Virus record (IMG/VR): IMGVR_UViG_3300048598_000587 | Coordinates: 1-37,317 of that record | Strand: one strand, 5' to 3' | Length of the DNA: 37,317 nt | Source of the DNA: a virus | Lineage: Duplodnaviria > Caudoviricetes | Shown: positions 1-37,317 of the stretch, piece by piece | Layout: every line of letters begins with the position of its first letter | How positions within the stretch are numbered: the stretch's first letter is position 1 | The notes under the pieces: model-generated | What the model was told of the DNA's origin: nothing | The model's database searches: none | The model's input: only the letters and a program-made list of their open reading frames with translations | Position numbers and translations under genes: made by a program

Positions 1-531
1 TTATAGGTCGAGGAACGATTCCGGCCATTGGCCAGAGTAATCGTAGTTTGATGGGTCGGCCATCCCGATCATATTGGCGCGATGCAGTTGGGCTGCGTCG
101 TCAATTGCCATCGCAGTCACGATGCCGGCGGCCATGATGCGCTTCAGACGGCCGAAGGTCATATCGACTTCACCATGGGCATCAACATCCATCGGCCGCC
201 AGCCTGCACGTACGACTGCATCATCCGCCAGGCCTTCAGCCGCCGCTTGATCGGCTAGCAATTTATATCGGAGCGCTGACCTTGCATCGGTGTCGTACCA
301 GCGCCCATCGACTTTGCAGCCCCCGTATTCAGTCCGACGGTCGCGCTCGGCTTTGATTGCTGACCATTTGCCGGATACCGTTTGCCCAGGGTTGATGAAG
401 GCGATATAGCGCTGATCACTATCTTCGACCTGGCCCTGATGCGGGTATTCGGCACCGTCTTGCGGACCACAGAAGACAGCGACAATAGCGCTCAGGGTAG
501 CGTCGGAAAACTGAACAGAAATATTAGACAT
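1..531 (-). CDS. Tail fibre assembly/chaperone-like protein (C-terminal DUF4376-like domain)
   Basis: Follows the tail fibre gene; WSAIKAERDRR...GGCKVDGRWYDTD and terminal YDYSGQWP resemble DUF4376 proteins. Confidence 0.6.
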   Translation of the reverse strand: MSNISVQFSDATLSAIVAVFCGPQDGAEYPHQGQVEDSDQRYIAFINPGQTVSGKWSAIKAERDRRTEYGGCKVDGRWYDTDARSALRYKLLADQAAAEGLADDAVVRAGWRPMDVDAHGEVDMTFGRLKRIMAAGIVTAMAIDDAAQLHRANMIGMADPSNYDYSGQWPESFLDL

Positions 532-540
532 GGCGAATCC

Positions 541-1797
541 TTAAATGGTGTATCCCGAGATGTAGATATAGAAATTCGGCGAGCCGGCACTATTCGTCGA
601 CTTGTAATAAACCGTTTGAGGCGTAGCAAGCTGAATGCCGGAAAATGGGGCGCCGACACCTAGACCCGTATCTGCAACGAACGTCGCACCGCTCATGTTC
701 GCGTCGCCGCCGATATAGAGTGTTTGAGTGCTCGTGACCGACGAATTGATATTCAGATGACCGGAAACAGTGGTCGCATTCTTGGGAACAGCCGCCGCAA
801 TGCTGAGCGATGTTGCCGAGGCCTGTACGGCCGACGTCGTTAAAACGTTGAGAATGGGCGAAATCCCGACATAACGGTCGGTCTGATGGCCAACGACAAA
901 TTGCGACGCGGAATTGGTCGCCCAGACGGATATCAGCGCCGATGCAGTAAATCCTACCGAAGCATTGGCGCCGCCATAGATCATCGGCATCACTGCCGCA
1001 GTCGCATTCACAGCTTTGATTTCTGAGGCGCCAGTCTGGGGATTGTAGAAGAGATAGAGCGCGACATATCCACTTGCCGGTGCTGCACCGGTATCCATCC
1101 CCCCCGAGCCGGTTATAGCGAGATTGACCAATTTATTGACGTTGGCGACTTTATAAGTTGCTCCGCCAAGCACCGACTCGACAATGACTTCATCGGCCGT
1201 GAAAGTGGCTGTTGCCGAGGCAGCAGCCACGCTCATTCTGGCGTTACGGACGGCGCCAACCGTGCCGGGCTGAGGCGTGACTCCAGTAGCAGGATTGAGC
1301 AATACCCATTTATCGGCAGCAGCATTAGCGCCCCGAACGCCGCGCACGTGCAGCACATGGCCAGCACCATGCACGTCGCCGGCAACGAGGGCGGCGCCCG
1401 CTCCTTTCACAACGCCAAAGGCACCGGTTCCTGCGTCAATGGTCAGGCCGGCACCGGTATTTGCACCGGTGGCGATGATCATGACGGTCACAGTCGGGAT
1501 ACGGCCCGCAACGTCGGTTGTTACTACAGGGACGAATCCCGCCGTAATGGCATCGACCGTTCCGCCTGCAACGGCCGTGATAGGTGCGGCCAGTTGGACG
1601 ATTTTCCGGACCGCCTGATTCAATTGAGTGCTATCGAGACTCGACAATGCCAGGCCCGCGCCCTCGACCACCGCAACCAGTTCGCGCTGGACGGCATTCA
1701 GCCATTCAGCAGTGATCTCGGTCGGCGGCCGGCTGGTGCCTGCATCCTCGGCGACAAACTCCCGACCCACATGGCCCGCACCGTTAATCTTGTCCAT
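541..1797 (-). CDS. Tail fibre protein
   Basis: N-terminus PPTEITAEWLNAVQRELVAVVEGAGL...QLNQAV typical of Mu-type fibres; start placed at MDKING (1797); position after the baseplate genes. Confidence 0.8.
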   Translation of the reverse strand: MDKINGAGHVGREFVAEDAGTSRPPTEITAEWLNAVQRELVAVVEGAGLALSSLDSTQLNQAVRKIVQLAAPITAVAGGTVDAITAGFVPVVTTDVAGRIPTVTVMIIATGANTGAGLTIDAGTGAFGVVKGAGAALVAGDVHGAGHVLHVRGVRGANAAADKWVLLNPATGVTPQPGTVGAVRNARMSVAAASATATFTADEVIVESVLGGATYKVANVNKLVNLAITGSGGMDTGAAPASGYVALYLFYNPQTGASEIKAVNATAAVMPMIYGGANASVGFTASALISVWATNSASQFVVGHQTDRYVGISPILNVLTTSAVQASATSLSIAAAVPKNATTVSGHLNINSSVTSTQTLYIGGDANMSGATFVADTGLGVGAPFSGIQLATPQTVYYKSTNSAGSPNFYIYISGYTI

Positions 1798-2362
1798 AAT
1801 CCACCTCCCCACCTACACCTGTAATGTCAATAAAATGCAGCCAGACATGGGCCTGCTTGAATGCCTTCAGCGCTTCGAACAACGGCTGCGGATCGACTAC
1901 TGAGCGGTAGTAATAAACGCGCATCACATAGCGACTGTTCGCACCGTAAAGACGGTCGCCGACTCGACTACCGACATGGAGCGGCTGCAGTAGATGCTCA
2001 ACCCGGACTAGCTCAACCGGAAACGTCGTAGCCGGCCCGGCGCTGCTCCAAACGCGATCACCAACCCGCGACCCCACCGCAAACGTGCGGCGGGGCATGG
2101 TCTCGGCGACACCGGCAATCGCCTCGCGTGCAACCCGGCAGTATTCGCTGATATTCCAGTTGCTCGCCTTCGGCCGATGTAATTCGATGGCCTGATCCAA
2201 TATCGCCTGGGCGGCTGCATCGATCCGGGCCAGCTCCTCACCGGTAGCAAGCAAGAGTGCATGACCGAAGCCGCCTTCCGGCCAATCCCAAGCCGCGCCC
2301 GGTATCAGTAGCGACTTGATCGCATCCGCGAAGTCGGCGGCCGAATGCTGCTCGACGATCAT
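1784..2362 (-). CDS. Baseplate wedge protein (Mu gp48-like)
   Basis: Between baseplate J and fibre; LLIPGAAW, ELARID and KQAHV motifs; VGSRVGDR occurs twice. Confidence 0.7.
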   Translation of the reverse strand: MIVEQHSAADFADAIKSLLIPGAAWDWPEGGFGHALLLATGEELARIDAAAQAILDQAIELHRPKASNWNISEYCRVAREAIAGVAETMPRRTFAVGSRVGDRVWSSAGPATTFPVELVRVEHLLQPLHVGSRVGDRLYGANSRYVMRVYYYRSVVDPQPLFEALKAFKQAHVWLHFIDITGVGGEVDYGQD

Positions 2363-3405
2363 GCAAAGACCACCGGGTCGAGCACCATCACCTCACCCGC
2401 ATTCACAGCAATATCCGCAAGCGGCGCCAAGCGCGTGTATTGGTTGGTCACCGTTGCAATCGCTGCATCGATCTCGGCCATGGCCAGCAAGGCGTCCTCG
2501 CTCGACTCGGCCAATATGGCCGCCTGCAATGCAGCCGTGATTGCTGTCCGATTGCCGGCCGTATCGGCTGCCGGCAAAAGATCAATGCTGACGGTTACAC
2601 CGCGCCGGATCGGCGCCGTCAGACGCCAATCCGCCGTCGCCGGCACCACTGAATAAAAGTACTCGGCCACCGCTGCCAAAACTGCCGCAGAGGGCGCCCG
2701 GTCGGCCAGGCTGTTGCAGATCGGGCGGACCAACACCGTGCCTGTACCGAGCGCATGCGGTTGAACCAGGGCACCGGTTACCGAGGGATGGGCCGAGCGC
2801 GCCCAAAACCGATAATCGTCCGGCTTGCCGGAGCGGGCGCCGCGCGTCGTGACGACTTGCCACTCTTCGGCGACGCGAGCGCGCCAGACTTCGAGATCCT
2901 CTTCGGCCTCGCCGCCACTCAAGCCACCGACGTCGATGCTCAGCGTGCTGTCGACACCGGGCACCGGATCAACCAGCGTCAATGTCAGCCCCGCCGCCTG
3001 GTTACCCTCGGCGCCGGCAGTGGTGCAGCGCACCGTGACCGCCGTTGCACCGGCGCCAAGATTGACCGCTGCCAATACCGTGTAATCAAGGCCGTTCTGA
3101 CCACGCAACTCCGTGCCGGCCAGCAACGGCGTGCCCGCCGTACCCGTTGCCAAGGCAATCCCCGTTGCGGCCGTCGCAGCCAGCCGATCAACACCATACA
3201 GCGCCGCCCAGTCGTAAAGGCGTTCCAGCTCACAGGTCAGCGGCGAGCACTGCTTCAGTATCCATTCGAGATACCCGTGCTCACCATGACAGGCCTTGGA
3301 CCAGGCGCTGGCAAGCCGACCCCGCAAGACAGCCGGCACAGCAGCCAGATCGGCCTCAATACGCGTCAGCAGTTCGGTATAACTCGGGCGGACGTAATCA
3401 GTCAC
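2359..3405 (-). CDS. Baseplate J-like protein (Mu gp47)
   Basis: RPSYTEL, ATAATG, GGEAEEDLEVWRAR and DYRFWA motifs. Confidence 0.9.
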   Translation of the reverse strand: MTDYVRPSYTELLTRIEADLAAVPAVLRGRLASAWSKACHGEHGYLEWILKQCSPLTCELERLYDWAALYGVDRLAATAATGIALATGTAGTPLLAGTELRGQNGLDYTVLAAVNLGAGATAVTVRCTTAGAEGNQAAGLTLTLVDPVPGVDSTLSIDVGGLSGGEAEEDLEVWRARVAEEWQVVTTRGARSGKPDDYRFWARSAHPSVTGALVQPHALGTGTVLVRPICNSLADRAPSAAVLAAVAEYFYSVVPATADWRLTAPIRRGVTVSIDLLPAADTAGNRTAITAALQAAILAESSEDALLAMAEIDAAIATVTNQYTRLAPLADIAVNAGEVMVLDPVVFA

Positions 3406-3815
3406 AGCGGCACTTTCACAAGGAATTGGCGACCATTGTGCTGACCGGACACCGCCAAAACCATGCTGGAAACGCTTCCAGCGGCGGCGTTAGCAGATAC
3501 ATCCTCAACCGTGACATCAGTCAGCGCCGGATCGGCGCTATTCAATGCCTGGCGTACCATCGCCAGCGTTTCGGCACGCGCCGCAGCGCTCAGCGCCTGG
3601 CGGCGAACATGCCAGAGACCCGTACCGGCGGTTGGGTCATCCCACCAGCCTTCACGCCGATATGCATCCGCCTCGCGACTCTCCGGCGCTTCGGAATCGC
3701 TGAACAGAATGGCATAGACCACCGTGGCCACCGCTGCAGCAGCATCATCTGCTGCGGGATCGTCGAAAGCGAGATCGAACACGCCCCAATCAGTCTGAAC
3801 CAGTTTCAGCATCAA
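3402..3815 (-). CDS. Baseplate protein (Mu gp46-like)
   Basis: RREGWWDD..AGTGLW motif; synteny. Confidence 0.85.
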   Translation of the reverse strand: MMLKLVQTDWGVFDLAFDDPAADDAAAAVATVVYAILFSDSEAPESREADAYRREGWWDDPTAGTGLWHVRRQALSAAARAETLAMVRQALNSADPALTDVTVEDVSANAAAGSVSSMVLAVSGQHNGRQFLVKVPL

Positions 3816-4408
3816 TCTACCCCTAGGGTGTGGCCACCCGCAGTATTCGTTTCCAGGTGGGTATGGGCATCGCTGACGGACTTGCCGTTGCTGGTCAGCG
3901 CGCCATGTGTCTCCGTACCGTTTTCAATCAGGACGCCGTGCCGTAGCCAGGCGCGGCCGCCACCCGTACCGCCATAGCCCTCGTTCGATGTCGTTTGACC
4001 GAGCACCAGCAGATTGCCGCCGATCTTGGCGTCGTGCGTTGTCTCGAAGAGCGGCGTATCGGCCAGCACCTTGGTCGATGCCTTGACCTCGATCACGCCG
4101 CCGCGCTGGATATGCACGTAGTTGCCCTGATCGTCGTGGATAGCCACTTCGCCATCCTGCAGGTCCATTTGATATTGCTTATCGCCGACTACCAGCGCTA
4201 CACCGTAGGAGCGGTCGCCGCCGGGAAAAGCCAGGTAGGCCTGGCAACCAGGTAGCGGCCGGTAGGAAAAGCCATAAGGCTCGACACGCTCGATATTGCT
4301 CAGCGGCTCATCATCGAGCACACGGACCTGCACCTTGTCAGCGCTGATCCGCAACCCCTTGCTCTTGGCAAAAAGCAGTTTCAGCCGGGCAAATACCTGT
4401 TCAATCAC
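3812..4408 (-). CDS. Baseplate spike (Mu gp45-like)
   Basis: EPYGFSYRP, GGDRS, GEVAIHDDQG and a C-terminal HTH (HxH) metal-binding tip. Confidence 0.9.
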   Translation of the reverse strand: MIEQVFARLKLLFAKSKGLRISADKVQVRVLDDEPLSNIERVEPYGFSYRPLPGCQAYLAFPGGDRSYGVALVVGDKQYQMDLQDGEVAIHDDQGNYVHIQRGGVIEVKASTKVLADTPLFETTHDAKIGGNLLVLGQTTSNEGYGGTGGGRAWLRHGVLIENGTETHGALTSNGKSVSDAHTHLETNTAGGHTLGVD

Positions 4409-5438
4409 GATTTGCCCCCTTCACCCCTGCGCCGCGTTTGGCCTTCTTCTTTTCTTCGCCGATGAAGGCATTGCGATGCATCACCTGCAGCATGGTGATA
4501 TGGCCCCCCCGGTCATCCAGCCGGAAGGCTCGCTCACCGATCAGGAATACCCCATCGATGTCCTCGCCGGGAATGATCACCCGAACTTGAGTATTGATCG
4601 CCCACGGGTGCCATACCCCGTTTCCATCCTGGTAACGCCAGCCCGGCACTTCCAGCTCGATCCGATGCGCCCGCGCCAGGCGGCGGTTACGTTCGAGCAC
4701 AGCCCGGCGCTCGCAACTCCCCAGCCCCTGGCCATGCTTGTCAGCGACGACGTGCATCGGCCGGAAGAAGGTGATGCCGGTATCCTTTGCCGCGCCCCTC
4801 AGCGCTTCGTTTGCGCCGTAGTCGTAACCCTTGATCGTGTAGTCGGAAAAGCGCAGCTTGTCCTCATCGATCACCTCATAGGACTTGATATTCACCCCAT
4901 GCAGCGTGCTCACCGGCAGCGCCTCGCTCGGCTTGGTCAGGATCAGACCGCCATCGGGCAGCGGGTACAGCAGCAGGTTCGAAGCGCGCACGGCGTTGAT
5001 CAATGCATTTGCCGGCACTTCGCACTGCATTGAAAAATCCGGCACCACAGCTGTCTCTGCGTCGATCTTTACAGGCACTTCAAACTGCTTGCAAAGGCGT
5101 TTCACAATCTCGCCAAGCTTCAAGCCAGACAGGGTTTTTGAGTACTGGCAATCGACCAGCTCACGCGCCAGCGAGCGGCCGTTGAAGCGCATCTCGTGGC
5201 TCTCTGCATCGACTTTTCGGCGGCGGCTATCGGAACGCGTTGTCGTGACCACTTCACCACCGATCAGCACGTCAACGACAGTATTCGCCGTCAGCGCCAT
5301 GCCGGCGCCCGTGCCCGGCTTGGCGTAGGCCAAATGCACCGAGGCGCACAAGTCATCGACCGACTCACGGATATCCACCCGTTGCCAATATGCGTAGCGC
5401 TGGCCGTCAAAGCGCAGCTCGACTGTTGCCTCATCCAT
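4401..5438 (-). CDS. Baseplate hub (Mu gp44/P-like)
   Basis: GRSLARELVDC, RFSDY and WAINTQVRV motifs; start placed at MDEATV (5438), overlapping the upstream stop. Confidence 0.85.
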   Translation of the reverse strand: MDEATVELRFDGQRYAYWQRVDIRESVDDLCASVHLAYAKPGTGAGMALTANTVVDVLIGGEVVTTTRSDSRRRKVDAESHEMRFNGRSLARELVDCQYSKTLSGLKLGEIVKRLCKQFEVPVKIDAETAVVPDFSMQCEVPANALINAVRASNLLLYPLPDGGLILTKPSEALPVSTLHGVNIKSYEVIDEDKLRFSDYTIKGYDYGANEALRGAAKDTGITFFRPMHVVADKHGQGLGSCERRAVLERNRRLARAHRIELEVPGWRYQDGNGVWHPWAINTQVRVIIPGEDIDGVFLIGERAFRLDDRGGHITMLQVMHRNAFIGEEKKKAKRGAGVKGANRD

Positions 5439-6588
5439 AAACACGCCCCGAAACAAACAACGGATGCCGCACGGTGTTCCTGGCCAGGAACACCGACTCA
5501 TCGACCTGCAGGCGGTGGGCCAGCAAGGCGGCCGGCAGCGGCCCGGCTACATCGCGCACCATTGCCGGCTGCAAGTCCTGGGCGAGCAGTGCCTCGATCA
5601 GCGACGCCCGGGCAGCTACCGCCGCATCAAACACGGCATCGGTCAGACTGGGCAGCAAGGTATCCAGGGCATCCACTGCCGTCGTCATGGCCGCATCGCG
5701 ATCTGCGGCGGCCCGGTAGTCGGCCAGCGCGATCTGCGCAGCCGACGCCACAAACAAGCGGCTGCGCAACGCATCCTCTCGAACCAGGTTGCGGCGCACC
5801 GCGCCATCTGTTGCGGCCATGCCCTCGACCGTCACCCGGTTGCCCGACCCGGCAGCGGACGCAACACAATGAATCACGCGCGGCCGGTCTGTATCGGCAA
5901 TGTCATCACTATTCGGCCCCAGCCCCAGCACACTGGCAAAGCCGGCAAGTGCCGTCGCGTACTGGCTGGGCACCGCCATCAGCGCCGCCAGATCACCTTT
6001 GAGGCCGGCGCCGAGCGTGCGGATCTGGCTGGCCATGGTCAGCGGTAGCGTCGCCAGTGACAGCGCATTACGCAATACATCGAGCTTGCTGCTAACCGTG
6101 GCCACGAAGGCTGTCATGCCCCCTGCGCTCATCGTTTCAAGCCCGAAATCATCCAGCGATGCCGAGACAAACTCGGTCATGCGGGTGGCGGCAACATCGA
6201 CCCGATCCGTCGTCGGCTGCACGCTGCCGCCACCTTCAACAAACTCAATTGATACGGTGCAATAGCCGCCCTTGTCGTTGCTCTCCTGTATCGACCAGTC
6301 CTTGGCCCGAACCCAGAGCAGGCCAAACCATGGATGGTTCAGCCAGTCGGCGCCCGGCGTCGCCAGCTTGGCCAGAAAGCCGTTACGCTCCAAGTCATAG
6401 TCTGGCCCGATGAAATAGGCGTTCAGGCGCCAGTTCCAGGCCTTGCCGCCCAAGTCTTCGACCTCGGGCACGTCGGAGCCGGGAAACTCATGCACCACGA
6501 GTCGCCGGCCGCTCTTCGCATCGTGGCTATCCGTCCGAAACTCAAAGCCCCGAAAAGACGCCGTGGTTAAACGATCAAGCCAGCTCAT
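5431..6588 (-). CDS. DNA circularization protein (Mu gp43/N-like)
   Basis: MSWLDRLTTASFRG...GRRLVVHEFP...EDLG N-terminus; VRHPLFV C-terminus. Confidence 0.9.
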   Translation of the reverse strand: MSWLDRLTTASFRGFEFRTDSHDAKSGRRLVVHEFPGSDVPEVEDLGGKAWNWRLNAYFIGPDYDLERNGFLAKLATPGADWLNHPWFGLLWVRAKDWSIQESNDKGGYCTVSIEFVEGGGSVQPTTDRVDVAATRMTEFVSASLDDFGLETMSAGGMTAFVATVSSKLDVLRNALSLATLPLTMASQIRTLGAGLKGDLAALMAVPSQYATALAGFASVLGLGPNSDDIADTDRPRVIHCVASAAGSGNRVTVEGMAATDGAVRRNLVREDALRSRLFVASAAQIALADYRAAADRDAAMTTAVDALDTLLPSLTDAVFDAAVAARASLIEALLAQDLQPAMVRDVAGPLPAALLAHRLQVDESVFLARNTVRHPLFVSGRVYG

Positions 6589-8798
6589 CCCGGTGCTCCC
6601 GTATTCATGTTGCCGGTGTTCAAATAGACCTTGCCGCCGCTGGCATCCATGCTTTGCGACTGCAACACCAGGCCGGGCGCCAGACCAACCTGCAGCTTTG
6701 CCGAGACATCGAGCGGCTTCTGCTCGGCCGGGCGCAGCGAGCGCTGAAGATCGATCAGCCCCTGAATGGCAGCACCCAGCGCACCGCCCGCCAGCGCACC
6801 GACGCCGGTGCCGACCAGCGGCACAACACTGCCCAGGGTTGCGCCGACAGCTGCGCCATTGAGCGCACTGGATCCGTAGCGGGATATCGCCGAATCGGCG
6901 CCGAAGCCTTTCTCCAATGCATAGTCACCCGCCAGCGCACTGAGGCCGGCAATGCCGCCGACTTTTGCCCCGCGAAGTACGGTCTTTCCGGCCGGGCTTC
7001 CCACGACAGTGCCGGTATATCGCTCAATGGCGCCGCCGCCAGGTAGCTTTCCGCCCAAACCGACTGTTGCGAGCCCGGCAGCGCCGGCCAGCGCCGCCAG
7101 CGCTGTCGTTGCCAGCGTCGTCACGCCGGTCAACAGCGGGTATTTGCTGGCCAGGTCGCCGAACGCTTCAGCGGCTTTACCGATGGCCGGCGTCAAGCTG
7201 TCCATCACGGTCTTCTGCGCATTGGAAGCCTCTTCTCTGGAAGCTTCAACTTGATAAGAGGCCGTTGAGGAAATGGTTTTATGAGAGACCCGGCTTTCCA
7301 ACTCATCCCGCCTATTAGCCGGGATTGAGTATTGACCGATGACGCCAGTGCGAACTTTGTCGACAATATCGGCATTGCCCATAATGCCCAGCAAAGCACC
7401 CAGCGACTGCTGATTATGGAACACCTTTCCAGTCAGTACGCCCTGTACCTGAGCTGCCATGGCCTCGAGAATTTCTTTCCTCTTCGGGTCTTTTTCCCCA
7501 AGTCCTTTGAGCTGGCCTTTCAGATCAGCAAAGCGTTTATCACGTGAAAAGATGGTTTCCATCATTTCCGTGGTGGCAGTGACCTTATCAATTCCCCGAC
7601 TGGCGTAATCCAGATAAACCGCATCAATATCCTTCATGCGTTTTTCTTTCTCGCCCTTCTTAGCCTTCTGACCATTTGCTAGATACGCCTCAGACATGAA
7701 TTTCCGGAAGTGTGGTGAATTCAATTCGTTGAGTAGGTCAGCCAGATTGTTACCAGCTTCATCCTTTGTTCCAGCAGTAATTGCCGATGCTTCATTCCAA
7801 GCGGCCAGCTTGGCTAATCCACCTGTACCTGTGATGCCCAATTGTTTGGCTTTGGCCATTTGAGCCGGAAGCCATTTCGCCATGTTTTTTAATTCAAAAG
7901 ACCCCATCTGACCGGCTACCTGCGTACCGCTCAAAGCGCCCTCAAGATCATCGGCGCTAATGTTGAAGGTCTGCATCGCCCTTACTGCAGTCAAGGCGAT
8001 TTCGTTAGGGTCAGCATTGGCACCCCGTGCCTGCTTGATAACGGTTGGCAGAATCTTAAGTGCATCGCCTATGTCGACTGCATTTGACGCAATCATGGTA
8101 TCGAGTGCTTCAGCGACGGTTTCACGCGTTCCGCCACCAATTTTACGAGCCTTGGCGATCTCGGCCTCTAGCGTCTTCGCACCCATTAACCGGCCAGCGG
8201 CATCGCGTTGGCCGCTAAATGCGGTATTTGCCATATGAGCCATACGTTCGTCGTAGCTCATCGCCGCCATCGCCGGGCTTTTCAGGGTATAGGCGGCAGC
8301 ACCGAGGCCAACAGCCCCGGCCACACCAGCGCGGACCACCCGCTGGCCACGGGCAATATCGGCCTCGATCTGACCCATGCGCTTGGCTTCGTCCGCCGCC
8401 TTCTTCTGCGCCGCAGTCAGCTTGCCCATCTCATTCGTCAGCCGCGTGATGCGCGACTGCACGGCAGCATAAGCCCGCTCCTGTTCCTGGGCACTGGCAA
8501 AGCCAGCCTTGGCCAAGCGCCCGTATGCCGCTTCAGTCTGCTGGATTTCGCGCTGGATCATCCGTTCTGACCGGATGCCCAGATTTTCGCGGGCCTGTGC
8601 CGTCTTCTCGTAACTGCTGCGCTGGCGGGCATTACCGCGCTCGGTCGCTTCGGCGGCACGCTTCGATGCGCGTTCGGTGGCCGTGGCCACGCGGTCAGAT
8701 ATGGTTTCGACCGTCTTTTCGACAGCCTTCAGGTCTGCTGTCGCACTATCCTTCAGCCGCAGGCGCAGTTCGACATCGACGGCTGTTGGGTTAGACAT
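6585..8798 (-). CDS. Tail tape measure protein
   Basis: 737-aa Ala/Gly-rich helical protein; GSFELKNMAKWLP and DEAGNNL core; lies between chaperone and gp43. Confidence 0.9.
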   Translation of the reverse strand: MSNPTAVDVELRLRLKDSATADLKAVEKTVETISDRVATATERASKRAAEATERGNARQRSSYEKTAQARENLGIRSERMIQREIQQTEAAYGRLAKAGFASAQEQERAYAAVQSRITRLTNEMGKLTAAQKKAADEAKRMGQIEADIARGQRVVRAGVAGAVGLGAAAYTLKSPAMAAMSYDERMAHMANTAFSGQRDAAGRLMGAKTLEAEIAKARKIGGGTRETVAEALDTMIASNAVDIGDALKILPTVIKQARGANADPNEIALTAVRAMQTFNISADDLEGALSGTQVAGQMGSFELKNMAKWLPAQMAKAKQLGITGTGGLAKLAAWNEASAITAGTKDEAGNNLADLLNELNSPHFRKFMSEAYLANGQKAKKGEKEKRMKDIDAVYLDYASRGIDKVTATTEMMETIFSRDKRFADLKGQLKGLGEKDPKRKEILEAMAAQVQGVLTGKVFHNQQSLGALLGIMGNADIVDKVRTGVIGQYSIPANRRDELESRVSHKTISSTASYQVEASREEASNAQKTVMDSLTPAIGKAAEAFGDLASKYPLLTGVTTLATTALAALAGAAGLATVGLGGKLPGGGAIERYTGTVVGSPAGKTVLRGAKVGGIAGLSALAGDYALEKGFGADSAISRYGSSALNGAAVGATLGSVVPLVGTGVGALAGGALGAAIQGLIDLQRSLRPAEQKPLDVSAKLQVGLAPGLVLQSQSMDASGGKVYLNTGNMNTGAPG

Positions 8799-8801
8799 AT
8801 G

Positions 8802-8834
8802 AAAAAAGCTCCAGGCACAGGGTGACTGGAGCTT
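8802..8834 (-). terminator. Intrinsic terminator-like hairpin that also sequesters the tape measure RBS
   Basis: Minus strand AAGCTCCAG-11nt-CTGGAGCTT followed by a T-run, ending just before ATG 8798. Confidence 0.6.
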
Positions 8835-8876
8835 ATTCGGGGTGAATCATTTCGCCACGGCTGGAAACGTTTCCCG
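8830..8876 (-). promoter_or_regulatory. Putative Mor/C-activated late promoter (tape measure)
   Basis: CGGGAAACGTTTCCAGCC, 23 bp, TAAGCT; same motif and spacing as at 18162-18208 and 27595-27642. Confidence 0.7.
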
Positions 8877-8889
8877 CTGGGCGATCAGG

Positions 8890-9311
8890 CTATTCGAACT
8901 TACGGCCGCTCATGGCTGCAGCCAGGCCGGCTAACACAAACAGTTTCTTCAGCGGCAGCGCTTCGATGACCGGCAGGGGCTGATGCATCACGTTCATCAT
9001 CAGCCCCACCGCCATCATGATTCGGACGACTTTTTTTCAGCACCGCCTTCGCCCTGGTTGGCGTCTTCTTCATCGGCCGTGATCAGCTCATCGGCCATCT
9101 TCTCGGCGGCGCGGTAGTCCGGCCCGCGCAACTGCTTGATCAGGGCTTCGTCGGTACCAGTCAGGCTGGCGATCAGCGCAATGCGCTGCGCTACGCCGCC
9201 GCGCTGGTCGAACGACAAGTAATCGGCGGCAATCGTGTAGTCGCGAAACTGCAGTTTGCTGATGGTCGTCTTGCCGAGCGGGATCGGATGCTTCAGGGGG
9301 AGTGTGCTCAT
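8890..9311 (-). CDS. Tail assembly chaperone, -1 frameshift-extended (G-T) form
   Basis: Slippery A AAA AAG at 9036-9030; the -1 frame stays open to TAG at 8890 (VVRIMMAVG...GRKFE). Confidence 0.7.
9015..9311 (-). CDS. Tail assembly chaperone (Mu gp41-like)
   Basis: LPLKHPI..LQFRD..IASLTG..IKQL..DY pattern; upstream of tape measure. Confidence 0.85.
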   Translation of the reverse strand: MSTLPLKHPIPLGKTTISKLQFRDYTIAADYLSFDQRGGVAQRIALIASLTGTDEALIKQLRGPDYRAAEKMADELITADEEDANQGEGGAEKKSSES

Positions 9312-9331
9312 GTGTAGGCTCCTGTTGATGA

Positions 9332-9574
9332 TTAATGACGGTCGCCGCGCTTGAGGCGGCCCATAAAAAGCGGTGGGGGCAACAGCCGGGGCCGAGGTGA
9401 ATGCGGCACCAGATGCACCACCCTGATCCGGCCATCGTTATCCCGCCGACCCCAAAGAAAGTGCGGCCCAGGGTAATTATCACTGCCCCGAATGACCAGG
9501 TAACTGCCCGGGTGCCGAATTAACATCCAGACCGCAAAGAACAAGCAATTCGATGGCCGAGGCGTGCGGGCCAT
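9332..9574 (-). CDS. Small basic hypothetical protein (80 aa)
   Basis: ATG 9574 directly after the stop of the previous gene; SNCLFFAVW...PHFLW...PPPLFMG. Confidence 0.6.
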   Translation of the reverse strand: MARTPRPSNCLFFAVWMLIRHPGSYLVIRGSDNYPGPHFLWGRRDNDGRIRVVHLVPHSPRPRLLPPPLFMGRLKRGDRH

Positions 9575-9575
9575 G

Positions 9576-9875
9576 TCAGATAACCTTGCTCGCCTGAACG
9601 GAAAATTCCCCCTCGACGGCGCCGGCATTGGGCGCTGCAAACTCCCAGCGATAGCGCCACAAACCGGCCACATTCGCCACCACATCGACGTGATAGCGGC
9701 CGACTGCATCCTTGACCACTTCGGGGAGCGCGAGCGATCCACCCGGCGGGCGAATCTTGAGCACGACCGTGCCGGGATCGACCCCTTTTCCGGCCCGATC
9801 AAGTACACGCACGGGCACGCGAACGACCTGGCCAATGAGAAAACCGGGGACGGGCTCAGACATGAACGGCCTCAC
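9576..9875 (-). CDS. Small beta-sandwich (Ig/BppU-like) virion protein
   Basis: VDP.TVVLKIRPPGG...VGRYHVDV...GLWRYRW...EGEFSV alternating beta-strand pattern. Confidence 0.55.
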   Translation of the reverse strand: MRPFMSEPVPGFLIGQVVRVPVRVLDRAGKGVDPGTVVLKIRPPGGSLALPEVVKDAVGRYHVDVVANVAGLWRYRWEFAAPNAGAVEGEFSVQASKVI

Positions 9876-11433
9876 ATAAAAACGACGTAACGGCGACGGC
9901 CTCGGTGATGCCCTGCGTCAAAAGCTGCGGCGGGGCGGCAACAAGCCGGGCACCGCGTACCGGCCCCACCGTGCCCAGTTGCGCTGAACCACTGACACTT
10001 GCAACGCCGGCCGCGCCAAGGGGCACCTCGACCGATAACGCGCCTTGCACCATCGCATGCACAAACCCGGCTGCTGTCAGATTGACCAATATCGATTGCG
10101 CAGCCCAGCCGCTGGCATTGGCCGTGCCGACTGCAGAAAGGTGGCCTGGCGCACTGGCGCTGCCATTTGCAGCCGCATTGGCAAGGGCTGACCCGACCGC
10201 CTGCAGCTGCACGGTGACGGCCAAGGCGGCATTGCCCTGGGCGCTGGCCTGGCCAACTGCGAGCAGGCTGCCCGGCGCGCTACCGGTCAGATTGGCACTG
10301 CCCGAGGCATTACCGGCGCCTGATGCCAGTGCATTGAGCAACACGGCCAGCTGAGCATTGCCCGCTGCTTGCACGGCGCCGGCCGCATCCGCCAACACGC
10401 TGGGCGATAGCCCTGCCAAGGCTGCAGCTTGTGCGATTCCGGATGCGTTAATGGCCACAGTTGCCACCGCGCCGGCTTGGCCGTTGGCGACCGTGATACC
10501 GGCAGCGGCCAGCGGCACATTGACAGCCGCCGCAGCTTGGCCGGCAGCAAGGGCGACACCGATACCGGACAGGGCGACTTGGGCTGATGAGGTTGCGGAT
10601 CCAGACGAAACAGCCGATCCATTTGCCGAAATCGTGCCAGCGCTGCCAGAACTACCGAAGAACGCCTGCAGTGGGAGGCTGAAACCTCCAAGCGGCTCAA
10701 GTAACTGGTTGTAATTGCCGTTTTCCGTGACCCAGATAAGCTCGTCCAAGCTAAATAACTGGTCCCAAACGACAAACAAGTATTCTTCTCCCGCCCAGTT
10801 TCTCGCGTTATCCGCCCGACGATTTCCCAGGAAAAATGGATCAGTTACCGTGTTTATAGTGCCGGAGGGGGCTGTATTTACAGCAATGGTTTGCTGTTTA
10901 CCGTTTCGGACAACAGTCGGCACATTTGTAGCACTAGATCCATCATAAGAAATCGCTAAGGCCGAGAGCTGTCCAGCTGGCGCTGCAGTCCAGTACCACT
11001 GACCATTCGACGCGGACCAGCCGCGGTTAAATGACTCTTGGCCAGCACTGTCATCGCGCCACGCTGAATAGCCGAGAAGGCCTGTATTTCGGGTGTCAAA
11101 CATCCGACCGAGATTGCCGCCAGCCCCACTGCCTTTAGCGACAGTAACGCATAAGATGGTTCGTTTTATGCTATCGGGGATAGCCGGGCAGGCGATGCTA
11201 TCCGCCGCCCCGAACGACACTCCAAGGCCACCACGACCAACAGCTCCAACAGTCCCAACCAGCGTATTTGGCTGACCGCCAACCGCTGTTTGCCGGTACC
11301 GTAGGTTTTCGGCGAGTACGATGCCTCGCGCTAACTTTTGAGATTTTGAAACCTGAACAGGATACTGCGGCTGCCGACCTTGATCAGCATCCGTGTAAAG
11401 CAGCGCGGATAGGTCAAATGCACCCATTAGCAT
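9856..11433 (-). CDS. LamG/concanavalin-like domain plus Ala/Gly-rich repetitive stalk (putative fibre/adhesin)
   Basis: LAISYDG...FFLGNR...WAGE..LFVVWDQLFSLDE resembles LamG; C-terminal half is A/G/S/V periodic. Confidence 0.6.
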   Translation of the reverse strand: MLMGAFDLSALLYTDADQGRQPQYPVQVSKSQKLARGIVLAENLRYRQTAVGGQPNTLVGTVGAVGRGGLGVSFGAADSIACPAIPDSIKRTILCVTVAKGSGAGGNLGRMFDTRNTGLLGYSAWRDDSAGQESFNRGWSASNGQWYWTAAPAGQLSALAISYDGSSATNVPTVVRNGKQQTIAVNTAPSGTINTVTDPFFLGNRRADNARNWAGEEYLFVVWDQLFSLDELIWVTENGNYNQLLEPLGGFSLPLQAFFGSSGSAGTISANGSAVSSGSATSSAQVALSGIGVALAAGQAAAAVNVPLAAAGITVANGQAGAVATVAINASGIAQAAALAGLSPSVLADAAGAVQAAGNAQLAVLLNALASGAGNASGSANLTGSAPGSLLAVGQASAQGNAALAVTVQLQAVGSALANAAANGSASAPGHLSAVGTANASGWAAQSILVNLTAAGFVHAMVQGALSVEVPLGAAGVASVSGSAQLGTVGPVRGARLVAAPPQLLTQGITEAVAVTSFLCEAVHV

Positions 11434-11879
11434 CAGGTGCCGGGCGACCAGGGCGATGCGGTCAATACCGCGCCTGTTAGGTTGACGGCCGTGCCGTTAT
11501 TCAACAACCAGTAGTCGGCGTCGAGATCGAGCGGCACGCTGTCAATGCCCATCACCCAGCCAGTCAAAGCATTTCCGACGGCAGGCATTGGACCGAACGT
11601 CCAAACTTGATACGGCAGCAGAGACGACGACGGGGCCGGGCCTTGGTTGCCTGCGGTATCTCTCGGCACCTTGACGATCTGCAGGCTGCCAGTGACGGGC
11701 GCTACCGAAAAGACCACGTTCGTCAGCCGAAAATCGACCAGTAGCAGACCAGGAACTGATAGTGCCGATTGCTGGATGCGAAGCGCATCTGCGCTAACGG
11801 CGTAAGCGCCACTCGCAATCGCGCTAGTAAGCGTTTTAGATAGCGCAGTACCGTTGATGCGGATGATTGGCGTGCTCAT
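11433..11879 (-). CDS. Hypothetical beta-rich virion-like protein
   Basis: Translationally coupled ORF within the cassette; beta-strand-rich composition. Confidence 0.6.
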   Translation of the reverse strand: MSTPIIRINGTALSKTLTSAIASGAYAVSADALRIQQSALSVPGLLLVDFRLTNVVFSVAPVTGSLQIVKVPRDTAGNQGPAPSSSLLPYQVWTFGPMPAVGNALTGWVMGIDSVPLDLDADYWLLNNGTAVNLTGAVLTASPWSPGT

Positions 11880-12319
11880 AACGCCTCGCTATTTAGGATT
11901 GCGGATACGTCCTCAACCGCCACTGTGCGCTCAACCTTTGCGAGATCAAGCAACTTTGAAATGCCGCTCGAAAGGTCTGGGTTTTTATCGGCAAAATCCT
12001 GCAGTTGCTGGCGAGTAGCAGACATTCCTACGTCAAACTGGCCGATGTCGATCAGGCCAACCGACTCCTCAACGTTTGCCGTATCTACAGTCTGAGGTCG
12101 GGTGGCGCCGATCTCCCGCAATGCGGCGAGAAATAGCCCACCATTCGGGGCCATGGCGGCCAATATCGCGCCGCGCCCGATTTCCCGTTCGACGATCTCA
12201 TCGTATTTCATGGTCGCAGCAAGAAGCCCATCGTTACGGGCCTCTGCATGAGCGATTTCTTCATCGCTAAGCTGCCGATTGACCAACTTCTCAAGTGCAT
12301 ATCTCTGGGCGGGCGTCAT
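11876..12319 (-). CDS. Hypothetical phage protein
   Basis: Coupled ORF (ATGA overlap with the next gene); helical, contains ARNDGLLA. Confidence 0.65.
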   Translation of the reverse strand: MTPAQRYALEKLVNRQLSDEEIAHAEARNDGLLAATMKYDEIVEREIGRGAILAAMAPNGGLFLAALREIGATRPQTVDTANVEESVGLIDIGQFDVGMSATRQQLQDFADKNPDLSSGISKLLDLAKVERTVAVEDVSAILNSEAL

Positions 12320-12321
12320 GA

Positions 12322-12765
12322 TCAGCCGTTATCGATCTGGAAGCTGAGCTGACCGGCGGCAAACTTGAGGGTGAAGCCGGCAGCAGTCACAGCAATAGGC
12401 GTTGTCAAATCGATCGAAATCCAGCAGTTACCTGCAGCCGCTGCATCCATGAACCAGACGGACTGGATATTGACGCCGCCAGCCCATGCACCGGTCGAGA
12501 CAGGGAACAGAACTTCGACAGCAGTTTCGCCCGTGCCATCGGTGCCCGTACTAGTCGCCGTGTTCCCTTGCGTGCTGGTGAAGTTGGTCAGGCTCGGCGT
12601 GACAGCAACTCGGGCATACCCATTCCCGACCGGCTCGGCCGGGGCCCCGGCGTCAGAACGCAGGTTAGTGCCCAGCGCCAGATAAAAGGTAGCGGGTGCC
12701 CCGAGCGCTTGGCCGCGCAGAATGGCATCGAAAACTTTGTTTTCAGCGTAGTCATTCAGGTTCAT
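12322..12765 (-). CDS. Small fibre/virion structural protein
   Basis: DYAENKVFDAILRG..FYLAL...GYARVAV...FP...W...DAAAAGN pattern typical of small phage fibre/decoration proteins; start MNLND (12765). Confidence 0.65.
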   Translation of the reverse strand: MNLNDYAENKVFDAILRGQALGAPATFYLALGTNLRSDAGAPAEPVGNGYARVAVTPSLTNFTSTQGNTATSTGTDGTGETAVEVLFPVSTGAWAGGVNIQSVWFMDAAAAGNCWISIDLTTPIAVTAAGFTLKFAAGQLSFQIDNG

Positions 12766-12772
12766 GGCGGCC

Positions 12773-13135
12773 TCAGGCAATACGTTCGGAGGTGTTGGAC
12801 ATGATGACGATCTTGCCTTCGCCATCGCCCACGGCCAGCGGCTCGGTGACGAAAGCCAGGCTCATCATGTGGACTTGGCCATCGGCCAGGCGGATCGTTA
12901 CGTCCTCATCCTTGATGGCGTTGATCGCAGCATGGTCGATGCCGCCCTGCAGGTTGATGCTCAAGTCGAGCTTGGCCGGCAGCTCGCCCTCGGTGTAGCC
13001 GCCATCACTGGCCAGGCGGCCGGGCTTGTGGGTGCGCTGCACGCCGGAGGGCGTAAAGGTGCTGCCCTTGTCGGCCAGCGGCAGCTTGCCGACGCTGGGG
13101 ATGCTGACGGTGCGGATGTTGTTGAGTTGTGCCAC
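12773..13135 (-). CDS. Tail tube protein (Mu gpM-like)
   Basis: 120 aa immediately after the sheath; GGYTE..PAKL and GDGEG motifs. Confidence 0.85.
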   Translation of the reverse strand: MAQLNNIRTVSIPSVGKLPLADKGSTFTPSGVQRTHKPGRLASDGGYTEGELPAKLDLSINLQGGIDHAAINAIKDEDVTIRLADGQVHMMSLAFVTEPLAVGDGEGKIVIMSNTSERIA

Positions 13136-13170
13136 GGGTGGCTCCTTTCGATTCGGTCAGGGTGGGCGGC

Positions 13171-14640
13171 TTAGTAGGTCGGCACGGCCTTGTAGAACAC
13201 GTCGCGGCCGGCCAGGATGTAGTACGGCGAATTGAGGATCGGCGTGTCGCGATAGTTGAAGCGGCTCGGGTTGGTGGGGTCCTGTTCGACGAAAAGGGTC
13301 TCTTTGTAGTAGTCGTAGGCCTGCGTCCAGCCGTATTCCTCCATCAACGTGTGCTTGTAGAGCGAGAGCAGGAAGGCACGCACATCGTCTTCGGTCGTGA
13401 TACGCAAGCCCGGGCGATAACCCTCGTTGCTCTTTGCGGCCGCCGTGCCTGTGAAGCGTTTGATAGCGCCGATACGTTGCTCGTAGCGGATGCGCTCATT
13501 CACCTCGGCGGTGTTGATGTCGAGGAATGCGTCGTCGGCGCTGCCATCCGGCCGGAACTGGTACATCGAGATCAGGCGCTTGATGCTGCACGAACCATCC
13601 TTGCTCACCTGCATCACGCTCATCCCCTTGAACAGCAGGCTATTGGCGTTCGTCCAGTCGTGATAGGTCTTGCCCAGCATGCCGGTCAGCGCAATGCCTT
13701 CCAGCGACTCGACAGGATTGTTGTAAAGCTTCGGCGCAGCCGCTGCAGTGACGATGGCGGCGGCCTCCCACGTGCTGGTCGGGTTGATCTCCAGGCTGAG
13801 GCAGCTGATGTGCTCGTAGTTGCCCGCCGTACCGAATGCCACGGCACTCGTGTAGTCGCCACGGTGTGCAGTAAAGGCGCGGAAGCCAGCCTGAATCGGC
13901 GGCTTGTAACGCAATTGGCTTTCGGTGTGCCAAGCAGCCAGCGTCGCGGCATCGTTGATACCGAGCGCGACATAGCGGTACCAGAACTGACCGAGCATCG
14001 TGGTCAATGCGCCCGGGGCCGGGTCGCCCACACCGCCAGACATCGCGGCAATGGTCAGGGCCAAGCCGGCAACAGCCGCTTCTTTATAGAAGTTGAGGCG
14101 GATATCGATGGCGTTGCCGCAGGTGCCCTTATGGCGTGCCGTCAGCGTGACAACGGCGGCAGCAGCAGCGGCGGTGACCGGGATATCCGTGCCGGCCGCA
14201 GTGATGGCGGCAGCGATAGCCGTGGCCACCTGGGCGGCAGTCATGCCCAGGTTGATGCCGACCGACACCAGCTTGCCGGCGATGTACAGCGCCAAGGTAC
14301 CGGCCGCCGTCGGCGCGGCCGTAACGGTGAGGGTGCCGGTAGCCTGCACGCCTGCGGCGTTGTCGGCATAGGGCAGCATGTAGATATCCAGCGTCGGATC
14401 AATGGCGCGGTAACGAGCGGCCATCTGGGCCAGCATCGAGCCGGGGCCGGCTTTGTTGATCGCATCCTGGACGCCGGAGAGCTGGGTAATCTCGCCGACC
14501 GGTGCAGTACCGCTTGCCAGCTTCTGACCGACCAACAGCACGGCGGGAATATCACCGCCCAGGCCGGCCTGCGAGCCGTCGATCTCGATGTAGGCGCCCG
14601 GGTAGCGCAGCGCAGCGGGCACAGAGTTAAAAGAAATCAT
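13171..14640 (-). CDS. Tail sheath protein (Mu gpL-like)
   Basis: ISFNSVP..LRYPGAYIEID, GSMLAQM and LTARHKG..GNAID motifs; start MISF (14640). Confidence 0.95.
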   Translation of the reverse strand: MISFNSVPAALRYPGAYIEIDGSQAGLGGDIPAVLLVGQKLASGTAPVGEITQLSGVQDAINKAGPGSMLAQMAARYRAIDPTLDIYMLPYADNAAGVQATGTLTVTAAPTAAGTLALYIAGKLVSVGINLGMTAAQVATAIAAAITAAGTDIPVTAAAAAAVVTLTARHKGTCGNAIDIRLNFYKEAAVAGLALTIAAMSGGVGDPAPGALTTMLGQFWYRYVALGINDAATLAAWHTESQLRYKPPIQAGFRAFTAHRGDYTSAVAFGTAGNYEHISCLSLEINPTSTWEAAAIVTAAAAPKLYNNPVESLEGIALTGMLGKTYHDWTNANSLLFKGMSVMQVSKDGSCSIKRLISMYQFRPDGSADDAFLDINTAEVNERIRYEQRIGAIKRFTGTAAAKSNEGYRPGLRITTEDDVRAFLLSLYKHTLMEEYGWTQAYDYYKETLFVEQDPTNPSRFNYRDTPILNSPYYILAGRDVFYKAVPTY

Positions 14641-15116
14641 AGTTGCTCTCCGGTAAATTTCAGGTTGCCGTAGGCCGGCGGGTCTGGCAGGTAATTGGTA
14701 ATCAGGGCGTCGAAGATGTAGCGGTCGCGCCAATAGATGTCGGCTTCGGTGTATTCGACGATCTGGCCGCCGCCGAACTTCAGCGGTTTCACGTCAGGGG
14801 AAACCTGCCAGCCGAGCAGCAGGGCATTCACGGCTTGCCGGTATTTCACAAGCACGTCGTCGGTCTCGCCGGGGTAGTGTTCGCGGGCGTTCTCGATGGC
14901 GATCACGACATCGAAACCGAGCGTTACATCTTCGGCACGTTCGCCGACATGGCGCGACTTGTCGGCAGCAGGGACCACCCAGACCGCCGGCAGCGGCAAG
15001 GCATCCGCCATGATCTTGGCGAAGGTGCCACCGCCGCCGACCTGACGGAACCAGGGATGGCCGAAGCCGTGCGGCTTGGCTTTGAGAAGGTCGCGGATCG
15101 GCTGCAGCGAAATCAC
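14637..15116 (-). CDS. Tail completion/terminator protein (Mu gp37-like)
   Basis: LPAVWVVP and LLGWQ motifs; position before the sheath. Confidence 0.7.
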   Translation of the reverse strand: MISLQPIRDLLKAKPHGFGHPWFRQVGGGGTFAKIMADALPLPAVWVVPAADKSRHVGERAEDVTLGFDVVIAIENAREHYPGETDDVLVKYRQAVNALLLGWQVSPDVKPLKFGGGQIVEYTEADIYWRDRYIFDALITNYLPDPPAYGNLKFTGEQL

Positions 15117-15607
15117 AATCCGACCTCATCTTCAATGCTGTAGGTGTAGCGCCCCGGGCGGCTCTCAATGGTGACCACGTCAGCCGATGGAACCGGGTCA
15201 GTTGGCGCGGCCGGGATCAGGTTGAGCTGGCCGGTTGAATGTTTGTTGAGCATGGCCACGGCGGCGTCATAGGCCTGCTGCACTTCCTTTGTCATCCGTT
15301 CCGCGCCCTGCAGGTAATACAGGGCAATGGTCGATGCCAGGCGGGCGAGCAGCGTGGTCTGTACCGTCGCAGGAATGCCATAGCTCAGCATCAATGAATC
15401 GGCATCTGCCAAGGCATCGTCAATCGCTGCCAGCGCAGCAGCCAGGGTGAGCTGGTCGGCATCGTCATAGATGGTCAGATCGCCACCCGCAATCGCTACC
15501 CGCAGGGCGTCTTCCGGCGGCATCGCCATATCGGCCGGAACGGCCAACTGGAAAAGGCGCCGAGCGTTCGACCGGGCAAGCAGATCAGTGCGGGTAGCGA
15601 AGGCCAT
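15113..15607 (-). CDS. Head-tail adaptor (Mu gp36/DUF1320-like)
   Basis: MAFATRTDLL...ALADAD...IALYYL...YDAAVAML pattern. Confidence 0.8.
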   Translation of the reverse strand: MAFATRTDLLARSNARRLFQLAVPADMAMPPEDALRVAIAGGDLTIYDDADQLTLAAALAAIDDALADADSLMLSYGIPATVQTTLLARLASTIALYYLQGAERMTKEVQQAYDAAVAMLNKHSTGQLNLIPAAPTDPVPSADVVTIESRPGRYTYSIEDEVGL

Positions 15608-16090
15608 TTACTTTGCCTTTTTCTTGGCCGGGGTGGCGGCCTGGGCTTCGACAACCTGGGCTTCGACAACCGGGGCTTCGACAACCGAGGCTTCGACAAC
15701 CGGGGCTTCGACAACCGGGGCTTCGACAACCGGGGCTTCGACAACCTTTGCTTCGACAACCGGGGCTTCGACAACCGAGGCTTCGACAACCGAGGCTTCG
15801 ACAACCGAGGCTTCGACAACCGGGGCTTCGACATCGGGCGCAAACACTGGAGGTGCGGCAACGTCGGCGGCCGACACGATGGCGACGGCGCTATCACCTG
15901 CCGGCACATCGTCTGCCAGTTCCGCCGGGCGCGTTTCCGTCACCTCCAGCATTTGCTCCTCTTCCAGGCGCTGGGCGGTGGCGTCGTCAAGATCGCGCAC
16001 CGGCTGCCAGGCCTGGCTAAATTGAATACCGCAGCGCCAAAAACTGCCTTGGCCAGTGCGCGGGTTGATACGTACATACAAGGTCTTCAT
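15608..16090 (-). CDS. FluMu N-terminal/HI1506-like protein with acidic pentapeptide repeat tail
   Basis: FWRCGIQFS...LEEEQMLEV; follows the major capsid gene; GGAG RBS before ATG 16090. Confidence 0.75.
   Translation of the reverse strand: MKTLYVRINPRTGQGSFWRCGIQFSQAWQPVRDLDDATAQRLEEEQMLEVTETRPAELADDVPAGDSAVAIVSAADVAAPPVFAPDVEAPVVEASVVEASVVEASVVEAPVVEAKVVEAPVVEAPVVEAPVVEASVVEAPVVEAQVVEAQAATPAKKKAK
15641..15835. repeat. 13 x 15-bp tandem repeat encoding VVEA(P/S/K/Q)
   Basis: Core GCTTCGACA recurs every 15 bp from 15645 to 15825. Confidence 0.97.
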
Positions 16091-16103
16091 ATCGGTCTCC
16101 AGA

Positions 16104-16129
16104 CCCCGCCCGGACAAAGCCGGGCGGGG
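16104..16129. other. GC-rich 10-bp stem-loop after the capsid gene (mRNA stabiliser or weak terminator)
   Basis: CCCCGCCCGG-ACAAAG-CCGGGCGGGG; no U-tract on the coding strand. Confidence 0.55.
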
Positions 16130-16159
16130 GTTAGCTACTACGCTCCAGGGGGGTGTCCG

Positions 16160-17065
16160 TTACAGCCAGGGGGTCACGACAAGATCGACCTTCTGGTAAT
16201 TGGTATTGCTGGCACCGTTGGCGTTCTGCTGAGCCTTCAGCAGCGCCTCGGCCGCAGCCATGTTGTCCGGGCCGACCAGCAAGGTATCCGGCACGATGCC
16301 CAGCTTGCGCTGGCCGTCGCCCTTGACCTTCATCATCGCGGTGTAAGCGGCCTGGAAGTTGGCGGCGTCGAGCGCTGCCTTGCTGCCGAAGGCGCACTGC
16401 CAGAAGCCGAAGGCAGCTTCGCCACGCCAACGGCCGCCGAAGCTGTACACATCGTTTTCGAACACGTTGTTGTTGACCACCGAGGTGATCGCATCAAAAC
16501 GCGGCTTGGTACGTTCCTGCAGGTAGAACGGGGCGGCGGCGCGCTTGGTACACAGCAGCACCCAGGGCGCCCCGGCGCCGGCCTGCATATTCGAGACGGT
16601 GGTCACTGCGCCCGTGCCGTCTTCGTTGGCTGCGGTCGGATGGTCGGTGTCGAAGAAAAACTGACCGTCGTAGCAGGTCGTGGTGAAGCCCAGGCCAACC
16701 AGCTGGAACACCAGGTCATTCATCAAATCGGAAGCGGACTGGCCAGCACCTTCCGCCAGCGTGCCGTACTGGCCGATGTTGTCGTCTTCCCAGTCTTCGA
16801 CCTTGACGTCGACGGTGGTTTCGAACTTGCGGTTTGGAACGTTGTAGCCGTTTTCCTTGAACACCTTGTGCAGGCGTGCGCCAACCCATTCGCGATAGGC
16901 CGGGAACTGCGACAGCCATTCATAGGTGTTGGACTTGCCGGAAGAGGTCACCAGCTTGGCGATCTTCTTCCAATCAGCATTGGTCATCGCCAGGCCCGCA
17001 TTCCAGCGGGCGACCAGCGAGGTCTTGAGCAGATCGAGCTGCGCTTGCGTCATCGTAGTTGCCAT
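16160..17065 (-). CDS. Major capsid protein (Mu gpT family)
   Basis: YEWLSQFP..REWVG, NRKFETTV, EDDNIGQY, CYDGQFFFDTDHP and AAFGFWQ motifs. Confidence 0.97.
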   Translation of the reverse strand: MATTMTQAQLDLLKTSLVARWNAGLAMTNADWKKIAKLVTSSGKSNTYEWLSQFPAYREWVGARLHKVFKENGYNVPNRKFETTVDVKVEDWEDDNIGQYGTLAEGAGQSASDLMNDLVFQLVGLGFTTTCYDGQFFFDTDHPTAANEDGTGAVTTVSNMQAGAGAPWVLLCTKRAAAPFYLQERTKPRFDAITSVVNNNVFENDVYSFGGRWRGEAAFGFWQCAFGSKAALDAANFQAAYTAMMKVKGDGQRKLGIVPDTLLVGPDNMAAAEALLKAQQNANGASNTNYQKVDLVVTPWL

Positions 17066-17101
17066 TTATATCTCCAGAGGTTTCGGGACAGGGACCGGCG
17101 C

Positions 17102-17539
17102 TTAGGCCTGGTCTTTCTTGGCCTTGGCGAAGGCTTCGGGGGTCAGGCCCATCTTCGAGCACATCGCCAGCTCGTCCTTGCTCAGGCCGTGATTGCCGTC
17201 GCCGGCCGTCACCTCAGCCTGCAGGCTGGCAAGGGGCAGCGGAGCGCTGGTGGCGATGTACTCTTTCAGCGAGGCCAGCGGCTGCTTTTCGGCCCACTCC
17301 TTTTGAGCCGGCATCAGGCGGGGCTTGTCGCCGCTCAGTGCGGCCTTGATCAGCTCGTCCTTTTCGACCTTCTCGGCGGTCAGCGCAGCCTGCGCTTTCT
17401 CGGCGACCAGGCCATCGCGCTCTGCCGTCAGTGCAACGACTTGGGTTTTCAGGCCATCGCGCTCGACGGTGAGCGCGGCCAGGGTGGTTTTCAGGCCATC
17501 ACGCTCAGCAGTGAGCGCGGCCAACTGTTCGGGTGTCAT
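17102..17539 (-). CDS. Internal in-frame scaffold protein (Mu Z-like)
   Basis: GGAGAG RBS before in-frame ATG 17539 (MTPEQL); three 14-aa repeats LAALTAERDGLKTT. Confidence 0.6.
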   Translation of the reverse strand: MTPEQLAALTAERDGLKTTLAALTVERDGLKTQVVALTAERDGLVAEKAQAALTAEKVEKDELIKAALSGDKPRLMPAQKEWAEKQPLASLKEYIATSAPLPLASLQAEVTAGDGNHGLSKDELAMCSKMGLTPEAFAKAKKDQA

Positions 17540-18136
17540 GTCGGACTCTCCAGATTGGTTTCCGGGCAAACCCCCGGCGGAATGGATAAATTGATTGGCC
17601 AAAGCGCCCAGCGGCAGCGCGGCCAGTGCTGCACGGCGAACCAGATCGACCGCGCCCAGATCACCCAAGGCCGGGTTATTGGTCAGCGCAACCGACAGCA
17701 GCTCGGTCACGGCGCCGGTCTTGGGGTCGAAGTAAAAAAGCGGGGAGCTGTAGCGATAAACCTTCTTGGCGATCTCTTCGGCGGCATCGGGCGTCCATTC
17801 AACGCGACCGAACAGACCACGCCCCGCGACATACACCAGCTTGACGATCCAGCCGGCGGCACGGCTGTCGCCCCACATCGAGTTGTGTTCATAGTCGTAG
17901 AGGATCGGCTTGCCGCTGGATTCCAGCTTTGCGATGAGCGCGGCAGCGATTTCGGCACTCATCTGCCAATCGAGCAGCGTGCCGCCGGTCATGCTCGCCG
18001 GGCGGCCATCATCGGAACGGAAGGCGCCATCCGGCGTGATGTGCGCGTTGCAGCCTTCCGGATAGCCTTCGGTACTGGCCGACAGGTCGATGACCAGGGC
18101 GGCGATATTATTCGGGAGAGGGTTCGGGTTTGCCAC
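17102..18136 (-). CDS. Head maturation protease/scaffold (Mu gpI)
   Basis: YDYEH, AAGWI, VEWT, YRYSSP and ALTNNPAL motifs; coiled-coil C-terminus. Confidence 0.95.
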   Translation of the reverse strand: MANPNPLPNNIAALVIDLSASTEGYPEGCNAHITPDGAFRSDDGRPASMTGGTLLDWQMSAEIAAALIAKLESSGKPILYDYEHNSMWGDSRAAGWIVKLVYVAGRGLFGRVEWTPDAAEEIAKKVYRYSSPLFYFDPKTGAVTELLSVALTNNPALGDLGAVDLVRRAALAALPLGALANQFIHSAGGLPGNQSGESDMTPEQLAALTAERDGLKTTLAALTVERDGLKTQVVALTAERDGLVAEKAQAALTAEKVEKDELIKAALSGDKPRLMPAQKEWAEKQPLASLKEYIATSAPLPLASLQAEVTAGDGNHGLSKDELAMCSKMGLTPEAFAKAKKDQA

Positions 18137-18161
18137 GGCATGCTCCGTTGTTGATGGAGCA

Positions 18162-18208
18162 ATCTTCGCCGTTGGCCAGTCGCCGGTCAGGGCTGGAAAT
18201 GTTTCCCG
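18162..18208 (-). promoter_or_regulatory. Putative late promoter for the head/tail operon
   Basis: CGGGAAACATTTCCAGCC, 23 bp, GAAGAT. Confidence 0.7.
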
Positions 18209-18373
18209 AGGGCCGCGAGAGGCATAACCTTCAGAATCGCGCTGTGTTGCGTTTTTGAAGGGTCGGCGGTATCAGCGCAGCCAAATAGCCACAAACGTGG
18301 CTTTTAAATGGTCTTCAAATGGGTTAGCGAGGCTTCGCAACTTGCCGGCAAACCGGCTTTAGCAAAAAGTTGC

Positions 18374-18823
18374 TCAAAACAGGTCGAACTGCCGGTCGTC
18401 GTTCTCGCGGCAGATGTTGCAAATCTGCTTTGAGCTGAGATCGTGGGCACGGGCCAGCGCTGAAATACTGGTTGTCCTCCGATCCTTTCGGATCTGGCTA
18501 TCCCGGGCACGCTGGAACAGCTTGTCGGCCTTGGGCATCCACACCCGGCCGGCCGCATCCATATGCAGCGATAAGGCCTGCCGAAGTCGGGCCAGCTCTT
18601 CGGCATCCAGACCGAGGGCAACGGTGTGATGCTTGGGGATGCACACATTGATCCCGCCATGCGCAGCCAGAAAACTTCTCGCCCGCATGAAGCCAAGGGC
18701 CATCACAACGCCGCGCAATACCGGCGGCAAGGTGCTCAGCAGTTCGTCATCCACCGTCGGCCAGCTCAGCGGCTTGGCCGGCTGGTGATCGGGTGGCACC
18801 GGGGTCAGTGTGTAGTGGCTCAT
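18374..18823 (-). CDS. mor: Mor/C family transcription activator
   Basis: GGINVCIPK...RARDSQI...LARAHDLSSKQICNI (C-terminal HTH); last gene of the early operon, after gemA. Confidence 0.85.
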   Translation of the reverse strand: MSHYTLTPVPPDHQPAKPLSWPTVDDELLSTLPPVLRGVVMALGFMRARSFLAAHGGINVCIPKHHTVALGLDAEELARLRQALSLHMDAAGRVWMPKADKLFQRARDSQIRKDRRTTSISALARAHDLSSKQICNICRENDDRQFDLF

Positions 18824-19273
18824 TTAGCGCCCCATCCAGCCCTTGAGGGCTTCAATCAGGTTTTGCAAGCCGGCCGTGGTCAGGCTGTCGAGATTCGGCA
18901 CCGGGTGATTCACCTGGCGCGCACACCAGGCGAGCAGCGCCGGCCGGCTGGCGTTCTCGACCTTGCCGGCCGCGCCCAGCTTGCCCCACAGGCGAACCAG
19001 GTGAGCGATCTGGGGCGGCACCTTCTTTGCCGTGGCGCCTTTGCCGAATACCTTCTTCTGGCGCGGCCAGCCCCGGCGCTCGTAGGCATCGAGCACGAGG
19101 CCCAGCTGCGGCACGCTCATCGTGCTGGCCGATACCTTGCCCTCGACCACCTTGCCGCCGTAGGTGCCGAGCAGATCGCGGTGACACTCATCGGACCAGC
19201 CGGCCAGATGCTTCATCGCCCAAGTCTTGGCAATGCCGACCAACTGCAGGTGATGCTTGTTCAGGTCGCTCAT
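18824..19273 (-). CDS. gemA: GemA / DUF1018 regulatory protein
   Basis: IAK...DE.HRDLL...SAS.MS..QL..VLD...GW; LWGKL; LIEALKGW. Confidence 0.85.
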   Translation of the reverse strand: MSDLNKHHLQLVGIAKTWAMKHLAGWSDECHRDLLGTYGGKVVEGKVSASTMSVPQLGLVLDAYERRGWPRQKKVFGKGATAKKVPPQIAHLVRLWGKLGAAGKVENASRPALLAWCARQVNHPVPNLDSLTTAGLQNLIEALKGWMGR

Positions 19274-19485
19274 GATTTGCGGGCCTCCATCATGGCGTCG
19301 GCCAGCCGATAGCAGTCTTCAGCGATGCTGCTGGAAAACTCGCAAGGCTCCTCATGCGGCGCCCAGGATGCCAGGTAGCCCGTCAGCGCTGCCATCGCAA
19401 ACCGGTCCCGCAAGGTCTCGCGGGCGGCGGCCAGTTCGCGCTCCAGGTGGCGCACCTGGGCGGCGTAGATGTCTTCGTCGCTCAT
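19270..19485 (-). CDS. Hypothetical phage protein
   Basis: TLRDRFAMAAL...YRLADAMMEAR, a common phage early-gene motif. Confidence 0.75.
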   Translation of the reverse strand: MSDEDIYAAQVRHLERELAAARETLRDRFAMAALTGYLASWAPHEEPCEFSSSIAEDCYRLADAMMEARKS

Positions 19486-19679
19486 TGCACATCCTCCGGA
19501 ACACGCTCGGGCAGCGAGGTAAAGAAGGTGATACGCGGCTTGCGGTCGGGGAAACAGGCGAAGAAGGCTTCGAAGTAGCCATCAACCGCAGCAGCGAACA
19601 CCGTCACCGGGTGGAACAGCAGAGACTGCCAGCGCGGGGCGCGCATGGGGAACAGGCGGCGCTTGAGTTCGGGCGTCAT
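19482..19679 (-). CDS. Hypothetical protein
   Basis: ATGA-coupled at both ends. Confidence 0.6.
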   Translation of the reverse strand: MTPELKRRLFPMRAPRWQSLLFHPVTVFAAAVDGYFEAFFACFPDRKPRITFFTSLPERVPEDVQ

Positions 19680-19846
19680 TTTGTGACCGCCTTCTGCGCC
19701 ACGTTGCCGGCGATGTAGCCGCCGACGGTTGCGATGACCACCGCCGAATACACGCCATCGGCGATATGCCCGGTGGCGACCAGCGCGCTGGCACTGGACA
19801 GCGTGGCCAGTGCGATCAGGAATTTACGGGAGGCGTAGCGGTTCAT
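19676..19846 (-). CDS. Small two-helix membrane protein (56 aa), missing from the ORF track
   Basis: MNRYASRKFLIALATLSSASALVATGHIADGVYSAVVIATVGGYIAGNVAQKAVTK; ATGA overlaps with both neighbours. Confidence 0.7.
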   Translation of the reverse strand: MNRYASRKFLIALATLSSASALVATGHIADGVYSAVVIATVGGYIAGNVAQKAVTK

Positions 19847-20298
19847 GATGGCTGCGCCTGATCGTCGATTGCCTCACCGAGACTGCCGGCCGGGTAGCTG
19901 GCTGTGGCTGGCTGCGAAGTGACCCGGTTGGCCGGGTGGCTTTCGTCGACTTCCCACCCTTGACCAAGCAATGCTTCAGCAACTTCAATTTCGTCGGCAA
20001 TGGCGACGATGTCGATTGCTCCAGTCATGCAGTCAGTGTGCAGGCCGATGCTGGCCAGCAGGTTGCGCAACGCCATCTCAATCTGTGATTCGAGGCGCAG
20101 CTTGCTCAGTGCAAAGTCAGCAATAGGCTCTGACTGCAGAAAGCGATACTCGGTACTATTCCCGTCCGGCTGAACGATCACCATTGAGGAACCGTGGTCA
20201 CCAGGCTCGCGACTGAAAAGGACTTCCATACCAACCGGCATGGAACGGCCGATCATCTTGATTGCATCGGCAAGTGACTTTTGGGCATCCATGATCAC
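19843..20298 (-). CDS. Hypothetical protein
   Basis: Coupled ORF in the early operon. Confidence 0.6.
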   Translation of the reverse strand: MIMDAQKSLADAIKMIGRSMPVGMEVLFSREPGDHGSSMVIVQPDGNSTEYRFLQSEPIADFALSKLRLESQIEMALRNLLASIGLHTDCMTGAIDIVAIADEIEVAEALLGQGWEVDESHPANRVTSQPATASYPAGSLGEAIDDQAQPS

Positions 20299-20915
20299 AC
20301 CCCCGCAACATCGAGCGGAATGGCTTCGTACTTGTCGCTTTCGCCGATCCGCTTGTAAAAGCGCACATAGGACTTGCTGCCGACGACCTGCAGGCTTTCA
20401 CCGATGGCCGTCATCGCCCGCTGCCACTTCTCATCGGTGATATCGAGGCGGCGCAGGGCGAGCACGCGGCCGGTGTTGATGTTGCCTTCCTTGTCGGTCT
20501 GGAAGGCGTCTTGCACCAGCACCTTGATCTCCGGCCGTGCCGACTGGCTCCAGTCGATGATGCATTCGTCAATCAGGTGCTTTGCGGCCACCAAGCGTTC
20601 GTCGAACACCATGTTTTCGGCGATGGCCACCTGCACCTTGTATTCGCCGTCAAAGCTGTACAGCGTGGTGTTGCCCTTCTTCCCGCCGAACTTGACGCCG
20701 TACTGCTCGCCGGAGAGCGTTACGAAGGCGGCGATATCGGCAAAGCAGCGGGTTTTGAACTGGCCCAGGGCTTTGCTGACTTCCGTTGCAGACTTGGCCA
20801 GTTCGAGCACCAGCTCATCGCGAGTGCGGTCAATCGGCTTGATCAGGGTTTCCGGAACCAGCCGGCCGCTGGCGTCTTTGCGGTAGCCGGCGGGCACCAT
20901 GTTCTCTTGTTTCAT
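20295..20915 (-). CDS. DUF3164 family protein
   Basis: DASGRLVP..IKPID, GGKKGN.TL.SFDG, FDERL, WQRAM.AI and SKSYVRFY motifs. Confidence 0.85.
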   Translation of the reverse strand: MKQENMVPAGYRKDASGRLVPETLIKPIDRTRDELVLELAKSATEVSKALGQFKTRCFADIAAFVTLSGEQYGVKFGGKKGNTTLYSFDGEYKVQVAIAENMVFDERLVAAKHLIDECIIDWSQSARPEIKVLVQDAFQTDKEGNINTGRVLALRRLDITDEKWQRAMTAIGESLQVVGSKSYVRFYKRIGESDKYEAIPLDVAGV

Positions 20916-20927
20916 GGGTAATTCCTT

Positions 20928-21194
20928 TCAGGGGTGATAAGGCGAGGTTTCTTTCGTCCGGCAGCGGCCGCACAAGCGGTGATGCGGGCCGTCCGACATG
21001 AACTTGGTGCGACAGCACATGCATTCGCGCTCTTTGCGTTCGGGCTTCGGGGCCAGGGTTTCAAGCCGGCGATAGACCGAGCTTTCAGCACGACCGAGGC
21101 GCTTTGCCATGGCAATCGGCGAGACACCAGCTGCTTTCCACTCGCGCAGCGACTTGTCTTCTGCGGCCGACCATTTGCTGACGCCGGTGCTCAT
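20928..21194 (-). CDS. HTH plus C4 zinc-finger protein
   Basis: WSAAEDKSL...MAKRLGRAESSVYRR followed by CMCC...CGRC; start MSTG (21194). Confidence 0.7.
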   Translation of the reverse strand: MSTGVSKWSAAEDKSLREWKAAGVSPIAMAKRLGRAESSVYRRLETLAPKPERKERECMCCRTKFMSDGPHHRLCGRCRTKETSPYHP

Positions 21195-21424
21195 GCCGAC
21201 CGCCTGCAGGTGACATGCACATTCGGGCAACCGGTCAGAGTGCGGTGCGGGTTGCGGTCGACCACGATTTCAGTCGGTTTGTCGCGGTCGCCCACGGCCT
21301 GGCTGATGACGCGGACGCCCAGCCCGCGCAACTGGCGCATGGCGCGATTGGCCTCGGCCAGGCGGCAGAGGAAGGTAGGGCTGAATACCCTGGGCCGCGC
21401 GCTGATCTGAATAACGTTCTCCAT
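21191..21424 (-). CDS. Hypothetical protein
   Basis: AGGAG RBS before ATG 21424; coupled to the next gene. Confidence 0.6.
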   Translation of the reverse strand: MENVIQISARPRVFSPTFLCRLAEANRAMRQLRGLGVRVISQAVGDRDKPTEIVVDRNPHRTLTGCPNVHVTCRRSA

Positions 21425-21434
21425 GGAATGACTC

Positions 21435-22379
21435 CTAGGCGAGGGATTGCAGGCACAGGGCCTGTTTAGCCACGGCATCGACCAACTTGACGTCGAGCGG
21501 GCGGGACTTGCGGAATTCCTTGATGCCGGCAATGAGGCCCTCAACCAGCATCCGGGCGCTGCCTTTGCTGTAGGCGAACAGGCGGGCGATTACGTCGTCG
21601 CTGACCTCTTCGCTACCGAAGGCGGACTGCACCAGGGCTGCAGCGTCCTCGGCAGTGATACCGGTCACCGTGCCGGGCCAGAATCCGGTACGGCTGCGGA
21701 TCTGATCGAACTGGCCATGCTGCGGCTTGATCAAGCCCGAGAGGTGTTCGGTACCGGCCAGCACGATGCCGATGCCGGCAAGGTCGCGCACCCGGCGAAT
21801 GGTGTGCAGCTGGTTGGGGGTCAGCGTCTCGGCTTCATCGACGATCAGCAGCGCGTCGGTGTTCTTGAGGCTGGCGACCAGTTCGTCGAACTTGTCGGCG
21901 ATGCTGCCTTTACCGGTACCGACCACCAGGCGATAGAGCTGCTTGGTCAGGCTGGCCTGCGTCATGGTCGGCGCGGCCTCGATAAAGTAGGTATTCGGGT
22001 GCGTGGCAACGTAATACTTGAGCGCAAAGGTCTTGCCAGTGCCGACCCAGCCTGTCATGACAGCAAAGTTGCGATAGCGGCGCGCCATGTCGCAGGCGGT
22101 GTTGACCAGCTTGAAAACGCTGGTGTTAACCGGTGCCATGGCGTGGCCGCTGGTTTCGTCGGCGTGGCGCATGGCTTGCTCGACAGCCGCCAGCAGCTTG
22201 CTGGGGCTGGTCGCATACACGCCCTTGATGATCTGGTTGAGGCTGCTGCTGCTGATGCGAGCCAGGCGAGCCAGAGCAGCCTGGGTATATTCACGGGCGG
22301 CGATCCATGCCTTGATCGATTCGATCAGCGTGGCATCGGCAGCGGTGTAGTGGCTGGGCCACTGGATAGATTCAGTCAT
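21435..22379 (-). CDS. Transposition AAA+ ATPase (MuB-like) with N-terminal HTH
   Basis: Walker A GWVGTGKT, Walker B LLIVDEAE, QIRSR arginine finger; GAGG RBS before ATG 22379. Confidence 0.92.
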   Translation of the reverse strand: MTESIQWPSHYTAADATLIESIKAWIAAREYTQAALARLARISSSSLNQIIKGVYATSPSKLLAAVEQAMRHADETSGHAMAPVNTSVFKLVNTACDMARRYRNFAVMTGWVGTGKTFALKYYVATHPNTYFIEAAPTMTQASLTKQLYRLVVGTGKGSIADKFDELVASLKNTDALLIVDEAETLTPNQLHTIRRVRDLAGIGIVLAGTEHLSGLIKPQHGQFDQIRSRTGFWPGTVTGITAEDAAALVQSAFGSEEVSDDVIARLFAYSKGSARMLVEGLIAGIKEFRKSRPLDVKLVDAVAKQALCLQSLA

Positions 22380-22389
22380 CGTGTTCACC

Positions 22390-24039
22390 TCAGTCTTCGA
22401 AAAGGTTGATTTCGTCGTCGCCGGCATCCAGCAGACGGGTGGCCGTGCCTTCCAGGGCGGCACCGTCGGCAACGGTGTCGGCATCGATCAGCAGGCCGGC
22501 ACGGGCCTTCTGTTCGTCCATCTTCTGTTCCAGGCGCTTGAGCGCATCGCCAGCCCGCGCCTGGCGCTTTTCTTCCAGGCGGTTGGTATCAATGGCATTG
22601 ATGGTGCGGATCAGGTTGGCGTCACAAATCCACCGGCCATCCTGAGTACGCATCACGCCGACCCGGTTGTCGTACAGGTCGTATTCCAGTACCAACTGAG
22701 TACCGTTGAAGGCATGCAGATCCGGGTGACCATAGAAGCGCTTGCCGTGCTTGACGCTGGCCTTGCGGACGGTGAGCAGCACCGCCTGGCGCTTGAGTTC
22801 GGTTACACCGGCATGCGGCGCAATCGGCATCAGTTCGGACCACACCTGAGCACGGGTGACGTGCTTGTTTTCCGGGTGCGGGCGAGCGTGGTAACGATCA
22901 AGCCAAGCGTTGAACGCCTCGGTGAATTGCGTCAGCGATGGGAGCTGCAGCCGGCCGGCCTTGATATCGCGCACCGTGCGCTGCAAAACCTCGGGTGCCA
23001 TGTCGTCGCCGCAGTAGAACTCCGGCATCCACATCTTCAAGAAGTCTTCTTTCATGGTGCGGAAGAAGCGCTCGATCCAGCCCTTGCCATGCGGGTTGCC
23101 CGGTATGGCGTGGATCACCTGCTGCACCCCGGCGCGGGCATAGAAGCCGCACGCGTCATCGCTCATCAGGAAGTTCTTGTAGCCCGAGCCGTTGTCGACG
23201 TAGAGGAAAGGCGGCACATGGCCCCAGCGGGCGAACGTCTCTGCCCACATGTTCTGCACGGCATAGGTGCCTTCGTGCTCGTCGGCGCGCCAGCCGGGAA
23301 TGAAGCGGCTACGCATGCACATGCAGACCGTCAGCTCGGGGCGCCAGATGTCGCCGGTAACCGGGTGGGCGAGATACATGTCGGCACGGTAGCCGTCGGC
23401 TACGTACACATCGCCCGGCAGTGCGTTCTCGGTCGACCGGCGGATATAGGCCTTTTGAGACAGGCGGTAGAGGTTCGGACCCAGCCGCGCCGGGCTGTTG
23501 CGCCCAACCATGGCCGGCACGCTGGAAAGGTAGTTGCGCACCTGGTCGTAACTCACCGGGAAGCCATCTTTCTCAACCAGATCGTGATAGACCGCTGCCA
23601 TGGAAGGCTTTGACGGCTGGTTGAAATACTCCAGCGCCGGCCCCCACCAGCCAGCGGCCTCAACGACGCGGCCCTTGTGATCGGGCAGCAGCGCCGGGAC
23701 GCCACCTTCGCGGTAGAGGGCGCACCACTCGCAGATTGCCGAGCGCGATGGCGCCGCCCGACCAGCCTTGGCGGCACCGGCCAGCATGGTGGCGACATGG
23801 CGCGGCAGCGAGCCGGCCAGACCACGCTCCAGCAGCAGGTTCACCGCGTTGTTCTGGGTCACGCCGGCATCGGTCAGGCTGCGTACGTAGAGCACAACCC
23901 CTTCACGGCTAAGCGCGGCCTGGCGGGCGCGGTCGGTCGCTTCACGCCAGGGGTCGCGCTGGCGCAGGGCCAGCACCTGGGCAACCGGCTGCACTGCAAC
24001 CGGGCCGCCGGGGCTGGTCGGCACAATGCGTTTAATCAT
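22390..24039 (-). CDS. DDE transposase (MuA/rve type)
   Basis: YVADG, YVDNGSGY and KGWIERFF catalytic triad; YHARPH; Mu-transposase-like C-terminus; start at 24039 (GGGGGAG RBS) or 24054. Confidence 0.95.
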   Translation of the reverse strand: MIKRIVPTSPGGPVAVQPVAQVLALRQRDPWREATDRARQAALSREGVVLYVRSLTDAGVTQNNAVNLLLERGLAGSLPRHVATMLAGAAKAGRAAPSRSAICEWCALYREGGVPALLPDHKGRVVEAAGWWGPALEYFNQPSKPSMAAVYHDLVEKDGFPVSYDQVRNYLSSVPAMVGRNSPARLGPNLYRLSQKAYIRRSTENALPGDVYVADGYRADMYLAHPVTGDIWRPELTVCMCMRSRFIPGWRADEHEGTYAVQNMWAETFARWGHVPPFLYVDNGSGYKNFLMSDDACGFYARAGVQQVIHAIPGNPHGKGWIERFFRTMKEDFLKMWMPEFYCGDDMAPEVLQRTVRDIKAGRLQLPSLTQFTEAFNAWLDRYHARPHPENKHVTRAQVWSELMPIAPHAGVTELKRQAVLLTVRKASVKHGKRFYGHPDLHAFNGTQLVLEYDLYDNRVGVMRTQDGRWICDANLIRTINAIDTNRLEEKRQARAGDALKRLEQKMDEQKARAGLLIDADTVADGAALEGTATRLLDAGDDEINLFED

Positions 24040-24057
24040 GGCTCCCCCGCGCATGGC

Positions 24058-25344
24058 TTATTCCTCTGCACCCTTGTTCTTCGCGCCTGCCGGGCGACCA
24101 GGGCCGCGCGGGCGGGAAGCTTCTCGGCGGGATTCGCGCACCGCAGCCTCGGCGGCAAAGCGGTTTTCGATCAGCGGGTAATCCTGCAGCCAGCGAATGG
24201 CTTCATCCGGGGTCAGCATGTGTTGGGTCATGATGCGGGACGGCATGTCAGCCGGCGCCCGGGCACGCATGAATTCGAGCAGATCAAGAGAGCGAGCGAC
24301 CAGCGTATTGGCCACGATCCACAAATGTTCCATTTGCAGCTTGCCCTCCGGGGCTTCCGGGTCGGTGTCTTCGAACAGCTTGCGAAGGCTGTTCAAATGC
24401 AGTTCGGCGCCCAGTTGCAAGGCCATGCACTCTTCGCGCAATTCTTCGGTGCGCAGCAGGAAATCGGTGGTGCGCTTCTTTGCGGCAGAAAGGCGCTTTA
24501 CTTGGCTGTTGGCGCGCTCCAGTTCGGCCTCGTAATTCTTTTCGCGACGCTGCAGCGCCTTGATCTCTTCCTTGAGTTCGGCCACCGTCATCATGTCGGC
24601 CTTGCCGATCAGGTCGTTGCCGGATTCGGCGGCCTGGTCGATTACTTCCTTGGGCAACGATGCAAGCAACAGCGCATTTGATTTGCCAATGGTCAGAGCC
24701 TTGCTTCGCATGGCATCAGGCAGGCGGGCGTAAAACTTGGCCAGGCCAATAGCCTCATAAACACGCTGCTCGGTCAGATTGGATTCGGCAATCCAATCCT
24801 TGAATGACCGACTCCGCACATCCGGAGTCGCTTCCGAAATATCTGACTCCGCACGTCCGGAGTCGGTTTTAAGCGCTTCCTGAGCAGCCCAGAATGCCAC
24901 ACCAGCCCGGCACATCCGCACAGTGGCCTGGTTCATGTCATCGACCCCAGCTCGCACAAACTCTTCAGCCGTCAGGCCAATCAGGCCGAACTCGTGTAGG
25001 CAGACTTCGAGCTGTTTCTGTCCGGACTCAGCCACTGCTAACAACCCAGCGGACTCAAGTTGATCATGCAGCCGGACGACGCCAGCTTGGGCGTCGAGGG
25101 TGCTCAGATCGCCCAGAATTCTCGGGCTTTCGCCAATGCCGAGATCGATTTCAACCGGGCTGGACTCGGCCGCATCCAGCATTTCGTCCAGCGCTTCCAT
25201 TTCGCGATTGTGTTGATTTACAAGCTCAAGACTCTCAAGCGTTCCACCCTGCTCGATGTAAGCCTCAACCCACTTGGGCTGGCGGCCCTTGCCACTCCAT
25301 TCGAGTGAGCTTTCTTCCGGGTGGCGATATTTGACTTCAGACAT
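24058..25344 (-). CDS. Transposase-adjacent protein (DUF3102-like) with N-terminal H-NS-type DNA-binding domain
   Basis: N-terminus KYRHPEESSLEWSGKGRQPKWV...GGTLE; central FKDWIAES.LTEQRVYEAI; coiled coil; start 25344 overlaps the upstream stop. Confidence 0.7.
   Translation of the reverse strand: MSEVKYRHPEESSLEWSGKGRQPKWVEAYIEQGGTLESLELVNQHNREMEALDEMLDAAESSPVEIDLGIGESPRILGDLSTLDAQAGVVRLHDQLESAGLLAVAESGQKQLEVCLHEFGLIGLTAEEFVRAGVDDMNQATVRMCRAGVAFWAAQEALKTDSGRAESDISEATPDVRSRSFKDWIAESNLTEQRVYEAIGLAKFYARLPDAMRSKALTIGKSNALLLASLPKEVIDQAAESGNDLIGKADMMTVAELKEEIKALQRREKNYEAELERANSQVKRLSAAKKRTTDFLLRTEELREECMALQLGAELHLNSLRKLFEDTDPEAPEGKLQMEHLWIVANTLVARSLDLLEFMRARAPADMPSRIMTQHMLTPDEAIRWLQDYPLIENRFAAEAAVRESRREASRPRGPGRPAGAKNKGAEE
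24809..24865. repeat. Two copies of a palindrome (GACTCCG-N6-CGGAGTC) inside the CDS
   Basis: 24810-24830 and 24845-24865 match at 20 of 21 nt; offset 35 bp. Confidence 0.85.
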
Positions 25345-25552
25345 TTTCAATCTCCAGGGAAATGCGCTTGTCGCCGACGTAGCGCGTGGCAAGGTCGTGC
25401 TCGACCGACGCGTCAGCAATGCGAATCAGGGTTTGCGCCATAGCCAGCAGGTCGGCCGGGCGGATTTCCATGCCGTTGAACGGCTCGGAATCCAGGACAA
25501 CCAACGGGCGGCCGTGGCGGCAGCGGGTGAGCTTGGCGGTGATGGTTTTCAT
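25337..25552 (-). CDS. Hypothetical protein
   Basis: Coupled early ORF; GRPLVVLDS.PFNG.EIRP..L. Confidence 0.7.
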   Translation of the reverse strand: MKTITAKLTRCRHGRPLVVLDSEPFNGMEIRPADLLAMAQTLIRIADASVEHDLATRYVGDKRISLEIENV

Positions 25553-25734
25553 GACTGCAACTCAAGCCAGCCCTTGCTTCGGGCGAGACGCAAATAAATC
25601 GAGCAATGGCGACGTTGCGCCGCGTTGCTGCGTAGCGGAGTTCGCTGTTGTCCTATGTCTAGACAGAACTGGCCAAATGAACGCTCGCGGATCGCCATCC
25701 GGCGTGCGAGGTTGGCTCTGCTGATTTTCTTCAT
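25549..25734 (-). CDS. Small basic hypothetical protein
   Basis: ATGA overlaps with both neighbours. Confidence 0.5.
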   Translation of the reverse strand: MKKISRANLARRMAIRERSFGQFCLDIGQQRTPLRSNAAQRRHCSIYLRLARSKGWLELQS

Positions 25735-25958
25735 GCTGCATTCCTCATGCGCTCGTTAATGGAGGCGTAACGACCCGGCCAGAGGTCGGCGCGGTCGACG
25801 CCGACGATTTCCGAAATTGCCTTGGCGATACGTTCGGATTTACATGCGCCGTGGATGACGTTATGGACAGAAGTGATAGCCACCTCCAATTCCCGCGCCA
25901 CCTTGGCCTGACTTGATCCGCGCTTGCGGAGCGCGGCTTTGATGTCTTCCGGGTGCAT
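25731..25958 (-). CDS. ner: Ner/Nlp-like HTH regulator
   Basis: MHPEDIKAALRKRGSS...IA..IS...LWPGRY signature; first early gene, divergent from the repressor. Confidence 0.85.
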   Translation of the reverse strand: MHPEDIKAALRKRGSSQAKVARELEVAITSVHNVIHGACKSERIAKAISEIVGVDRADLWPGRYASINERMRNAA

Positions 25959-26027
25959 CACTGCTCCTTTCCTGATAAGCTAAGTTTTTACCCGTTGCGC
26001 ATTTCGTTTAGCGCAATCGTTAGGCTA

Positions 26028-26056
26028 ATTATGGTTCAGTTTTCTGAACCTTGCAA
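26028..26056 (-). promoter_or_regulatory. Early promoter with a palindromic operator in its spacer
   Basis: TTGCAA-17bp-CATAAT; GGTTCAG-N4-CTGAACC at 26033-26050 fills the spacer. Confidence 0.75.
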
Positions 26057-26075
26057 TACTTATGGTGAAAAAAAA

Positions 26076-26549
26076 ATGACCATCCATGTCAGAATAAAAA
26101 CCGAACGAGAACGGCTTGGCCTCAGCCAAACTGCATTTGGTGCTGTCGGTGATGTAGGCAAAACAACGGTGATTGCTTGGGAGCGCGGAACAGCATTCCC
26201 AAATGCAGCATTTCTCGCTGCCATTGCAGATATAGGTGCGGACGTTCAGTACATCGTCACTGGGAAGCCGTCTGATAGTTCCATAGCGCCCGATGAACAA
26301 CTATTGCTTGATGGGTATCGATCACTGGATATGGCAACTCGCAAACACACACTAGCCTTTGTGCTTACCGAGTCAGGCCCTGCAGCGGTCAGCAGAAAAA
26401 TCAAGGAATTGGTTGCCGATCAAGCGCAAAAGCAAATCACCGTAAATGCCATCGGAGACGGCGCCATAGCGGCTGGCAAAAAGATCACGAACAGGGGAAA
26501 GAAGGCCATGATCATTTCCGGCGACAACAATTCCCTGGGAAACAAATGA
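26076..26549 (+). CDS. Prophage repressor (XRE/Cro-C1 HTH)
   Basis: RIKTERERLGLSQ..FG...KTTVIAWERG..PNA.FL...GADVQYIVTG; DEQLLLDGYRSL; divergent from ner. Confidence 0.88.
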   Translation: MTIHVRIKTERERLGLSQTAFGAVGDVGKTTVIAWERGTAFPNAAFLAAIADIGADVQYIVTGKPSDSSIAPDEQLLLDGYRSLDMATRKHTLAFVLTESGPAAVSRKIKELVADQAQKQITVNAIGDGAIAAGKKITNRGKKAMIISGDNNSLGNK

Positions 26550-26627
26550 CCATCACCGGACTGATTGGCGCCCGATCAGTTGTCATACAGACCCTTCACC
26601 TGCACATGTACATCACGGGAAACTGAA

Positions 26628-26951
26628 ATGAACGAGCAATCCGTCAGCGAAGCGGCAACGATGGTCCCACCGCAAATCCTAGAAAACCTCAAGCAGCACA
26701 AGGCGCACCATCCAGACGTTACTTGCCTTGAATGTGGCTATAAAGGAATGATGGGAATTACGAGTGACGGTGCTCGTTTCGGGCTGTCGTTTTTTATCGC
26801 TCTACTACTGACCATCGGCTTTGCACCATTCGGCTTGTTCGGATTTATATGGTCTCCAGCCATCTTCGGATTCAGTTTTATCATTGCTTTACAGCGAACA
26901 GCAAAGCCAGTTGTGATGTGCCCGAACTGCATGAAAGAGCTCGCGATCTAG
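26628..26951 (+). CDS. Membrane protein with two CxxC knuckles flanking a hydrophobic hairpin
   Basis: CLECG - two hydrophobic segments - CPNC. Confidence 0.75.
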   Translation: MNEQSVSEAATMVPPQILENLKQHKAHHPDVTCLECGYKGMMGITSDGARFGLSFFIALLLTIGFAPFGLFGFIWSPAIFGFSFIIALQRTAKPVVMCPNCMKELAI

Positions 26952-26956
26952 TCCCA

Positions 26957-27361
26957 ATGCCAGAAACCTTAATCAAGCATCGGGATATCACCGGAGTCAC
27001 CCTGCATTTCACGTCAGAGCAGATCAATCGGATGATGCTCGCCATGCCCGATGAGCAAAGACGATTTGCGATGGCATTGGCTGAGACGATCAGGCAACCG
27101 CACGAAATCTGGCAGAGATGGGGCCGTGATATCCACGATCCTAAGCAATGGCGGCAGGTCAGGTGTTATCTGCAGTTTCTCGACCTTTCCGATACCGATG
27201 TCGAAGGCGGCTTCGGCGTCGCGCTCATGCAGTTCACTCACCTGGACGATTGGTGCTTATCAGGCTCTGGCGTGGTACTAGGTGACAAAGCGACCGTCAT
27301 GGAAAAAATCAACGCTGAGGCTCGCCAGGGAAGCATTGAATACTCTGTGAGCCAACAATGA
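26957..27361 (+). CDS. Stand-alone PBECR2-like nuclease-fold protein
   Basis: LAETIRQPHEIWQRW..D..DP..WR..R.Y aligns by eye with the C-terminal domain of MuF (35046-36314). Confidence 0.7.
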   Translation: MPETLIKHRDITGVTLHFTSEQINRMMLAMPDEQRRFAMALAETIRQPHEIWQRWGRDIHDPKQWRQVRCYLQFLDLSDTDVEGGFGVALMQFTHLDDWCLSGSGVVLGDKATVMEKINAEARQGSIEYSVSQQ

Positions 27362-27576
27362 ACCGGCGCACCTTCCTGCTTGCCGTTTTCTCTATTCTCC
27401 CCATTGCTGCAGAAGCACGGGGCGGACGAGGTGGCGGCGGCCGTCGATATCGCTCAACGCGCGGCTACAGTGGCGGGTATTCCTATGGCGGCGGCGGGCA
27501 AAGTGGTGGCTGCGGATCGCGTGGCGGACCAGGCTGGCGAAAACCAAACGGCCGATGTGCCAGCTGGAAAGACTAA
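27358..27576 (+). CDS. Small exported Gly/Arg-rich peptide
   Basis: MNRRTFLL signal with AEA cleavage site; GCGSRGGPGWRKPNGRC C-terminus; ATGA coupling. Confidence 0.65.
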   Translation: MNRRTFLLAVFSILPIAAEARGGRGGGGRRYRSTRGYSGGYSYGGGGQSGGCGSRGGPGWRKPNGRCASWKD

Positions 27577-27594
27577 ACATCCCATAACCCAACT

Positions 27595-27642
27595 GCGGGA
27601 AACGTTTCCCGCGTTTCTCGTGCGCGCGCGCCCGCGCAAACT
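27595..27642 (+). promoter_or_regulatory. Putative late promoter for the lysis/packaging operon
   Basis: Perfect 18-bp palindrome GCGGGAAACGTTTCCCGC; CAAACT at the same spacing as the other two sites. Confidence 0.72.
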
Positions 27643-27681
27643 CCGGTCACAGCACTTTGACCATTTACAGGAGTTTGCGCC

Positions 27682-28044
27682 ATGTCTTCCCCCCGCCTTG
27701 GTGGCTGGCTGATCGCCACCGCCATCCTGCTCAGCCTTGTTGCCCTGCTGGCGCCGCAGCAGATTCCGGTCAGCCTTTACAAGCTGTCTTTGGTTACTAC
27801 AGCCGGCGTTGTCGGCTATTGGCTTGACCGCTCGCTGTTCCCCTATGCCCGACCGGATTCATTCATTGTTTCCGAAGAGCCTGATTTCGACTTCTCCGAC
27901 CCGGCCAGCACTGAAACAGCTGATCACCTTGAGTTGCCTTGGGAAGCCGGTGATAGCGCAATCTCAATGTTATTCGGGCTATCAATGTTGCGGCGGGCGG
28001 TCATAGTCGGCTGCGCCATGCTCGCCATGGGTCTGGGAGCCTGA
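27682..28044 (+). CDS. Putative holin
   Basis: PQQIPVSLYKLSLV..AGVVGYWLDRSLFPYARP...MLRRAVIV; directly before the endolysin. Confidence 0.85.
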   Translation: MSSPRLGGWLIATAILLSLVALLAPQQIPVSLYKLSLVTTAGVVGYWLDRSLFPYARPDSFIVSEEPDFDFSDPASTETADHLELPWEAGDSAISMLFGLSMLRRAVIVGCAMLAMGLGA

Positions 28045-28046
28045 TC

Positions 28047-28694
28047 ATGTTCGGGCGCTGGACATCGGAACAACGTCAGGAGCTGATCGCCACACTGCTG
28101 ATCGCCTTAATCTGCCTGGTCGGTGCTTTTCTCTCCGGCCACCTGCAGGCAGCAGAGATACCGGCCGCAGCCAATCAATACCGGGGCGAGCTGACGCGCA
28201 ATGCGCGCCTGGCGTGGGGGCTGGATGCCCCCGTGGCAACCCTGGCCGCCCAGGTGCATCAGGAATCAGGCTGGCAGCATGATGCTGTCTCCCGTGTTGG
28301 TGCCAAGGGCCTTGCCCAGTTCATGCCGGAAACGGCGCGCTGGATCGGCGGCATCTTCCCGGAGCTGGCTGCACGCCAGCCGGATAACCCGGTTTGGGCA
28401 TTACGTGCCCTGACGGCATACGACCGCTGGTTATGGGAGCGTATCGCCGCAGAGAACGATTGCGAGCGCATGGCCATGGTGCTGTCTGCCTATAACGGCG
28501 GGCTGGGGTGGTTGCTGAAAGACAAGGCGCTCACTCAAGCATCAAGTGGTATCCGCGGTCGCTGGTGGGGCCAGGTTGAGCGCCACAACGCCGGCCGCAG
28601 CAAGGCGAACTTTGCCGAGAACCGGGGCTATCCGAAACGCATCATCAAAACGCTGCAGCCGGCCTATGCCAGCTGGGGCGCCGGGGTGTGTTGA
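28047..28694 (+). CDS. Endolysin, lytic transglycosylase (SLT) with N-terminal hydrophobic anchor
   Basis: HQESGW, GAKGLAQFMP, SAYNGG and ENRGYP motifs. Confidence 0.93.
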   Translation: MFGRWTSEQRQELIATLLIALICLVGAFLSGHLQAAEIPAAANQYRGELTRNARLAWGLDAPVATLAAQVHQESGWQHDAVSRVGAKGLAQFMPETARWIGGIFPELAARQPDNPVWALRALTAYDRWLWERIAAENDCERMAMVLSAYNGGLGWLLKDKALTQASSGIRGRWWGQVERHNAGRSKANFAENRGYPKRIIKTLQPAYASWGAGVC

Positions 28695-29206
28695 TGGAAA
28701 AGTATCTGAACGTCGTCGCCGCCGTCGCTGCCGTGGTGATCATTGCTTGTGCCTTCTTGCTCGGCTTTAAATCGGGCAGCGCGGCCGGCGAAATCAAGGT
28801 TGCCAATCTGGAGAAGGCACAGGCCCAAGCCAGCACGAAAGCAACCCAGGCCGATCTGGCCGATCTCGAAGCCGCTCAGCGGCGAGGTGACCAGTTGCAG
28901 CGTCAGCTCGATCTCGCCGAGCAAACCCGCCTTTCCCAAGCCCTGGAGCACTCCCGTGAAATCAAACGCCTTACGCGCGGCCAGCCTTGTCTCAATGCTG
29001 GCGCTGTCCGCCTGCTCAACCGTTCCGGCGGCATCCAGCCAGCCGTGCCCGAAGCCGCCGGCCGGACTGATGCTGAAGATGCCCCCGCTGCCACCGATAC
29101 CGACGTCGCCGAGTGGATCGACCACGCGGCCCGCCAATACGCCACGTGCCGTGACCGCCTCGGCGCACTGATCGATTTTGAAACCGCCGAGGAAGAAGAA
29201 AAATGA
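28694..29206 (+). CDS. i-spanin (Rz-like)
   Basis: N-terminal TM, coiled coil, CL..GAVRLLN and Y.TCRDRL.ALI. Confidence 0.8.
   Translation: MEKYLNVVAAVAAVVIIACAFLLGFKSGSAAGEIKVANLEKAQAQASTKATQADLADLEAAQRRGDQLQRQLDLAEQTRLSQALEHSREIKRLTRGQPCLNAGAVRLLNRSGGIQPAVPEAAGRTDAEDAPAATDTDVAEWIDHAARQYATCRDRLGALIDFETAEEEEK
28956..29171 (+). CDS. Embedded o-spanin lipoprotein (Rz1-like)
   Basis: GGAG then GTG 28956 in the +1 frame: MKSNALRAASLVSMLALSAC (lipobox LSAC) followed by a Pro-rich tail. Confidence 0.75.
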   Translation: MKSNALRAASLVSMLALSACSTVPAASSQPCPKPPAGLMLKMPPLPPIPTSPSGSTTRPANTPRAVTASAH

Positions 29207-29601
29207 CCACACAAGATGACCGCCGCGACAACTCGCAAATCATGCACAGCATTGGACAGCTCACGGGCGCTGTGCAGGCGATGCACACGGGCCTGACCGC
29301 CCGCATCGAAGATATCAAGGGCGACATCCGCCGCCTGGAGCAAGCTCAGGGCGAACGCATGACGCGGATCGAAGAGAACCTCACCGGCCAGATTGGTCAG
29401 GTTCGCGAAGACGTGAACAAGCGGATCGACAACCTTGAAACCAGCGTCAGCACGCGGATCGATGGCCTGGGTACCCGAGTGACCAACCTGGAAGCCGAAG
29501 ACAAGAAGCTGATCGAAAAGACGGCCAAGCTCGGCGCCATCGGCGGCGGGGTTGGTGGCGCACTGGCCGCTGCAGCTGTTGAACTGATCAAGCGGCTCTG
29601 A
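29203..29601 (+). CDS. Coiled-coil protein with C-terminal hydrophobic helix
   Basis: Heptad-rich; GAIGGGVGGALAAAAV; lies between lysis and terminase genes. Confidence 0.75.
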   Translation: MTTQDDRRDNSQIMHSIGQLTGAVQAMHTGLTARIEDIKGDIRRLEQAQGERMTRIEENLTGQIGQVREDVNKRIDNLETSVSTRIDGLGTRVTNLEAEDKKLIEKTAKLGAIGGGVGGALAAAAVELIKRL

Positions 29602-29603
29602 CC

Positions 29604-30098
29604 ATGGCCCACAGCCAGGAAACCCGCGAGCGCACACGTCAGCTGTATATCGAGGGCATGCCCTTGAACGGTGCAGCGATCACCTGCGGCGTCAGCTACG
29701 ACACGGCTCGCGAGTGGAAAGCACGCGCCCAGGCCAAGGGCGATGACTGGGACACCGCCCGGGCGGCGTACCGGATCAGCGAACAGGGCATGGATGAGCT
29801 GAATAAGCAGCTGATCGAAGATTTCGCCCGCCAGGTCATCACCACGACGCGGGAACTTGAAGAAGCCAAGATTCCTGCCGCAGCCAAGGCCGCGCTGCTC
29901 GCCCAGTTGGCCGACGGCTATGCCAAGTTCAGCAAGGCATTCGGCCGGCTCAATCCGCAGTTTTCCGGGCTGTCTGTGGCACTCGATACGCTCAAGGTCA
30001 TCGCCGAGTATTTGAAAAAGACCGACCCTTCGGCGCTGCGGGCGTTGCAGCCGCATGTCGAGGATATCGGGGCGGTGCTTGGTAAGCGGTATGCGTGA
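29604..30098 (+). CDS. Terminase small subunit (DUF1804-like)
   Basis: MAHSQETR...Y...GVSYDTAREWK...GDDWDTARAA. Confidence 0.85.
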   Translation: MAHSQETRERTRQLYIEGMPLNGAAITCGVSYDTAREWKARAQAKGDDWDTARAAYRISEQGMDELNKQLIEDFARQVITTTRELEEAKIPAAAKAALLAQLADGYAKFSKAFGRLNPQFSGLSVALDTLKVIAEYLKKTDPSALRALQPHVEDIGAVLGKRYA

Positions 30099-31101
30099 GC
30101 CATGCGAACAGCGCACCTCTTTGCCGGCGCAGGTGGCGGATTGCTCGCCGATCTCATCCTCGGGCACATACCCGTGCTTGCGGTCGAATGGGATGCCCAT
30201 GCCTGCGCCGTGTTGCGAGAGCGATCCGCAGAAGGATGGTTTCCCGGCCTGCACGTCCATGAAGGCGACGTGCGAAAGTTCGATTTCAAACCCTGGGCCC
30301 ACCGCTTGGATTGCCTCGCAGCGGGCTTCCCTTGCCAAGATATTTCTGCAGCTGGCGGCGGCGCCGGTATCGAAGGCGAGCGGAGCGGCCTCATCTCCGA
30401 AGTCTTCCGGGGGATCGACGAATGCGCCCCCCCCATCGTCTGGCTCGAAAACTCGCCGCTTATCCGGAGCAGAGGCCGTGACTACGTCATCGGCCAACTC
30501 GTGGCGCGCGGATATTCCTGGAAAGACGGAGTCATTGGTGCGGCTGATGTCGGCGCCGGTCACCAGCGGGATCGCTGGTTTTGCCTTGCTGCCAACGCTG
30601 ACGGTCAGCGGAAACTTCAACAGGAAAGGCATTTCGCCAAAATCGGGCGATGGCTTGGCGACGGCGCTCAGAAAACTGCCGACGCTATGTGCTGCCGCAG
30701 CCAAACAGGGGCATGTATGCGATCCGGCCTATTGGGACGGCAAGCGCGGGATGCAGCTTCCATCGGCGCTGGCGATGCTACCAACCTTATGTGCAATCGA
30801 TCACAAGGGGTCGGGCGGCACGAAGCTGACGCCGCGCGGGAAGAAAAGCCTACCTCGCGCATTGAAGCATCTTCTTCCGACGCTCTGTGCCACCGACTTC
30901 AAAGGGCCGTACAGCGCGGAGGGTTATCAGAAACAGACGCAGCAACGATCCAATCCGCTGCGGGATACGTTGGTGCATACGACTGGGCACCGCCTGACGC
31001 CGGCGTTTGCCGAGTGGTGGATGGGCTGGCCAATCGGATGGACCGCATCAAGTGTGCGGGCAATGGCCAAGTCCCGCTCCAAGCGGCGGCCGCATTCATG
31101 A
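30091..31101 (+). CDS. Overlapping alternative-frame polypeptide: putative beta subunit (TRD repeats plus motif IX) of the C5-methyltransferase
   Basis: 336 open codons in the +1 frame; four LPTL repeats; RLTPAFAEWWMGWPIGWT; start uncertain (30091 or internal 30547). Confidence 0.6.
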   Translation: MREPCEQRTSLPAQVADCSPISSSGTYPCLRSNGMPMPAPCCESDPQKDGFPACTSMKATCESSISNPGPTAWIASQRASLAKIFLQLAAAPVSKASGAASSPKSSGGSTNAPPPSSGSKTRRLSGAEAVTTSSANSWRADIPGKTESLVRLMSAPVTSGIAGFALLPTLTVSGNFNRKGISPKSGDGLATALRKLPTLCAAAAKQGHVCDPAYWDGKRGMQLPSALAMLPTLCAIDHKGSGGTKLTPRGKKSLPRALKHLLPTLCATDFKGPYSAEGYQKQTQQRSNPLRDTLVHTTGHRLTPAFAEWWMGWPIGWTASSVRAMAKSRSKRRPHS

Positions 31102-31130
31102 TCCTGAGTCAGAGCAATAGCCATGCGTGA
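30102..31130 (+). CDS. DNA (cytosine-5) methyltransferase, alpha polypeptide
   Basis: Motif I LFAGAGG, IV GFPCQ, VI LENS, VIII HQRDRWF, X RIKCAGNGQVP; no motif IX in this frame. Confidence 0.9.
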   Translation: MRTAHLFAGAGGGLLADLILGHIPVLAVEWDAHACAVLRERSAEGWFPGLHVHEGDVRKFDFKPWAHRLDCLAAGFPCQDISAAGGGAGIEGERSGLISEVFRGIDECAPPIVWLENSPLIRSRGRDYVIGQLVARGYSWKDGVIGAADVGAGHQRDRWFCLAANADGQRKLQQERHFAKIGRWLGDGAQKTADAMCCRSQTGACMRSGLLGRQARDAASIGAGDATNLMCNRSQGVGRHEADAAREEKPTSRIEASSSDALCHRLQRAVQRGGLSETDAATIQSAAGYVGAYDWAPPDAGVCRVVDGLANRMDRIKCAGNGQVPLQAAAAFMILSQSNSHA

Positions 31131-32895
31131 ATTCGACTGGACAGACGATTACGAAGACCTGACCGAGGTGAAGAACCTCGGCGACTTCCAGCGTCGGATT
31201 GAGCTGTTCGCCGATGAGCTGCGCCAGACCATTGAGCTGGAGTGCGAGGCCTTCCCGACCGATGCAGCGGCGAGCAAGACCCGGCGCGAGCGAGCGGTGG
31301 TGGATTACCGGTTTTTCTGCCGGACCTACTTTCCGCACTACGTGACATCTCCCCACTTCTCAGCTTTCCACAACTTCATTTTCGAGAACTTCCCGGAGCG
31401 GATCGACGGTGCAGCCGATGCCCGCGAAGTGCATCAAGCGCCGCGCGGCGAAGCCAAGTCGACCTACGAAACCCAGCTCGGCAGCTTGTGGTGCATCTGC
31501 CGCGCCAACTACATGGCCGAGCTTGTGCCGCATGCCAGCCCGAAGGCGCGAAAGTGGCTGATCGGCATCATCATGAACACGCTGGAGCAGTCGATTGAAA
31601 TGCTCGAAGCGATCAAGGCCGAGCTGGACAGCAACCCGCGCCTGGCGGCTGACTTCCCCAAGGCAGTCGGGCGCGGCCGCATCTGGCAGGCGGCAACCAT
31701 TGTCACGGCCAATGGCATCAAGGTCCGCGTCGGCGGCGTGGGCAAGAAGATGCGCGGTATGCGCCATGGCCCGCACCGGCCGGGGCTGATCTTCCTGGAC
31801 GATCTGGAAAACGATGAGAACGTGCGCAATAAGGATCAGCGCGACGCCGTTCAAAACTTCGTCATCAAGGCCGTGGTTGGTCTGGCCGGCCCGGCCGGCG
31901 GGCTGGATATCTTCTGGGTTGGCACCAGCCTGCATTACGACGCGGCGATCAACCGGGTTTCGCGCAAGCCGGGCTGGCGACGCAAAGTGTTTAAGTCGAT
32001 CATGAAGTGGCCGGATCGGCTTGACCTGTGGGAGAAGTGGGAAGGCATCTACACCTCGGCCTCGGCCAGCGATGAGGAAGGCGCCCAGGAAAAGGCCGAA
32101 GCCGAGGCGCTGGCCTTCTACCAGGCAAACAAGGAAGCCATGGATGCCGGCGCCGTCGTGTCGTGGCCGGACGTGCGGCCGCTGTACCGGCTGTACTGCA
32201 TGTATGCCAGCGACCACGATGCATTCAACCAAGAACAACAGAATGAGGCCGGCAACGATGACACGGCACCGTTCAAGAACATTCAGTTTTGGGTGGATCG
32301 GCGCAATGACTGGCTGTTCTTCGGCTCTATCGATCCTTCACTCGGCAAGCAGGGCAAGAAGCGCGACCCATCGGCCATTCTGGTCGGTGGCTTAAACCGC
32401 AATACGATGGTGCTCGATGTGGTCGAGGCCGATATTGCCAAGCGCGTGCCGGATTTGATCATCAGCCGCGCCATCGATCTGCAGGTGGAATACCAGTGCC
32501 TGGCTTGGGGTGTTGAGACGGTGCAGTTTCAGGAGTTCATGTACACCGAGCTGCTGAAGCGGGCGGCGCTGTTGGGTATTGCCTTCCCGGGCATTCCGAT
32601 GCCGGAAAACGTCGAAAAGGATCTGCGCATCATCAGCCTGCAGCCGCATTTCGCAAACGGCAAGATCAGGCTGCACCGTTCGCAGACCGTGATGATCGAG
32701 CAGACCAAGTTTTGGCCCGAGGCCGACCATGACGACGGCCCGGATGGCCTTGAAAAGCTCTGGCGCCTGGCCAACCAGTTCGCGGGCGAGTGGCTTTATA
32801 CCCCGGTGGGAACGTCCCGCATGAATCAACGCAATACCGGCCGCAGTGGCTTCGCTGGCGGCTTTTCTGAAGAGTGGGATGACGACGATGATTAA
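31123..32895 (+). CDS. Terminase large subunit
   Basis: APRGEAKST, LIFLDDLEND, SIDPS and HDDGPD motifs. Confidence 0.95.
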   Translation: MREFDWTDDYEDLTEVKNLGDFQRRIELFADELRQTIELECEAFPTDAAASKTRRERAVVDYRFFCRTYFPHYVTSPHFSAFHNFIFENFPERIDGAADAREVHQAPRGEAKSTYETQLGSLWCICRANYMAELVPHASPKARKWLIGIIMNTLEQSIEMLEAIKAELDSNPRLAADFPKAVGRGRIWQAATIVTANGIKVRVGGVGKKMRGMRHGPHRPGLIFLDDLENDENVRNKDQRDAVQNFVIKAVVGLAGPAGGLDIFWVGTSLHYDAAINRVSRKPGWRRKVFKSIMKWPDRLDLWEKWEGIYTSASASDEEGAQEKAEAEALAFYQANKEAMDAGAVVSWPDVRPLYRLYCMYASDHDAFNQEQQNEAGNDDTAPFKNIQFWVDRRNDWLFFGSIDPSLGKQGKKRDPSAILVGGLNRNTMVLDVVEADIAKRVPDLIISRAIDLQVEYQCLAWGVETVQFQEFMYTELLKRAALLGIAFPGIPMPENVEKDLRIISLQPHFANGKIRLHRSQTVMIEQTKFWPEADHDDGPDGLEKLWRLANQFAGEWLYTPVGTSRMNQRNTGRSGFAGGFSEEWDDDDD

Positions 32896-34435
32896 AGAGA
32901 TCAAGGCGGCGCTGGCATCTGTAGCCAAGCGCGGGCTGGATGCCCTGCAGGCTGGCCCACGCTCAAGCGGGACGACGGCGAATTACATGTCGGTCAATAC
33001 CATTCCGCCGGCCCGGCTGGCCAGCGCTTTCGCTGCGGCCGATGAGGGCTATATCACCGACCAGGCGATGCTGTTCAACCTGATCGAAGAGCAGGATGCA
33101 CATATTTTTGCCGAGCTGGCCAAGCGCCGCCGGGCGGTGACCGGGCTGGGCTGGCAACTGGCGCCGCCGGAAGATGCCAATCAGTCCGAGATCGACCGAA
33201 CTCAGGAACTGGAAGACATCCTGCGCAAGATTCCGCGTTTCGAGGACATGCAATATGACCTCAGCGACGCGATCGGCAAGGGTATCTCGGCACATGAGAT
33301 CGAGTGGCAGACGGGTAGCACCTGGTACCCGAAAGGCTTCATCTGGGTGCCGCAGAGCGAGTTTCAGGTCGACCGCAAATCAGGGCAGCTGCAGTACGTC
33401 AAGAACGGCATGCCGGAAGCGTTGCGGGAATGGGGCTGGGTGGTCCATGAGCACCGGGCGAAGTCGGGCTACATCGAGCAGGCGGCGCTGTTCCGCGTGC
33501 TGGCCTGGACATATGCATACAAGGCTTACAACGCCCGCGACATGCAGCGTTTTCTGGAGATGTACGGCCTGCCGCTGCGCTTGGGCAAGTATCCGGCCGG
33601 CATCGATTCAAAGTCCCGCGACCAACTGCTGAAGGCGGTGCGCAACATTGGCAATGACGGCGCGGGCGTCGTGCCAGCCAACATGAGCATTGAATTCATC
33701 CAGGCCATGAAGAGCGGTTCGGTCGATGACTTCCTGAATGCTATTGCCTACTGGGAGCGCAAACAGTCGATGGCGATCCTCGGCGGCACGCTGACCAGCC
33801 AGGCCGACGGAAAGACCAGCACCAACGCGCTGGGCCATATTCACGACAAGGTCCGTCGCGAGATCATGCTGCACGACGTCGGCCAGATCGACCCGACGAT
33901 GAATAGCCAGGTCGTGGCGCCGATTGCGCTGATCAATGGCATGTTCCCGCCGGATCGATTGCCTGTGTTCGGTCACCTGACGCAAGAAAGCGTCGATCAG
34001 CAGAAGATGGTCGACGTGCTCGCCAAGGCGGCCGATATCGGCATGGAGATCGACGTGGAATACGCCCACGAGATCATGCAGCTGCCGCGCGCTGCCAAAG
34101 ATGCAAAGCTGCTGATCGCGACAAACAAGCCTACCGCCCCAGCCACAACCCCCAGCCCGGCAAACCCGGCCGAAACAGCCCTGACGCGCCTGGTCGCCCT
34201 GGCTACTGAGCCGGATATCACCACGGCCTACGGTAACCAGTTAGCCACGCTGTGCGCCCCATTCGAACAAGGCCTGATCCAGCAAATCAGCGCCATCGTT
34301 GCCGAGGCCGGCGACTTTGACGCGGCGCTGGAAGGTATCGCAGCGTTGCGGGCTGATCCGAAGTGGGCCGAAGCAATGCAACTGGGCATGGCTGCGGCGC
34401 ATATGGCTGGGCGGGCGGATGTGGGGGGTGAATGA
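32888..34435 (+). CDS. Portal protein (Mu gp29/DUF935)
   Basis: EEQDAHIFAEL.KRR.AV, FLEMYGLPLRLGKYP, ILGGTLTS and ALGHIHD.VR motifs. Confidence 0.95.
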   Translation: MIKEIKAALASVAKRGLDALQAGPRSSGTTANYMSVNTIPPARLASAFAAADEGYITDQAMLFNLIEEQDAHIFAELAKRRRAVTGLGWQLAPPEDANQSEIDRTQELEDILRKIPRFEDMQYDLSDAIGKGISAHEIEWQTGSTWYPKGFIWVPQSEFQVDRKSGQLQYVKNGMPEALREWGWVVHEHRAKSGYIEQAALFRVLAWTYAYKAYNARDMQRFLEMYGLPLRLGKYPAGIDSKSRDQLLKAVRNIGNDGAGVVPANMSIEFIQAMKSGSVDDFLNAIAYWERKQSMAILGGTLTSQADGKTSTNALGHIHDKVRREIMLHDVGQIDPTMNSQVVAPIALINGMFPPDRLPVFGHLTQESVDQQKMVDVLAKAADIGMEIDVEYAHEIMQLPRAAKDAKLLIATNKPTAPATTPSPANPAETALTRLVALATEPDITTAYGNQLATLCAPFEQGLIQQISAIVAEAGDFDAALEGIAALRADPKWAEAMQLGMAAAHMAGRADVGGE

Positions 34436-34626
34436 TGAAGATTGTCGATTTGATGAAGTGGCTGAAAGTCATCTCTATGGCTCCGCTCGCCCTACTTGTG
34501 CTCTCAGCTGCTCACTTTTGGGAGTGGTTTCACTTCGGACCATCTAGCCAAATTCTTCAAGTTACAAGGCAGGCGAAGCAGCGGCTTTTTCAATGGCGCA
34601 CCGATATCGAGAAAAGACAGTATTAA
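34432..34626 (+). CDS. Small hypothetical membrane protein
   Basis: ATGA overlap with the portal stop; one hydrophobic segment; AT-richer than flanks. Confidence 0.4.
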   Translation: MMKIVDLMKWLKVISMAPLALLVLSAAHFWEWFHFGPSSQILQVTRQAKQRLFQWRTDIEKRQY

Positions 34627-34672
34627 GCGGTAAGGCGGTTCCGACTCCAACCGCCACAACGAGGAAATGACC

Positions 34673-35041
34673 ATGAAAGAAAAAACTATTGAGCAGGAAA
34701 TTCAGGACAAGAATTTGACTGCGCCGCGCATCACGCCAGCAGATATTGAAGCGAATATCGACACTGAGGTTTATTTCACCGGAGAGCATGGCGTTGAAGG
34801 GGCCATGAACCGTAATGAACTACATGCAAGGCATCCGATTGGTATGAAAAGCGGCCATTTGAGCCTGCTTACATTCTGCGTCCTCGTCCTGAAGAACGGG
34901 TTCACGGTAACTGGCGAGAGTGCCTGCGCCAGTCCGGAGAACTTCGACGCCGAGATCGGTCGCAAGATCGCCCGTCAGAACGCAGTCCAGAAGATTTGGC
35001 CGCTGATGGGCTACGAACTCCGTAGCAAACTCGCAGCCTGA
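34673..35041 (+). CDS. Phage Gp49/Gp66 family protein
   Basis: TAPRITP.DI...LLTFCVLVLKNGFTVTGESACASPENFDAEIG...IWPLMGY. Confidence 0.85.
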   Translation: MKEKTIEQEIQDKNLTAPRITPADIEANIDTEVYFTGEHGVEGAMNRNELHARHPIGMKSGHLSLLTFCVLVLKNGFTVTGESACASPENFDAEIGRKIARQNAVQKIWPLMGYELRSKLAA

Positions 35042-35045
35042 ACAA

Positions 35046-36314
35046 ATGCCCGCGCCGGCCTACCTCCCTTTCTCCGAAGCCATCGACTTCTTCAAGGCGA
35101 AGATCAAGCTGCCTTCGTCCGGCTGGACGGATATCTGGCAGGAACAGCATTCGCATGCCTTCGTGGTGGCCGGCGCTGCCCATGATGACCTGGTCGGCGA
35201 CTTTTATAACGCCATTGCCCAGGCCAGGGAGGCCGGCGGTTACGACGTGTTCAAAAAGTCGTTCGGCGATATCGTCGCAAAGCATGGCTGGGCACATAAC
35301 GGCACGCCCGGCTGGCGCAGCAAGATCATCTACGACACGAACGTAACGCAGTCTTTCAACGCCGGACGCGAGAAGCAAATGCAGGCGGTCAAGCACTTGC
35401 GGCCCTATGGCATGTATCGCCACACAAGCATCGAACACCCGCGCCTTGAGCACAAGGCGTGGAACGGCCTGATATTGCCCTTGGATGATCCATGGTGGGA
35501 TACGCACACGCCGCAAAATGGCTGGGGCTGCAAATGCCGGAAGTACTCACTGTCCCGTGTCGAGGCCGAGCGGGAGTGGAAGAAGAACGGCAAGACCGGG
35601 CCAGACGAAGCGCCGCCCATCGAAATGGAAAAGGTTATCGTCGGCAAGAACGGCAGCAATCCGCGTGAAGTCTGGGTTCCCAAGGGCGTTGATCCCGGCT
35701 TCGCATACAACCCGGGCAAGGCCTGGCTTGAGCCGCACACGGTGCCGCCGCTGCAGGGTTACGACGCGGTATTGAAGGAGCGTAAAGCAGCCTGGCCGAC
35801 CGGCGTTGAGCGGCCGGCGCTGCCGGTGCCGACCAAGGTGCCGTCATCAGTTGTGTTGCCGGCCAGCACGGCGCCCGAGGTGGCCGTCACGGACTTCCTG
35901 GATGTGTTCGGCGCAACGCTGGACGAAGGCGCTGCATTCACCGATGCGGCCGGCAGCACGTTGGCGATCACAAAGGCCCTTTTCGTTAAAGGCAGCGACA
36001 AGGAAAGCGACAATTTCAAGTGGTTGGCAGAACCGGAAAAGGCCGACCGCATGAAGTACATCAACCTGCTGGCCATGACGCTGATCGAACCGGATGAAAT
36101 CTGGTGGGCTTGGGAAAAAGACGCCGGCGACCCGGCAAAGTGGCGATTGAAGCGGCGGTATGTGAAGGCTTTCGAGATCGACGGCGATAACCGCTATGGC
36201 GTCGGTGTTTTCGAATGGTCGAAAGCGGGATGGACGGGCGCTACAGTCTTCCCGGCCAGCAAAGAGAAGTACTTTGACCGGCAACGCATCGGCCGCCTGA
36301 TCTGGAAAAAGTAA
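35046..36314 (+). CDS. MuF (gp30) minor head protein with C-terminal PBECR2-like nuclease domain
   Basis: IIYDTNV..FNAGR, PRLEH..W.G..LP.DDPWW, PQNGWGCKC and GVDPGFAYNPG; C-terminal LAMTLIEPDEIW...RRYV...W.G.T.F...R.G. Confidence 0.88.
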   Translation: MPAPAYLPFSEAIDFFKAKIKLPSSGWTDIWQEQHSHAFVVAGAAHDDLVGDFYNAIAQAREAGGYDVFKKSFGDIVAKHGWAHNGTPGWRSKIIYDTNVTQSFNAGREKQMQAVKHLRPYGMYRHTSIEHPRLEHKAWNGLILPLDDPWWDTHTPQNGWGCKCRKYSLSRVEAEREWKKNGKTGPDEAPPIEMEKVIVGKNGSNPREVWVPKGVDPGFAYNPGKAWLEPHTVPPLQGYDAVLKERKAAWPTGVERPALPVPTKVPSSVVLPASTAPEVAVTDFLDVFGATLDEGAAFTDAAGSTLAITKALFVKGSDKESDNFKWLAEPEKADRMKYINLLAMTLIEPDEIWWAWEKDAGDPAKWRLKRRYVKAFEIDGDNRYGVGVFEWSKAGWTGATVFPASKEKYFDRQRIGRLIWKK

Positions 36315-36334
36315 CGCGGCCATGGAGGCCGCGT
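36305..36334 (-). terminator. Intrinsic terminator of the putative small RNA
   Basis: ACGCGGCC-TCCAT-GGCCGCGT-TAC-TTTTT on the minus strand. Confidence 0.55.
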
Positions 36335-36388
36335 CGCTTTACGGATCAGATATGGGGCAGTAGGCCGAAGCCAGTCTGACTGAACCGC
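36305..36388 (-). ncRNA. Putative ~84-nt structured small RNA convergent on muF
   Basis: Own promoter, nested stems with a C(UUCG)G tetraloop, and a terminator hairpin plus U5. Confidence 0.55.
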
Positions 36389-36394
36389 GAGGTA

Positions 36395-36423
36395 ACTATA
36401 TGCAATTCGACATCGAGTTTCAA
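36395..36423 (-). promoter_or_regulatory. Sigma70-type promoter, antisense to the start of G
   Basis: TTGAAA (36423-36418), 17 bp, TATAGT (36400-36395). Confidence 0.65.
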
Positions 36424-36912
36424 GCAGATCATTTATCCAGTGTGATGGATGCGATCCGCCGCGAGATCGCTACGCCGGAAGAAATGCTCGGCAGCATCGG
36501 CGCCTCGCTGTTCCAGGTAAATCAGGAGCGTCATGATCAAGGGCTAGATCCGGAAGGCAAGGCCTGGGAAAAATTGGCTGCTTCGACGATAGCAGCCGGT
36601 GGCCGAAAGGGTGGCCCGCTCAATAAAACTGGCCGCATGCTGGCTAATTTCCATTACCAGGTGCAAGGCGACAATCTGCGCTTGGGGTTCGATCAGGGCG
36701 ACGGCTTTAAGGCCATATTTCATCAGGATGGATCTCGCGCCCATGTCATCAGTCGCTCGCAAATGGTGGAAGGGTTTGGCTCCGTTCGCAGACGGATCAA
36801 TCATCCGGGTCTTCCCGCTCGCCCTCTGGTCGGCTTCCCGGAAAGTGATCGCCAGCTGGTCGGCGACGTGACGGCTGACCACATCACAGCAGTAATAAAC
36901 CGCCGTCGATGA
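36400..36912 (+). CDS. Virion morphogenesis protein (Mu gpG / tail S family)
   Basis: DPEGKAW..L, LNKTGRM, AIFHQDG and HPGLPARPLVG motifs. Confidence 0.9.
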   Translation: MQFDIEFQADHLSSVMDAIRREIATPEEMLGSIGASLFQVNQERHDQGLDPEGKAWEKLAASTIAAGGRKGGPLNKTGRMLANFHYQVQGDNLRLGFDQGDGFKAIFHQDGSRAHVISRSQMVEGFGSVRRRINHPGLPARPLVGFPESDRQLVGDVTADHITAVINRRR

Positions 36913-36915
36913 TCA

Positions 36916-37117
36916 TTTAAACGGTCTTTGAATGGGGTATTTCCAGTAACGCGCCGGGTAATTTCCCGTACTTGTCGCCCGAATATCCCGTACTTTTACC
37001 CCAGAACTGTCCGGAAATCAGAATTCCCGCCCGAGTACCCCAAACCCAATAACCACGGCCCGTTCAGCCCGATTCCCGCCCGTGAAACCCATCCGGTTTC
37101 TCCCCCCTCCCTACTCA
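36916..37117. repeat. Prophage right end with short repeats (candidate transposase-binding sites)
   Basis: TCCCGTACTT at 36964 and 36986; ATTCCCGCCCG at 37023 and 37072; terminus either ...CCCTA (37113) or ...CTCA (37117). Confidence 0.6.
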
Positions 37118-37317
37118 TCGGTCGGGTGCTCAACATGTATCCGGTTGAATCGGCTGCCGTCACCGCCTGCCACAGCGGCCTCGGCGGCACCGGCGACGTC
37201 GCCATCCTCTCCGCCTGCAACCGGATGGGCCTGATCCCCTTCGCCCAGATCTCCACCCGCATCGGTGGTGCCTTCATGGTCGTGTTCGGCGTATTCGCCA
37301 TCAAGTTCTTCGGCTGA
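37114..37317 (+). pseudogene. 3' fragment of host 2-hydroxycarboxylate transporter (CitS/MaeN family), interrupted by the prophage
   Basis: LIGRVLNMYPVESA...CHSGLGGTGDVAILSA.NRM.L.PFAQISTRIGG is the 2-HCT C-terminal signature. Confidence 0.85.

What the first reader, a model, noticed from the sequence alone, without database searches (positions are those of the whole stretch)
36305..36423. Hidden structured small RNA convergent on the MuF nuclease gene: candidate RNA antitoxin
Seen: the 85-bp muF-G gap holds a complete minus-strand transcription unit. It has a near-consensus promoter (TTGAAA-17-TATAGT), a predicted start at G36388, and the RNA GCGGUUCAGUCAGACUGGCUUCGGCCUACUGCCCCAUAUCUGAUCCGUAAAGCGACGCGGCCUCCAUGGCCGCGUUACUUUUU. 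This folds into nested stems (GCGG/CCGU, UCAGA/UCUGA) with a GGC-UUCG-GCC tetraloop, a possible extra CAGU/ACUG pairing, and an 8-bp terminator with U5. No protein immunity gene follows muF. Established: MuF proteins can carry C-terminal toxin domains, usually followed by an immunity ORF, and type III antitoxins are small structured RNAs that bind RNases. Inference: this RNA, expressible without Mor, may neutralise, guide or be a substrate of the virion-associated nuclease domain.
Basis: partly seen in the sequence, partly recalled or inferred. Interest (0 to 1): 0.85.

Follow-up and report, generated by a model that had tools for sequence, protein, structure and literature searches.

The report
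Phage RNase with small-RNA antidote
Behind a phage head-protein gene that ends in a predicted RNA-cutting domain lies a predicted small folded RNA on the opposite strand; in some 200 related phage genes it is kept wherever the predicted cutting residues are intact and lost where they have decayed, and one bacterial lineage carries such RNAs without the gene, so it likely acts as an RNA antidote to a toxin the phage would carry in its particle.

Summary
Confirmed and extended. A minus-strand unit (TTGAAA-17-TATAGT, predicted 83-nt RNA 36388-36306, terminator) lies convergent on muF-PBECR2 in a Mu-like prophage. The same architecture follows 164 of 236 homologous genes on the minus strand, against 2 of 236 on the plus strand and 3 of 236 shuffles. 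Most homologues fold into a covarying loop-loop pseudoknot (121 of 139 cognate, 592 of 2058 non-cognate); the window's class lacks it. K325, R335 and T400 are intact in 209 of 209 RNA-bearing loci but in 1 of 24 RNA-less loci, across 11 separate losses (61 of these states assigned by eye). A reverse search found tandem orphan arrays of three RNA classes in one bacterial lineage, beside MmeI-like genes and with no nuclease gene nearby. Best reading: a type III-like RNA antitoxin for a virion-carried BECR RNase (0.65). It is not a ToxIN-type member: single unit, convergent, different toxin family. No Rfam match and no paper found. Transcription, toxicity and binding are untested. Scan notes searched showed no earlier report of this RNA.

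The parts
35046..36314 (+). muF gene: Mu gpF-like head protein fused to a C-terminal PBECR2 domain (422 aa)
   Evidence: PF04233 aa 87-165; PF18810 aa 283-421
35892..36308 (+). PBECR2 domain, predicted BECR-fold RNase
   Evidence: model pLDDT 91; weak best Foldseek match CdiA-CT Kp342, E 0.025
36018..36050 (+). K325, K332, R335: predicted catalytic or RNA-binding loop, lost in RNA-less homologues
36243..36245 (+). T400: predicted catalytic Thr of the last core strand
   Evidence: alignment ends put it at T255 of Kp342 and T330 of EC3006 if ungapped (inference)
36306..36388 (-). predicted small RNA, about 83 nt, class A
36341..36388 (-). 5' domain: P1 (36388-36380 with 36349-36341), CAG/CUG (36378-36376 with 36360-36358), GGC-UUCG-GCC hairpin (36372-36363), single strand CCCCAUAU (36357-36350)
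   Evidence: CCAA enriched in this strand across homologues
36306..36335 (-). intrinsic terminator hairpin and U run; its loop forms the pseudoknot in most homologues but not in this class
36395..36400 (-). -10 box TATAGT, overlapping the A of G's start codon
36418..36423 (-). -35 box TTGAAA inside G codons 7-8
   Evidence: Gln codon is CAA in 41 of 41 against 109 of 289 other Gln codons
36400..36912 (+). G (virion morphogenesis, PF05069); hosts the antisense promoter

Best explanation
A predicted 83-nt structured RNA, encoded on the strand opposite to muF with its own sigma70-like promoter and terminator, likely binds and blocks the predicted PBECR2 RNase at the end of the MuF head protein, as an RNA antitoxin would. 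Shown: the sequence elements, their conservation and covariation, the tight link to intact K325/R335/T400, the lack of an immunity ORF, and orphan arrays in one host lineage. Inferred: (1) the unit is transcribed by host polymerase without Mor, in lysogens and right after DNA entry; (2) MuF-PBECR2 is an active RNase packaged in and released from the virion; (3) the RNA sits in the active site, perhaps through its single-stranded CCA(A)-like strand next to a hairpin, mimicking a tRNA 3' end; (4) an RNA antidote needs no translation, so a cell that keeps the phage DNA survives while one that destroys it is poisoned; (5) hosts collect one RNA of each class as protection.
For: Architecture strand-specific and far above controls: 164 of 236 against 2 of 236, 0 of 233 and 3 of 236. 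The promoter has turned over while keeping its distance to P1, and there is a synonymous constraint at the -35. Triad intact in 209 of 209 RNA-bearing loci against 1 of 24 RNA-less loci, while the structural core stays conserved in both. 8 independent pairs, 7-8 the same way, none opposite, p about 0.008, on a tree built without the trait columns. Sister contrasts L263/L255, L356-360/L361-372 and L176/L090 clade. The RNA persists when a gene is inserted after muF (7 loci) and when the next gene is not G. Reverse search: 14 of 20 matches have intact PBECR2 upstream, 4 of 20 are orphan arrays. Arrays hold class A, B and C units, each with its own -10, beside parC/comF-like and MmeI-like genes. 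MuF toxins normally have an immunity ORF, 89.4% of 191 (PMC5576092); these have the RNA instead.
Against: No transcript, toxicity or binding data. The fold match to known tRNases is weak (E 0.025, Z 3.2). The correlation alone also fits a cofactor RNA. No RNA-bearing full-length locus with a decayed triad was found (0 of 209), an intermediate an antidote model would allow; only pseudogene cases L236, L487 and L490 keep RNA traces. Loci with intact residues and no clear RNA exist: L315, unclear L150, L178, L347, L424, and L479. 61 of 233 states were assigned by eye with the protein visible. The orphan arrays come from one close lineage (L505 and L524 are 98% identical), so they may be one or two events, and could be prophage debris. 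CCAA occurs in only 73 of 165.
Confidence: 0.65

Rival explanations
1. Type I-like antisense control: the RNA pairs with the muF-G late mRNA over the gap and triggers its decay, silencing leaky toxin expression in the lysogen.
For: Convergent, fully complementary to the intergenic mRNA; would also be lost when the toxin decays.
Against: It covers neither muF's nor G's ribosome-binding site. Loops are locked in a pseudoknot in 121 of 139 non-A loci. It works at up to about 1 kb from the muF stop in moron loci. Invariant unpaired bases in class A. Orphan copies in hosts would need near-identical target mRNA.
Confidence: 0.13
2. Cofactor or guide: the RNA is loaded on MuF-PBECR2, packaged with it, and is needed for activity or target choice (for example against host defence RNAs).
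For: RNA and catalytic residues are lost together, and RNA-bearing loci with a dead site are absent (0 of 209). Iyer et al. proposed mRNA or CRISPR RNA targets for PBECR (PMC5512222). RNA class follows the protein tree (9 changes against at least 20 shuffled).
Against: No free variable segment: variable bases pair inside the RNA. A host has no reason to collect three classes of cofactor without the enzyme.
Confidence: 0.12
3. The RNA is a product with its own job, such as a decoy for a host anticodon or acceptor-stem nuclease, matured by PBECR2; or the element is only an insulating terminator with a chance promoter.
For: A hairpin followed by CCA resembles a tRNA end. Ralstonia phage loci keep the terminator after losing the -10 and the 5' domain.
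Against: A bare terminator does not explain the conserved promoter, P1, pseudoknot or the link to catalytic residues. Host arrays fit protection from the phage enzyme better than help for the phage.
Confidence: 0.08

Closest known systems
Type III toxin-antitoxin systems ToxIN, CptIN, TenpIN (PMC8860590, passages seen)
   Same: RNase toxin paired with a small non-coding RNA; pseudoknot in most homologues; sigma70-like promoter and terminator
   Different: Single unit, not tandem repeats; downstream and convergent with its own promoter, not upstream in one operon; toxin is a BECR-family domain fused to a virion protein, not ToxN-like; the terminator loop itself forms the pseudoknot
AbiF and AvcID RNA-antitoxin systems (10.1101/2025.04.15.648962; PMC10511110; search listing and start of abstract only)
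   Same: Non-repeat RNA antitoxin beside a nucleic-acid-attacking enzyme
   Different: HEPN or deaminase toxins acting in defence of the cell; not virion-carried; unrelated RNAs (no Rfam match)
MuF polymorphic toxins (PMC5576092, passages seen)
   Same: MuF N-terminus after the portal gene with a C-terminal toxin-like domain
   Different: No immunity ORF; an RNA takes its place
PBECR domains (PMC5512222, section on PBECR read in full; bioRxiv 10.64898/2026.08.28.747851, passages seen)
   Same: The domain is PF18810; conserved Thr/Ser and Arg or His as described
   Different: No RNA partner is mentioned in the passages seen; 'noncoding' or 'non-coding' has 0 occurrences in either main text
CdiA-CT Kp342 and EC3006 tRNases (PMC9086364, passages seen)
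   Same: Best, though weak, fold matches; Lys/Arg/Thr-type site; they cut tRNA after C71 or C72 near the CCA end
   Different: They have protein immunity partners; similarity here is E 0.025, Z about 3

Membership tests
Type III TA (ToxIN/CptIN/TenpIN) | Antitoxin upstream of the toxin in one operon, terminator between them | tested here: not met
   Downstream, opposite strand, own promoter; criteria from PMC8860590
Type III TA (ToxIN/CptIN/TenpIN) | Tandem array of antitoxin repeats | tested here: not met
   One unit per muF locus; tandem units occur only in orphan host arrays and are of different classes
Type III TA (ToxIN/CptIN/TenpIN) | Toxin of a ToxN-like family | tested here: not met
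   Only PBECR2 and Phage_Mu_F hit in Pfam; fold matches are BECR CDI toxins
Type III TA (ToxIN/CptIN/TenpIN) | Pseudoknotted RNA | tested here: inconclusive
   Met in non-A homologues (121 of 139), not met in the window's class A (1 of 26)
Type III TA (broad sense) | RNA binds and inhibits the toxin protein | not testable with these tools
   Only comparative support
PBECR2 (PF18810) | Profile match above the curated cut-off | tested here: met
   105.7 bits against 27.1
PBECR2 (PF18810) | Conserved active-site His or Arg plus C-terminal Thr/Ser | tested here: met
   R335 and T400, with K325; no His in this subgroup (PMC5512222)
BECR RNases | BECR fold by structure comparison | tested here: inconclusive
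   Best Foldseek hit 6cp9, E 0.025; VIA Z 3.2, rmsd 4.1, 92 residues
MuF polymorphic toxin | MuF domain after portal, C-terminal toxin-like domain | tested here: met
   (two small genes lie between portal and muF here)
MuF polymorphic toxin | Small immunity ORF directly downstream | tested here: not met
Any Rfam family | Covariance-model match | tested here: not met
   0 at gathering score in the window; no match on the element in 10 loci at E up to 5
Type I antisense antitoxin | Pairs with the toxin mRNA to block translation or trigger decay | tested here: inconclusive
   Complementary to the intergenic mRNA and about 9 nt of muF, not to a ribosome-binding site

The most novel reading that the evidence does not exclude
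PBECR domains across phages (PBECR2 of both Arg and His types, PBECR3, also inside polyvalent proteins) form a widespread class of virion-delivered RNase toxins whose immunity factors are small convergently transcribed RNAs. The phage uses the pair as a dead-man's switch against hosts that destroy its DNA, and bacteria counter by collecting antidote RNAs in chromosomal arrays beside restriction-modification genes.
Probability: 0.35. Interest if true: 0.95.

Novelty: new variant of a known kind. Interest (0 to 1): 0.88.

Why it matters
It would explain how PBECR-tipped MuF and polyvalent proteins exist without immunity genes, add a new toxin family and gene layout to RNA antitoxins, and give a case of RNA immunity for a delivered polymorphic toxin. 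The orphan arrays suggest a host defence made of captured antidote RNAs. It makes the open question of what PBECR domains do directly testable: natural active and decayed pairs, cognate and non-cognate RNA classes, and a culturable non-pathogen model (RcapMu).

Tried and rejected
Rfam: no match. PDB sequence search: none. First fold model (14 sequences) gave nothing clear. Expression: no RNA holder listed; four runs laid were contigs only and say nothing on strand or level. Plus-strand RNA reading: 2 of 236; G-U wobble direction was not decisive (kissing helix 51 against 46; P1 115 against 73). My first coding of the CAGU/ACUG pairing was off register and was redone. Kissing pair in the window's class: rejected (1 of 26 against 14 of 371). 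Link of the RNA to G rather than to muF: rejected, it occurs before other genes and is absent before G in RNA-less loci. muF controls (30 loci): of 15 scored loci without a BECR-like end, 2 narrowly passed the caller (16.3, 16.4); 5 were cut or had no ORF found; none of 9 loci with other BECR-like ends passed it, although each showed a structured element with a minus-strand -10 by eye. The bare PBECR3 RNA motif is at chance level in 401 genomes (5 hits, 2 real). The automatic 'no room' class was unreliable (7 of 30 had spurious ORFs) and was curated by eye. Literature searches for this pairing found none: and term counts. Scan notes by words gave nothing. Supplements were not read; published candidate-RNA lists (recalled, not checked) could hold these motifs.

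Full report
Setting. The window is a complete Mu-like provirus record with portal, terminase-region, transposase, Mor, I and T genes; G is the last phage gene before host-like DNA (a 2HCT transporter fragment). muF (35046-36314) carries Phage_Mu_F and a C-terminal PBECR2 domain (E 2e-30). No ORF lies in the 85-bp gap to G.

Observation. The promoter, RNA sequence and terminator are as described, but the -35 lies in G codons 7-8, the -10 overlaps G's ATG and the U run lies in muF's last codons. Taken alone the evidence is modest: one promoter-like site where shuffles give 1.2, and a 5' domain that folds at z -1.6. Rfam has no match.

Conservation. I collected homologous loci from viral contigs, genomes and annotated records: 304 unique, 242 after merging at 90% protein identity. 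A caller scoring terminator, -10/-35 and a closing stem, but not the pseudoknot, passed in 164 of 236 loci on the minus strand, 2 of 236 on the plus strand, 0 of 233 coding windows and 3 of 236 dinucleotide shuffles. The -10 sits 46-75 nt from the terminator, and P1 starts about 6-7 nt after it. One subgroup has moved the promoter to TTGCAT-16-TATAAT and kept that spacing. Where the -35 lies in G, the Gln codon that carries TTG is CAA in 41 of 41 loci against 109 of 289 other Gln codons of the same genes; RNA-less L065 has CAG, while RNA-less L019 and L056 keep CAA. Named phages RcapMu, RR1-B and YO374_1 carry the element.

RNA structure. Common plan: outer stem P1, an asymmetric loop whose 3' strand is single-stranded, an inner hairpin, then the terminator. 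In 121 of 139 non-class-A loci the inner loop pairs with the terminator loop over at least 5 Watson-Crick pairs, against 592 of 2058 non-cognate combinations; 90 different helices were seen. The window's class A lacks this (1 of 26 against 14 of 371) and caps the inner hairpin with a stable loop. On 33 class-A sequences P1, the inner hairpin and the terminator show 16 pairs with two-sided change against 8.1 in shuffles, and CAG/CUG is invariant. CCAA occurs in the 3' single strand in 73 of 165 loci, against 1 of 165 in the 5' segment and a shuffled mean of 21; the window has CCCCA.

Link to the enzyme. Of 242 loci, 5 were dropped for lack of an anchor, 172 were RNA-bearing by the caller (7 of them displaced behind an inserted gene), 37 by eye, 24 RNA-less by eye and 4 unclear; the by-eye calls were not blind to the protein. 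K325, R335 (or H) and T400 (or S) are all intact in 209 of 209 RNA-bearing loci and in 1 of 24 RNA-less loci (L315, which has lost K332), while PDEIW, RRY, GWxG and RxG are kept in both groups. With automatic calls only, K325 is present in 99% of 173 against 30% of 30. RNA-less loci form 11 clades; on a tree without the trait columns, 8 independent pairs go 7-8 the same way and none opposite, p about 0.008. The four unclear loci have intact residues. In a sample drawn by Pfam profile from 301 genomes, 22 of 23 places were examined: 9 passed the caller, 6 more showed the element by eye, 2 were unclear, 3 were gene fragments, L481 (decayed) had none and L479 (intact) had none clear. His-type and stand-alone PBECR2 genes are among the positives. 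A deep model (pLDDT 91) matches best, but weakly, the CDI tRNase Kp342 (E 0.025; Z 3.2), whose Lys-Tyr-Thr site cuts tRNA near the CCA end (PMC9086364, passages).

Reverse test and orphan arrays. A class-A RNA pattern found 20 metagenome loci: 14 (11 distinct) have an intact PBECR2 gene upstream, one repeats the inserted-gene layout, one is rearranged beside G, and four have no phage genes. Those four are tandem arrays of class A, B and C units, each with its own -10, lying between a topoisomerase-subunit gene and a phosphoribosyltransferase or MmeI-like gene. The array is also in genome G918, and partial versions are in G968, G991 and a second G918 site beside another MmeI-like gene; 8 of 201 family genomes matched, the other matches lying next to PBECR2 genes or remnants. 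PBECR2 was found only in G918's own prophage, not in G968 or G991, which may be incomplete. These belong to one close lineage, so they count as few events.

Wider reach. MuF proteins ending in PBECR3 or unnamed BECR-like domains also have a structured element with a minus-strand -10 after the stop, judged by eye, and one 1986-aa polyvalent protein carries it inside its coding sequence right after PBECR3. muF genes without such a domain mostly do not: 2 of 15 passed the caller narrowly.

Mechanism. The best fit is an RNA antitoxin (0.65): it stands where an immunity ORF usually is (89.4% of 191 MuF toxins, PMC5576092, passages), it is kept only with intact catalytic-type residues, and hosts that collect one RNA of each class without the enzyme gain something only if the RNA protects. 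That MuF is released into the next host, that the domain is a toxic RNase, that the CCA-like strand fills the active site and that the pair punishes cells that destroy phage DNA are inferences. Antisense control (0.13), cofactor or guide (0.12) and independent product or mere terminator (0.08) remain.

Comparison and novelty. It works like a type III toxin-antitoxin pair but fails three defining features of ToxIN-type systems (PMC8860590, passages): layout, repeats and toxin family. The PBECR section of PMC5512222 (read in full) and passages of a 2026 BECR classification preprint name no RNA partner; a 2026 ncRNA-mining preprint has no occurrence of BECR or MuF; searches found no report of the pairing. 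Supplements and subscription journals were not seen. Verdict: real, conserved, apparently undescribed; function inferred, not shown.

Noticed in passing
window 26849-27361 (+), likely start 26957: A second, stand-alone PBECR2-like gene (E 3e-6) that lacks the K/K/R/T residues and has no RNA element behind it; it fits the rule and its role is unknown.
   Followed up: partly
L524:1500-1880 (G918:C13), L529, L530, L527, L499, L505, L510, L516: Orphan tandem arrays of class A, B and C RNAs in a bacterial chromosome beside topoisomerase, comF-like and MmeI-like genes.
   Followed up: partly
L492 (G188:C13, after 7041) and L456, L457, L496, L497, L523: PBECR3 domains share their own downstream RNA-like motif, which also lies inside the coding linker of a 1986-aa polyvalent protein.
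   Followed up: partly
L443, L449, L440, L447: MuF proteins with C-terminal BECR-like domains unknown to Pfam, each followed by a structured element of about 100 nt; L443 and L449 show a loop pseudoknot.
   Followed up: partly
L029, L049, L209, L266, L282, L379, L430: Extra genes are inserted between muF and the RNA; the RNA stays with its promoter.
   Followed up: yes
L019, L056, L067, L089, L225: Ralstonia-type loci keep the terminator but have lost the -10, the RNA 5' domain and K325: a half-decayed state.
   Followed up: yes
L470, L471, L021, L022, L182, L349: Longer or two-hairpin variants of the element.
   Followed up: no
window 34432-35041 (+): A 64-aa ORF and a Gp49/Sf6 gp66-family gene lie between portal and muF.
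   Followed up: no
window 36913-37135: G is followed directly by what looks like the element end, then a host-like transporter fragment; I and T lie on the other arm.
   Followed up: partly
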